From Thermoproteota archaeon (GTDB taxonomy: Archaea > Korarchaeota > Korarchaeia > Korarchaeales > Korarchaeaceae): a stretch of 39,445 nucleotides of DNA. Each line of letters starts with the position of its first letter. Within the stretch, counting starts at the first letter, position 1. A model generated the notes under the pieces. It saw only the letters and a program-made list of their open reading frames with translations, made no database searches and was not told the DNA's origin. Positions 1 to 39,445 of the stretch are shown piece by piece. A program made the position numbers and the translations under genes. The stretch is taken from positions 1 to 39,445 of the forward strand of contig JALSOH010000007.1 in the NCBI GenBank assembly GCA_026986575.1. The letters run 5' to 3'.

Positions 1-23
1 CGGCTATATCTAGCGAAAAATAG

Positions 24-3000
24 GATTCTAGCCTACCTAGAAGGGATTGAAACTCCTCGGAGGATGGTGGGATCATCCTCTCCAACTCGGATTCTAGCCT
101 ACCTAGAAGGGATTGAAACCATGCATGTTTCAGCACTAAAGCACCACTTAAACAAGATTCTAGCCTACCTAGAAGGGATTGAAACAGCAAGATGCAGAGT
201 GATCTCAAGGAGGAGCTTTCCGAGATTCTAGCCTACCTAGAAGGGATTGAAACAGTCAGGGTGTCATGATGGCGTTTCAGGGCATAATGGATTCTAGCCT
301 ACCTAGAAGGGATTGAAACAATTGGTACGATGTGATGTATGGAAGGCTCTAATATGATTCTAGCCTACCTAGAAGGGATTGAAACCTGGATGACAGGTAA
401 CCCTTTCAGAATTCATGAGCGGATTCTAGCCTACCTAGAAGGGATTGAAACTATCCCGATCCCTTTATTCTAGATGACATTATCTTCGATTCTAGCCTAC
501 CTAGAAGGGATTGAAACTAGTCTCTATCATCTTGTTCCAGTTCATCTGTAATGGATTCTAGCCTACCTAGAAGGGATTGAAACTGTAGGGGTGTTCTTGA
601 TACACCAATTGAATTGCAGATTCTAGCCTACCTAGAAGGGATTGAAACTCTGAAATTCCATATTCCACCTATCAGCCTTCTTCCGATTCTAGCCTACCTA
701 GAAGGGATTGAAACTCGCTCTATCGGTATCATCACGAATTACAATCCATGGATTCTAGCCTACCTAGAAGGGATTGAAACCGAGTTGATCGATTGCTGCG
801 TCATAAGTATATCCAGGATTCTAGCCTACCTAGAAGGGATTGAAACCTAGTTTGAGCGATTCTGAGTTCCTCTGAAACCCAAGATTCTAGCCTACCTAGA
901 AGGGATTGAAACACGCGGAGGTCTACTACAGGCTGGTAGCCGAGGGAGGATTCTAGCCTACCTAGAAGGGATTGAAACTGAAGGCCCCATCATAGCGCCA
1001 GATAATGGAACAGAGATTCTAGCCTACCTAGAAGGGATTGAAACAGTTACCCGGAGGGACTACGGTAACCGATACGTTCTGATTCTAGCCTACCTAGAAG
1101 GGATTGAAACAACGATGGGGCACCGGCCGACGCTTCGTCAGTCATAGATTCTAGCCTACCTAGAAGGGATTGAAACAGTAAACGCGAGTATAAGTTTCTA
1201 GCAATGGAATACGGATTCTAGCCTACCTAGAAGGGATTGAAACAGGAGGCGCTGATCAAAGATGAGGCGCCTGATCAGGATTCTAGCCTACCTAGAAGGG
1301 ATTGAAACAGGGGGGTTCCGTGATGCCTGAGGTCGAGGAGTTGGGATTCTAGCCTACCTAGAAGGGATTGAAACCGCGTACATGCAGGTGCCCACGTTTC
1401 AGGTGATCTTGATTCTAGCCTACCTAGAAGGGATTGAAACTCCCACACGACTTCGAGTCCCCCGAACTCGTGAGCAGATTCTAGCCTACCTAGAAGGGAT
1501 TGAAACCACGGATCGGAGCCTAGGTACTTAGTTGTCTTGAGGTGATTCTAGCCTACCTAGAAGGGATTGAAACCAGTGAGAGTTGCTCGCAACCACCTCT
1601 TCGTTATCAGATTCTAGCCTACCTAGAAGGGATTGAAACAACTCAATAAATGCGAGCCATTCGCGGATGAATTTGAGATTCTAGCCTACCTAGAAGGGAT
1701 TGAAACTGCCTCGGCCTCCTCCATTCTTCCATCGACGATCCTGATTCTAGCCTACCTAGAAGGGATTGAAACTGGTACCTGTCCTCGCAGTACGCCTTCT
1801 CACTGAAGGATTCTAGCCTACCTAGAAGGGATTGAAACCGGGGAGGAGAAGATGAGCCTCCAGACAGTTGATCTAGATTCTAGCCTACCTAGAAGGGATT
1901 GAAACTGTGAAGACAGGTAAGTGCCCCAGAGGACGCAGTACGATTCTAGCCTACCTAGAAGGGATTGAAACACTGAGCTGAGAACATTGGTGGATGAGAT
2001 ACGCTGGGATTCTAGCCTACCTAGAAGGGATTGAAACATAACGAAGAGAGGCTCATCTCGTTAGATCTTGGTTGATTCTAGCCTACCTAGAAGGGATTGA
2101 AACAAACCATAAATACATCAACGAAAAACGCCGTGATAGGATTCTAGCCTACCTAGAAGGGATTGAAACTTCTACTCTCCCTATGAGGCGCTCCTCATAA
2201 CCAGGATTCTAGCCTACCTAGAAGGGATTGAAACTTCAACTACTTCAACTTCACACAACCCATCAACCTGGATTCTAGCCTACCTAGAAGGGATTGAAAC
2301 CTGATTAAAGAGTTGCTGAAGTTTCTTGCTATAACGGATTCTAGCCTACCTAGAAGGGATTGAAACTTCGCAGAGCGACTCAATAGACCTCTCTTTACTA
2401 TAGGATTCTAGCCTACCTAGAAGGGATTGAAACTAATAGATAATTTCCCAGATGAATTAGATACCGTATGATTCTAGCCTACCTAGAAGGGATTGAAACA
2501 AAGAGAAAGGCTATACCTTTGATGCCGCGCTAGAAGATTCTAGCCTACCTAGAAGGGATTGAAACTCATTACTGGCCATATGGGAGAGGTTCGGTATATC
2601 GGATTCTAGCCTACCTAGAAGGGATTGAAACATGCAGTCTCTACCAGTAGGTCTCTTACATATTCATGATTCTAGCCTACCTAGAAGGGATTGAAACCAT
2701 CCTTTACACATATCTTGAGGTCACCTTCACTGGGATTCTAGCCTACCTAGAAGGGATTGAAACTACTTCTCGAGTATACCGAGGTATCCTTCTATCAGGG
2801 ATTCTAGCCTACCTAGAAGGGATTGAAACTAGCGCGTATCACAATAGTTCTATCACTATAGTGTGGATTCTAGCCTACCTAGAAGGGATTGAAACTCCAG
2901 TATAGGCCAGTTCTCCCCATTGAATATATCAGATTCTAGCCTACCTAGAAGGGATTGAAACCGATGATCAGTAGCCTCCTGACAGCAGCCTTGACATGAT

Positions 3001-4020
3001 TCTAGCCTACCTAGAAGGGATTGAAACTTCTTCGCGACGATAGTGCTAGCCGTGGCCGTGGCGAGATTCTAGCCTACCTAGAAGGGATTGAAACCACTCC
3101 GTGGTGCAGCCCACCGACTTCAGGACAATAGGATTCTAGCCTACCTAGAAGGGATTGAAACACGCCCTTGATCCTCCCGCTGTCATCCCTCACAGCCGAT
3201 TCTAGCCTACCTAGAAGGGATTGAAACTGTGGAGGTGGTAGCATGGTGAGAAACGTTCCCAAAGATTCTAGCCTACCTAGAAGGGATTGAAACTATCCCC
3301 TAGCCCTCAGTAGCTGGGCTAGGATCTCTGATTCTAGCCTACCTAGAAGGGATTGAAACGCGATATAGTCGAGGCCTACATCCGTGGCTATATCGGATTC
3401 TAGCCTACCTAGAAGGGATTGAAACCCCCAAGGCCTTCCTGGTGATCCGAACCCTCCAGCAGGATTCTAGCCTACCTAGAAGGGATTGAAATTTTCCTGA
3501 TCTTCCCGTCCTCATACCATTCCTTCGGGATTCTAGCCTACCTAGAAGGGATTGAAATCGTTCGTGCCGGTCGGAAAGAGGTTGGTGCCGTCTTGATTCT
3601 AGCCTACCTAGAAGGGATTGAAATTCCCATAGACCTCAAAGTACTTCTCCGCCAGATCCTGATTCTAGCCTACCTAGAAGGGATTGAAATCGCTCATCGG
3701 TCCACTGAGTATCCACCAGCTCCACCGATTCTAGCCTACCTAGAAGGGATTGAAATGTAGTTTTCTCTCATCCATTCGGTGAAGCTGTCAAGGATTCTAG
3801 CCTACCTAGAAGGGATTGAAATTCCGCCGATCCTCTGCTCACCAGCCTATGCAGTACAGATTCTAGCCTACCTAGAAGGGATTGAAACAGAAGGCGGAAA
3901 CTGAGGGCCTCCCCACTCCCGAAAGATTCTAGCCTACCTAGAAGGGATTGAAACTACGCATGTGTATATCTCGGCGGGTAAGAGTATGGAGATTCTAGCC
4001 TACCTAAAAGGGATTGAAAC
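24..4020 (+). CRISPR. CRISPR array 1: 61 copies of 30-bp repeat GATTCTAGCCTACCTAGAAGGGATTGAAAC, 60 spacers of about 35-38 bp
   Basis: Repeats counted at about 66-bp period from 24 to 3991. The repeat has a TTCTAG-N5-CTAGAA hairpin and the archaeal 3' ATTGAAA(C) handle, implying + strand transcription. The last repeat (3991) is mutated (CTAAAAG) and is followed by a 36-bp spacer-like segment and a GATTCT remnant at 4057, marking the trailer end. The array may continue left of the window. Confidence 0.99.
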
Positions 4021-4363
4021 AGTCTGACTAAATATCAATCAATTATACGCCATGTAGATTCTGCGATCTCTACTCTATGGAATAGATCACGAGACCAATT
4101 ATCTTGGCCCATTAAGCTCATGAATATGGTAATATAGCAAGTTGCCTTAGGATACGCAATATAACCCAATATATATTTGATTGTCCTAGCGGATATTAGT
4201 CGGAGGTTAGCGGGCTGATACGGATGGAAAAACTAGTACCTGAGTTTGAAGGGTCTGTGGTTTCAGACGAGGGGAGTCAGGCAATGCCGGCATCATCACC
4301 GCTCAGGGCCGGGTAGTACAGATCATCCTCCCCCTTATAGGTGCCAGTCCTAAAATATGAAGG

Positions 4364-5083
4364 ATGGTGGTGGGTTTGCTGGAACAGCTGCTCGCCTCTA
4401 CCGTCCTGTTGATCGCCAGCGCATACGACCTGCGCAGCAGGGAGGTGCCGGACTGGGTCTGGATTCCCGGATTAGTGGGAGGGGCTGTTCTGAGGATTCT
4501 AGATCCGGAGAAGACCCTCTCTTACCTAGAGGTAGCTTGGCCCATAATTCTAGTACTGGGCATCATGCTCCTAGCTGAGTGGCTCCTCTCAGCCAGCGGG
4601 GAGGCTGATCTCCTGGCCTATCTGACCCTCGCTTTAATCTCCACCGAGCCATACCTCCTCCTGCCTCCGCCCTTCCTAGTCTACCTCATCTCCAAACTCC
4701 TCATGGTGATGGTCCTCCCTCTCCAGTTTCTCGTCAACCTTCTGAGAGTCCTCCACCATCCAGAGCTCCTAAGGGGATTTGACGAGCCCTCCTACAGGAA
4801 GATCATAGCCCTGTTCCTCCTCTCCCCCTACTCGAGGCACTTGGCAGTGGGGGCCAGAGCTGCCGAGGTCGATGAGGGAGGAAGGAGAAAGTTCGTCCTG
4901 AGGGCTGCACTGTCCCCGATCGACGACTCCGACCTAGATGGGTGCGAGGGTGTCTGGATAGCCCCCACCTACCCCTTCATCCCATTCATCCTCGCAGCCT
5001 ACGTCATCGTCCAGCTGCTCTTCCTATGGCCTCCATTAGCTCCGCCATCTCCTCCTCCCTCAGCCTGCCGTAACTCACCCTGA
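4364..5083 (+). CDS. A24-family prepilin/prearchaellin peptidase (PibD/FlaK-like)
   Basis: SAYDLRSREVPDWVW (first Asp), GEAD (GxxD second Asp), several TM segments, C-terminal VWIAPTYPFIPFI typical of archaeal A24 peptidases. Confidence 0.8.
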   Translation: MVVGLLEQLLASTVLLIASAYDLRSREVPDWVWIPGLVGGAVLRILDPEKTLSYLEVAWPIILVLGIMLLAEWLLSASGEADLLAYLTLALISTEPYLLLPPPFLVYLISKLLMVMVLPLQFLVNLLRVLHHPELLRGFDEPSYRKIIALFLLSPYSRHLAVGARAAEVDEGGRRKFVLRAALSPIDDSDLDGCEGVWIAPTYPFIPFILAAYVIVQLLFLWPPLAPPSPPPSACRNSP

Positions 5084-6092
5084 ACCACTCCTTCCCGCCC
5101 CTGAAAGCAGTTGCTGGCACTATTCCCACGACAGGATCTGAATCTAGGAGCTTCAGGGCCAGCTCCTCCGAGTCTTCCACTTCAGGGTATCTGGCGTAGA
5201 GGTAGAAGGCCCCTCTGGGTTCCACGAACTCCAGGCCAGCCTTTGAGGCCTCCCTGACCAGCGCGTCCCTCATCCTCCTGTAGTGCTCCCTGACCCCCTC
5301 AAAGTACCTGTTGCTGGCCGCCTCGATCATCCTCATCACCAGCTTCTGCACCACCTCAGATACGCCGGCTGTGGTGAGGTATGCCAGCCTCCCCACGAGC
5401 TCCCTGCCCTCTGCACCCCAGTAGATGTAGCCAGCTCTCATCCCCGGAAGGGAGAAGGTCTTGCTGAAGGTGTCTATAACCACGTCGCCGACGACCTCAA
5501 CCCTCTCACCGAAGTAGATCTGTGAGTAGGCCGCATCATTCAGCAGGAGGACGTTCCTCCTCAGGAGCTCTTCCCACAGATCCCTGAGCGCCGAATTAGG
5601 AGGTAGGTGACCCGTGGGATTGTTCGGGAAGTTGATGAGCACCGCGGCAGCGCCATAAATCTTCTCCAGCACCTCGTTAACCAAGTCCTCGGCTAGGGGG
5701 TTATAGGTCTCCACGGGATAGGAAAACTCCACGGGGTGTTCGAAGTACTGGATGAAGCCTGGCGCTGGTATGAGGATCTTCCCCTTCTTCAGCTTCCAGG
5801 CTGCTAGTGAGGAGATCAAGAGGGCCTGAGCCCCTCCGTTGGTCATGAAAACTCCATCCCTCTTGTAGTCCCTCCCCAGAAAGCGTGAGGCGAAGTCCAC
5901 CACGGCATCCTTTGCCTCGTCCATCCCCGTGAAGGGAAGGTAGTTCCGCCCGACCTCGCCCATCTCTGAAAGTACCTCGGACACTGGGAGGGGTGGATCG
6001 TGAGATGGGGCCCCTATATGGGCTCCTATGACCCTCCTCCCTTGGGCTGCCTTCCTGTTGCATGCGTCGAAGATGTCCCTTATGGTAAGCAT
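5004..6092 (-). CDS. PLP-dependent aminotransferase class I/II
   Basis: NFPNNPTG, DAAY, TFSKTFSLPGMRAGY (PLP lysine), PRGAFYLY. Confidence 0.93.
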   Translation of the reverse strand: MLTIRDIFDACNRKAAQGRRVIGAHIGAPSHDPPLPVSEVLSEMGEVGRNYLPFTGMDEAKDAVVDFASRFLGRDYKRDGVFMTNGGAQALLISSLAAWKLKKGKILIPAPGFIQYFEHPVEFSYPVETYNPLAEDLVNEVLEKIYGAAAVLINFPNNPTGHLPPNSALRDLWEELLRRNVLLLNDAAYSQIYFGERVEVVGDVVIDTFSKTFSLPGMRAGYIYWGAEGRELVGRLAYLTTAGVSEVVQKLVMRMIEAASNRYFEGVREHYRRMRDALVREASKAGLEFVEPRGAFYLYARYPEVEDSEELALKLLDSDPVVGIVPATAFRGGKEWFRVSYGRLREEEMAELMEAIGRAAGR

Positions 6093-6151
6093 ATACTAGC
6101 AGGAGGGGATAAGATAAAATCATCCTGTGACTTCAGGGAGCGGGACTTCAG

Positions 6152-7459
6152 GTGGGGAGGGCTGAGAGGGTAGCCATCGCTTCCGTAGTTATATCAGCTG
6201 CGATAGTGGCGGTGAAGCTCTTCGTGGCCCTAGTCACTGGCAGCATGGCCGTGCTGGGGGAGCTCCTCGACTCGCTGGGAGACATCCTGACATCCTCCGT
6301 CACCCTGATGGGCATAAGGCTCTCAAGAAAGCCTCCGGATGCGGACCACCCCTACGGACACGCGAAGCTCGACAGCCTGCTGGGCCTCCTCTCCTCCATC
6401 TTCCTAGTGGAGGTGGAGGCCTACGTGATATTCAGGAGCATTTCAGCTCTCCTCGGACCTCTAACCCCACCTAGCGTGACGAACAATGCTCTCCTGCTGC
6501 TGGCAGCCACGAGCTTGGTGAACGTGGTCAGATCGCTCGCCCTCTGGAGGACGGGCGGATCAGAGGGTGTGAGGATGATGCAGTCCGAGGCCATCAACTA
6601 CGGGTGGGACGCGGCTAGGACTCTTGTGGTGGTGGGGGTGCTCCTCATTTCGAGGGAGCTCCCGCTTGTTGATCCCCTCGCCGCTCTGTTGGCCACCGCC
6701 CTCGTGGTGCCCTCCACTCTCAGGGTGGCCTACTGGTCGGCCAGCGACCTACTGGACAGGATAGATCCCAAGCTCCTTGCCAGGATATACTCCCTGTTGG
6801 GAAGTTGCAGGGAGATAGTGGCGGTCAGGAGGGTGAGGGCCAGGAAGCTGGGTAAGATAACACTAGTGGATGCTGTGATCGAGGTCGATCCGTCAATCAC
6901 GGCGGAGAGGACGAACGAGATAATCAGGAGGCTCGAGAATAGGGTCAAAGTGGAGATAGGACCTTCAGAGGTCATGATAGTGCCCCTCGCAGCGGGAAGA
7001 TCGAGGGAGAGCGTAGCCAAGGAGGTAACGGAGTCGGTGGAGGGCGTGAGGGAGGCCCACACCTTCGAGTTCTACGGTGAGAGGGGGGAGAGGCTACACC
7101 TGCATGTGGTCCTCGACGATGACATCAACCTGAAGAGGGCCGACGAGATCGCCAAGGAGGTCGAGTCTAGGTTGAAGGGAGCCTTGGGCGTCAAGGAAGT
7201 CATAGTGCACGTGGATCACTCGGGCAGGGGCGTCCCGCTGGAGGAGATAAGGGAGAGGATAGAGGAACTGGGGGGTGTGAGGTGGGCGTCCATCGAGACC
7301 GTGAGATCCGGAAGTTGCGTGAGGCTGGAGATAAGGGTGGGCGCGGACCCTGAGATTAGGGCCAGGGAGATCAACAGGTTGCAGCACGATGTAATGGCCA
7401 TCGCTGCAGAGCTGGCCCCAAAGGCGAAGGTATCCGTTAGAGTGGTCCCGGCCTGCTGA
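6152..7459 (+). CDS. Cation diffusion facilitator (CDF) transporter with extra C-terminal ZT-dimer-like domains
   Basis: KPPDADHPYGHAK motif, N-terminal TM bundle, repeated C-terminal LHVVLD...VIVHVD metal-binding-like domains. Confidence 0.9.
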   Translation: MGRAERVAIASVVISAAIVAVKLFVALVTGSMAVLGELLDSLGDILTSSVTLMGIRLSRKPPDADHPYGHAKLDSLLGLLSSIFLVEVEAYVIFRSISALLGPLTPPSVTNNALLLLAATSLVNVVRSLALWRTGGSEGVRMMQSEAINYGWDAARTLVVVGVLLISRELPLVDPLAALLATALVVPSTLRVAYWSASDLLDRIDPKLLARIYSLLGSCREIVAVRRVRARKLGKITLVDAVIEVDPSITAERTNEIIRRLENRVKVEIGPSEVMIVPLAAGRSRESVAKEVTESVEGVREAHTFEFYGERGERLHLHVVLDDDINLKRADEIAKEVESRLKGALGVKEVIVHVDHSGRGVPLEEIRERIEELGGVRWASIETVRSGSCVRLEIRVGADPEIRAREINRLQHDVMAIAAELAPKAKVSVRVVPAC

Positions 7460-7512
7460 GGCCGTCATATCACTTATCACTTTATAGGTATTAGCGGGGA
7501 TCCCATTAACCG

Positions 7513-7974
7513 ATGGGCATAGGCATCGAGGAACTGGACGAGCTGGACGTGAACATACTCAGGATCCTTCAGCTCAACTCCAGGATCCCGTTCAGCGAGC
7601 TGGCCAGGAAGCTCGGGGTCCCCGAAGCCACCATAAGATATAGAGTAAAGAAACTCGTCGAGAAGGGAGTTATAAAGGGGTTTTACACGCTCTTGGACCC
7701 GAGGAGAGTGGGTCTTCCCTTTTCCGTGATAGTTCTGGCGGATGTGGATCCCGAGCACCTAGATCAGGTCTTCGACAGGCTGAGGGAGATGCCTGAAGCC
7801 ACTCACGTGTTCAAGCTGACGGGGAAGTACAACATAGTGGCGATATTCCACGCAAGGGACATGGAGCACGTGTCAAGGATAGACGAGGCCGTTAGATCTC
7901 ACAGGGGCGTGAGGTCCGCGGAGACCCTTCTCGTGACAGGCCTAGTTCACATAAACCCCGAGCTCCCCATATAA
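7513..7974 (+). CDS. Lrp/AsnC family transcriptional regulator
   Basis: LDELDVNILRILQLNSRIPFSELARKLGVPEATIRYRVKKLVEKGVIKGF HTH plus RAM domain (LTGKYN). Confidence 0.95.
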   Translation: MGIGIEELDELDVNILRILQLNSRIPFSELARKLGVPEATIRYRVKKLVEKGVIKGFYTLLDPRRVGLPFSVIVLADVDPEHLDQVFDRLREMPEATHVFKLTGKYNIVAIFHARDMEHVSRIDEAVRSHRGVRSAETLLVTGLVHINPELPI

Positions 7975-8166
7975 GTCTGCGATCGTGGATCTTCCGGAGG
8001 CTTAAACGCTTGGGCATCTCCCTCCGGACCTCGGGGCATCTCCGTGCACCAGTAACACGGTTTGAATGTGGAGCCCTGCCTTCCCGGTAAAACAGCACCT
8101 GGCGGGGTGATCCGTCGGGCGGGGATCGTGAGGTGGGTTCGGATAGGCAACCTTATTAACCGTGGG

Positions 8167-8694
8167 ATGGAAGATAATGGGGATAATTTGCTCACTTCTT
8201 CTTGGAACAAGATAACGAGGCTGCTCTCTCTGCTCGGCTTAGCCCTGCTCATACTCAGCTCTCTCCAGCCATGGGTCGTGATGTATCCCCCAAGTAAGGG
8301 AGTGAGGACCTTCACGATACTGGAATTTCTCGGGTCCCTCTCGGCCATTCAGGCCGACTACGGGATAGTAAACGGGAGTTCGGGCCTCCTCTACATGACC
8401 CTTATCCTCCTGATAGTGGCGATGTTAGCGGCAGTGGCATCAGCCTTCTGGTCCCCCCTCTCCCTGCTCGCTGGTGGGACAGGCCTCCTCTGCGCTGGAT
8501 TCTGGATGGCGACCCTATGGATATTCAGGCTCAGGCTGGAATCGGTGGGCGGAAGGGATCTAGCCGCCACTGTCGGCCTCGGGTTCGGACCGACCCTCCT
8601 CATAGTTGGTTCACTCGTCCTCCTAGCTTCCTTCGTGCTGAGCATACACTTGGGCCTCAGTTCACAGGAAGGGCCTTCTCCTCCCTTATCTTGA
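8167..8694 (+). CDS. Hypothetical membrane protein (about 4 TM)
   Basis: Hydrophobic segments in ORF 8062..8694; start moved to ATG 8167, just downstream of an AT-rich CTTATTAA element. Confidence 0.65.
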   Translation: MEDNGDNLLTSSWNKITRLLSLLGLALLILSSLQPWVVMYPPSKGVRTFTILEFLGSLSAIQADYGIVNGSSGLLYMTLILLIVAMLAAVASAFWSPLSLLAGGTGLLCAGFWMATLWIFRLRLESVGGRDLAATVGLGFGPTLLIVGSLVLLASFVLSIHLGLSSQEGPSPPLS

Positions 8695-9121
8695 CCCCCA
8701 CCATTACCTCCGGCAGGCTAGAGTCCTCGAACACCCTCCCGGTTCTCAGGAGCAGGGGACCGGCCGCCACGCCCAAGTGACCCCCGACCCAGTCGATTGA
8801 ATCGTCTGCCAGGAACTCCTCCAGCTCCTCCTCGAGCTCCGCCAGCTCGTCATCATCGGCCAGCCAGTAGAGAGCCTCTAACTCGTCCAGAGAGAAGGCT
8901 AAATAGTAGGAGATCCTCAGGAAGCCCTCATCCCTCATCACCATGGCAAGAAGGTAGCTCCCATTCTCCTCTTTTAGGGCCCAGATGTAGTTGGAGGCGG
9001 GATTCGAGGATGCCATCCTCTCGCATTCCTTCCTCAGGACATCCATGCTCTTGGAGTGGCCTATATCCGCGAGCAGCTCGTCGTAAGGCCTGTGAGCCAC
9101 CAGTTCGTAAGTGAAGCTCAT
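8657..9121 (-). CDS. Hypothetical acidic protein
   Basis: Host-like codon usage; likely start MSFTYEL at 9121; a paralogous fragment lies at about 20154-20385. Confidence 0.65.
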   Translation of the reverse strand: MSFTYELVAHRPYDELLADIGHSKSMDVLRKECERMASSNPASNYIWALKEENGSYLLAMVMRDEGFLRISYYLAFSLDELEALYWLADDDELAELEEELEEFLADDSIDWVGGHLGVAAGPLLLRTGRVFEDSSLPEVMVGVKIREEKALPVN

Positions 9122-9225
9122 GGTGGTGGTTGGCGGAGTCAACCTAATAAAGGATTTCCATTGTGCTGCCGATGAGCCCGTCAAATCCGCCGTGGAGAGT
9201 CGTCTACCGCTAACTCATTCCCCTC

Positions 9226-9611
9226 TCACAGATCCTCCAGCCACCTGATCAGCTTCTTCCTCGCCTTCTCAGGATCCTCTCCCATGGGGGCCTTGAGGAA
9301 GGATATCTGGTAGATCCCCTTCATCGTCTTCAGGTTCAGCGTGAGTATGTTGACCTGATCCCTGTTCCACCCCTGCACCTTCATGCTATCCGCCGTGATC
9401 AGCCTGACATGGGGTCTCTCAACCCTTTCCTCATCACCTATCCACCAGTCGGCGATCTCGTTCCTCTCTAACTCGAAGCTCCTCCCCCTGAGGATCCTAT
9501 GGAAGACATTTGCCCTGAAAACCAGCCTGTTCCTCCTTATGAGGAGCTTTCCCCCTGAGTCATACTTGGACCCGGGGACGACAGCACCACACTACCCAGA
9601 TCCTCCGACAA
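9226..9611 (-). pseudogene. Frameshifted small protein, PH/GRAM-like (not in ORF track)
   Basis: An open minus frame of about 120 codons reads GAVVPGSKYDSGGKLLIRRNRLVFRANVF...KKLIRWLEDL* with host codon usage but no start near its 5' end. The probable TTG start (9611, MSEDLGSVV) is in another frame. Confidence 0.55.
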
Positions 9612-10082
9612 GCGTACCGAGCACCTATTATCATCTGCACGGGGTCCTTTTTCAGTTTTTCCTTAACGAATCGACGGGAAAATACCATCGTATTTAATGA
9701 AATGATCTTCCTATGTCAACCCGGTGGGGCGTCCTCCTAGATGGAAAAGGGTGAAGAATTCATTTTCAAGCTCGAATATGTTAATCCCTAAGTAGGAACG
9801 TGCGTCCTTGCATCTTTCATGCTGAGCTAAGCTTGAACGTTCAACTCACATCGGGAGGGGGAATATCCATGTCAACACCTCCCCATCCCCCCTCGAGAAG
9901 TAGGAGGATGGATCCTCCGAACCGATCGCAGCGATCCTCCACAATCCTAGCATCTCCCATCCTAGACCTTTGCAGCCCCGAAGGAGTCTTGAGGCTGTGC
10001 GTCGATTTGGCGGCGATCAAGCCATGGGATCATCTTCGAGCCTGAAGGTTCCCTAAAACGGGTGCCGCCCTTCCCACCTTCC

Positions 10083-11114
10083 CTAGCTGTGAGATCGGGA
10101 GAAGACGTACTTCCCCCTCACCGGAATCGTGTGGCCGCACCTAGGGCATCTGTACCTCCCCTCCTCCTCGGAGAGCTCGAACTTCACGACCCTGTACCCC
10201 CTCCTCACGATGAGGACCTTCCCACAGGTGGGGCATCGGGTGGTCTCAAGCTCGGGATCGTGGACATTGCCCACGTAAACATAGCGGACTCCCTCCTTCA
10301 CTGCGTGCTCCTTTATCTCCATCAGTCTCTCGAGAGGGGTCGGTGGTTCCCTCCAGAGGTGTGCAGGGTAGTACCTGTTAATGTGCAGCGGCACATCTTC
10401 GCCGAGCAGGTCCAAGTGCCTCCCTATTATCCATTTATAGCACTCATCGAAATCGTTGGCCCCAGTAACCACCAAGTAGACCATCTCCACGTGAGCGCCA
10501 GCTTCTAACAGAGTTTTAGCGTTCCTCATCACCCTCTCGTGGTCCACATGGGGAAGGGCCTTCATCCCGGGGCACCCCTTTATGTCCACGCTCCATCCGT
10601 CAGCACCGGCCCTAACGAGCTCCTCCAAGGCCTTGGGTGTTAGATAGCAGTTGGTGACCATCGTGGAGTAGAGACCCCTCTCGGTAGCCAAGGAGAAGAC
10701 ATCCACAAGATAATCGAAGTTCGTCGTGGGCTCGTTGAAGCTCGCGCATAGGCCCTGATCCCCCGTTCGGATTGCCGTCTCGACTAGGACCTCGGGAGGG
10801 GTTACGGGATCTCCTTCCCTGGGTGACCGGAAGCTCAGGCCATGGTTCTGGCACCAGAGGCAGTGGAAGTTGCATCCCCAGTTCGAGAAGGTGAGGGCCG
10901 TGCTGTTGGGCCAGTAGTGGAAAAGGGGCTTTATCTCTATGGGCCTGCTCTCCACGGCGCTGAGCCTCCCATAGCCGAGGTGGTAGAGTTTCCCTCCCCT
11001 GTTCACGTAGTTACCGCATATCCCCCTCTTACCCTGCCTTATCCCGCATCTGTGCTCGCACACCCCGCACTCGACCTTATCATCGAGCGGTGTGAAGAGG
11101 CGCGCCTCCCTCAT
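10083..11114 (-). CDS. AmmeMemoRadiSam-type radical SAM enzyme (PFL-activase-like)
   Basis: N-terminal CGVCEHRC..C, PIEIKPLFHY, CNFHCLWC radical-SAM motif, FNEPT, YVYVGNV, C-terminal CPTC/CPRC. Confidence 0.9.
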   Translation of the reverse strand: MREARLFTPLDDKVECGVCEHRCGIRQGKRGICGNYVNRGGKLYHLGYGRLSAVESRPIEIKPLFHYWPNSTALTFSNWGCNFHCLWCQNHGLSFRSPREGDPVTPPEVLVETAIRTGDQGLCASFNEPTTNFDYLVDVFSLATERGLYSTMVTNCYLTPKALEELVRAGADGWSVDIKGCPGMKALPHVDHERVMRNAKTLLEAGAHVEMVYLVVTGANDFDECYKWIIGRHLDLLGEDVPLHINRYYPAHLWREPPTPLERLMEIKEHAVKEGVRYVYVGNVHDPELETTRCPTCGKVLIVRRGYRVVKFELSEEEGRYRCPRCGHTIPVRGKYVFSRSHS

Positions 11115-11230
11115 CTCCCTGCCTCTTGGATCACCACTCTAAGATAGAAGTTGCTACTGGCTGCCCGGTACGGTACGGGGAGAGACGAGCGCGGGCCAAT
11201 GTTTTTATCCACATTACACGTATCTCACAT

Positions 11231-11322
11231 GTGGCAAATATAACACTAAGCGTGCCGGACTGGCTCACAAGTTGATGAGGAGGTACAAGAGGGTGAACTG
11301 GTCGGAGGTGGCCAGGCGGGCC
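11231..11322 (+). pseudogene. vapB: Truncated, frameshifted RHH antitoxin (archaeal VapB type)
   Basis: MANITLSVPDWL / HKLMRRYKRVNWSEVARRA across one frameshift; NWSEVARRA is a typical archaeal RHH antitoxin motif; C-terminal half missing. Confidence 0.7.
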
Positions 11323-11620
11323 ATGATCCTTGATACCTCCTCTGTCATCCGAAGGGTCAGCCGAAGGAGGGAGTGGGGGGAACATCACCTCCATCACCCT
11401 CATAGAGTATGCGCCCGTGAGGCTCTACGGTAAGTTCCGCGGGAAGATATACTTCCTGACCGAAGCGGACCAACTGAGAGCTGCCTTCTTGCAGGAGAGG
11501 ATGGGATCTTCAGGGAAACCAATGAGCGCCGACCCCCTCGTAGCTGCTGTATGCCTGAACAGGGATGAAGAGCTCCTCACCATGGATGGGGGTTTCCTGT
11601 CCGCATTGGAAGTTGCGGTC
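11323..11620 (+). pseudogene. vapC: Frameshifted PIN-domain toxin (VapC)
   Basis: MILDTSSVI in one frame, then GNITSITLIEY...ADPLVAAVCLNRDEELLTMDGGF in the next; shift at or near the G run at about 11375-11380. Confidence 0.7.
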
Positions 11621-11689
11621 TGGAGTCGTGAAGCGGATGAGAGTGTTCCATCAAACCAACTTTTTGGTTCCTAGCGGAGCGCAATCTAT

Positions 11690-11822
11690 CAGGAAGCCAG
11701 CTTTCGTTGGTATGTGGATTTTTTACGATAGGGGAGATGGATCAGGAGAGGGTTACGGAGCATATTTTCCGGAACAGGGATTAGCTGATCCTTGGGATTG
11801 TTTGACGAAGGGGCTGACCTAA
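11690..11822 (+). pseudogene. Orphan 3' fragment paralogous to the C-terminus of the 30592..33135 gene
   Basis: VGMWIFYDRGDGSGEGYGAYFPEQGLADPWDC versus VGIWMFYDRGDGSGESYGAYFPGEGLADPWDC. Confidence 0.85.
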
Positions 11823-11942
11823 ATAGCATTCCTTCGTACTGCTGGCGGGATCTCTTGTAGGAGCTCCTTCACCGATCTCCCTGGGGCTGGAGACCTTGCG
11901 GTAAAGCATTGAGGGGAAGGTGTCAAAGAGGTGGTCTCCAGC

Positions 11943-12941
11943 TCAGACTGTATCTCCGGGAAGTCCGGGTTCAATCACCGGGACCCTTACCTCCGCGGTC
12001 CTTCCATTGAATCCTAGGAGGAGGATTCCTGTGCCCTCCTCGATCCGGACCTCCACATCGACTACCTTCCTCACCTCGTACCCCTTTCCTCTTATTTTCC
12101 CTTCTCCTCCGTACTGGGGCTTGTTCACTCCAACCAAGACACCCACGACTTCAATCCCTAGAGATTCGAGGGATTCGAGCAGGGCCGCAGCGGTCCCCCC
12201 TGTGGAGAGGGCGTCATCAACCATCAGGACTTTATCGTTCTCCTTCAAACCGTAAATGCGGTAAGTCCCCTCCTCGTATCCGGATGCGTAATCCACCTCC
12301 GTACCTCTCAGGCCGAGGTCCCTCTTCCTCACCACCGCCATGGGCAGACCCGTCTTGTAGGCTATCACCGAGCCTAGGGGGAGTCCCAAGGCTTCGGGCA
12401 CTACTACCTTGTCAAGATCCCTGAAATCCAACCCCTCAAGCAGGTAATCGGTCATGAGGGACACTAGCAGGGGATCAGGTGGAGGAATAGAGTCCGTTAT
12501 CGGATTGATCACGTAGAGGTAGTCTCCCTCCACACCGATTCCGCGTCTGGGCTGCACCTTGGCGAGGGAGAAGGCCTCCAAGAGGAGTTCCCAAAGTACA
12601 TCCCACCTCGTATCGTATGGGAGCCTGTTATGGAAGCAGCTCCACCTTCCGGTGTGGCAGGTCGGACCTGAGGGAACTACCTCGTATATCACGGAGTCGA
12701 AATCACAGTCAGTCCTTATCCTCAGGACCCTGAGCACGTTCCCCGACGTTTCCCCCTTCTTCCATATCGTGTTCCTCGTCCTGCTGAAGAAATGAGCGTA
12801 TCCCGTTTCCATGGTCAGCCTGAGCGCCTCCTCGTTGGCGAAGGCCTGCATGAGTATGGTGCCATCGACGGAGCTCTTAACGATCACGGGTATGAGGCCG
12901 CCCATCTTCCCGAAGTCCAGGTCCTCTAACCCGACCATCAA
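11943..12941 (-). CDS. hisI: Phosphoribosyl-AMP cyclohydrolase fused to an APRT/Hpt-like type I phosphoribosyltransferase
   Basis: N-terminal HisI: [36 protein letters not shown]-terminal PRTase: [37 protein letters not shown]. Confidence 0.9.
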
Positions 12942-13708
12942 GGGAGCCTCACCTCCACACCCCTCTCCATCAAGTACCTCTTCAGGTCGGGGATCCTCAC
13001 CTCCCCGAAGTGAAAGACGCTGGCCGCCAGGACGGCGTCGGCCCCCGCCATTAAGGCCTCGTAGAAGTGCTCCATCCTCCCTGCACCGCCGCTCGCTATT
13101 ACCGGGATTGAGACCGCCTCAGAGACTTCCCTTATGAGGTCTAAGTCGTACCCTGTCTTCGTACCGTCCCTGTCTATGGATGTGAGGAGTATCTCTCCTG
13201 CCCCGAGATCCTCCACTCTTTTGGCCCATTTCACAACATCCATGCCGGTCGGCTCCGTTCCTCCCCTGATGTAGACCTCCCACCAGCCCCTTCCATCCCT
13301 CCTCTTCGCATCTATGGCAACCACTACACACTGGGAGCCGAAGATCCCAGCCGCTTCCCTCACTATCTCAGGCCTAATCACAGCAGCCGTGTTCACCGAT
13401 ACTTTGTCCGCCCCGGCCCTGAGGAGGGAGAAGAAATCATCCACCGATCTAACCCCGCCACCCACGGTGAAGGGTATGGAGAGGCTCCCCGCTACCTCCC
13501 TCACCAGTTGGAGCAGGGTCCCCCTCCCCTCAAGGCTGGCGGATATGTCGAGGAAAACGAGCTCGTCAGCTCCCTCCTCATCGTATATCTTGGCTTGAGA
13601 GACAGGATCCCCAGCATCCCTCAGGTTAACGAAGCTGATCCCCTTAACCACCCTCCCTCCCCTGACATCGAGGCATGGAATGATCCTCTTTGCGGTCAAA
13701 TCTCCCAC
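12938..13708 (-). CDS. hisF: Imidazole glycerol phosphate synthase cyclase subunit
   Basis: [60 protein letters not shown]. Confidence 0.97.
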
Positions 13709-14388
13709 CCCATCCCCCTGATCTCTCCCAAGAGGCCCTCGTAGAGTGCTCTCCCCACCACCGCCCCGGAGAAACCCCCGTCCCTGAGCAGCTCCAAGTC
13801 CTTTATGGATCCCACTCCGCCAGCATACACGATCTCCAGCCGGTTGAATGCTCTGGGCAGATGGAGCAGCTTCCGATCTGGTCCGGACAATGTACCATCA
13901 GCCCCTATCCCGGTGACTAGGAAGCTCTCCACACCTAGGGAGGATAACCGCCTCATGGCTTCCTCAACGGTGACAGGTAGCTCCTCCTTCCATCCCCTCA
14001 CCCTGACCCTCCCACCGTAACTATCGATCGCCACAACTATGGGTCCGAGCTCAAGGCCTCTCTCTATGGACTCCGGTTTAGAAAAGGCCATGGTGGAGAC
14101 CACCGGGATCGCTCCCCAGGAGAGGACCTCCTCAATCCTCTCTAGGCTCCTGATCCCTCCCCCGACCTGCGGGACAATCCCCGTATCAGATGCCCGCTCC
14201 ACCAGAGTCCTCACCATATCGTAGTTTCTCCCTTCACCCATGGCAGCGTCTAGGTCCACTATATGGATCCTTTTGGCTCCTAGGAACCTATCCAGCCAAT
14301 ATAGCGGGTCCCCGTAGTCTAAAATGACGCCTCTAGCTAGCCTGACCGCCCTTCCACCCATCAGGTCTATAGCAGGTATGACCATCAT
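13696..14388 (-). CDS. hisA: ProFAR isomerase
   Basis: [51 protein letters not shown]. Confidence 0.93.
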
Positions 14389-14948
14389 CAGCGCCTCGCC
14401 TCCTTCAGGAAGTTGGAGAGCACCTCCCTCCCAAGCCTCCCGGACTTCTCAGGATGGAACTGGGTGCCAAAGAGGCTTCCCTTCTCTATTATGGCTGGGA
14501 CGTCCACCCCGTATCTGACGATTCCCCTTACTACGTCCTCTCTAGGCACGGCGTAGTATGAGTGGGCGAAGTAGAAGTAGCCGGTTCCCTCGAAAATCCT
14601 GCTCCATCCCCTAACGAGGCTCCATCCCATGTGCGGAGCCTTCATGCCCCTCGGGAGCCTAACAATCTCGCCCCTCATGAGGCCGAGACCGGGAAGCGAG
14701 CCCTCCTCGCTCCTCTCGAAGAGGAGCTGCATACCGAGGCATATGCCCAGTGTAGGGGTTCTCTCGGCGAGAGCGTCCCGCAGGTGGCCAGCCCTCTCCA
14801 GAGCCCCATCGTAGCTGCCCACCCCCGGCAGGATCAGGGCATCGTAGTCCTCCTCGACTATTTCCGCTCCCAGATCCCTCAGCGCTTTGGTCACACTGAA
14901 CACGTTGCCCACCCCATAGTCGAAGATCCTAACCCTCAACGTCCACAA
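14388..14948 (-). CDS. hisH: Imidazole glycerol phosphate synthase glutaminase subunit
   Basis: DYGVGNV, LPGVG, LGICLGMQLL, PHMGW, YFAHSY, QFHPEKS; start may be a few codons later. Confidence 0.96.
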   Translation of the reverse strand: MWTLRVRIFDYGVGNVFSVTKALRDLGAEIVEEDYDALILPGVGSYDGALERAGHLRDALAERTPTLGICLGMQLLFERSEEGSLPGLGLMRGEIVRLPRGMKAPHMGWSLVRGWSRIFEGTGYFYFAHSYYAVPREDVVRGIVRYGVDVPAIIEKGSLFGTQFHPEKSGRLGREVLSNFLKEARR

Positions 14949-15495
14949 CCCCCTTGGTGCTCCTGAGCTCAGGAGAGGGACCCATCGCCTGGGCTAGCGA
15001 TAGAGCCAAGGACTTGTAGGTCGCCTCCACGGCGTGATGTAGGTTTCCCGCCCTGATGGCTATAACGTGGATCGTCGCCAGCGACCCCCTAGCTAGGGCC
15101 TCTATCCCGTGCATCAGGTCATCCACCGCCAGTCCCTCGACCTGGCCCCCCTCGAGATTGCAGGAGAAGTGGGCTCTCCCACCCAAGTCAACGGAGGTCA
15201 TGACAAGGGATTCATCCATCGGTATCGCGGACCACCCGAACCTCGCTATGCCCCTCCTATCCCCCAGTTCCCTGGAGATGGCCCTCCCCAGGAGGAAGAG
15301 GAGGTCCTCTAAGAGGTGGTGGGCCAGATCCCACTCGGCCTTGACCTCCAAATCGATACCCGAATGGAAGACCAGCTGCTCCAGCATGTGATCGAAGAAA
15401 GGGAGACCGGTCCTCCCCTCGAGGGAGCCGGTACCCCTCAACTCCAGCCTCAGCCTTATCCTGGTCTCGGCGCTCTCCCTGCTCACCTCTATCAT
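14929..15495 (-). CDS. hisB: Imidazoleglycerol-phosphate dehydratase
   Basis: TGLPFFDHML, HHLLED, PMDESL, NLHHAVEA, STKG; ATG 15495 overlaps the hisC stop. Confidence 0.95.
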   Translation of the reverse strand: MIEVSRESAETRIRLRLELRGTGSLEGRTGLPFFDHMLEQLVFHSGIDLEVKAEWDLAHHLLEDLLFLLGRAISRELGDRRGIARFGWSAIPMDESLVMTSVDLGGRAHFSCNLEGGQVEGLAVDDLMHGIEALARGSLATIHVIAIRAGNLHHAVEATYKSLALSLAQAMGPSPELRSTKGVVDVEG

Positions 15496-16436
15496 GGGAT
15501 CACCTCGAGTTCCTCTAACAGGCCGTCCATCACCTCCCATGGGACTAGAGTGATCCTGATACCCCTGGCTCCAGGCCTATCCACGAGCCTCACCGCGAAC
15601 CCCCTAGCCCTCAGGCGCTCCCAAGCTTCCCTGCCCAGCGACTTTATGAAGACGAAGTTCGTGGAGGAGTCGGGCACCTCGAATCCAATGGCCCTGAGCC
15701 TGCCTGTTAGTCTCTCTCTGACCCTCTCGACCTCCTTCACGGACTCGTGGACCAGACCACTCATTTCCAAGGCCCTGATGGCCATGGCCTCTGAGGGCGC
15801 TGACACCTGATAGGGGAGGGATCTCCCCTTAGCCAGCGTCACGACCTCCTCGGGAGAGATGGCGTACCCGACCCTCAGTCCCGCCAACCCCCACGCCTTG
15901 GAAAAGGTCCTCACAACGGTGAGCGTCTCGTCCACGTCCCTCAGGAAACCCTCCGACCCTGAAAACTCCACATAGGCCTCGTCAACCACCACGTGGCCGA
16001 TGGATCTCAGCTCCTCCACGAAACCTCGAGAGTAAGAGAGGCCCGTGGGATTGTTGGGAGTGTTGACTATTATGAGGTCGCATTCGGCCAGCGGGTCGAT
16101 ATCCGGGTAGACGGAGGATCTCACCTCCTTGCCCATAGATCTAGCCAAGTGTTCGTACATTGAGTAGGCTGGCTCGACTATACCGACCCTATCCGCTCCG
16201 GATATAAGCATCCTCAGAACATCATCGGCCCCGGCCCCCGGGAGGACCGAGCCTTCATCAACATTCAGGAATGAAGAGAGGGCCTCGACCAGGCGATCGG
16301 CCCAGGGAGTCGGGTAGAACCTGATGAGGTTCATCTCGACGACCTTAATCAGCTCCTCGTAGTAGGTGGAGGGAAGGAAGAGGTTCTCGTTGTAGAAGAG
16401 CCTTTCTCCCCCCTCGTAGATGGGGATAAGCTCCAT
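15492..16436 (-). CDS. hisC: Histidinol-phosphate aminotransferase
   Basis: PNNPTG, VVDEAYVEF, RTFSKAWGLAGLRVGY; operon context. Confidence 0.92.
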   Translation of the reverse strand: MELIPIYEGGERLFYNENLFLPSTYYEELIKVVEMNLIRFYPTPWADRLVEALSSFLNVDEGSVLPGAGADDVLRMLISGADRVGIVEPAYSMYEHLARSMGKEVRSSVYPDIDPLAECDLIIVNTPNNPTGLSYSRGFVEELRSIGHVVVDEAYVEFSGSEGFLRDVDETLTVVRTFSKAWGLAGLRVGYAISPEEVVTLAKGRSLPYQVSAPSEAMAIRALEMSGLVHESVKEVERVRERLTGRLRAIGFEVPDSSTNFVFIKSLGREAWERLRARGFAVRLVDRPGARGIRITLVPWEVMDGLLEELEVIP

Positions 16437-17410
16437 CAGCTCTCACCTATCCCCTCCACATCCTCCAGCAGAAGGACCTGCCTTGGATCGGTCACCACAA
16501 GTCCCTGGGCAAGTCTTCTAAGCCTAGGGAGTAGCTCCAGCAGTTTTCCCCTCTCCAAGACCGTGTTGACCGCGAACCACCCTTCTTCGGAGAGCTTGGA
16601 TATGGTCGGACCCTTCAAGGCAGGGAGTATGGAGATCAGTTCCTCGAGATTATCCTCCCTTACGTTGAGGAATATGTGAACCCTCCTCCTCGCGTACACG
16701 ACACCTCTGAAGAGAGCGTATATGTCCTTTATCCTCTCAAGCTTGTCCTCGTCCCTAAGAGAATCCTTGTTCGCTATTAGCACCGCGCTGCTCTCGCATA
16801 CCTCCTCAACGACCCTCAAACCGTTCTGAGCTAGGGTAGTCCCCGTGGCTGTGTTATCTATTATCGCGTCGGCATCCTCCGGCGGCTTCGCCTCGGTTGC
16901 CCCGAAGGAGAGGATGAGCCTGAACCTCTCGTTCCCCTCCACCCTGTACCACGGTGTTATTACAGTTGGGGGTCGGTCGTAGACCTCCTTGTAGCTTGGC
17001 CTGCTGGATACCCATTCCGACGCCAAATTGAGGTACTCGGTGGAGATACTCACCGGTCTCTCCATTGAGAGATTCACCAGGTCGTCTAGGGAGCTTATTT
17101 CAGAATTTACCGGTGCTGCTAGGACGAGTCTCACTTTCCCGTAATCCAAGTCAAGCAGTTCCCTGACATCGGCCCTGTTCTCCCTGACCCAATCCCTTCC
17201 AGCTATCCCCAGGTCGTAGGTCCCCTCCTGAACTAAGACCGGTATCTCCTGCGGCCTGAGTATCTTCACGCTGAGGTCGGGGTAATCGACCTTAGGCCTG
17301 TAAGATCTCGAGGCACCGTATATATTTATTCCAGATTGCCTGATGAAGGAAAAGGTGTCCTCCTCCAAGGAGCCCTTTGGAATGGCCATCCTAACGGTGA
17401 ACGGGATCAC
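16436..17410 (-). CDS. hisG: ATP phosphoribosyltransferase, long form
   Basis: MAIPKGSL, LRPQEIP, DLGIAGRDW, SFGATEAKPPEDADAIID, TGTTL, C-terminal regulatory domain LPALKGPTIS. Confidence 0.96.
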   Translation of the reverse strand: MIPFTVRMAIPKGSLEEDTFSFIRQSGINIYGASRSYRPKVDYPDLSVKILRPQEIPVLVQEGTYDLGIAGRDWVRENRADVRELLDLDYGKVRLVLAAPVNSEISSLDDLVNLSMERPVSISTEYLNLASEWVSSRPSYKEVYDRPPTVITPWYRVEGNERFRLILSFGATEAKPPEDADAIIDNTATGTTLAQNGLRVVEEVCESSAVLIANKDSLRDEDKLERIKDIYALFRGVVYARRRVHIFLNVREDNLEELISILPALKGPTISKLSEEGWFAVNTVLERGKLLELLPRLRRLAQGLVVTDPRQVLLLEDVEGIGES

Positions 17411-17840
17411 CGGTCATGAGATCACCACAACGACCTCACCCTTCCAATATATAAGCGTGACGTGGATGGGTCTATTGGAGGATGGCTAGGTAGCTGGAAC
17501 CACGGGCGTTAACCGCTCTCATGGACCACCTATTACAAATACTCCGACGCTCAGCCTCGAGGGAGGTTCGACCAAAGTTTGGACCTCTATCCTCGCCCTT
17601 CTCGCATCCTTTCTCCTTGGTGTTCCTCATTTTGGTATACTTGAATCCGCGCGAGAACAAGCGAAGTAACATGGGGCGCTTGGCATAAGGGGAAAGGGAA
17701 AAGTTTGTATTAACGGTTCTGATGGAAATTGCGGCTCCAAGTGGTTGGAACTTTCTCGTATTCTACACCAGAGGTGATCGCGTTCTGCTCGGAGCCGGAT
17801 CCTTAAATGGCGGACCCAACGGCTATTATCGAGGGGGTCC

Positions 17841-18218
17841 ATGGAACTGGGTAGATGGGGGAGCGCGGGAATCGTCCTGCTCGGTATCGCCGCCCTGATA
17901 ATCGCTTTGCTGGCAGTCCACTTCTACGTCACATCCCTCCTCTCACGCCCTCCGGACATGTTGAGATCCGACTTCCACGCCTACTGCGAGTACGGCACCG
18001 TGATAATCCACGCTAACGCCCGTCTCGATGGGGTGAAGGTCATGGATGCGAGAGGTAATCTCATCTGTAGGTTGCCTGAGGTACCTGCGGGCAGCGACGA
18101 GGTGTGCGAGGTTGGCGGGAGTGGTGTGTACGTGGTGGAGTCGGGACGTGCGAAGAGGGCCGTGGTATGCAGGGAGATGGGCGTGGTTGCGGTGACCTCA
18201 GCCAGAGTCGGCGACTGA
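17841..18218 (+). CDS. Small membrane-anchored/exported protein, possibly pilin-like
   Basis: Short charged N-terminus, about 22-aa hydrophobic helix, Cys-containing beta-rich domain. Confidence 0.6.
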   Translation: MELGRWGSAGIVLLGIAALIIALLAVHFYVTSLLSRPPDMLRSDFHAYCEYGTVIIHANARLDGVKVMDARGNLICRLPEVPAGSDEVCEVGGSGVYVVESGRAKRAVVCREMGVVAVTSARVGD

Positions 18219-18392
18219 GGAAAGAGCTAGACCGACTGAACTACTCACTTAGGGTACACACCATCCGATCTGCCTGCGCGATCGGCAGCCGAGGCTTCCC
18301 ATATCTCTTCCCGTAACTGACCAAGCGCATCGACGCGAAAGGTTTTTCCCCTCTGTGGGAGCGGATGAGACCGAAATAGGAGGTAAACCACC

Positions 18393-20111
18393 TTGTTGCA
18401 AGCGAGAGTTCCCCTGCTCTTACTGATCCTGATCTTATCGGGACTTATCAGTATGGCGGTCCCGCGCCCCGAGCCCAACGGCAGGGTACGCCTCTACCTC
18501 ATGGGCCAACCAACCCCTACCAGAATGAGGGTGGCCGCCATCTCCGAGATCGTTGAGGTGGAACCGATAGGGGATGCTATCAGGGAGCTGAAGCGCTCTG
18601 GCGCAAGACCCATCCTCTACGACTGGCTCTTCGCCAGATATGAGTGGGAAGCCGGGGATTGGAACGAGTCCCTCTTCTTAGTGAGGTTCGATGGTCCATA
18701 CGGTCCTGCCCTAGCCTACGACTACGGTAGCGAGGAGGTAAGGTCTCTGAGGGCCAAGGAGCTGATCGACAGGATGGTGAGGTACGGGTACGAGGGGGTC
18801 TTCTTCGACTGGTTCCCCGTGGCCTGCGATCCCGATATAGCTGAGGAGGAGTCTCCGGGCTACGTGGAGGAGTTCAGGAGGAGGCACCCCGGCGAGAGCC
18901 TCCAGGAGGCCCTGCTCTCTTTTATAGGCGAGCTCAGGGAGGAGGGAGAGAGGAGGGGCCTGAGGGTTTTCATAGTCTCCAACCAGGCCTACAGGTGCGG
19001 ACCGCGGGTCATGGCCTCCGTGGACTGGGACATCAGCGAGTCCTACTTCACCGATGTCAGGAACGGGACAACGGTCTTCTTCCCATGGGAGGCTGGGAAC
19101 TGGGAGAGCCCAGCTGCCTACGTCCCCGAGCTCGTGGAGTCCGTGTACGAGGAGGCCAAAAGGATTAATTTCAGGCTGGGGTTCACGCACGTGAGCTATG
19201 CACTGCCCGGAGATGAGGACGCATCCTTTTACGCCTTCGCCGGAGCAATGACCTTCGGACACGACGGGATCGCTCTAACACCTTCAGAGCTTGAAGGGGA
19301 GGTGTTGAGTGACGGGGTGCCGAATGCCTACTGGCTGGGATGCTTCCGGTACAGGATCAACTCGAGCCACTGGGCCCTCGCGGTCTACGACCTAGGGGTG
19401 GTCGCGGCCGGTCAGGTCCCCATCGAGGTCCCGGGCGAGCTGAGGGGGGCGGAGGTTTACGACCTTAGGGAGGGGAGGGTCAGGAGGCTCGATGTGGTTG
19501 GGAGGAACGGTCCCTGGGGAGATGTGTTCCTGAGACTGCCAGCCAGATCGGGCGTGCTCTCGTGCCCCGGGGAGAGGCTTGAGGTGAGCTTGTGGTCAGA
19601 CCTCGTTGAGGGAGCGCTGGAGACCCTCGCGTCCCTTGGGAAATGCTCTCTCCGCGTTAAGGAGCTGTCCCAGGCAGAGAGGGTGGAGTCATGGTCTTGG
19701 AGGGAGGCGAGCAGGGAAGTGGTCGTGGTGGCCAATGACATAGACTGGAGGATGAGCGGCCTCCTCCTGGAGAAGAGGCTCAAGGAGGAGGGTATTCAGG
19801 TTTCCAGGGCTCCTCTATCCTTCCAGGGGTTGAGGGAGGCGCTCCTCGACAGCAAGGTCCTCATAGTACTCGGGGGCAGGAGGAGTCTGGTCACCGGACC
19901 CCTGATGGAGCCCGTGACCTCGAGGCTCGATGGGTGGGAGGGGAGGCTGGGGCCTGGCAGACTAGTGATGTGGTTATGGGGGGAAGATAGGTACGGGACG
20001 AGGGAGGCGACGCTCTCCCACCTAGAGGGCGTGGTCTCGGAGGTCAAGAACGTCCTCTCGCCGCTTCCCAGGTGCCCCTCAGGCGATCGGCTCAGGACCG
20101 GAGGAGGGTGA
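18393..20111 (+). CDS. Secreted glycoside-hydrolase-like TIM-barrel protein with C-terminal archaeal cell-surface (CWB2-like) domain
   Basis: Signal peptide; GYEGVFFDW and FIVSNQ..DISESY resemble GH114/GH166-like barrels; C-terminal VVVVANDID...VLGG...GEDRYGT module. Confidence 0.6.
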   Translation: MLQARVPLLLLILILSGLISMAVPRPEPNGRVRLYLMGQPTPTRMRVAAISEIVEVEPIGDAIRELKRSGARPILYDWLFARYEWEAGDWNESLFLVRFDGPYGPALAYDYGSEEVRSLRAKELIDRMVRYGYEGVFFDWFPVACDPDIAEEESPGYVEEFRRRHPGESLQEALLSFIGELREEGERRGLRVFIVSNQAYRCGPRVMASVDWDISESYFTDVRNGTTVFFPWEAGNWESPAAYVPELVESVYEEAKRINFRLGFTHVSYALPGDEDASFYAFAGAMTFGHDGIALTPSELEGEVLSDGVPNAYWLGCFRYRINSSHWALAVYDLGVVAAGQVPIEVPGELRGAEVYDLREGRVRRLDVVGRNGPWGDVFLRLPARSGVLSCPGERLEVSLWSDLVEGALETLASLGKCSLRVKELSQAERVESWSWREASREVVVVANDIDWRMSGLLLEKRLKEEGIQVSRAPLSFQGLREALLDSKVLIVLGGRRSLVTGPLMEPVTSRLDGWEGRLGPGRLVMWLWGEDRYGTREATLSHLEGVVSEVKNVLSPLPRCPSGDRLRTGGG

Positions 20112-20153
20112 TGAGATCCTCCTCACCCCAAAGAACGCTCATTTTCCTCCCAA

Positions 20154-20385
20154 TCACATCCACCAGCACCTACTCCTTCCTCCTTCCGAGGAAGCTGAGG
20201 ATATCGCGCGCATGAGCTCGGGTGTGAGCTCACAGGAAGAGCCCTCTCCCATTATATTATCCAATAAAACCTCCAGCAGGATCGAGTCCTCGAGCACCCT
20301 CCAAGCCCCCAAGAGGAGGGAGCCAGTCGCCACGCCCAAGTGACCACCAACCCAGTCGATGGAATCGTCGGCGGGAACTCCTAGG
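20154..20385 (-). pseudogene. Fragment paralogous to the 3' part of the 8657..9121 gene
   Basis: ADDSIDWVGGHLGVATGSLLLGAWRVLEDS versus ADDSIDWVGGHLGVAAGPLLLRTGRVFEDS; near-identical DNA at about 20328-20381 and about 8765-8820. Confidence 0.8.
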
Positions 20386-20496
20386 GAGCTCCGGTGGAGT
20401 GAGGTAGCAATTGTAACAACAGCAGCTCAGAGCTTCCTCTCAGCAGTGAAGGGGAAGGGTCACGTGAGCGATATATAGAGGCGCGCCGCTTTTTTC

Positions 20497-20517
20497 CTTA
20501 CCTCTTACCTCTTACCT
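20497..20517. repeat. Short tandem repeat (CTTACCT)x3
   Basis: Directly visible, intergenic. Confidence 0.6.
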
Positions 20518-20649
20518 CGCTAAGAGTTCTTCGAAGATAGGTTTGGCATTGTGACCGATTGCCACACCCTAATTGCTCGGTGGGGGAAGGAGATACGTAT
20601 GATCCACGATCTTCCCGCTTGCGATCCCGAGTGGGCAGGCCGGGGATTA

Positions 20650-21046
20650 TCAGAATACCCTTGTAACCCAGTCAATCCGGTCAAAATCCCTGTCATTACT
20701 CACCACTATTCTTATTCCTTCCCTCTTCATCTGGGCTGCTATGATCAGATCGTCCCACATTTTCAGGCTTATACCCTCTCTCCTAGCATAACTCAGGGGC
20801 CTCAATGAAGTCTTCAAAGAGGGTGGGCAGCACTTCCACTGGATGATCTTCCAAGAACTCGAGAAATAGAGGAATTGCGTTCAGAGATCCCTTCCTCTCC
20901 AAGTGAGCCAACACTTGGGAGATCACCAGGGTGGATGTTACCAATCTTCCTTCCCCGAGGAGGACTTTGGCTCTCTCCCCGTACCTGGGATCCGCTCTCA
21001 AGACATACAGGAATACGTTAGAATCAACGAATTTCCTCTCTGGCAA
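20650..21046 (-). pseudogene. vapC: PIN-domain toxin VapC with a single +1 frameshift
   Basis: KFVDSNVFLY...STLVISQV; removing one base from the G run at 20796-20799 continues ALSYARREGISLKMWDDLIIAAQMKREGIRIVVSNDRDFDRIDWVTRVF*. Confidence 0.88.
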
Positions 21047-21254
21047 GTCCCCCCTCCACATCCTCCAGTTCCACCTCTCCAACGCCCGCGGCTCCGAATA
21101 GATCGTTAACAGAGACCTTTCTCTTAGGGATGAGGACTATCTTTCCCTCCTTCACTTCCATTATGAGGACAGTGCCCTCCTTCAGTCCCAGAAGTTTCCT
21201 AATCTTGGAGGGTATCACTACCCTCCCTCTCTTTCCGAGCCTCACCTCCAACAT
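21024..21254 (-). CDS. vapB: AbrB/MazE/SpoVT-type antitoxin
   Basis: MLEVRLGKRGRVVIPSKIRKLLGLKEGTVL; overlaps the vapC start. Confidence 0.9.
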   Translation of the reverse strand: MLEVRLGKRGRVVIPSKIRKLLGLKEGTVLIMEVKEGKIVLIPKRKVSVNDLFGAAGVGEVELEDVEGGLAREEIR

Positions 21255-21437
21255 GTTATCCAACATGCTAGTGTGGGATTTCCCATATAAGAATTCCCAC
21301 AGCAATCTCCGGTCCTTCGAAGGTGAGGCATCTGCGCACACTATGAAGAGGTAAGGGGGTATGAAGAGGGAAAGGGAGGTTCGCCGTACGAAACTGTTAA
21401 ATAAATACTTAATAGTCAAATATACTCATAGGTTGAC

Positions 21438-22049
21438 ATGGAACGACACTATACAATGAGAGAAGCTGCTAAGATCCTGGGCGTCTCAGTCAGAACGATC
21501 CAGCGATGGGATAAATCGGGAAAGATCAGGTGTATCCGCACTCCTGGAGGGAAAAGACGTGTTCCGGAGTCGGAGATAAGGAGGATACTCGGCCTGAGTG
21601 AGGAGCGAGTTGTGGTGGGCTACGCCAGGGTCTCCTCTAGATCGCAGAGGGACGACCTGGAGAGGCAGGTTCAGGCCATAAGGGAATACGCGAGCCAGCG
21701 GGGCTACGAGCTTGCCGAGGTGTTAACTGACGTCGGCTCTGGCCTGAACGAGCGGCGTAGAGGCTACCTGAGGCTGCTGGAAATGGTAGCTGAGCGCAGG
21801 GTCAGCAGGGTGATAGTCACTTACCCGGACAGGCTGACCAGGTTCGGCTTCTCGACGCTAAAATTCCTCTTCCAGGCGTTCGGCGCTGAGATAGAGGTGA
21901 TCAACGCCAGGGAGATGACGCCGAGGGAGGAGTTGGTGGAAGATCTCATAGCGATAGTCACGTCGTTCGCCAGCAGGCTCTACGGTAGGAGGAGCCACAG
22001 GTACAGGAGGCTCGTTCAGGGGGTGAGAAAGCTTGTCTCGGAGGAGTGA
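21438..22049 (+). CDS. tnpA: IS607 serine-recombinase transposase
   Basis: N-terminal MerR-like HTH ([28 protein letters not shown]), YARVSS catalytic Ser, [28 protein letters not shown]. Confidence 0.96.
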
Positions 22050-23193
22050 GGTTATCAAGAGCTATGCTGTGCCCGTAAAGGCTCCCAAAGACCTCATAGA
22101 TGCCTACCTAGAGGTCAAGAGGAAGGCGCTGGAGGCTGTGATAGCTTACGTATCCTACAGCAAGGGGAAGGCCAGGCTCCGGCTAAAAGCCGAGGAGAGG
22201 CGCGAGATCAGGAGTGAGCTGCTCAAGGATTGGCCGTACGCGAGCCACTACATCGACTCCGCCATCAACTCAGTCATAGGCCTAGTGAAGGGTTGGATAA
22301 AGCTCTACAACAGGGGTAAGGCGAAGAGACCACCGGAGATAACGAGGAGGATGGTCTACATCAAGAGCACGCTGTTCAGGATCAAGGAGAACAAGCTGAT
22401 CATCAGGATAGTAGCCAGGAGGCGCTACCTGGAGGTGGACCTGTCGAGGTTCGACTACCTGCCCAGGGACTACGACTCTATTGGGGGCCTGCTGCTAACA
22501 GATGACAGGCTCTACATCACATTCAAGCGCTCCTCCGAGCCTAAGGAAGTCAGGGGGTGGTCCGCATTCGACGTTAACGAGGCCAACGTGACGGAGGCGA
22601 GGGACGGATTCGGAGTGATCAGATACGACCTCAGAGAACTCTACCACATCCACAGGGTCTACGAGGAGAAGCGCCGGAGGATGCAGGCGCTCAGGAGGAC
22701 CCACCCTAAGCGCTCTAGGAGGCTCATGGAGAAGTATGGCAGGCGGGAACGCAATAGGGCCAGGGACTTCCTCCACAAGCTGACCACCGGGATAGTCAGG
22801 GAGCTGGCCGCGCTGAACTACGGGATCATCTTGGAGGATCTGAGCGGCATAAAGGAGAGGACTGCCAGGAGAGGGAGGGCAAGCAGGAGGATCAGGCGGA
22901 GGCTCAGCAAGTGGGACGCCCGCACGCTTCAGTCCATGCTGGCCTACAAGGCCAGGTGGCTGAGCCTTCCCGTGCGATTCGTGAACCCCGCCTACTCCTC
23001 CAGGACCTGCCCCGTGTGCTCAGCGCCTCTGAAGGCCTATCGGGGCAGGCTCATGCGGTGCGAGGGCTGCGGGCTGATCATCGACAGAGACGAAGCTGCA
23101 GCCCTCAACCTTCGGATGCGGGGCGCCCGGGGTTCCCCCGAGAGGGGCGGATCTACGGAGATGTGCCCAAGGGAGGCGTATGTCCACAAATGA
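22033..23193 (+). CDS. tnpB: RNA-guided endonuclease TnpB
   Basis: RuvC-I AFDVNE, RuvC-II IILEDL, Zn ribbon SRTCPVC..CEGC, Ruv[14 protein letters not shown]. Confidence 0.93.
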
Positions 23194-23230
23194 CCATGTC
23201 TCCCGAACCCCCGTAAATATCAATCGGCGC
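23060..23230 (+). ncRNA. Putative TnpB omegaRNA (right-end RNA), boundaries inferred
   Basis: TnpB guides are known to overlap the tnpB 3' end and element right end; a GC hairpin CCCC-GAGA-GGGG is present near 23136-23147. Confidence 0.4.
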
Positions 23231-23481
23231 GGGCTGCTCTGCTCTATCGGTTCCAACTGCTTCCACCCTCCAACAAATGTAGTGAATCCCTCGCGTGGTT
23301 ACGCTATCTTCCCAATCCCCGTTGGGCAACGAGAGGGAGTGCTGATCTTTTGAATCCAGCAGCGCTCCAAGCGATTTACCGTTGCTTAGACGATAGACCA
23401 GAGAGTGGTGTCCCTCATGGTATTTCTCGTAGGATGCGTCCGGGAGAGGAGCAAGCAAGCATCCTTTAGAACGCTATAAAA

Positions 23482-26061
23482 CTAGTGGGAGAGGGAGGAG
23501 GTGGCCCTCGAAGCCATCAGGCGTGAAAGAGTCAGCGGAGGTATCGATAGGCAGCTCAGAACCAAGGTCGAAGCGGAGACCATGGCTAGGGGATCGATCA
23601 TCGCCACCGCACCAACTCCAAGCAGGATGGCCGATCCTGCAGCTATTACGGAGGCGACCTTCAGATACTTGAGGTCGGAGAGGCGCCTGAACTTCAGGGA
23701 CAGTAGAGAAAGGGGCCACAGGTAAACCGAGCCTAAGATCAGGCTGACCAGCGATCCCATTACGATCATAGACAGATCTCCGCTCGGGAGGAAGCTGTAG
23801 AGGGTGCTGCCTGCTTTCAGGGCGTAGATGAGTGGGGTTATAGCCGCTCTAGTGATAGATGCGAGCACGGGGCTCCCCCTTATCACTGCGGCCACGCCCG
23901 GACTCCAGGAGTAGTAGAAGGCGTTGAACACAGTCAGGAACCTAGAGCCGGAGTAGGTGGCCATCACCGTCGCATCCCTGAACCCCCTCAGGTAGCTCAC
24001 CTCAGGTGCCAGCTCGGAGCCGAAGGCGGCCGTGGCTATGATGCACCTCGACTCCTCTGCCCTTATCTGGAGCTGAAATGTAGCGGACCTCTTCAACCCG
24101 CCTGAGGTCCCGGTAACCACGACGGTGAACGTGCCGGTGGTCTGCCCAGCCTGTATGACGAGGGAGGAAGTGCCCTCCTGAAGAGCAGGTGGATTGAAGG
24201 TCACCCTGACATCCGACGGAAGGCCTGAGGCTGAAAGCATGACCGTGCCGCTCCCCCTGACCCTCCTGACTGTCACGGCCACCGATCCCGTCGAGGAGGG
24301 ATTGAGCACCAGCGTGGTGGGCGTCACGGAGATGGAGAAGTCGAATCTCTGAGCGGTTCCGGTTCCTGTACCCGTTTGCGTTCCGGTTTGAGCCTGCTGG
24401 GTCTGGGATTGGGTTTGGTTCTGGGTTCTCGTGACGGTCAGGGTCACGGTGGATGTTCTGGTGATGCCGCCGCCCGACGCCATCAGGGTGAACTGGTGCG
24501 TACCTATGGGGGCGCTGTTGGTGGCGACGAGGGTTATGTTCGCTGTGAAGTCCGGCGGGGCGTTGTTCACGTTGGAGGAGATGGTCACCCCCTGGGGCAG
24601 TCCTGAGGCTGAGAGGGTGACGGGGCTGGAGAATCTGCTGATGCCCTGAACCCTCACCGTGAGGTAGGCCACGCCTCCCCGCGACAGGGTGACCGCGGAC
24701 GGGTCCACCCGGATGAAGAAGCCCTGCGTGGTCGTAGTCGTGGTAGTGGTAGTAGTGGCAGTTGCGGTAGAGGATGAGGTGGAAGCTGGGGTTACCGTAA
24801 GGGAGACGGTGGCCGTGTGAGTCTTGCCGCCCCCCTCGGCCGTCACAGTTATCGTGTAGTCACCCGACGGCGTCGATGCTGAGGTGGTGATCCGGAGGTA
24901 GATGGTGGACCCGGAGGAGACGAACTGGTAGGTGGACCCGGGGGGTATGCCGGATGCCGTGAACTGCACCGTGCCCGAGAAGCCAGCAACCGGAGTTACA
25001 GCTACCGAGTACTCGGCCACCTGTCCCTGCGTCACTGTGACTGACTGGGGGGAGACTGAGAGCGAAAAATCAGGTTCCTGAGCGCTCGTCACCTGGATCG
25101 TGATGTTGACCTTGTCGTAAATGTTGTAGTTACCCTCCTTGTTCTTCGCCTTGACCTCCAACTTGTACTCGCCTGGAGCGGTGGAGTCGGACACGTCTAT
25201 CTCGAGGGTGGAGGCGAAGGGGACCTTGTCTGAGGTCTTGCTGTACGTGAGGGTGATCCCGCTGGGGGTCGGTCCCACCCACTTGTGGGACAGCTCCGCG
25301 TCCCCGAGGAAGGTCCCCCCTATGGCGAGCTGGACGTAGGCCTTCTCTCCCTGCTTCAAATTGAGGGACGTCTGACTGGCCACCACGTCGATGTACGGTC
25401 CCTTGTAGGTGATCACGAGGGTCGGCTTCCAGCTGTCGTACGGAGCCCCTTCCCTGGAGTAGAACGAAACGCCATCGTCCGTGCTGGAGGGTACCTTGAG
25501 CAGGAATCCGTGTATCGCGCTGCCCGTCCCTACCTTCCCCTTCACGTACGCGGTCACATCGAAATTGACCTTGGTCCCGTCGTGGGCGTCGAAACTGATG
25601 TGCTTCGTTGTTATCAGGGGGCCGTAGCTGTTGGCGTGACTCGACCAAGTCACGGTCGACTCGGAGAAGCTCTTGGTGAGGGGATAGACCTGGACATCTA
25701 CCCCGGTATTGGGGGGCTGCTTCACCGTGAGAGTGAGCGTGGCCGCCTGCACCTCAGAGCCCGGGGGGATGAGGCTGTAAACATCGAAATTAACCACAGA
25801 ATACCAATTTATGGTGTAGGTCACCACATTGGTGGAGATCTTCCTCCTCGCGACACCGAGCTCCGGTTCGCTGCCGAAGTTATCGGAAGGGGTGAAGCTG
25901 TTGAGGGTGGCATCCTCGCTGGCAGGCAGGCTCTTCATGATGGATGCGATTATGTACCACGGGGGTGGGGTGTACGTTATCGTGGGGGGTAAGGAGGCAA
26001 CGGGAACCGCGGGAATTAGGAGGGAGAGGACCATCAGGGGAACGAGGTACCTAATGCTCAT
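23482..26061 (-). CDS. Large cell-surface protein: DNRLRE-like domain, Ig-like repeats, Thr/Gln linkers, CFI-box-CTERM anchor
   Basis: Signal peptide from MSIRYLVPLM (26061); EDATLNSFTPSDNFG..FDVT..FYSRE..PTLVITY; repeated F.(L/I)SV.P..T units; RCIIATAAFGSELAPEVSYLRGFRD followed by TM helices. Confidence 0.85.
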   Translation of the reverse strand: MSIRYLVPLMVLSLLIPAVPVASLPPTITYTPPPWYIIASIMKSLPASEDATLNSFTPSDNFGSEPELGVARRKISTNVVTYTINWYSVVNFDVYSLIPPGSEVQAATLTLTVKQPPNTGVDVQVYPLTKSFSESTVTWSSHANSYGPLITTKHISFDAHDGTKVNFDVTAYVKGKVGTGSAIHGFLLKVPSSTDDGVSFYSREGAPYDSWKPTLVITYKGPYIDVVASQTSLNLKQGEKAYVQLAIGGTFLGDAELSHKWVGPTPSGITLTYSKTSDKVPFASTLEIDVSDSTAPGEYKLEVKAKNKEGNYNIYDKVNITIQVTSAQEPDFSLSVSPQSVTVTQGQVAEYSVAVTPVAGFSGTVQFTASGIPPGSTYQFVSSGSTIYLRITTSASTPSGDYTITVTAEGGGKTHTATVSLTVTPASTSSSTATATTTTTTTTTTQGFFIRVDPSAVTLSRGGVAYLTVRVQGISRFSSPVTLSASGLPQGVTISSNVNNAPPDFTANITLVATNSAPIGTHQFTLMASGGGITRTSTVTLTVTRTQNQTQSQTQQAQTGTQTGTGTGTAQRFDFSISVTPTTLVLNPSSTGSVAVTVRRVRGSGTVMLSASGLPSDVRVTFNPPALQEGTSSLVIQAGQTTGTFTVVVTGTSGGLKRSATFQLQIRAEESRCIIATAAFGSELAPEVSYLRGFRDATVMATYSGSRFLTVFNAFYYSWSPGVAAVIRGSPVLASITRAAITPLIYALKAGSTLYSFLPSGDLSMIVMGSLVSLILGSVYLWPLSLLSLKFRRLSDLKYLKVASVIAAGSAILLGVGAVAMIDPLAMVSASTLVLSCLSIPPLTLSRLMASRATSSLSH

Positions 26062-26245
26062 GTGAAACTCCGTATGAAATAACCTGAAGGTTAATATAGA
26101 TATTTCGCTAATCCTGATTCCCCTGTGGATGCTCCCCTTGGCCCGCACCGAACGGCGCAAGGCCGTTTCACGCCGTAATATCTTAATCCTTCAGTTATTT
26201 TAACAAATAGTTTATAATCGTTTCCGGGAAGATGAATGGATAGGG

Positions 26246-28420
26246 ATGAGGCAGATCCTCTCGATCCTCCTCGTCGCTCTCCTCGCCATCCCAGTTCCCG
26301 CTCCGGCGAAGTCCCAAACCGAGTTACCCACCAAGATAATAGTGAGGATCCACGTCACGAAGCTGTGGCTCGCTGAGAATGCGGACCTCGACATGGGGGG
26401 TAACGATCCCGATCTCTGGCTGTTCACCCTCGCGGAGCAGATCGGACTGGGAAAGAGCGTTAGATCCTTCGGCGAGAGATCGATCGATCCCAAGGACTAC
26501 GATACGGATCAGAACAACAGGTACGATCCGAAAAAGGACAGGACATTGAGCCCGCTGGAGCTGATGGGCGGAAAGGGCGTTCAGGACACGGTGATCTATT
26601 CCAGCGAGCAGTGCAAGCCCGTACGTCTCTTCAACCTCTATTTCAGGATGATAGATTCGGATATTGGAGGGAGCGACAAGTCCAGCTTCTTTGACAAGGT
26701 CGCTAACAAGCTGTCCGGCTACTTGGAGAAGTTCCTCACCAAGGGGGTGAAGTTCATAGTTAGTGGGCTGGTATCCGTAATCGGGAAGCTCTTCGAGAAC
26801 TCCTTCGACCTCGTTGGAGTGGGACGGAAGATGGAGTGGCTTCCCGCAAAGAGATACGAGGTCCTCAGGGGTTCCAGTGGTGGGGACTGGAACCTCGGAC
26901 CCGAGAAGGCGTGGAAGGATGGAGAACTGCCGCCTCCCGGCAAGACATGGGTCTCGGAGGAGACCAGGGTCGATCTCAAGTCAGGTGGGAAGCTCGGCGC
27001 CATAGTGTGGTACAGGCTAGTGGCCTACAACACGGGGGATCTTTGCGCCAGAGCGAAACCCGAGGTGGAGAAGGTCGGCGAGAGCAAGGCTTCGATAGAA
27101 TCGATCGAGGTGAGCAGGGGACTGGAGGCGCGGAAGCTGGTTTTCGAGGTCACCTTCGGGGGTCCCATAGACGAGCTCAACATTGACCTGAGCATCTCCG
27201 TACAGGAAGGAGGCAGGACCGATGTTTACAGGGTGCTGGGCGAGTCAGGTAATCTGAGCTGGAGTGGCGAGGGCCTCAAGATTACAGGAGGGGGGAACAG
27301 ATCCCTGATCGGGGAGTTGAGCGTTGATGCCGCTGAGGTGAATGTGACCTTCGCCTCTCTGGTGGGAGGCGAGATGGTGAGCCGGGCCTCCGTCCTCGCG
27401 AGACTCCCCGGTCCGGACGTAGTTCTGATAGCGAACAGGGTGGACAGGATCGGGCTCGATCCCCTGCTTCACGGCCTGCGGTCGAGAGGACTTGAACTCT
27501 CAATAAGGGGGCCGCCAGGCTCCCTCCAGGGGTTGAGGGAGCTGGCCTCAGAGACGCCGGTCCTGATAGCTGGAGGACCGGACGCCTACGAGGGGGTGGG
27601 TGAGCTGGTGAGGAGGCTGCTTCCCAAGGATGTTGCCGATGCTATGAGGAGGGAGGCCAAGCTGGCTAGAGTCGATTGGCTGGCGGAGAATCCTGTGTAC
27701 ATCGCGGCGGGCCCAGATCGCTACGCTACCCGGTCTATTCTCTCCTCCTTGGTTAGCCTAGTGGTCGACGAGGCCACCAAACACGACAGGAGCCCTCCGG
27801 TGGTGGAGATGGGCCCCGGGATCTTCATGGGAGAGGAGCAGGATCTGGAGGACATCGGGGCGAGTGGCTTCCTCCTCAGCGAGCCGGCTAGGCTCTCGGA
27901 GGTCAACCTGACGTACATGGCGCTCGGGCAGGAGGTCCCGCTACTTGGGGGGAGGGTGACCATTCACGACAGGTGGGTTGAGCTAGAACTGCCTGCCTAC
28001 AGGCCCGATGAACTCATCCTGACGGCCGATCTCGCGGACCTGAGGAACAACAGCGCCACCGTGAGGTTGAAATTCAGGAGCGGCTCCACAGTCCCCTTTC
28101 TCGTCATGAGCAAGGTCTCGGAGGAGCAGGAGGGTCCGCTGTCAAAGACCTTCACCTTAGAGGCCGCCAACCTAGGAACCGTCCGCATGACGCTGCAGTT
28201 CTCCGGCGTCCAAGGGGCGCCACCCTTCATAAGGGTAGAGGCCAGACCCCAGATGTGTCTGATCGAGCCCGGCCTATCCACCCTGGTGGATCTGAGGGTC
28301 GTGGTATCGGAGGAGGCTCCTAAGGGAACCTACACCTTCACCGTCGTCTTCGAGAACTTGGAAGCTGGGGTGTACGAGCCCGTGAATGTGACCGTGGTGG
28401 TCTCGCGCGGGGAGACCTGA
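26246..28420 (+). CDS. Secreted multidomain surface protein with CWB2-like module and C-terminal Ig/NPCBM-like domain
   Basis: Signal peptide; VVLIANRVD..IAGGPDAYEGVGELV..AGPDRYAT; C-terminal V.V.EEAPKGTYTFTV. Confidence 0.7.
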   Translation: MRQILSILLVALLAIPVPAPAKSQTELPTKIIVRIHVTKLWLAENADLDMGGNDPDLWLFTLAEQIGLGKSVRSFGERSIDPKDYDTDQNNRYDPKKDRTLSPLELMGGKGVQDTVIYSSEQCKPVRLFNLYFRMIDSDIGGSDKSSFFDKVANKLSGYLEKFLTKGVKFIVSGLVSVIGKLFENSFDLVGVGRKMEWLPAKRYEVLRGSSGGDWNLGPEKAWKDGELPPPGKTWVSEETRVDLKSGGKLGAIVWYRLVAYNTGDLCARAKPEVEKVGESKASIESIEVSRGLEARKLVFEVTFGGPIDELNIDLSISVQEGGRTDVYRVLGESGNLSWSGEGLKITGGGNRSLIGELSVDAAEVNVTFASLVGGEMVSRASVLARLPGPDVVLIANRVDRIGLDPLLHGLRSRGLELSIRGPPGSLQGLRELASETPVLIAGGPDAYEGVGELVRRLLPKDVADAMRREAKLARVDWLAENPVYIAAGPDRYATRSILSSLVSLVVDEATKHDRSPPVVEMGPGIFMGEEQDLEDIGASGFLLSEPARLSEVNLTYMALGQEVPLLGGRVTIHDRWVELELPAYRPDELILTADLADLRNNSATVRLKFRSGSTVPFLVMSKVSEEQEGPLSKTFTLEAANLGTVRMTLQFSGVQGAPPFIRVEARPQMCLIEPGLSTLVDLRVVVSEEAPKGTYTFTVVFENLEAGVYEPVNVTVVVSRGET

Positions 28421-28728
28421 CACTCCCAAGGTTGTTGACTCCTCCAAGAGTGTAGTCTGACATTAAAGGTAAAGAGGGGGCGGGAGTAAGAAGGAAGGGA
28501 GGGCCTTGGCCGCCCCCACATCGCATCGGCCTATGGGCCTCCATTCCCCATTCATATCTCAAATCCATATACGATACTCATGTGGCATTCTACATGCGCA
28601 TCATTTATCCTGGGGATGTGCGACCAGGGCCCACTCGCCGCACCGGCGGTGGACTTATAAAATTTTCGGTTCATTTCCGTCGCCGCTGACCGAAGCTGGA
28701 AGGAACGGCGAAAAATGGGTGAGCAGCC

Positions 28729-29217
28729 TCAGGGGGCCGGAAAGGCCTCCACGGCTGTACCTGGGAGTTCCGGGAGCTTCAGGAAGTGGAGCTCCCTCCT
28801 GCTCCTGTCTATGAAGTACACCTTCCCGTCCTGTCCGCAGAACATTATGCTGTCGCCGAGGTCGATCCTCTTATCCCCGACCACGAGGGTCAGCTCCTCC
28901 ACGTGCCTGAGTCCCGTTGTGACAAGGTTGACCTCCCTGAGTATGGTTCTGATCTCACCGTTCTTGGAGACGGAGACGAGGCTAGACGGCATAGCGTTAC
29001 CGGATGAGAGGTACAGGTTTCCCCTCTCGTCTAGATCGAACTCCCCCGACCAGCGACCAGCTAGGTAGCGTTCGATGAACTCCACCGTGACGTTGAACAC
29101 CATCTCAGCCTCACCCCGTCCGAGACCCTGAGGACATATCCGGGTCCCTCGAAAGAGGTCAGGATGAAGTAGACCCCGCCGTCGGGACCCACCCTCACGG
29201 AGTTGATGGATCCCCAA
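28729..29217 (-). CDS. Hypothetical protein, possibly a beta-propeller fragment
   Basis: FDLDERGNLYLS and QDGKVYFID resemble propeller blades; start uncertain, may be a remnant. Confidence 0.35.
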   Translation of the reverse strand: MGIHQLREGGSRRRGLLHPDLFRGTRICPQGLGRGEAEMVFNVTVEFIERYLAGRWSGEFDLDERGNLYLSSGNAMPSSLVSVSKNGEIRTILREVNLVTTGLRHVEELTLVVGDKRIDLGDSIMFCGQDGKVYFIDRSRRELHFLKLPELPGTAVEAFPAP

Positions 29218-29391
29218 TACCCTCTAGCTTCCGAAGGGGTGTGCTATAGAGGTCGCCTCAGACCCGTTTAAGCGGCAATCGTCTGTCAAGTGCTCGATGC
29301 AGTCGCCATGATCCCTGACAGGACAAGCTGGCGCTTGGTAGCAGATCGCAGAGAATTATATGGGAAGCATCTCCAGAAAGTGGGGATGCCT

Positions 29392-30339
29392 ATGGAGTTT
29401 AGATATCTGGGTGTTTCCGACATAAAGGTCTCGACGGTGGGACTGGGGACTTGGCAGTTCAGCGAGTCCTGGGGAGTGACCAACTACGAGGAAGCGAAGA
29501 GGATCGTAGAGAGGGCCATAGAGGTTGGGATAAACTTCTTCGACACGGCAGCGGTTTACGGCAGGGGGATGAGCGAGACCTTCCTCGGGAAGGCGCTGAA
29601 GGAGCTGGGAGTCAGGGAAGATGTGGTGGTGGCCACGAAGCTTCCGGGGGAGTTCCTGTCGAGGCACGACGTATTCAAGGGGACGAAGAGGTGCCTGGAG
29701 AGGTTAGGGACCAGCTACGTCGATTTGATGCAGGTCCACTGGCCTCCCCTCTGGAACAACTTCCCCACCTGCGAGTACATGCGAGCCTTGGAGGAGCTGA
29801 TGCATCAGGGTGTGGTGAGGTACATAGGGCTCAGCGACTTCCCGGTGGAGCTGGTAGAGTCGGCGTGGTCGTGCCTCTCCACGGAGGACCTGGTGAGCAA
29901 CCAAGTGAGATATAACTTGGTAGAGAGGGATGCAGAGAAGGAGATAATCCCCTATGCTGAGGCCTACGGGCTCAGCATCCTGGCTTGGTCGCCCCTAGCC
30001 AAGGGGGCCCTCACGGGGAAGTACACCCCGGACAACCTACCGGAGTTCAAGGACGTGAGGACCGGCAGCGCGCTCTTCCACCCCGACAACTTCAGGCAGA
30101 TATACGAGGTGGTCAGGCTGCTGAAGGAAGTGGGGGGAAAGCACGGAAAGACGCCCGGCCAGGTGGCCCTGAACTGGCTGCTGACGGCCAGCGATACGGT
30201 GATAGTGATACCAGGTGCCAAGACACCCGAGCAGGTGGAGGAGAACGCTGGAGCGGCTGGCTGGAGGATGAGTTTCGATGAGTGGCTGGAGCTCGAGCAG
30301 GCGAGCTCCAAGGTGAGGATAAGCCGCGTGATCTGGTGA
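29392..30339 (+). CDS. Aldo/keto reductase
   Basis: GLGTWQF, GINFFDTAAVYG, VATK, DLMQVHWP, IGLSDF, AWSPLAKGALTGKY, IPGAK; start MEFRYLG. Confidence 0.95.
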   Translation: MEFRYLGVSDIKVSTVGLGTWQFSESWGVTNYEEAKRIVERAIEVGINFFDTAAVYGRGMSETFLGKALKELGVREDVVVATKLPGEFLSRHDVFKGTKRCLERLGTSYVDLMQVHWPPLWNNFPTCEYMRALEELMHQGVVRYIGLSDFPVELVESAWSCLSTEDLVSNQVRYNLVERDAEKEIIPYAEAYGLSILAWSPLAKGALTGKYTPDNLPEFKDVRTGSALFHPDNFRQIYEVVRLLKEVGGKHGKTPGQVALNWLLTASDTVIVIPGAKTPEQVEENAGAAGWRMSFDEWLELEQASSKVRISRVIW

Positions 30340-30591
30340 TAGGAGCTACGGAGGGAGGGAGATATCCCAAGTGCATTGATGAGGGTTCGTGGGAATAGAG
30401 ATGTAGCCCGTGTGGTGCGAGACCCCTGCTCCATATCCCACTGCTCCAATGGGCTTCAGGGGTCGGTATGATCTTGGCACGCGAAGATATCAGATCTTGA
30501 AGATCTGTGGAGCTCGGGCCCCCAAAGAGACCTACTCCCGATTAATCGTTCCATCCATCCAAATAATTTTTAGATTTGGATCTCCCAACAA

Positions 30592-33135
30592 GTGAGCGCT
30601 TCTATGAAGAACTCGCTCGCGCTTTATTTGACCTTGGCTCTCTTATCCTTCCTAATCCTCACCTCCATTATCTTCATTGATTGGGGGCGTACTGAGTCTT
30701 CAGCACCCACCTCCAGCATGGTAACGGCCCCAAATGGATCAGAGGATTCGAGGGATTCGACAAGTTCCACGACTCCCTCAGCGACCACCCGTGGGGCGTC
30801 TGTCGCATCCCCGCCATCATCGCATCCGGGCCCGGATCCCGTCACTGAGTACGCGGAGGAGAGAGGTGCTGGAGAGATCTCAAACCACCTTAGACCTCTT
30901 GGAGCGGATGGCCGATTGGATCCAGAAGATAAAAAGCTGGTGGACTTAATAGCGTCCCTTCCATCCGAAGAGCTGGACGATGACCTCATCAGGACGTTGG
31001 ATGAAGTGGTCTCCGATGGGAGGGTTGATGGGGGTGAGCTCTCCCTGCTGGACGACAGGTACGTCAATCCAGAGCCTCCATCGATCATGAGATTGAGCTT
31101 GATCCCGAGTCGGGTCGTCAACGGGAAGATTTATGGGCTGAGGCTCTCCTTCCAGGTTGCGGATTCTGAGACTCCGATAGCCTCTGCAACACTCGAATGG
31201 ATCCCTTTAAGGTATGGGGGTCTACCGGATAGGGCCTTCCCCAGTGAGGACACTAGGATCCTCCACCTGACGCCCTCCGATGGCGGGTATGGAGATCGGG
31301 TGGAGGAGTTCCACGTAGCGATAACCGATTTCAGGGGCGGCAGGGAGTACGAGATCAGGGTGGAGGTCGAGGACAGGGCCGGAAACAGGCAAGTGACCAC
31401 GATCAAGACCCCCTACATCAGGGAGTACGAGGACGTCGCGGGGCGAGACGGCCAGCTAGTGGGCGCGATTTACTACCCCAAGTACGACCATGGTAGACGA
31501 CGGAAGAGATGCAACGACGCGCCCCTCCTAGGAGAGTATGACCCGGAAAACGATGTGGTCATCTCCAAACACATAGACTGGGCGTCAGGACATGGTGTGG
31601 ACTTCTTCTTGGTCAGCTGGCGGGGTCCCGGTAGTTATGAGGACTCGATTCTGAGGGGCCACATAATGAGGAACCCCTTGGCAGGGAGCATGAGGTTCGC
31701 CGTGCTCTATGAAGCCGACAGGCTGGGTGATCTGGACCCCGCAGAGGCGGGGCAAGTGTTGAGGAACTACATCGACTACCTGAATGGGACGTATTTCAAC
31801 GATCCCCACTACCTCAAAATAGAGGGTAAACCCGTACTGGGGATACATGTTGTGGGAGAGCTGCCAGGGAGCGTTCTAGAGGCCTTATCCGAGTGCAAGG
31901 GGGAATACGACCTCTACCTCGTAAGGAGCCTCGATCACCTCCGGGATCGATCTGAGGCGGCGCGATTGAGGTATTTCGACGGGGTTGTTCTGGGCAGTAC
32001 TCCCGACCTCCTGGGAGCGATGGGGGGTTCCAGCCTAGGCTACCGTGAGTGGCATGCATATCTGATGGCCTCTGGAATCGATTTCATCCCTTCAGTCGCG
32101 CCCCCTCTGGATGACGGAGCAGCGGATGGGGAGAAGGTTTCCTCGAACATTGAGGTGTTTAAGGAGCGGCTCATAAGGGCCCTTCACCATTCCTGGCCTA
32201 GAAAGGTGGTCTTAATATCATCTTTCAACGATTGGGCCAGCTGCAATCCCATAGAGCCCTCTGAGGAGAATGGGATTAGGTACCTAGATGCCGTCCTTGA
32301 GGCTGTGGGGGAATACGAAAGGAGGCAGAGGGGGTTGAGGGGGATAGTATACATCCTCCCCTCCGGGGCGTGCACCGATGCTTGGGAGAGGAGGTACGGA
32401 GACAGGATCTACTTCTACGTCCACGCCAACTTGTCCGATTACAGGGACATGATCGAGAGGGATTTCTCTCTGATAAGCGAGAATTACGACACGGTCATCG
32501 TGATCATTCCGGCTGATGACACTGAGCTCTTCCTACACAACCTCAAAGTCATCAGCGATATTGCCAGCGAGCACTCCCTGCGAGTCCTCTGGGGCATTTT
32601 CCCGAAAGAAAAGTACGGGATCGAGGAGAGCTACCTGAGGTCGGGGACCGCCATGAACGAGCTGGTGATAGAGCTAATGGAGTACCTCTCATCCCTCGAT
32701 TCGACATGGAAGGTGGCCGTGTGGTACGGCTGGGAGGGAAGGCAGGATTATAGGGAAATACTCCACTTCTATCGCAATCTACCCGAAGATCTGAAGGAGG
32801 GATTTGCTATCTGGCTAGATGAGGAGTATGCTTCGGTATTAAACGGATTAGCAACCGTCGAGCCCGGTTTCTTCGTGGTAACCGAACTGTACAGTGGAGA
32901 GGAGATAGCGAGGTACTCTGGGAGGTTTGAGCGCCAGGTGGTGATCACCGGGCACGAGGCAGGCAGTGCGGGGGATTGGTTGAAGGGGATATGTCCCCTG
33001 TTGAGGTCGATCAGAACGTCTTATGTCGGTATATGGATGTTCTACGACAGGGGAGATGGATCAGGAGAGAGTTACGGAGCCTATTTCCCGGGTGAGGGAC
33101 TGGCAGATCCATGGGACTGTATTAAAGGGGGATAA
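30592..33135 (+). CDS. Membrane-anchored GH99-like domain protein with Ser/Thr linker and a second C-terminal barrel-like domain
   Basis: N-terminal TM; VGAIYYPKY, PLLGEYD, HIDWASGHGVDFFLVSW, YLKIEGKPV, ISSFNDW..IEPS. Confidence 0.7.
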   Translation: MSASMKNSLALYLTLALLSFLILTSIIFIDWGRTESSAPTSSMVTAPNGSEDSRDSTSSTTPSATTRGASVASPPSSHPGPDPVTEYAEERGAGEISNHLRPLGADGRLDPEDKKLVDLIASLPSEELDDDLIRTLDEVVSDGRVDGGELSLLDDRYVNPEPPSIMRLSLIPSRVVNGKIYGLRLSFQVADSETPIASATLEWIPLRYGGLPDRAFPSEDTRILHLTPSDGGYGDRVEEFHVAITDFRGGREYEIRVEVEDRAGNRQVTTIKTPYIREYEDVAGRDGQLVGAIYYPKYDHGRRRKRCNDAPLLGEYDPENDVVISKHIDWASGHGVDFFLVSWRGPGSYEDSILRGHIMRNPLAGSMRFAVLYEADRLGDLDPAEAGQVLRNYIDYLNGTYFNDPHYLKIEGKPVLGIHVVGELPGSVLEALSECKGEYDLYLVRSLDHLRDRSEAARLRYFDGVVLGSTPDLLGAMGGSSLGYREWHAYLMASGIDFIPSVAPPLDDGAADGEKVSSNIEVFKERLIRALHHSWPRKVVLISSFNDWASCNPIEPSEENGIRYLDAVLEAVGEYERRQRGLRGIVYILPSGACTDAWERRYGDRIYFYVHANLSDYRDMIERDFSLISENYDTVIVIIPADDTELFLHNLKVISDIASEHSLRVLWGIFPKEKYGIEESYLRSGTAMNELVIELMEYLSSLDSTWKVAVWYGWEGRQDYREILHFYRNLPEDLKEGFAIWLDEEYASVLNGLATVEPGFFVVTELYSGEEIARYSGRFERQVVITGHEAGSAGDWLKGICPLLRSIRTSYVGIWMFYDRGDGSGESYGAYFPGEGLADPWDCIKGG

Positions 33136-33390
33136 CTGGCACTGGGCCGTGCCCCACCCAAGACGATCAGGCCTCGGAGGTCTCATTTCTGCTTTCAGGT
33201 GCCCCTCCCTCTCAAGTCATATCGCTCTTAGAACGTTGAAACCCTCTCCTGTCACCTAGAATCGGGAAAACCCCATGAGGGCCTATGCCTCCGGGGCGTG
33301 CAACTTCGTCCCGTCAAAAGCGTGCAATCTCTTGGAATTTCCGGGAAACAGGATTAAATATTGGTCACTCTGGCCCAAAACGGTGGTGTA

Positions 33391-33990
33391 TTGTCCATAG
33401 GACTCGTGACCACGGTGGTAGGTTTACTGGTGGATTCGGTAGAGGTCGTGAGGCTCGGGAAGGAGCTGAAGGGCTACCTGTCGAGGAGGAAGAGTTCCGA
33501 TGAGAGGATAGACATACCAAGCGACCAGGAGGACAGGATGAAATCCCTCATCGGTGGTGTGATCGGATCAAAGCTGGTGGACGCTTTCATATCCTACGTG
33601 GAGAGCGGCGACCCAGGTCCGATGATGGAGGTCATAGATGGGGTGGAGAGGAGAAAGGAAGTGAGCGCATCCATCGACGTGATAGGCAGGAACCCTGAAG
33701 TCATGTACAGGAGGCAGTTCGGCAGGGATCCCGACTACATCTATAAGTACGTTCCAGATCAGGGTGGTTTGAGCGTAAAGGAATTCCCTCTGGTAGCGTT
33801 CAGCTCGGCGAAGTTTCTGGAATTGATAAACAACCTGCATCCTTCCGCCAAGAAGAGGCTCATCCTCTCGGCACCCGTGATCTTGGGATTTCAGATAGGT
33901 CAGCTCGTGGGAACCACGGCAAAGTTCTATCCCCTGCACCTAGTGAGGGAATCCGGTTACGCCGAGGTTAGCCCCGTCGTCAGGTACTGA
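33391..33990 (+). CDS. N-terminal hydrophobic helix + SAVED-like (single lobe) domain protein
   Basis: C-terminal RLILSAPVILGFQIGQLVG...FYPLHL..SGYAEV matches the SAVED C-terminal pattern (hL(F)xxPxxLxFxhG...Y). TTG 33391 is preferred because an ATTAAATA box lies at about 33353. 9 bp upstream of csx1. Confidence 0.6.
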   Translation: MSIGLVTTVVGLLVDSVEVVRLGKELKGYLSRRKSSDERIDIPSDQEDRMKSLIGGVIGSKLVDAFISYVESGDPGPMMEVIDGVERRKEVSASIDVIGRNPEVMYRRQFGRDPDYIYKYVPDQGGLSVKEFPLVAFSSAKFLELINNLHPSAKKRLILSAPVILGFQIGQLVGTTAKFYPLHLVRESGYAEVSPVVRY

Positions 33991-33999
33991 GGCGATGCC

Positions 34000-35963
34000 A
34001 TGTCCCACGTCCTAGTCCACGTGGCTGGGGACACCCTGCTGAGGGGATCGAGGAAACTCTACGAGGTTAGGGCGCCTGGACGAAAATCCATTCGGTTGAG
34101 GGCTTCATCCACCGCACTGCCCGTCTCCATGGAGGCGCTGGGCAGGGGGAAGGCCGACCCGGGCAAGCTCAAGATGATCGTTCCCCTCCCCCACTCCCTC
34201 GTAACCCACGCCGAGAAGTTTTGGAGGCTCCCAAGGATGGGGGAAGGAGTGGAGGAGTGGATCCTAGACGCGACCCGGAGACTAGTGGTCGAATTCCCGA
34301 GGCTACTCGTCAAGGACGTGAATGAGGAGTTACCGGGGGACTTCGGAGGCCTGCTTGACGGCTCTCCTCTATCTTGGCTAGGGTGGTCCAAGTCAGGGGC
34401 ACCTTCACCCTGCCTCTGGAGGACGGGACTGGCGTGAGGCTCAAATTCGAGAGAGGCGGGCCCTCCCACATATTCGCCGAGGTTTACCGATCTCTTAGGG
34501 AACTGGGAGATGTGGAGAGGGTGGTCTTCGATCTGAGTCAGGGGTGGAATCACCTGACCGTAATGGCCTACATAGGAGCACTGGCGTACGCTGAGGTGAA
34601 CTGGGTGAATCTGATCCCCCTGACCTCAATGCCCGTGTTGGTCCCATCGGGTAGACCCCCCACGAGGACACGCCCAAGCCCTGATCCATACCAGGAGGGG
34701 TTAGCAGGGGCAGCAGGCCGAGCCGTCGAGCTCCCAGTGGATTTCATGGATGTCGAGGAGGCTCAGGTGATTCACGGACTTGTTGTAACTATATCGAAGT
34801 TGCTGGCCCACAGCAGACTTAGCCCCGGCATGATAGCGGATATATGGGAGAATGTAGTGAGGAGGGAGTTCGATCGATACGGAAACCTAGAGAAGGGTAA
34901 GGAGCTCCTGAAATCCCTGATCAGGCTCAGGAAGGTCTCTTGCGCGCTCGATACCACCATGCTAACCTACCTGCATCACGCTTTGAGGAGCTTCAGCGAA
35001 TCCCTCCATTCTATTCGCGAGATGCTCAATTACCTCAAGGAGAGGATGGATAGAGGGGACTACGTGGAGCGCCTGAAGCCGAATCCGGATGCCTTCGCTG
35101 AGGGCTTTGATGAGATCGTGATAGAATACGAGCTTGAGCCTCCCCTGTCCTATCCGCTGGCGGATTCAGTGAGCTCCTTCGCCCTCAAGATAGGGATCGA
35201 TACGTTGAATCATCACTTGAGGAGGGATCACGCGTCCCTGAGGTTCGCTCAGGAGGTCAGGTCCCTCTACCGCTCGTTGGGCATGCACCCGAACGAGGTC
35301 TTGATAGCTAGAGAGCTAGCTATGATCGATAGGAGCGGCAACCTCAGAAGCGTAAACTGCATGGTGAGGGAGGCGCCGGGAGGCACAGCCTTGGGCTACA
35401 TGAGGTCGTACATCGAGGAAATGGCCTGCGAGATGGTTAAAAAGAGGATCAGAGGATCGGTCGCCTCCGTCCGTGATGTTTACCCGTTCGCGATTCTGGG
35501 CAGGAGGTGCCCGGATGTCGTGAGGGACGCCTATAGAGAGACCAGTAAGTTCGATAGGAGCTCAACCTTGGTGGATCTCCATGAGGAGAGCCTGAAATGG
35601 GAAATCTTCAGGACTAAAGCGGTAGATTTGATGGAAAACTCTTCGTGCAAGGACGATTGGTGGGTCAGGAACTTCCTCTCGGCGGATAAACTGATGAGGG
35701 GAAGAGACGCGGTCAGCCCGGAGGAGGTCTCTTCACTCCTCAGGAACCTTGCCGTCCATGTTGGCCTCCAGCACTTCTCCGTGAGGAATCTAGTGCCCGT
35801 CCTCGATCGTGGCGGCGTGATCGAGGATGTGGAGATCCACTATTACCATGAGCTCTTCGAGGGGCTGGAAGATCTGGCCAGTGGGAAGTTGAGGGGAAGG
35901 TTGGATGGGATGCCCGAGGACCTCATCAGGGAGATCGGGTGTCTATGCGATGTAGGGATCTGA
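34000..35963 (+). pseudogene. csx1: Csx1-like CARF-HEPN ribonuclease split by one frameshift (about 654 aa if repaired)
   Basis: ORF 34000 carries the CARF start (VLVHVAGD..YEV..LPHSL). ORF 34374 continues with VFDLSQGWNH (DxTHG variant) and HEPN RNLAVH (RX4H). One added base at about 34359 joins them (LLD-RLSSILARVV). Confidence 0.8.
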
Positions 35964-36306
35964 GACGAGATTGGCTCGGGTTGGGCTTTTAGCATCAACC
36001 TCACCTACTCGGCTGGTGATGAAACACTCTCGGAGATCATCAAGGGGCCCCAAGCGGTGAAACGAAGGGGGAGAATGAGTGAGATGAGAATACGTCCTCG
36101 CGCGACACGCGATGGCTGGGTGGAGGATGGGTAGCCTCCCAGAACGATCGTCTCTGGTTGGATTAAAACTCGTAAACCCCCATAAAGCGGAAATCATTCC
36201 GCTAGAAGCTCAGTACCGTCCTAGACCCGAGAGGACCGTCGGTTCAACTACTCGTAAGTCGAATCTGGCTATTCATGCACTAGCGGGAGGCTCCCTAGCA
36301 CGTCGC

Positions 36307-37068
36307 TCACTCCACAGCCTCCCTCATGGCCTCTCCTATAGCCCTACCCAGGTCTGTGGGTATGATCCTGCCTCCGGATACCTGTATAAGGCCTGAGAAC
36401 CTGAGGGCAGCTATGTAGTCTTCCCCAAGATCCTCAAGTTCCGACCTGCTGCCTCCCTCGCTGAGGATCCCCGCCACCCTCCTGACTATCGAATAAGGCA
36501 GTGGAAGCATGGGTATCCTCATCACGCTGTAGGTCAAGGGGGGATACATGAGGATCTGCAGCTCCCTATTCTCCCTGTAGTAACTGAGAGGATCGTCCGA
36601 TGAGGCGAGTTCCTCTATCTTCGGTCTCAGCCTCTCTAGCTCGATGTTAACCACCCTCACATCTGGCACGACCACATGGTAGATACCGGATACCGCAAGC
36701 ACCTGCCCCAGAAGGGCCACCTCCACCGAGACGCTCTTCCTCCCCCCTGAAATGAGTAGGTAGACTGGCTTCTCCAGTCCAGCTATCTCTGAAGCCGCTA
36801 TTCTCATGAAATCGAAGGCCACGTTCTCATTAACGATGTCCTCGTAGTCCAGAGTAAGGCTAACCACCTTGGCCTTGGGATACCTGTCCTTCACGGCTGC
36901 CTCAACTAGCCTGGCGCCTTCCTGAACGCGTTTGTCCTTTGTAAGGATCAGTTCCACGGTTTTTGGCTTCATGTTGTACTGCCAGTCCAGGTACTGGATC
37001 AGCTCTGTAACGATGGGTGGGCTCAGGCCGAGAGGGGCTAGCAGGGAGTAATCACTGAAGTAACGCAT
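36307..37068 (-). CDS. CARF + winged-helix protein, Csx14/Crn1 (Sso2081-like) ring-nuclease family
   Basis: LAPLGLSPPIVTE, LILTKD, YEDI, LLISGGRKSV, IYHV; C-terminal wHTH-like LRFSGLIQVSGGRIIPTDLG. Confidence 0.8.
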   Translation of the reverse strand: MRYFSDYSLLAPLGLSPPIVTELIQYLDWQYNMKPKTVELILTKDKRVQEGARLVEAAVKDRYPKAKVVSLTLDYEDIVNENVAFDFMRIAASEIAGLEKPVYLLISGGRKSVSVEVALLGQVLAVSGIYHVVVPDVRVVNIELERLRPKIEELASSDDPLSYYRENRELQILMYPPLTYSVMRIPMLPLPYSIVRRVAGILSEGGSRSELEDLGEDYIAALRFSGLIQVSGGRIIPTDLGRAIGEAMREAVE

Positions 37069-37375
37069 GTGTGTTCAACCCGATACGCCAGATAAAGATG
37101 ATCCATTTGTTACCGGCAGCCGCGCATTAATGTAAAAATGACAGGGCTCTAGTAGTTTCAACTCACAGCTGCCGATGAGGTTAATGTACAGGCACGGGTC
37201 CAGTTGCCGATGGGTCGGGGGTGAATCAAATCCTGTCTTAGATTCACTCATGCAGATGTAACTTATCGCAGACAGCGCATGACTGCACTCGAACCCTCCC
37301 AAACTTTCACTTCGGAGGGAGAGGAATGAAAGGGCGGGCAACAACCCTTATGGTGGACCTGCAGCGAATCCCCTT

Positions 37376-38131
37376 ATGGCGGAGACTCACGTGATCACAT
37401 GCGGCATCAGTCTCCTCATGAACACTATCAGGTCGACTGAGGAGGACATTCTCTCCTCGATACCAGAAGAAAAGCTCCGCGAACTCTCCAACCCCAGAAG
37501 TCTATCAGAAGCACTAAAGTCCCTCACTGGAGACGAGAGGAGGGCTCTCGAGGAGGCGATGCTCTCCAACCTGAGAAGGGATCCGAGGAGAGCCAGCGCT
37601 GAGATGAATGCCTTCCTCGGGTATATAAACGAGTACTCCACGGAGGTTAGGGATCTACACCTCTTAGTCTCCGACACCGACGCCGGGAAGCTAGTAGCGA
37701 AGATTCTCGACGAATACCTTACAGAGAGTGGGTACAACGTCTCCAAGCATGTGGTCGCTGGCTTCGGCTCCGAGGACTTCGACGCTGCTCTCAAGGAGCT
37801 GAAGGAGGTGGTGGGATCCATAGTGGGGAGATCGGGCGATGTGGTCCTCAACCTCACCGGTGGATTCAAGGCGGAGATAGCCGCATTATCGGTTCTTGCC
37901 GCTGAAAGCGGTCTCAGAGCGTACTACATACATGAGGCCGCCAAGAAGATCGTGATCTTGCCGACGGCCAGCCAGCTGAAGGTGAAGGTTACCAAGTGGG
38001 AGAAGGCCCTAGCCATCCTCACGGCCATCCTGAGCTTCCCGATCGACTCGTTACTCGGCTTCCCCCTCTTCGTAGTAGCTGAAATTGCAATATTCGTGCC
38101 GACCCTCTGGATAATACTGAAGAAGGCCTGA
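37376..38131 (+). CDS. APE2256/Sso1393-family CARF protein with C-terminal hydrophobic (about 2 TM) hairpin
   Basis: VITCGISLLMN, SAEMNA, LLVSDTDAG, LNLTGGFKAE, YYIHE, then ALAILTAILSFPIDSLLGFPLFVVAEIAIFVPTLWIILKKA. Confidence 0.85.
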   Translation: MAETHVITCGISLLMNTIRSTEEDILSSIPEEKLRELSNPRSLSEALKSLTGDERRALEEAMLSNLRRDPRRASAEMNAFLGYINEYSTEVRDLHLLVSDTDAGKLVAKILDEYLTESGYNVSKHVVAGFGSEDFDAALKELKEVVGSIVGRSGDVVLNLTGGFKAEIAALSVLAAESGLRAYYIHEAAKKIVILPTASQLKVKVTKWEKALAILTAILSFPIDSLLGFPLFVVAEIAIFVPTLWIILKKA

Positions 38132-38259
38132 AGAGATAACTGGTGAGCAAGCGCTGCGTGATACTGAGAGTTTGCCGTCACCCTCGGTCAAGAGAGCGTT
38201 CCGAAGGTGGAACTGGAGGATGCCTCGCGCGGAATGCGAGAAAATGATACAATTTGTTC

Positions 38260-38405
38260 CTTTCAACTCCCTTTTCGGGATTCTTGTGCCTTTAAATAAC
38301 CATTTCTGATAAGGTCTGTTAGAACTTTCAACTCCCTTTTCGGGATTCAGGACGTCCACGTCAAACCTAGCGAACATGTTACTTTCAACTCCCTTTTCGG
38401 GATTC
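38260..38405 (-). CRISPR. Mini CRISPR array 2: three identical 24-bp repeats GAATCCCGAAAAGGGAGTTGAAAG, spacers of 33 and 41 bp
   Basis: CTTTCAACTCCCTTTTCGGGATTC at 38260, 38325 and 38382 on +; the TTGAAAG 3' end indicates - strand. Confidence 0.92.
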
Positions 38406-38540
38406 TAAAGGTGTAATACCTCCCTTCAATATAAATCTCCCCTCTAATAAGTACAATTTTTAACAGGCTTTCGCTGCACCTCGACCTGTAAGGGGTATAT
38501 AAAGGGCAGCGAATATATGAACTACAACTCATATGGAATA
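38406..38540 (-). promoter_or_regulatory. AT-rich leader/promoter of mini array 2
   Basis: Low-GC stretch; on the - strand a TTTATAT TATA-like box with purine-rich upstream sequence lies about 25-30 bp before the first repeat. Confidence 0.65.
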
Positions 38541-38769
38541 AGCATCTAGCAAGCGCGAGTCTGCTCTATCCCGTTCAGCGCTGGATGAGGATGCCTCGCC
38601 AGAAGAGGTTCTTGATGAAGACACCGCCCTCGACATATCTACAGCTGTGATGCAGAGCGCTCGCTAGCTATCATGTCCCGAAAAAGGCCTCGAATACCCT
38701 CCAACAGATCCAATGGGAGTGATCAGGCTTTCAACAGGACGATCAGCAACGATGTCTGGAGGAGGGCAT

Positions 38770-39135
38770 CCTATTGCAGGAGAAGGGAAGCTCAAGAGGG
38801 CGTCGAAAGGGAAGGACATTAATGCACCAACTACCGCCTTCTCGTGCCTGAAGAGTCGGATCTTAGGTCCCATCTCCGGCAGGAGCTTCACCACCTCTTG
38901 AGTCCCTCGTGTATGTAGCAGGCATTCAAGTCGCTTCCAACAGCGATGGCACCCATGGCTGCCTCCTCCGTTTGAGGCCGTCCGTCAGGTCCAGTTTGAA
39001 CTCTCCCTTCTCAGGCTTACTATCCTCCTCAGGAGTTTCTTTATCCTGTTTCACCGCTCATTTGTGGTTCTGGGAATCGAATCCAAGGTCCTTCCTAATC
39101 TCCACTCCATCTTCGCCCATCAGCCCTGTCCATGT
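38770..39135 (-). pseudogene. Decayed paralogue of the CARF-TM gene (37376..38131)
   Basis: Minus-strand fragments GFDSQN, LDLTDGLK, LNACYIHE and VVKLLP..KIRLFRHEKAVVGALMSFPFDALLSFP align with GFGSED, LNLTGGFK, LRAYYIHE and IVILP..KVKVTKWEKALAILTAILSFPIDSLLGFP; contains stops and frameshifts. Confidence 0.75.
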
Positions 39136-39188
39136 CGACTACGGACCCTCGGGAAAGAATTTATTACCCTCATTCCTATCTTTACTCG

Positions 39189-39445
39189 ATGTCTCTAATA
39201 GAGGAACTCTCGAAAGAGCTTGAGGCACATCCCGAACTTGCCAAGAGTATAGCTAAGAAGCTAATCGAGTATATAGAGCCAGAGCTAAGTCTGGCCTATC
39301 AGATTTCCAAAATGGTCGATCAGATAACCAAATTCGTCGAAGAGCAGACCAAGATCTGGCAGGAGATCAAGGCGATCAAGGAGGAGATCCAGAAGATATG
39401 GGAGGAGATAAAGGAGCTGAAGGAGGAGCAGACGAGGCTGAAGGA
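39189..39445 (+). CDS. Coiled-coil heptad-repeat protein, truncated by the window end (archaeal DUF3782/PD-(D/E)XK-associated type)
   Basis: MSLIEELSKELEAHPELAK...EEQTKIWQEIKAIKEEIQKIWEEIKELKEEQTRLK. Confidence 0.7.
   Translation, partial: MSLIEELSKELEAHPELAKSIAKKLIEYIEPELSLAYQISKMVDQITKFVEEQTKIWQEIKAIKEEIQKIWEEIKELKEEQTRLK

Follow-up and report, generated by a model that had tools for sequence, protein, structure and literature searches.

The window, a stretch of 39,445 nucleotides analysed as a whole, carries on its forward strand a gene for a one-lobe SAVED4-type protein of 199 aa (33391..33990; TTG start, TGA stop at 33988-33990), and the coordinates assigned to it in an earlier sequence-only reading were correct. 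The aligned start codon of its homologues is ATG, in place of which the window copy uses the TTG at 33391. An alternative TTG at 33361 sits within a conserved TTAAAT-like box about 30 nt 5' of the start, which was found at 6 of 6 loci. This archaeal TATA-box-like element (TTAAATAT; 33354..33361, forward strand), whose TTA.A core is unchanged across all six aligned upstream regions of the homologues, is a putative promoter for the one-lobe gene.

Its homologues are 171-233 aa long, and 9 of 43 genomes of the phylum carry the gene; the homology spans the full length of the protein down to 22-30% identity. Codon comparison with the copies at loci L001 and L021 yielded 45 and 41 synonymous against 12 and 11 amino-acid-changing differences, respectively, an excess that indicates purifying selection, and codon arithmetic on an independent sequencing run showed that five of six strain variants in the gene were synonymous. 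By these comparisons, the one-lobe gene is real, conserved and under purifying selection. When fused or longer forms were sought with no restriction on length, all 15 matches (E ≤ 1e-3) were proteins of 71-233 aa; a profile search confined to the range of 409-2000 aa, which is weak evidence, returned no relative. Viral contigs contained no relative of the long form, to which the window protein belongs, or of the short form of about 112 aa described below, and phage and plasmid records yielded none either, in pattern scans that reach close relatives only.

A gap of 9 nt separates the one-lobe gene from the ATG (34000) of a csx1-like gene, which is frameshifted in the window. Its 5' part (34000..34437, forward strand) opens with an N-terminal CARF strand (MSHVLVHVAGD) and corresponds, by tblastn with the intact 655-aa Csx1 of L021, to reference residues 1-126, after which it runs out of frame. 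A 2-nt insertion was placed approximately at 34365..34371 (forward strand) by DNA alignment with L021, which is intact, and L001; a contig from the independent run spans 34185-34441 with zero differences or gaps. The 3' part (34374..35963, forward strand; PADLOC, Pfam and tblastn) covers reference residues 124-655 with the CARF core and a HEPN-like RNLAVH motif, and matches the PADLOC profiles Csx1 (E 4.8e-6) and Csm6 (E 5.9e-5) and, weakly, Pfam Csx1_CARF (E 0.031). The window, L001 and L021 form a synteny group in which csx1 follows the one-lobe gene at a distance of 9-10 nt; csx1 is disrupted in two of the three genomes and the one-lobe gene is intact. The coupling to csx1 proposed in the sequence-only reading thus holds as far as the 9-nt spacing goes, but it is confined to this synteny group.

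The same signalling cluster contains a CARF5 or Csx14-like CARF protein gene on the reverse strand (36307..37068; PADLOC CARF5--CARF, E 1.3e-65; Pfam Cas_NE0113, E 2.8e-16; NCBIfam Csx14, E 8.5e-22, which is under the cut-off of that family). A gene for a CARF7 (Cas_APE2256) protein lies on the forward strand (37376..38131; PADLOC CARF7--CARF, E 2.9e-41; Pfam, E 3.4e-29); its product has hydrophobic C-terminal segments, with a Kyte-Doolittle 19-residue mean of 2.26 at residue 230. Elsewhere, homologues of the one-lobe gene have csx3 upstream (L003), adjoin the genes for Cmr1, Cas10 and Cmr3-5 (L004), lie between cas6 and cas4-cas1-cas2 with csa3 close by (L022), or follow a CARF5 gene and overlap cas4-cas1 in a type III locus (L026). 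The genome of the window encodes a full-length Cas10 on a different contig; this Cas10 has SAGDE in place of the expected GGDD, so that cOA synthesis in this genome is assumed.

The SAVED lobe and its predicted pairing

Residues 88-199 (33652..33987, forward strand) make up a single SAVED-type lobe of five strands and three helices according to profile matches and an AF2 model. The likeness of the last ~110 aa to SAVED, from which the sequence-only reading had set out, was borne out at the level of profiles. The PADLOC profile PDLC02008 'SAVED4--SAVED' (104 positions) is matched by the window protein (E 7e-8) and by all 18 family members (best E 1.4e-39), and Pfam SAVED (PF18145) by nine of the 18 (best E 2.7e-9); the window protein alone had no match in Pfam or NCBIfam. 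When the family profile was compared with the PDB, the viral SAVED ring nuclease AcrIII-2 (9r8s, E 5.7e-9) was the sole convincing solved-structure match by sequence, a single region of the query aligning to both AcrIII-2 lobes.

The AF2 model (pLDDT 82.9, pTM 0.81) consists of five helices followed by a β-α-β-α-β-α-β-β succession at residues 90-193 (DSSP). In place of the two fused CARF-like lobes per chain, it shows one lobe after the five helices, and this predicted lobe has the topology of a SAVED subdomain (three helices and a sheet of five strands; CARF has one alpha-beta unit more), which has been described for the lobes of AcrIII-2 and for the subdomains of SAVED and Csx15. The sequence-only reading was to be given up if the fold bore no likeness to SAVED or CARF lobes, or if the N-terminal half formed a first lobe; every one of the best 13 structural matches is a C-terminal SAVED lobe, with the alignments starting at model residues 49-53. 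Because the N-terminal half of the model is all helical, the reading as an ordinary SAVED whose first lobe has degenerated was rejected. On the evidence of the profiles, the gene encodes one SAVED-type lobe of the SAVED4 (CalpL/AcrIII-2) lineage. The label 'SAVED4' reportedly originates in the 2020 CARF/SAVED classification paper. The term is used in the CalpL preprint.

In the 18-member alignment, the lobe residues R100, P162, G170, G174 and Y190 are invariant, and H150 (17 of 18) and Q171 are nearly so. The arginine R100 (18/18 long-form members) has its like in R22 of the short forms (22/22), and column 198, which is R or K in 13 of the 18 long forms, in R117 (22/22). HMM alignment places this C-terminal Arg within one position of AcrIII-2 R96, which likewise follows the last strand and is essential for AcrIII-2 activity.

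The active site of SAVED4-type ring nucleases is composite, with His and Ser on one face and Arg or Lys on the other. The catalytic His is H396 in CalpL, H128 in AcrIII-2, H8 in HaCsx15 and CsCsx15, and H11 in PfCsx15, and the exchange H128A destroys the activity of AcrIII-2. The one-lobe family has no counterpart of CalpL H396 or AcrIII-2 H128, and Csx15 H8 is absent as well: the loop after strand 1, equated with the position of the Csx15 His by topology rather than superposition, lacks a His in all 18 long-form and all 22 short-form relatives and has an invariant Arg instead. Column 198 is the candidate for the Arg of the composite site, and the column aligned with AcrIII-2 S194 is variable (S in 7, A in 6 and V in 5 members). 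The proposal that the protein is a ring nuclease loses ground by the missing His; H150 could, however, substitute for it as a non-canonical catalytic residue, which would favour a cleaving enzyme.

Pairing of the lobe was predicted with the 18-row family alignment built in this analysis as input. The homodimer had an ipSAE of 0.79 in three of three runs (best of three controls, 0.00), a score that may partly reflect resemblance to solved SAVED and CARF structures; the runs share at least 98% of their contacts, and the pLDDT of the partner is 87. In the calibration of the tool, the mark was reached by 20 of 30 proteins solved as pairs versus 1 of 23 solved as a single chain. The predicted interface comprises residues 129-137, 157-175, 181-185 and 191-198 and has true 2-fold symmetry, residue 171 facing 171 and residue 170 facing 170 on an axis formed by helix 163-173, which carries the conserved GFQxGQLxG. 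In CalpL, a pseudo-2-fold axis runs between two equivalent helices, and it is the same helix that forms the predicted dimer axis of the one-lobe protein. The one-lobe protein most likely pairs with itself, as the prediction suggests and as the sequence-only reading had demanded of a single lobe.

The N-terminal module

Three elements precede the lobe on the forward strand: a hydrophobic or amphipathic helix with D15 and E18 (residues 2-18, 33394..33444; AF2), a polybasic segment (RLGKELKGYLSRRKS; residues 21-35, 33451..33495; charge count), and a helical linker with the motif GGxIGSKL that packs on the lobe in the AF2 model (residues 44-85, 33520..33645). The model thus contains both the hydrophobic N-terminal helix and the helical linker that had been read from the sequence. 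D15 and E18 are unchanged in 8 of 8 close homologues; in the full set of 18, 13 members have D or E in the D15 column and the remaining five a gap. For 17 of the 18 members, the 20 residues that follow the helix sum to a net charge between +3 and +9, and G56 and G59 of the linker are present in all 18. The linker has a pLDDT of 84-93 within the full-length model, and residues 1-88 folded alone have a pLDDT of 61.6 and a pTM of 0.38. Residues 1-30 of the full-length model, at a pLDDT of 71-77, suggest that the N-terminal helix may simply pack on the protein. The module is missing from the short-form proteins of about 112 aa and is therefore an add-on.

For a convincing transmembrane helix, the N-terminal helix is too short and carries too many charges. 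Its Kyte-Doolittle 19-residue mean of 1.82 is about that of a segment buried inside the CARF5 protein encoded nearby, which is soluble (1.76); its longest uncharged run is at most 14 residues, and at most 10 in distant members; and it sums to +4 to +13 on a further scale. PADLOC assigns the family to the class 'SAVED', not 'SAVED_TM'. The arrangement has a parallel in Cam1 (PMC10808066), an effector of 206 aa that likewise has an N-terminal helix with an acidic residue (the conserved D17), a linker and a C-terminal dimerising sensor. The sensor of Cam1 is a CARF domain and that of the one-lobe protein a SAVED-type lobe, and the transmembrane helix of Cam1 has 24 residues, whereas the helix described here is shorter and more charged. 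The suggestion of a membrane effector is weakened and stays tentative: the acidic residue and the polybasic stretch resemble Cam1, but the helix is unconvincing as a membrane span.

Relation to SAVED4 proteins and Csx15

By sequence and fold, the nearest relatives are the proteins of the SAVED4 clade, which comprises CalpL (Lon-SAVED; PDB 7qda, 8b0r, 9eyj), the viral AcrIII-2 (PDB 9r8s) and the cellular Crn5. Members of this clade all bind cA4 and have a link to type III CRISPR systems; the one-lobe protein is encoded at CRISPR loci, and cA4 would probably be its ligand. CalpL and AcrIII-2 have two lobes per chain, whereas the protein described here has one, without a Lon protease and with an N-terminal helical module. 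The short-form SAVED proteins of about 112 aa share with it the motifs [DE]-x-x-[GSA]-R after strand 1, P-x-x-L-x-F-x-x-G-Q-x-x-G and Y-x-x-[VI]-P...R, but are shorter by the 85-90 N-terminal residues and do not have the near-invariant H150. They match AcrIII-2 and CalpL in a PDB profile search, Pfam SAVED covers a short relative at profile positions 80-184 of 190 only, and one short-form gene is located upstream of a gene for an AAA+ ATPase.

Csx15 has one Rossmann-like lobe with five strands, its dimer equals one SAVED monomer, and it acts as a ring nuclease or cA4 sponge (bioRxiv 10.64898/2026.01.21.700848, 10.64898/2026.10.26.761840). Csx15 and the one-lobe protein are each a single lobe with a symmetric homodimer (predicted here) and an association with type III systems, and N-terminal fusions to transmembrane helices have been reported for some Csx15 proteins. 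The comparison draws on published descriptions of Csx15. A sequence link to Csx15 did not emerge in the libraries searched, from which Csx15 may be missing: the solved relatives recovered were all SAVED4 proteins, and no chain of the name Csx15 appeared among the PDB profile matches (E up to 10) or in the fold lists, nor a Csx15 row among the PADLOC rows shown. A full-text literature search for one-lobe SAVED proteins under half, mini or hemi names found none, and 'SAVED subdomain' occurred only in the Csx15 preprint. The one-lobe SAVED family is already catalogued (PADLOC PDLC02008), and the concept of a one-lobe, dimeric SAVED was published in 2026 for Csx15. The idea of an intermediate between CARF and SAVED is sound, but it is no longer new.

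Proposed function and alternative explanations

Our leading explanation, which we hold tentatively, is that the protein is a cA4-binding homodimer that stacks on its ligand and acts through the N-terminal helix at the membrane. It would be a cOA sensor tied to type III CRISPR systems, in which helix 163-173 is predicted to pair two copies into an exact 2-fold version of the fused two-lobe SAVED. R100 on the 'head' face and R198 on the 'tail' face, beside the dimer axis, would hold a ligand, probably cA4, between stacked dimers; the invariance of R100 and the prevalent conservation of R198 suggest such a sandwich, as in CalpL, AcrIII-2 and Csx15. Since the catalytic His is absent, ligand binding and polymerisation would be expected over fast cleavage. 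The N-terminal module, with its acidic residue and polybasic stretch, may be the output part: ligand-driven stacking would gather the N-terminal helices at the cytoplasmic membrane, and the protein would then be a minimal Cam1-type effector or a membrane-tethered sensor, which are the least secure steps of the proposal.

Ranking close behind, and nearly as likely, is a role as a cOA sink, that is, a sponge or slow ring nuclease like Csx15, Crn5 and AcrIII-2 that would damp Csx1 and other CARF effectors; the dimers would stack head to tail around cA4, and the N-terminal helices would merely tune oligomerisation or location. Such a role is consistent with the stacking of the one-lobe Csx15 dimer around cA4, with the sequestration without further action by some Csx15 members, and with the ring nuclease activity of the stand-alone SAVED proteins AcrIII-2 and Crn5. 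The position of the gene directly 5' of csx1, or beside the ring nuclease gene csx3, also fits, as does the Crn1/Csx14-like CARF5 gene 2.3 kb from the one-lobe gene, Crn1 being a frequent companion of Csx15; the same is true of the conserved Arg on both faces and of H150. A sink that cleaves is harder to reconcile with the loop devoid of His and the variable S194 column, and a soluble one needs no hydrophobic and polybasic module, without which the 112-aa relatives exist. The searches of viral and plasmid collections, limited in reach, found no copy and thus no sign of an anti-CRISPR.

An adaptor or regulatory subunit, whose dimer senses cOA and whose helical N-terminal part recruits or gates a partner such as Csx1, an adaptation protein or a membrane protein, in the manner of an EAD fused to a one-lobe SAVED or Csx15, appears unlikely. 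A 207-aa EAD7 + SAVED cluster of the ESM Atlas is a structural neighbour of the lobe, EAD-Csx15 fusions have been reported, and in the window, L021 and L026 the gene lies close to the next one or overlaps it; the N-terminal part, however, matched neither EAD7 nor any other Pfam family in any of the 18 members (E up to 1) and folds without confidence when taken alone, the neighbouring gene differs from locus to locus, and csx1 is broken where the one-lobe gene is not. That the gene is a functionless, decaying remnant of a two-lobed SAVED effector, left by fission or truncation, is highly improbable: the resemblance of the lobe to the C-terminal lobe of SAVED4 proteins and the adjacent csx1 pseudogene would agree with it, but the full length is kept in distant homologues, synonymous changes prevail both between loci and among strain variants, and a conserved promoter-like box of its own precedes the gene, which occurs in several genomes of the phylum.

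With the membrane-acting cA4 sensor as our preferred reading, we also advance a further proposal, which is doubtful as a whole: that these proteins are the first one-lobe members of the true SAVED4/CalpL lineage, independent of Csx15 and a living counterpart of the ancestral single-lobe homodimer, and that the long form is a new minimal effector, a non-cleaving cA4 sensor whose ligand-driven head-to-tail filament would bundle the short cationic amphipathic N-terminal helices and so damage or depolarise the membrane without a transmembrane domain.

SAVED domains connect type III CRISPR and CBASS immunity, and the origin of the two-lobed sensor is debated; the 2026 work on Csx15 argues for a one-lobe, filament-forming ancestor of SAVED. 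The family described here would add a second, independent set of one-lobe proteins, placed by sequence inside the SAVED4 lineage, which can be used to find out whether the single lobe is ancestral or a product of fission and how exact 2-fold symmetry affects the choice of ligand. Should the N-terminal helix prove to serve as output, this would be one of the smallest effectors known to be activated by cOA; should the protein be a sink, the family would be another group of regulators of archaeal type III systems.

One SAVED lobe in a predicted homodimer

The one-lobe SAVED4-type gene lies on the forward strand at 33391-33990 (199 codons, TTG start, TGA stop). A longer frame from TTG 33361 is unlikely, as the ATG of homologues aligns with the 33391 start and 33361 falls inside a conserved upstream box. 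A TTAAAT-like box about 30 nt 5' of the start codon is kept in all six loci compared. A second conserved motif, GAAAT, lies about 20 nt farther upstream in six of six loci (window 33291-33400 and the homologue loci L001, L002, L003, L004 and L021) and may be a regulator site. Homologues were recovered as eight clusters by a word-indexed search (197-199 aa, 61-99% identity) and as 15 proteins at E ≤1e-3, every one 71-233 aa long, by phmmer run exhaustively over 1.84 billion representatives; the lowest identity to the window protein was 27% among the phmmer matches and 22% in the 18-member family alignment. Of the 43 genomes of the phylum examined, 9 have a relative of the gene, its own genome among them; these 9 include 7 of the 20 other genomes of the same genus.

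The window protein had no match among the Pfam and NCBIfam profiles and matched the PADLOC profile PDLC02008 'SAVED4--SAVED' (E 7e-8), whose length of only 104 positions is the size of one lobe. The family is already catalogued under this profile, which all 18 members match (best E 1.4e-39); members also matched SAVED4--SAVED_TM (15), SAVED4--SAVED_LON_TM (11), CRISPR-Lon (7) and Pfam SAVED (9). When the family profile was compared with all PDB sequences, the single convincing match (E 5.7e-9) was 9r8s, the 243-aa viral stand-alone SAVED AcrIII-2, both lobes of which (chain positions 59-99 and 162-225) aligned to the same query region. The 18-row alignment yielded a confident AlphaFold2 model (pLDDT 82.9, pTM 0.81), with helices at 2-18, 26-35, 44-53, 57-72 and 76-85 in the N-terminal half, followed by one predicted five-stranded, three-helix lobe (strand 90-96, helix 102-110, strand 116-119, helix 129-149, strand 154-159, helix 163-173, strands 182-186 and 189-193). 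This predicted topology agrees with that of each AcrIII-2 lobe as outlined in its published account, and with the SAVED and Csx15 subdomains as described, which are one alpha-beta unit smaller than CARF (10.64898/2026.10.26.761840). A comparison with SAVED structures, proposed in the sequence-only reading, returned nothing at E ≤1e-3 when the model was searched against the PDB with Foldseek; the top rows, at E 0.06-0.5 and hence above that threshold, were mostly SAVED structures, and a second fold search agreed. The N-terminal half of the model is all-helical and strandless and so does not represent a degenerate first lobe, and an ordinary SAVED of that kind is rejected on this ground. The claim of a single SAVED lobe is borne out by the profile matches, the AcrIII-2 match and the one-lobe model.

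When two full-length copies were modelled, ipSAE was 0.79 in three of three runs, compared with 0.00 for the best of three controls; the runs shared at least 98% of contacts, with a partner pLDDT of 87. In the calibration of the dimer tool, the mark was reached by 20 of 30 proteins whose solved structures are pairs and by 1 of 23 whose solved structures are single chains, counts that are only rough here because our own 18-row alignment was the input, and the dimer model may draw on resemblance to solved SAVED and CARF structures. The predicted interface is symmetric (residues 129-137, 157-175, 181-185 and 191-198). Residues 163, 166, 170 and 171 each lie opposite their own copy, so the 2-fold axis would pass through helix 163-173, site of the family's best-conserved motif (P162...G170-Q171...G174). 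The pseudo-2-fold axis of CalpL lies between two equivalent helices. Modelling thus supports the homodimer inferred earlier.

Conserved residues and the N-terminal module

Eight residues are invariant in all 18 members (G56, G59, R100, Y116, P162, G170, G174, Y190), and A136, H150 and Q171 are kept in 17. R100 sits after strand 1, and the same Arg is found in 22 of 22 short-form relatives, which are about 112 aa long and carry no N-terminal module. The catalytic His described on the 'head' surface of CalpL (H396), AcrIII-2 (H128) and Csx15 (H8) (10.64898/2026.10.26.761840) has no counterpart in the loop after strand 1, where His occurs in none of the 18 long-form and none of the 22 short-form sequences. 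Near the C-terminus, 13 of 18 members have R or K in column 198, and all 22 short-form sequences have R at the equivalent position; in an HMM alignment this Arg falls within one position of AcrIII-2 R96, reported as essential for AcrIII-2 activity, and R198 is placed by the model within the dimer interface, near the axis. A separate 122-aa protein (L023:9224-9592, reverse strand) is a lone SAVED lobe (PDLC02008 E 4.7e-23; its Pfam SAVED match spans positions 80-184 of 190). Its family numbers 47 clusters, most of them near 112 aa in length, and its gene lies directly upstream of one for a 547-aa AAA+ ATPase (IetA/TRIP13-like).

Residues 2-18 (SIGLVTTVVGLLVDSVEVV) are hydrophobic yet contain D15 and E18, both invariant in eight close homologues, and are followed by a polybasic stretch with a net charge of +3 to +9 in 17 of 18 members. 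The Kyte-Doolittle 19-residue mean of this helix is 1.82, against 1.76 for a segment buried in the soluble CARF5 neighbour and 2.26 for the C-terminal segment of the CARF7 neighbour. Its uncharged run is 14 residues at most (≤10 in distant members), and position-independent hydrophobicity sums were +4 to +13, values that are indicative only. The hydrophobic helix noticed earlier is therefore present, but is a weak candidate for a membrane-spanning segment. Folding residues 1-88 by themselves produced a poor model (pLDDT 61.6); residues 44-88 are confident in the full-length model, and fold matches to the SAVED C-terminal lobe begin near residue 50, so that the true add-on comprises approximately residues 1-45. 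The overall plan is that of Cam1, a 206-aa protein in which an N-terminal helix bearing a conserved Asp is joined through a short linker to a dimerising sensor (PMC10808066). Fusions of Csx15 to transmembrane helices have also been reported (10.64898/2026.10.26.761840).

Genomic setting

The window is a piece of archaeal chromosome, the entire 39,445-nt contig, and also holds a his operon. A long CRISPR array with a repeat of about 30 nt (GATTCTAGCCTACCTAGAAGGGATTGAAAC) begins at the contig end (1-3800), with no cas genes beside it within the window, and an IS607/TnpB element (IS607-family serine transposase gene, then TnpB gene) lies at 21438-23193. Genes for sensors of cyclic oligoadenylate (cOA) cluster at 33.4-38.1 kb, where the one-lobe SAVED and csx1-like genes are followed by a CARF5/Csx14-like gene (36307-37068, reverse strand; weakly similar, at E 1.1e-7 and short of the cut-off, to ring nuclease Crn1) and a CARF7 (Cas_APE2256) gene (37376-38131, forward strand), whose product has hydrophobic C-terminal segments and is likely membrane-bound. 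An open-ended ORF at the contig end (39132-39443) has 21-nt tandem repeats and encodes a Glu/Lys-rich, coiled-coil-like sequence. The window contains no type III effector genes. Elsewhere in the genome, one of the other contigs encodes a full-length Cas10, and two fragments of Cas10 lie where contigs end. SAGDE stands in place of the expected GGDD cyclase motif both in the full-length Cas10 and in the one next to the L004 homologue, and a second Cas10 fragment has GGDQ (Cas10 motifs read from L005, on contig 10 of the same genome, and L007, on contig 3).

The one-lobe SAVED gene ends 9 nt before the ATG (34000) of the csx1-like gene. The latter is intact in L021 (655 aa) and split in the window (34000-35963; reference residues 1-126 in one frame, 124-655 in another) by a 2-nt insertion, placed near 34365-34371 by comparison with L021; the second ORF retains a HEPN-like RNLAVH motif. 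A contig from an independent sequencing run spans 34185-34441 without difference or gap, and the insertion is therefore not private to one assembly. In L001 csx1 is broken at other places. Synteny is as in the window in L001 and L021, with csx1 directly downstream. Other homologues adjoin csx3 (upstream, L003), Cmr1, Cas10, Cmr3, Cmr4 and Cmr5 (L004), or mad2 and PDC-S01 (L002, a short contig). In L022, a type I-A locus with csa3, the homologue lies between cas6 and a weak cas6-like ORF, then cas4-cas1-cas2; this 195-aa ORF (L022:2032-2619) starts 10 nt after the homologue, with a weak Cas6 match (Pfam E 0.0057). The distant member in L026 follows a CARF5 gene and overlaps cas4-cas1; Csm3/Cas7 and two further CARF genes belong to the same locus. 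These varied neighbours show that the association is with CRISPR loci bearing cOA-sensor genes; the spacing and gene order behind the earlier coupling to csx1 stand, but the link is not specific.

Candidate functions

The sequence-only observation, a half-SAVED lobe behind an N-terminal helix next to csx1, is confirmed overall, and its interpretation holds for the single lobe and, by modelling, the homodimer, though less well for the membrane helix and csx1. No paper dealing with one-lobe SAVED4-lineage proteins or with this N-terminal module came up in a literature search. Publications of 2025 introduced AcrIII-2 and Crn5 as stand-alone two-lobed SAVED ring nucleases, and a one-lobe, homodimeric, filament-forming SAVED relative, Csx15, followed in 2026 (10.64898/2026.01.21.700848, 10.64898/2026.10.26.761840); its likeness to the window protein is judged from published descriptions.

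A decaying remnant is highly improbable: codon differences comprise 45 synonymous and 12 amino-acid-changing ones relative to L001, and 41 and 11 relative to L021, and in the contigs of the independent run the gene shows no indels and six single-base variants, five synonymous and one V81I (codon arithmetic by hand). An adaptor role, to be set beside the varied neighbourhoods, is improbable. Basic residues on both faces are consistent with a ligand held between stacked dimers, an arrangement in which published accounts place the ligand of AcrIII-2, CalpL and Csx15 (for Csx15: 10.64898/2026.01.21.700848, 10.64898/2026.10.26.761840). A ligand sink is possible, and nearly as likely as the reading that we tentatively place foremost, a cA4-binding homodimer acting at the membrane. 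In such a homodimer, two copies of the one-lobe protein would pair and then stack upon cA4 binding, and the N-terminal helix would be the output part, acting at the membrane.

Follow-up and report, generated by a model that had tools for sequence, protein, structure and literature searches.

The stretch of DNA analysed (the window, 39,445 nucleotides) is one entire contig, C7, of a Korarchaeote genome recovered as a 1.91-Mb metagenome bin of 11 contigs with 2.48% estimated contamination. Four genes, here called A to D, occupy its last 6 kb together with a pseudogene fragment of D, a mini CRISPR array with its leader and the first part of a coiled-coil gene (Table 1). An earlier reading of the sequence (the original prediction) had reported four CARF/SAVED-type genes, a decayed fifth copy and a three-repeat array, and each was found where it had been placed. 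The type III ancillary assignment of the genes was likewise borne out. Each of the four proteins fits a catalogued CARF/SAVED profile; the island consists of catalogued protein families and is not a new stand-alone system. A second array of 61 repeats at 23-4020 and a break in gene B were absent from that reading. Its statement that the window lacks cas10, cas1 and cas6 agreed with scans of the window ORFs by NCBIfam (33 ORFs of at least 100 aa) and Pfam (27 plus 9), and its statement that no CD-NTase is present agreed with a genome-wide SMODS search, which returned nothing at cut-off (top score 16.7 bits versus 26.5).

Table 1 Features of the 33.4-39.4 kb region.
Feature	Position	Strand	Evidence or remark
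Gene A, 199 aa, short SAVED4, Csx15-like	33391..33990	+	PADLOC SAVED4--SAVED, E 7.2e-8
Gene B, Csx1-type CARF-HEPN, broken	34000..35963	+	Two ORFs in different frames, 34000-34437 and 34374-35963
Gene C, 253 aa, CARF5 / Cas_NE0113	36307..37068	-	Pfam, NCBIfam and PADLOC matches
Gene D, 251 aa, CARF7 / APE2256	37376..38131	+	Pfam Cas_APE2256, PADLOC CARF7
Mini CRISPR array, 24-nt repeat in three exact copies (38260-38283, 38325-38348, 38382-38405), two spacers (41 and 33 nt)	38260..38405	-	Repeat search
Mini-array leader, conserved TTTATATA box	38406..38530	-	Alignment with G015 leader
Pseudogene fragment, second copy of D (D residues ~167-230, two frames)	38784..38968	-	tblastn
Coiled-coil gene, 5' part, CRISPR-linked family (PADLOC C3a181)	39132..39445	+	Leaves the contig, continues on C4

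The protein encoded by gene A has N-terminal helices (residues 1-85) followed by a single SAVED-like lobe (residues 88-199). The PADLOC profile SAVED4--SAVED is matched by all 20 family members, SAVED4--SAVED_TM also by 14 and Pfam SAVED by 11; the family is tiny, with 17 representatives at E ≤0.001 among 1.84 billion proteins. When the AF2 model (pLDDT 90.5) was compared in VIA, the best 13 matches were all SAVED proteins (Z 6.2-9.5, second lobe aligned), the highest being 9r8s and Cap5 7rwk at Z 9.5 each, and the family profile recovered 9r8s among PDB sequences with an E of 2.4e-9. A homodimer was predicted with a score of 0.80, against 0.00 for the best of three controls, with at least 98% contact agreement between runs, a partner pLDDT of at least 87 and an interface formed by the conserved helix 159-175. 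Of proteins with known structures, 20 of 30 that form pairs of one chain attained that mark, as did one of 23 solved as single chains; because SAVED and CARF dimers have already been solved, the pass may stem from likeness alone. The dN/dS of A is 0.07.

The putative likeness of A to Csx15 was drawn from published descriptions; in the available text of two preprints, Csx15 is a half-SAVED protein that serves as a ring nuclease or as a sponge for cA4 (bioRxiv 10.64898/2026.10.26.761840; bioRxiv 10.64898/2026.01.21.700848). Common to both is the single SAVED-like lobe, with a symmetric homodimer through the conserved helix predicted for A. Both also carry N-terminal additions, which in A are helical and non-catalytic and for Csx15 are listed, in the text available, as TM-helix, EAD and HTH fusions (bioRxiv 10.64898/2026.10.26.761840). 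Gene A adjoins a Csx1 gene, which recalls the Csx1-Csx15 fusions described in the same text (bioRxiv 10.64898/2026.10.26.761840), and, as with Csx15, copies in relatives lie within cas loci: upstream of cas10-cmr3-cmr4-cmr5 in G007, and in the order cas6-A-cas1-cas2-cas4 in G002. A is probably a cA4 ring nuclease or binder, that is, an off-switch. It had been proposed as one of two membrane-linked sensors, but its N-terminal helix is of borderline hydrophobicity, includes D15 and E18, and has a KD of 1.0-1.6 in eight of the 11 more distant family members, which leaves membrane anchoring unclear and such a role doubtful. Only for D, with its hydrophobic hairpin, did the proposal hold up.

Gene B is interrupted by a 2-nt insertion near 34363-34366, at about codon 122, which was located together with a 6-nt in-frame deletion by DNA alignment with relatives. 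Those relatives have a single open frame of 645-665 aa, and truncated products of similar size (526, 526 and 509 aa) are present in three assemblies. With the Csx1/TM1812-family CARF-HEPN RNases Sso1389 and PF1127, B shares a DxSxGWN motif in a CARF domain at the N-terminus and a C-terminal R-N-x3-H HEPN motif (RNLAVH, residues 457-462 of the second ORF); unlike them, its family is long (~655 aa) and divergent, and the copy here is frameshifted. The family profile matched Sso1389 (2i71, E 4.2e-7) and PF1127 (4eog, E 0.0014), seven of nine family members match Pfam Csx1_CARF, and the relative P0012 is labelled TM1812 family by one source. The dN/dS in this lineage, 0.27-0.29, was judged no higher than that between the G009 and G020 copies (0.25), the latter carrying a TGA close to the C-terminus. 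Either the break happened recently or both fragments may retain a function.

Gene C exceeds the Pfam Cas_NE0113 cut-off (60.4 bits versus 23) and matches PADLOC CARF5 over its full length at E 1.3e-65, far more strongly than CARF_m13 (E 2.2e-18), but does not reach the curated thresholds of NCBIfam for Csx14 (77.7 versus 90.35) and Crn1 (31.7 versus 125). The closest solved relatives of its CARF domain (residues 1-140) are the small Crn1 ring nucleases Sso2081 and Sis0455; the family profile matched 7z55 (E 2.4e-15) and SSO2081 (E 1.3e-14), and S16, R110 and K111 of C align with S11, R105 and K106 of SSO2081. C differs from these enzymes in an additional conserved C-terminal part of ~100 aa, a putative wHTH in the original prediction, and in its score below the Crn1 cut-off. 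Present in 15 of 36 family genomes, with a dN/dS of 0.09-0.13 relative to G000, it looks like a cA4 ring nuclease or binder and hence an off-switch.

Gene D matches Pfam Cas_APE2256 (101.9 bits versus a cut-off of 24.8, E 3.4e-29) and PADLOC CARF7 (E 2.9e-41), and scored 38.4 bits with the NCBIfam ring-nuclease model NF040951, whose cut-off is 600. Among PDB sequences it matched 7pq2 (E 1e-8) and 3qyf (E 6e-8), which ties its CARF domain to Sis0811 and Sso1393, large stand-alone Crn1 enzymes composed of CARF7 plus HTH in the available text of PMC9638899. The S12 and K165 residues of D correspond in the alignment to S12 and K169 in Sis0811, given there as key residues (PMC9638899). Where the two enzymes have a C-terminal HTH, D has a ~40-residue hydrophobic hairpin (about residues 211-249). 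A hydrophobic tail is found in 17 of 21 homologs (KD at least 1.6 in 15 of the 21), and the hairpin is conserved, with a P-x-D-S-x-L-G motif. This tail-anchored, ring-nuclease-type CARF was the only feature of the locus for which no description was found in the literature. D is present in eight of 36 family genomes, has a dN/dS of 0.27, and looks like a cA4 ring nuclease or binder, again an off-switch. The second, fragmentary copy was recovered by tblastn with D (E 4.3e-5), P0025 (4.9e-4) and P0031 (0.002) as queries.

The two aligned residues also occur in CARF domains limited to ligand binding, TsCard1 retaining both equivalents without cleaving in the text available (PMC9638899), which leaves room for D to act as a membrane effector and not a ring nuclease. 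Such a protein would be a cA4-gated effector of the Cam1, Csx23 or Cap1 kind with reversed topology, CARF first and membrane hairpin last, and might be self-limiting if it also cleaved its ligand as a ring nuclease. It would have in common with these type III effectors a cyclic-nucleotide sensor, predicted membrane helices and a CRISPR context. The conserved hairpin with its motif, its replacement by a soluble C-terminal part in remoter relatives and the constraint indicated by the dN/dS are consistent with this, as are accounts, in the text available, of many CARF proteins with TM domains, the ones studied causing membrane depolarisation (PMC9704534; bioRxiv 10.1101/2025.11.13.688252). However, the nearest solved relatives by sequence, Sis0811 and Sso1393, are both ring nucleases, Cam1, Csx23 and Cap1 have sensors of a kind other than the ring-nuclease-type CARF7, their TM helices are N-terminal, as are those of the characterised membrane effectors in the text available of the same sources (PMC9704534; bioRxiv 10.1101/2025.11.13.688252), and a 40-residue hairpin may serve only as an anchor. 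A membrane effector is accordingly a possible but less favoured role for D, and an off-switch is preferred.

With as many as three mismatches allowed, the repeat of the mini array was found nowhere else in the genome (1.91 Mb), nor was a reversed control. It is identical at 23 of 24 positions to the repeat that G015 carries in 42 copies next to its ortholog of D, and the two leaders share conserved blocks across ~125 nt next to the first repeat. The G009 counterpart has only two degenerate repeats. Arrays of 42 and nine repeats lie beside D in relatives (G015 and G021), and in G004 D adjoins the coiled-coil gene.

The last 78 nt of contig C7 overlap exactly with an end of contig C4, within a 21-nt tandem repeat; no spanning read was seen, and a Logan contig from run X1 agrees with the join. 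Across it the coiled-coil gene forms a frame of 284 aa, of which residues 8-283 align to residues 30-279 of a 280-aa paralog on contig C10, and its C4 portion matches at PADLOC E 2.4e-25. The join and the completed gene place cas4, cas2 and a broken cas1 (two frames, one TGA) 1.1-2.9 kb outside the window, and the idea of a detached island had to be given up. Read in minus-strand order, the joined locus would comprise cas1, cas2, cas4, the coiled-coil gene (opposite strand), the D fragment, the leader with three repeats, and D, C, B and A.

The number of contigs in the bin, its estimated contamination and contig termini inside repeats raise the concern that the B frameshift, the mini array or the gene neighbourhood is a product of mis-assembly. 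Contigs from run X1 are nonetheless identical over 33000-36435 and 36506-39371, and contigs from run X2, a different study, span both the frameshift site (34185-34441) without gaps and the entire mini array (38254-38411) with zero differences. A 3872-nt X2 contig with 33 differences represents a near-identical strain, and the gene order is common to G009, G020 and G019. An artefact is very improbable.

No effector complex was found near the island. Cmr (III-B) loci are present on contigs C10 and C3, with two Cas10/Cmr2 genes containing palm2 domains, so that the type III system expected elsewhere in the genome does exist; the intact GGDD sought in cas10 is in neither, the cyclase motifs being SAGDE and GGDQ. 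The two loci could supply cyclic oligoadenylate, and we infer that the C10 complex (Cas10 motif AGDE) makes cA4 in trans. Csx1-type RNases are activated by cA4, and B would have been one of them before its recent insertion; an intact 815-aa paralog of B is located in the Cmr locus. The analyses show the family memberships, A's fold, the break in B, the array and leader, the joining of the contigs and the shared gene order, while the ligand, enzymatic activity and membrane insertion of the A-D proteins are deduced: the dimeric half-SAVED A would bind or degrade cA4, the Crn1-like C would bind and cleave it, and D would do so while held at the membrane through its hairpin. The surviving genes would then chiefly damp or localise the signal. 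With ring-nuclease residues in C and D and a Csx15-like half-SAVED in A, the content of the locus leans to off-switches over killing arms.

We therefore read the region from 33.4 to 39.4 kb, with a probability of roughly 0.7, as one end of an ordinary CRISPR locus undergoing erosion, the end with ancillary genes for handling cyclic oligoadenylate. The original prediction had pictured a functional, self-contained effector island separate from cas genes and supplied in trans, combining a Csx1 RNase, an off-switch and membrane-disrupting A and D. Intact A, C and D with low dN/dS, the A-B pair at the same chromosomal site in four genomes, the D hairpin, the SAVED_TM matches in the A family and the Cmr loci elsewhere speak for such an island. 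It is nevertheless unlikely, as the frameshift in B, seen in three assemblies and an independent sample, removes the RNase arm, the adaptation module and array leader adjoin, the helix of A is not a clear anchor, and A and D of relatives lie within cas loci or by arrays. Wear on the locus is limited to the 2-nt insertion in B, the D fragment, cas1 in two frames and the size of the array, three repeats against 42 in G015. Since purifying selection acts on A, C and D and the repeats are perfect and accompanied by a conserved leader, the island is not simply dead.

Contig C7 (39,445 bp) makes up the entire window, and its genome, G000, consists of 11 contigs totalling 1.91 Mb with an estimated completeness of 99.69%. 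Judged by the names under which its close homologs are recorded, it belongs to the Korarchaeota. Six-frame open reading frames and profile scans gave five coding features in the island at 33391-39135, and the labels CARF5, CARF7 and SAVED4 were taken from PADLOC profile names and from passages in other papers. The gene list of the original prediction was correct, including its decayed fifth copy: profile matches were obtained for genes A to D, and a fragment of a second D was found by tblastn. All four proteins fall within catalogued CARF/SAVED families. The island had been proposed to stand alone; once C7 is joined to contig C4 of the same genome, adaptation genes adjoin it, and the elements, although real, belong to a conventional CRISPR locus from which parts have been lost, and form its ancillary end. 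Judged by their sequences, the genes that survive intact look to be mainly binders or degraders of cA4, the cyclic oligoadenylate signal of type III CRISPR.

Features of the island on contig C7, in window coordinates
Feature	Position	Strand	Description
A, helices and single SAVED-like lobe	33391-33990	+	199 aa; PADLOC SAVED4--SAVED E 7.2e-8
B, split Csx1-type gene	34000-34437 (145 aa) and 34374-35963 (529 aa)	+	two frames; Csx1-type CARF-HEPN
C, Crn1-like CARF5	36307-37068	-	253 aa; Pfam Cas_NE0113 60.4 bits (cut-off 23)
D, CARF7/APE2256	37376-38131	+	251 aa; Pfam Cas_APE2256 101.9 bits (cut-off 24.8); PADLOC CARF7--CARF E 2.9e-41
Mini array	38260-38283, 38325-38348, 38382-38405	read on -	three exact 24-nt repeats; spacers 41 and 33 nt
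Leader	38406-38530	-	about 125 nt adjoining the first repeat; conserved blocks shared with the leader in relative G015
Fragment of second D copy	38968-38784	-	tblastn, two frames

The terminal 78 nt of C7 and of C4 are reverse complements of each other. In the joined sequence the coiled-coil gene open from 39132 encodes 284 aa; residues 8-283 of the product align to residues 30-279 of a 280-aa paralog on contig C10, both matching PADLOC C3a181. A Logan contig of 15,441 nt from sequencing run X1 passes from 39357-39386 into the C4-end sequence and is consistent with the join, though the shared 30-mer is repeated. On the join, cas4, cas2 and cas1 are found about 1.1-2.9 kb past the window, directed towards the leader and array; cas1 is split over two frames and contains one TGA. 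The original claim that the window lacks cas10, cas1 and cas6 was right: profile scans found no cas gene in the window outside the island. Within coiled-coil genes, 21-nt tandem repeats occur at 39351-39428 and where contigs C2 and C5 end, and such repeats at several contig ends seem to have broken the assembly. The window also holds, at 23-4020, an array in which a 30-nt repeat recurs 61 times. It is interrupted by the contig start, and 54 of the copies reach the Rfam CRISPR-DR2 threshold; degeneracy of the final repeat (3991-4020) implies that the leader of this array, with its cas genes if any, lies outside the contig, past the 5' end. A mobile element at 21438-23193, some 10 kb upstream from the island, combines the gene of a serine recombinase of the IS607 family (NCBIfam E 1.9e-70) with a following gene for an RNA-guided nuclease of the TnpB family (E 8.3e-34).

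The mini array has identical repeats, unique spacers, a leader and larger arrays of the same repeat family, as expected of a CRISPR array. Its repeat is identical at 23/24 positions to that of a 42-repeat array in G015, carries a GTTGAAAG-type tag at its end on the minus strand, and has no other copy in G000 at up to 3 mismatches (reversed control also 0). A TTTATATA box is among the blocks common to the two leaders. Rfam assigned no family to the mini array at threshold (best CRISPR-DR25, 18.9 bits versus 36), and the spacers matched a phage collection at chance level (spacer 1 at E 0.2-0.6 in 3 records, spacer 2 in none) and had no second site in G000. One contig of X2, a sequencing run from another study, contains a joint skipping 38284-38382; this was rejected as an array variant and read as repeat collapse in contigs, because another X2 contig covers the full array. 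The second D copy was detected with D itself (residues 202-230 at 38864-38784, E 4.3e-5) and with the relatives' proteins P0025 (38903-38784, E 4.9e-4) and P0031 (38968-38894, E 0.002, in a different frame). At 38673-38696 a degenerate 24-nt copy of the repeat overlaps this pseudogene fragment at its 3' end; it runs opposite to the array, with 79% complementarity over 19 nt. The degenerate repeats of relative G009 share the strand of D, pointing to an inversion here.

The RNase arm of the original prediction was only partly borne out: the Csx1-type CARF and the HEPN motif of B are present, but the frame is split by a 2-nt insertion near 34363-34366, within the CARF domain. The second ORF gave weak Csx1/Csm6 profile matches (PADLOC E 4.8e-6 and 5.9e-5) and fell below the cut-off for Pfam Csx1_CARF (E 0.031). 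The CARF assignment comes from family-level matches, with seven of nine members matching Pfam Csx1_CARF (best E 3.3e-10) and the nine-sequence family profile retrieving Sso1389 (Csx1; 2i71; E 4.2e-7), a Csm6 (6o6x; E 2.2e-4) and PF1127 (4eog; E 0.0014, residues 4-214) from the PDB. A single-sequence PDB search with P0011, a relative of B, returned nothing significant, and this protein had no significant match in Pfam or NCBIfam. The second ORF has an intact RNLAVH (residues 457-462) that fits the HEPN R-x4-6-H pattern, and its Arg column is invariant in 9/9 aligned relatives.

Relatives of B are one protein of about 655 aa, with open frames of 665 aa in G009, 662 in G019 and 645 in G020, and 656 aa for P0011. 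Shortened products like that of G000 are recorded in three assemblies (526, 526 and 509 aa), and DNA alignment with the relatives revealed an additional 6-nt in-frame deletion in G000. The break is real and common to a near-identical strain, because an independent X2 contig spans 34185-34441 without a gap; another X2 contig, of 3872 nt, has 33 differences. Values of dN/dS were 0.27-0.29 for B against the G009 and G020 copies and 0.25 between those two, and the G020 copy has a TGA close to its C-terminus. From sequence the break looks recent. B was present in 10 of the 61 genomes searched, G000 included, and G000 has an intact 815-aa paralog in a Cmr locus on C10. A stand-alone ORF on C4 (874425-874811; L019 9414-9992(-)), about 8 kb from the contig end amid toxin-antitoxin-like genes, resembles only the C-terminal HEPN end of B, being about 42-47% identical to it over some 85-100 aa, and may be another Csx1 remnant.

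Neither Pfam (to E 1) nor NCBIfam gave a match for gene A itself, and a single-sequence PDB search with it gave nothing significant; profiles were needed. PADLOC SAVED4--SAVED, matched over residues 109-186 of the 209-aa ORF, places A itself in the SAVED family. The same profile is matched by 20/20 family members (best E 1.4e-39), SAVED4--SAVED_TM by 14/20 and Pfam SAVED (PF18145) by 11/20 (best E 2.7e-9). The family is very small, with 8 matches in a search of 5.8 billion proteins and 17 at E <= 0.001, all of 52-233 aa, in a profile search among 1.84 billion representatives. An AlphaFold2 model built from 20 family sequences (pLDDT 90.5, pTM 0.88) was used instead of an unusable first model from 8 close homologs (pLDDT 43.1). 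It consists of five N-terminal helices (residues 2-85) followed by a single alpha/beta lobe (residues 88-199). In a structure search against representatives the best 13 chains were all SAVED proteins (Z 6.2-9.5), among them the viral SAVED ring nuclease 9r8s, Cap5, TIR-SAVED, CalpL, Cap14, Cap4 and SAVED-CHAT, each aligned to A through its second lobe only (for example residues 100-233 of 238 in 9r8s); Foldseek agreed, as did leads from the ESM Atlas. The A family profile had 9r8s, with both of its lobes matched, as its sole significant match among PDB sequences (E 2.4e-9), and no chain named Csx15 was retrieved there. With one lobe in the model, A would differ from canonical SAVED proteins, in which both lobes lie in one polypeptide.

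A two-copy model of A predicted a symmetric dimer with the conserved helix 159-175 at its interface (score 0.80; best of 3 controls 0.00), with contact agreement of at least 98% and partner pLDDT of at least 87 across runs. In a benchmark the mark used was reached by 20/30 proteins solved as same-chain pairs and by 1/23 solved as single chains; because similar dimers have already been solved, the model is taken as a likeness and not as binding. The predicted single SAVED-like lobe and homodimer correspond to Csx15, described in two preprints as a dimerising half-SAVED unit that binds or cleaves cA4, small groups of which bear N-terminal TM-helix, EAD, HTH, Schlafen or Csx1 fusions (bioRxiv 10.64898/2026.10.26.761840; bioRxiv 10.64898/2026.01.21.700848). 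The two are alike in architecture (half-SAVED, predicted dimer, N-terminal extension), A being compared by description and not by Csx15 sequence. A would add an archaeal helix-plus-half-SAVED relative to this newly characterised group; tables of the Csx15 and ring-nuclease papers may already contain relatives of A or D. Its dN/dS was 0.07. Two membrane-linked sensors had been predicted for the island, and for A this was not secured: a membrane anchor in its N-terminal helix is possible from the hydropathy (KD 1.7-2.1 in 8 close relatives and 1.0-1.6 in 8/11 more distant members), yet the helix contains Asp and Glu.

Gene C matches PADLOC CARF5--CARF over positions 5-245 of 246 (E 1.3e-65) and misses the curated NCBIfam cut-offs for Crn1 (NF040581; 31.7 versus 125) and Csx14 (TIGR03642; 77.7 versus 90.35). 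Over the CARF domain, its family profile retrieved Sis0455 (7z55; E 2.4e-15) and Sso2081 (E 1.3e-14) from the PDB. The catalytic residues of these small Crn1 ring nucleases are given in PMC9638899 as S11, R105 and K106, and S16, R110 and K111 of C align with them; among 12 aligned relatives R110 and K111 are nearly invariant and S16 is present in 10. Whereas the CARF domain and active-site residues are alike, C has an extra C-terminal part of about 100 residues, conserved across the 12 relatives, for which the family profile gave no PDB match and an Atlas search with residues 170-253 no usable match; the wHTH originally assigned to C is therefore provisional. Its dN/dS, relatives against G000, was 0.09-0.13.

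The second predicted membrane link, that of D, is well supported by its sequence, and D is the only surviving intact gene of which this can be said. Against PDB sequences D matched Sis0811 (7pq2; E 1e-8) and Sso1393 (3qyf; E 6e-8), large Crn1 enzymes with key residues S12 and K169 according to PMC9638899. S12 and K165 of D align with these; across 23 aligned sequences K165 is invariant and S12 nearly so. The C-terminal HTH of Sis0811 and Sso1393 is swapped in D for a hydrophobic hairpin (best 19-residue KD 2.26). Tails were hydrophobic in 17/21 homologs (KD >= 1.6 in 15/21) and soluble in four distant ones (KD 0.06-0.29). CARF-TM fusions are already known as a kind, and in the studied cases, Cam1, Csx23 and Cap1, the helices are N-terminal (PMC9704534; bioRxiv 10.1101/2025.11.13.688252), whereas in D the sensor domain comes first. 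Literature searches, supplements and the 2020 CARF census aside, turned up no account of Korarchaeal CARF genes and no ring-nuclease CARF bearing a membrane part at its C-terminus. A pattern search for D loci in genome contigs gave 132 pattern matches, of which 0 were confirmed; A and D both occur on a 100,614-bp contig of another assembly.

This small Korarchaeal subfamily joins a ring-nuclease-type CARF to a membrane hairpin, and membrane-localised control of cA4 is possible. A bolder reading, which we consider rather improbable, would make D an undescribed archaeal class, a CARF7 tail-anchored by its C-terminal hairpin and usually adjacent to arrays, acting either as a reverse-topology cA4-gated effector or as a tethered ring nuclease that shapes where cA4 is found, and forming with A and C a conserved set of "brakes" kept under selection after loss of the local RNase. 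The dN/dS of D was 0.27. The reverse topology of this tail-anchored CARF7 is the sole feature that might deserve a bench test, and the current understanding of these systems is unchanged by the findings.

In relatives, the order AKR-(glycosidase)-A-B is conserved in G009, G020 and G019, and G009 further has C(-), D(+) and then two degenerate repeats. A and D also occur within cas loci or beside arrays. In G007 cas10-cmr3-cmr4-cmr5 lie downstream of A, and in G002 the gene order is cas6-A-cas1-cas2-cas4; D adjoins the 42-repeat array in G015, a 9-repeat array of a different repeat type in G021 and the coiled-coil gene in G004. Counts among 36 family genomes, G000 included, were 8 for D, 9 for A and 15 for C. 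The locus in G000 is a worked case of type III signalling genes that persist in a CRISPR locus otherwise in decay: it has lost its RNase, its cas1 and the greater part of its array, and three putative cA4-binding or cA4-degrading proteins remain under purifying selection. In G020 (L036, C38 3447-8881) the island is interrupted by a 6-kb block between B and C, containing trehalose-synthesis genes (TreT-like, ROK kinase, TPS/TPP) and a secreted-repeat (Lipoprotein_15) protein; no D was found in G020.

Cas10 was detected in G000 with TIGR02577; PF18211 (Csm1_B) had no match there. Contig C10 carries a complete Cmr locus (cas10, cmr3, cmr4, cmr5, cmr6 and cmr1) with a 9-repeat array, and a second Cas10/Cmr2, with cmr3 and cmr4, is split over two contig ends (L016 on C10, 2-1441(-); L018 on C3, 3-1931(+)). 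Contig C6 holds cas6-cas1-cas2-cas4 and a 26-repeat array, the repeat of which is also borne by the 3' end of C3. The original prediction called for a search for a Cas10 with an intact GGDD motif; both Cas10 proteins have palm2 domains, and their cyclase motifs read SAGDE (Cmr locus on C10) and GGDQ (split copy). A published list of variants from effector-bearing loci contains AGDE and not GGDQ (PMC11229360). With GGDQ in place of GGDD, the split copy is likely a cyclase-dead paralog. The Cmr locus whose Cas10 reads AGDE could plausibly supply cA4 in trans. The reported absence of a CD-NTase held, all SMODS matches in the genome being below the cut-off. Two conserved genes of unknown function recur beside arrays and Cmr or cas6 loci (L061 in G015:C2, 6431-9719; C6 and C10 of G000; G004), one encoding a protein of about 520 aa that has a wHTH in its middle and matches Csa3/CARF3 weakly, and the other a protein of about 480-570 aa.

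Follow-up and report, generated by a model that had tools for sequence, protein, structure and literature searches.

A korarchaeal Crn1-type CARF protein with a conserved hydrophobic tail: a candidate self-limiting membrane effector

A CARF domain of ring-nuclease type that continues directly into a hydrophobic tail has the potential to act either as a membrane effector or as a signal-removing nuclease held at the membrane. Which of these roles is played by the product of a gene at 37376..38131 (+ strand; ATG start, 251 aa) in a 39,445-nucleotide stretch of a korarchaeal genome, referred to below as the window? The gene, which we call CARF-TM, encodes a CARF7/Crn1-long-type CARF domain with a C-terminal hydrophobic tail, and a preliminary description based on the DNA alone had framed the choice as one between a self-limiting effector and a tethered ring nuclease. 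These are still the two leading readings. We rank the effector first, as a tentative preference, and the anchored ring nuclease second, as a serious possibility.

The CARF domain and its catalytic positions

The reading frame and all five motifs quoted in the preliminary description are present in the translation (CGISLL, residues 9-14; SAEMN, 74-78; SDTDAG, 99-104; NLTGGFKAE, 159-167; YIHE, 184-187), and the protein ends in ...LWIILKKA. The CARF domain comprises residues 1-197 (37376..37966, + strand), as delimited from an alignment to 7pq2/7pq6 and an AF2 model, and carries a helical insert at about residues 17-68. Its assignment to the APE2256/Sso1393 type is supported. Pfam family Cas_APE2256 (PF09651) matched residues 71-197 with E 3.4e-29 and a score of 101.9 bits (cut-off 24.8), TIGR02619 matched the protein at 3e-23, and a profile search of the genome found PF09651 in the CARF-TM gene alone. 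The best PDB profile matches were Sis0811 (7pq2, 9.4e-37) and Sso1393 (3qyf, 2.1e-34), with Cami1 at 2.1e-19 (8phb). Entries for the same two proteins also came first in Foldseek searches with the CARF-TM model, followed by Cami1 (about 1e-7), and Cam1 (8t66, E 1.6e-3) was only distantly similar to this CARF. The protein scores 38.4 bits against the NCBIfam equivalog NF040951, short of its cut-off of 600.

The likeness to the long Crn1 enzymes (Sso1393 and Sis0811; CARF7/Cas_APE2256, CARF-wHTH) extends to Pfam family, fold, the catalytic Ser/Lys and most cA4 contacts, but not to the C-terminus, where long Crn1 has a wHTH domain and CARF-TM instead has a hydrophobic tail of about 41 residues. 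PDB alignments to Sis0811 and Sso1393 all stop at about residue 204, and profile searches of the CARF-TM protein gave no match to an HTH, WHD or RelE family.

The catalytic pair of Sis0811, S12 and K169, which we took from the titles of mutant PDB entries (S12A; S12G/K169G) and the 7pq2/7pq6 alignment, corresponds to S12 and K165 of CARF-TM, both invariant in 22 sequences. In Sso1393 the pair is S11 and K168. The full set of invariant CARF columns in these sequences is G10, S12, N78, T101, G104, K165, Y184 and H186. When mapped by hand on the profile alignment, Sis0811 residues S12, N16, D75, T98, T100, S103, K169, Y189 and Y191 fall on S12, N16, N78, S99, T101, G104, K165, Y184 and H186, seven of which are invariant in the 22 sequences, with N16 conserved in at least 90% of these and S99 in at least 90% of the 29-homologue alignment. 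As described in PMC8643638, S12 and K169 of Sis0811 are essential for cA4 cleavage, and the remainder map as cA4-pocket residues. These matches suggest that CARF-TM has an intact sensor of the cA4-specific type, with cA4 as its probable ligand.

A hydrophobic tail under position-specific constraint

The tail spans residues 211-251 (38006..38128, + strand) and was characterized by hydropathy, conservation, AF2 helices and dN/dS. Kyte-Doolittle 19-residue windows of at least 1.6 start only at residues 211-233 of the protein, and the Wimley-White octanol free energy is favourable solely for windows starting at 210-233. Because windows qualify nowhere else on either scale, residues 211-249 or so are the sole stretch of transmembrane grade, in agreement with the preliminary description of a hydrophobic C-terminus. 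The AF2 model (pLDDT 87.5) has helices at 207-219, 223-227 and 231-250, and the tail can be laid out as a first helix to about residue 221, a P222-x-D224-S225-x-L-G228-x-P230 motif, and a second helix (231-250) with W245 and a terminal KK. On this model, a membrane hairpin is plausible.

Retention of the tail among homologues, a check proposed at the outset, was found in 22 of the 29 aligned sequences (32 homologue matches minus three fragments), and dN/dS in three non-saturated orthologue pairs was 0.135-0.239 for the tail versus 0.125-0.273 for the CARF part. Retained as it is, and under purifying selection as its low dN/dS indicates, the tail is no chance extension. Single positions within it are widely kept, including L219 (20/22), P222 and W245 (each 19/22), D224 and S225 (each 17/22), L227 (17/20) and G228 (16/20). 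The preliminary description had given the motif of the tail as SFPxDxLL; P-x-D-S-x-L-G-x-P describes it better. No other segment of the protein is as well conserved as the linker between CARF domain and tail (residues 198-210, ASQLKVKVTKWEK; 37967..38005, + strand), which has a mean top-residue fraction of 0.73 versus 0.67 for the CARF core, with L201 present in 22/22, K202 in 21/22 and E209 in 21/22 sequences. Constraint on the tail thus exceeds what mere hydrophobicity would impose, as seen in its position-specific motif and the highly conserved linker. No significant amphipathic periodicity was detected in the tail helices (the observed moment was matched or exceeded in 868, 2605 and 4413 of 5000 permutations). 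A tail-only search (residues 196-251) returned only the query itself and P0002 among 19 candidates, a result that carries no information because the method needs shared 5-mers.

These patterns cut both ways for the reading of CARF-TM as a membrane-anchored Crn1-type ring nuclease, in which the CARF dimer would degrade cA4 and reset Csx1-type effectors, and the tail would be a tether with no toxic output. Helix 2 evolves as an anchor would, being variable except for W245, and no polar stripe is apparent. However, an anchor does not explain why the P-x-D-S-x-L-G-x-P motif should be maintained, or why conservation should be higher in the linker than in the CARF domain.

A tree based solely on the CARF part unites all tail-bearing proteins in one clade (25 of 92 rows; SH-like support 94) amid soluble relatives. 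As the preliminary description had supposed, soluble C-termini are the norm among these relatives: with the single exception of P0077, no retrieved protein outside the clade has a C-terminal transmembrane segment. The topology of the tree indicates that the fusion of CARF domain and tail arose once. We found no published Crn1-type CARF with a C-terminal transmembrane segment in the literature searched, although the CARF census of Makarova et al. (2020) may list a CARF7+TM combination.

Genomic context of the CARF-TM gene

The preliminary description had treated CARF-TM in isolation, whereas it belongs to a conserved trio, the other two members being a Csx1-like gene and the gene for a short ring nuclease of Csx14/Sso2081-like type. 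The short ring nuclease gene, transcribed divergently from CARF-TM (36307..37068, - strand), encodes a 253-aa Csx14/Cas_NE0113 protein with a C-terminal extension (PF09623, 2.8e-16; TIGR03642, 8.5e-22; cas_Crn1, 1.1e-7). It aligns to Sso2081 (7ygh) at 1e-6 and retains the GxSP (Ser11) and GGRKS (Gly104, Arg105, Lys106) motifs, whose residues have roles in Sso2081 described in PMC10018336, making it a candidate Sso2081-like short ring nuclease.

The Csx1-like gene lies about 1.4 kb upstream of CARF-TM (34000..35960, + strand), was recognized by homology, and encodes a CARF protein with an R-N-x3-H motif; the label 'TM1812 family' is the source name of its homologue P0181. It is split into two frames (34000-34437 and 34374-35960) by a break directly after a G5 run, and the frameshift region is identical in a contig from an independent run. 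In the closest relative the gene is intact. The 145-aa frame is 64% identical to residues 1-118 of the 656-aa P0180 (E 3e-45), and the 529-aa frame is 69% identical to a homologue across 100% of its own length. P0180 matches Csx1_CARF at 9.2e-4, and the best VIA-align hits of its low-confidence model (pLDDT 48.7) are Csx1 (4eog, Z 11.6; 2i71, Z 11.1) and Csm6 (6o6s, Z 11.0). BLASTP found no significant similarity between the 529-aa frame and the Csx1-like neighbour of CARF-TM at another locus (L022), so the two belong to distinct Csx1-like lineages.

In Sulfolobales, a comparable set consists of the Csx1 effector, the short ring nuclease Sso2081 and the long ring nuclease Sso1393, and the korarchaeal trio mirrors it. 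The company of a Csx1-like gene and a short ring nuclease strengthens the plain ring-nuclease reading beyond what the preliminary description allowed, even though both of its readings still stand. Indeed, given the invariant catalytic pair and the Sulfolobales-like trio, the simplest call from homology would be a 'long Crn1 with a different tail'.

CARF-TM occurs in 10 of the 40 genomes of the class, with one copy degraded, a patchy spread that fits a defence gene; housekeeping genes adjoin it at several loci. A Csx1-type gene stands alongside in four of the ten carriers, G000 (frameshifted), G028 (intact), G010 and G014, which for an anchored ring nuclease is the usual position of an off-switch. 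A short ring nuclease gene adjoins CARF-TM in three carriers. Across whole genomes, NE0113 (Csx14-type) is found in 6/10 carriers versus 9/30 non-carriers. A second ring nuclease beside one of Csx14 type should be redundant, yet the association is positive, and since more than one ring nuclease type occurs in just 10 of 242 ring-nuclease-positive loci according to PMC12409355, redundancy would predict the opposite. The Cas10 palm domain was found in 6/10 carriers versus 14/30 non-carriers, which suggests that the linkage to type III systems is loose; the four Cas10-negative carriers are MAGs of 80-96% completeness.

Directly downstream of CARF-TM lies a mini CRISPR array of three repeats (38259..38405, no strand assigned), identified by repeat finding, with a 24-25-nt repeat and spacers of 40 and 32 nt; genome-wide, this repeat type has three copies, all of them in the mini-array. 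Further downstream, the 5' part of a coiled-coil gene (39132..39443, + strand) runs off the contig. It was identified by homology to a 238-aa protein (L023:9096-9809; 57% identity over 91 aa, E 7e-29) encoded directly upstream of CARF-TM in another genome.

Such neighbours raise the possibility that CARF-TM senses cA4 at the membrane but leaves the action to a partner that it recruits or releases, such as the coiled-coil/PD-(D/E)xK-like protein or a different membrane protein, or that it serves there as a cA4 sponge. The coiled-coil gene, with its weak PD-(D/E)xK signal, adjoins CARF-TM in two of the ten carriers (G000 and G030), a multi-wHTH protein is encoded on the CARF-TM contig in two (G033 and G030), and a tail of about 41 residues is small for an autonomous pore. 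However, no partner gene is shared by more than three of the ten loci, and the PDDEXK_10 match on the coiled-coil homologue (E 0.024) falls short of the cut-off. Small size is also no bar to autonomous action, as Cam1 is reported to act with a single 24-residue transmembrane helix. We therefore regard action through a partner as improbable.

The genome encodes two Cmr modules, both on contigs other than that of CARF-TM. Cmr2_A has AGDE in place of the reference Cas10 GGDD, a variant reported among effector-bearing loci in PMC11229360, and Cmr2_B has GGDQ, in which the second acidic residue is lost. With two Cmr modules, one of them carrying AGDE, a source of cyclic oligoadenylate in the genome is plausible on sequence grounds. 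Profile searches of the genome with Csx1_HEPN, Card1_endonuc and Csx1_CARF gave no match; a SAVED search was likewise blank, but its control also lacked any match. We had considered CARF-TM as the sole candidate cyclic oligoadenylate effector of the genome and dropped this idea once the frameshifted Csx1-like gene had come to light through a scan for motifs and a search for homologues. At the Cmr locus, an 815-aa reading frame weakly matches (4.2e-4) the putative HEPN-like C-terminus of this same Csx1-like protein, and a 515-aa multi-wHTH protein, considered as a hidden Csx1, was rejected because it gave HTH signals only, with no CARF or HEPN. With a Csx1-like gene 1.4 kb upstream and a HEPN-like match in the 815-aa frame, the argument from a sole effector fails.

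The order of domains in CARF-TM, which the preliminary description took to be uncharacterized, is no longer unprecedented. The type II CARF-TM effector of bacterial Panoptes systems, described in 2026 (PMC13577387), has an N-terminal CARF domain and a C-terminal transmembrane domain; according to that report, the L212stop mutation deletes the transmembrane domain, which is essential for toxicity, and the CARF domain is cytoplasmic and modelled as a dimer. This raises the possibility that the korarchaeal protein is also a guard of Panoptes type, held inactive by a constitutive cyclic oligoadenylate and toxic once a virus depletes the signal. In both proteins the transmembrane segment starts at about residue 211-212, and the Atlas offers, as a lead only, a mostly cyanobacterial cluster of 255-aa Cas_APE2256 proteins that ranks second-nearest among the look-alikes of CARF-TM (score 0.89). 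Yet Panoptes is described as a two-gene operon with mCpol whose effector binds cA3 and is toxic without ligand, whereas no mCpol was found here: a PF22335 search at E up to 0.1 gave the two Cas10 genes as the only palm-2 matches of the genome, though a very divergent mCpol could escape the model, and profile searches of the flanking genes found no cyclase among the neighbours. Moreover, the retained ring-nuclease residues would destroy the holding signal, and the ligand contacts fit cA4-binding Sis0811 rather than a cA3 binder. The korarchaeal protein differs further in its type III/I CRISPR-Cas context, its pocket resembling those that cleave cA4, and its archaeal host. A guard function is thus very unlikely.

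Membrane effector or anchored ring nuclease

The explanation that we favour, with some hesitation, is that CARF-TM is a membrane-inserted, cA4-gated sensor-effector that cleaves its own activator. In this scheme, the Cmr complexes, whose genes lie on other contigs, would produce cA4 upon recognition of target RNA, and a dimer of cytoplasmic CARF domains would bind it. The closure that cA4 is known to induce in Crn1-type CARF domains could then be relayed through the conserved linker (198-210) to helices within residues 211-250, which may form a tight membrane-spanning hairpin of N-in/C-in topology that has the conserved Asp-Ser close to its outer end. As these helices re-pack or oligomerize, the membrane would leak or depolarize and growth would be arrested, until the CARF pocket cuts cA4 by means of S12 and K165 and the protein is reset. 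CARF-TM would work beside the neighbouring Csx1-like RNase and the Csx14-type short ring nuclease.

Precedent is on the side of such an effector, because the characterized fusions of a small transmembrane segment to a cyclic oligoadenylate sensor in the literature covered, namely Cam1, Csx23, Cap1 and the Panoptes CARF-TM protein, are all reported to be effectors. Cam1 resembles CARF-TM in joining a CARF domain to a minimal transmembrane module, with no enzymatic domain, and is described as binding cA4 as a CARF dimer (PMC10808066). In the same report, its single 24-residue helix contains a conserved Asp that is essential and lines the predicted pore; the korarchaeal tail has a conserved Asp-Ser. 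As the preliminary description had correctly stated, however, the Cam1 helix is N-terminal and its CARF domain C-terminal, the reverse of the korarchaeal order, and we found no ring-nuclease residues or activity mentioned for Cam1 in the available text of PMC10808066. Csx23 and Cap1 follow the logic proposed here, from type III signal through a small transmembrane domain to depolarization of the membrane, but they have N-terminal helices and sensors other than canonical CARF7, and they form tetramers that bind one cA4 each. A self-limiting sensor is itself established for the CARF7 clade, since the CARF of Cami1 (CARF7-RelE) is reported both to sense and to degrade cA4 (bioRxiv 10.64898/2026.10.26.761840). 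Cami1 shares the CARF lineage of CARF-TM but has as its output a RelE-type ribosome-dependent RNase, with no membrane segment. Counting against the effector, the tail helices lack a polar stripe, Cmr2_B has lost an active-site acid, and the type III linkage is loose.

The anchored ring nuclease draws on precedents of its own. The nearest solved relatives of CARF-TM, Sis0811 and Sso1393, are ring nucleases, and S12 and K165 are preserved throughout the 22 sequences. Long and short ring nucleases are reported to coexist in S. islandicus (PMC9638899), and PMC10018336 likewise documents the two forms in one genome. The wHTH of long Crn1 is described as auto-inhibitory (PMC10018336), which implies that the C-terminal domain modulates the enzyme and could be swapped for another. 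In this reading, the tether might limit reach or dosage, or stand in for the auto-inhibitory wHTH. Small groups of the Csx15 ring nuclease are also reported as fused to transmembrane helices (bioRxiv 10.64898/2026.10.26.761840), so a membrane-tethered ring nuclease is not an absurd architecture. However, we found no characterized example in the literature searched, and the anchored nuclease would have to break with a record in which all characterized sensor fusions of this kind are effectors.

If the effector reading is right, CARF-TM may be the first archaeal membrane effector gated by a cyclic oligoadenylate and the first with a bona fide Crn1-type ring-nuclease sensor. We can envisage it, albeit provisionally, as a two-helix 'timer pore' that one CARF dimer opens once cA4 is bound and shuts by cutting this ligand. 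Together with the Csx1-like RNase and the Csx14 short ring nuclease, it would form a circuit with two effectors and as many off-switches. Long Crn1 enzymes would then have in their wHTH an exchangeable output domain, and ring nucleases and effectors would be the ends of one continuum. More generally, should the tail have an output of any kind, the family would bridge dedicated ring nucleases, which are off-switches, and CARF effectors, which are weapons, and its 251 residues would provide a minimal system in which to study cA4-membrane coupling and self-termination. The setting would be that of hyperthermophilic archaea, whose membranes are unlike those used for Cam1, Cap1 and the Panoptes CARF-TM protein. 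If CARF-TM is instead an anchored ring nuclease only, the question becomes why cA4 should be removed at the membrane. In either case this is a compact, clearly bounded clade, with about 25 representatives and, by its tree, a single origin, and S12, K165, P222, D224, W245 and deletion of the tail offer ready targets for mutation.

The CARF-TM protein and its hydrophobic tail

The CARF-TM gene (37376..38131, + strand, 251 aa) lies exactly where the preliminary description had placed it, and every motif quoted there is found in the translation. The sensor had been assigned to the APE2256/Sso1393-type CARF domains, and database searches agree: Pfam Cas_APE2256 matches residues 71-197 (E 3.4e-29), TIGR02619 matches with E 3e-23, and a PDB search with the family profile retrieved the Sulfolobus islandicus ring nuclease Sis0811 (7pq2, 9.4e-37), Sso1393 (3qyf, 2.1e-34), and Cami1 (8phb, 2.1e-19), which Foldseek ranked in the same order when given an AF2 model. 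All three alignments stop near residue 204. Cami1, which shares its CARF lineage with the CARF-TM protein, is described as both sensing and degrading cA4. Mutants named in PDB entry titles are S12A and S12G/K169G. By hand count along the PDB profile alignment, the functional residues of Sis0811 correspond to S12, K165, N16, N78, S99, T101, G104, Y184, and H186 of the CARF-TM protein; seven of these nine never vary across 22 aligned sequences of the clade, and conservation of the other two, N16 and S99, is at least 90%. Because of this conservation, the pocket looks competent for cA4 binding and cleavage. A profile search of the source genome (G000) found no further APE2256 gene elsewhere.

The proposed C-terminal TM tail also held up, since residues ~211-249 form the sole stretch above TM hydropathy thresholds (Kyte-Doolittle, Wimley-White). 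The AF2 model, built on 22 homologues (pLDDT 87.5, pTM 0.74), places helices after the CARF at 207-219, 223-227, and 231-250. A word-indexed search yielded 32 homologues, from Korarchaeota wherever a source was named, and the tail is present in 22 of the 29 that were aligned after exclusion of three fragments, so it is not missing from close homologues. An exhaustive HMMER search of 1.84 billion representatives gave 591 relatives at E <=1e-3; among the best 150 of these, alignments beyond about the first ten representatives end at residue ~197-200. In hydropathy screens of all retrieved proteins, C-terminal TM-grade segments were almost confined to the tail-bearing group.

Conservation in the clade peaks in the linker (198-210), where the mean top-residue fraction is 0.73, compared with 0.67 across the CARF core. 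In the tail, a position-specific motif occupies the first half (L219 20/22, P222 19/22, D224 17/22, S225 17/22, G228 16/20), and the final helix is variable except for W245 (19/22). For three pairs with unsaturated dS, Nei-Gojobori dN/dS was 0.135, 0.239, and 0.202 in tail residues 211-251 and 0.273, 0.125, and 0.134, in the same order, in the CARF part. The tail is flanked on both sides by Lys and Trp (KWEK ... W..LKK), which would fit an N-in/C-in hairpin. No amphipathicity was detected in the tail helices (a moment as large as the observed one arose in 868, 2605, and 4413 of 5000 permutations), as might be expected of membrane-spanning helices, and this lends no support to a polar pore-lining stripe.

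In a FastTree phylogeny of the CARF part only (92 rows, excluding proteins <200 aa or >420 aa and identifiers above P0100), the tail-bearers form one clade (25 rows, SH-like support of 94), which is nested among soluble relatives. Two members (P0018 and P0025) have tails under the hydropathy cut-off, and P0077, on a long branch elsewhere in the tree, also bears a hydrophobic C-terminal segment. We conclude that, in this Korarchaeia-centred clade of single origin, a conserved hydrophobic tail of two helices has taken the place of the soluble C-terminal domain found in long Crn1-type CARF proteins. In the literature covered, with the 2020 CARF census and supplements outside its scope, we found no account of a Crn1-type CARF that ends in a TM tail; TM-helix fusions are reported for small groups of Csx15 ring nucleases.

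Neighbours in the window

The window corresponds to one entire contig of 39,445 bases. The divergent neighbour (36307-37068, - strand) matches the Csx14/Cas_NE0113 family profile and aligns with the ring nuclease Sso2081, keeping GxSP and GGRKS, which in Sso2081 contain Ser11, Gly104, Arg105, and Lys106 (PMC10018336). Csx14 has been counted within the Crn1 family, which is placed in CARF7 and CARF_m13, and more than one ring nuclease type was reported in only 10 of 242 ring nuclease-positive loci (PMC12409355). S. islandicus is described as having one long and one short ring nuclease (PMC9638899), and the wHTH of the long type is reported to be auto-inhibitory (PMC10018336).

Further upstream, a Csx1-like gene (34000-35960) is split into two frames by homology to P0180, a 656-aa homologue. 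The first ORF (34000-34437) is 64% identical to P0180 residues 1-118 (E 3e-45), and the second (34374-35960) is 69% identical across 100% of its length. Close to its C-terminus is RNLAVHVG, which we take to be the Csx1-like R-N-x3-H HEPN motif. One homologue is named 'TM1812 family CRISPR-associated protein' in its source; P0180 matches Csx1_CARF below threshold (9.2e-4), and the best matches to its low-confidence model (pLDDT 48.7) are Csx1 and Csm6 (Z 11.6, 11.1, and 11.0), with the first unrelated structure at Z 8.9. The frame changes directly after a G5 run. Since a contig from an independent run spans 34185-34441 with no differences and no gaps, this population probably does carry the frameshift. 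In a long contig of the same run, the Csx14-like and CARF-TM genes are free of indels. Of the substitutions listed for this run (the total set holds seven more), the Csx14-like gene has at least nine, all those listed being synonymous; the CARF-TM gene at least three, including I84M and V91I; and the Csx1-like fragment at least 11, with five amino-acid changes among those listed. With this frameshifted gene found upstream, we dropped the idea of the CARF-TM protein as the genome's only candidate effector.

Downstream lies a mini CRISPR array of three 24-25-nt repeats (38259-38405), the repeat being unique in the genome. On one contig of run X2, position 38283 is followed directly by 38383, so that 99 nt are absent, a weak sign (25 letters on the shorter side) of a possible shorter variant. 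The 5' part of a coiled-coil gene (39132-39443), with 21-nt tandem-like repeats (family D2) in its DNA, then runs off the contig end. A large CRISPR array (24-4020) is cut by the contig start; its 30-nt repeat, which ends ATTGAAAC, is present in 61 copies and within the assembly occurs on this contig only. In an IS607-like pair (21438-23193), the gene for a 203-aa MerR-HTH serine resolvase overlaps that for a 386-aa TnpB/Cas12f-like OrfB. The contig also carries a histidine biosynthesis operon (11943-17410, - strand; HisG, aminotransferase, IGPD, HisH-like GATase, HisA/HisF, and PRA-CH), indicating that it is chromosomal and not a mobile element.

Distribution and possible sources of cOA

The CARF-TM gene occurs in 10 of 40 genomes of the class and in 9 of the 23 high-quality ones. 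Counts of co-occurring genes, which are descriptive only because kin are not independent, were 6/10 carriers vs 14/30 non-carriers for Cas10 palm-2, 6/10 (one under the family cut-off) vs 9/30 for NE0113, and 4/10 vs 7/30 for the Csx1-like gene (P0180 query). The trio of Csx1-like, Csx14-like, and CARF-TM genes recurs in G028, the closest relative (89% identical), where the Csx1-like frame is intact (665 aa, G028:C61:2593-4557). In G007, a degraded copy (L045, G007:C62, 7212-7715) with four stops in the match (one TGA, two TAG, one TAA) has a Csx14 gene on one side and, on the other, a Cas10-HD/RAMP operon that also encodes a Csm6-like CARF-HEPN protein. In the near-complete genome G033, the gene lies on the margin of a type I + III-B super-locus, beside a multi-wHTH protein; in G030 it is flanked by the coiled-coil gene and by a type I operon; and in G010 and G014 it is divergent from another Csx1 lineage (TIGR01897 2.6e-7, ending RHFRAHAG). 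No cas neighbours were found in the DNA covered for G025, G031, and G009. Taken together, these neighbourhoods mark the gene as CRISPR-associated but without an obligatory partner. Roles as a partner-dependent sensor or as a sponge seem improbable to us. The multi-wHTH protein (~510 aa) that directly adjoins the gene in G033 (L044:5699-7222) also occurs within a cas locus of G000 (L007:7485-9029, contig C10; 36% identical), and the coiled-coil protein adjoins the gene in 2/10 carriers, its copy at L023:9096-9809 (238 aa) giving a sub-threshold PD-(D/E)xK signal.

On other contigs of G000 are two type III-B modules, one with complete Cmr1-6 and the other cut by contig ends. Their Cas10 proteins, Cmr2_A and Cmr2_B, have AGDE (Cmr2_A, G000:C10:14326-17667) and GGDQ (Cmr2_B, G000:C3:3-1928, split across two contig ends) in place of the canonical GGDD, and both retain the N-terminal HD dipeptide; AGDE is among the Cas10 variants of effector-bearing loci reported by Hoikkala et al. 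2024 (PMC11229360). An 815-aa ORF between the two Cmr modules (G000:C10:2939-5386) has no family match but weakly resembles the C-terminal, HEPN-like part of the Csx1-like protein (E 4.2e-4); it is possibly a further effector. A short ORF fragment with RNLTAHAG (G000:C4:874416-875414; 44% identity over 89 aligned positions to the window Csx1-like C-terminus) probably represents either a relic or an isolated HEPN-like segment.

Effector or anchored ring nuclease

CARF-TM effectors are an established class, in which Csx23 and Cap1 are described as cA4-binding tetramers (bioRxiv 10.1101/2025.11.13.688252). The bacterial Panoptes type II CARF-TM protein has an identical domain order, binds cA3, and is reported to be toxic upon ligand removal (PMC13577387). 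Given this characterised precedent, the architecture is less surprising than initially thought. Such inverse logic is very improbable here, as a profile search of G000 found no palm-2 domain genes besides the two Cas10s, and a Panoptes-style mCpol is therefore not evident.

The two readings first put forward, a self-limiting effector and a membrane-tethered ring nuclease, still lead, now in the context of the trio. Both take the protein to be a CARF dimer, anchored in the membrane, that binds cA4 and probably cleaves it, and they differ only in whether the tail has an output. We tentatively favour the self-limiting effector, at close to an even chance, because the tail and linker are conserved at the motif level, because the characterised fusions of cOA sensors to small TM modules in the literature covered are all effectors, because the hydrophobic segment has a conserved Asp-Ser, as in Cam1, and because the gene is positively associated with a separate short ring nuclease. 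A plain membrane-anchored ring nuclease is a substantial if somewhat less likely prospect, given the homology to ring nucleases, a catalytic pair that never varies, the resemblance to the set of Csx1, Sso2081, and Sso1393, a last helix that varies as an anchor would, the absence of a polar stripe, and the failure of the only-effector argument. The CARF-TM clade remains a clean case, amenable to testing, on the border between ring nucleases and effectors.
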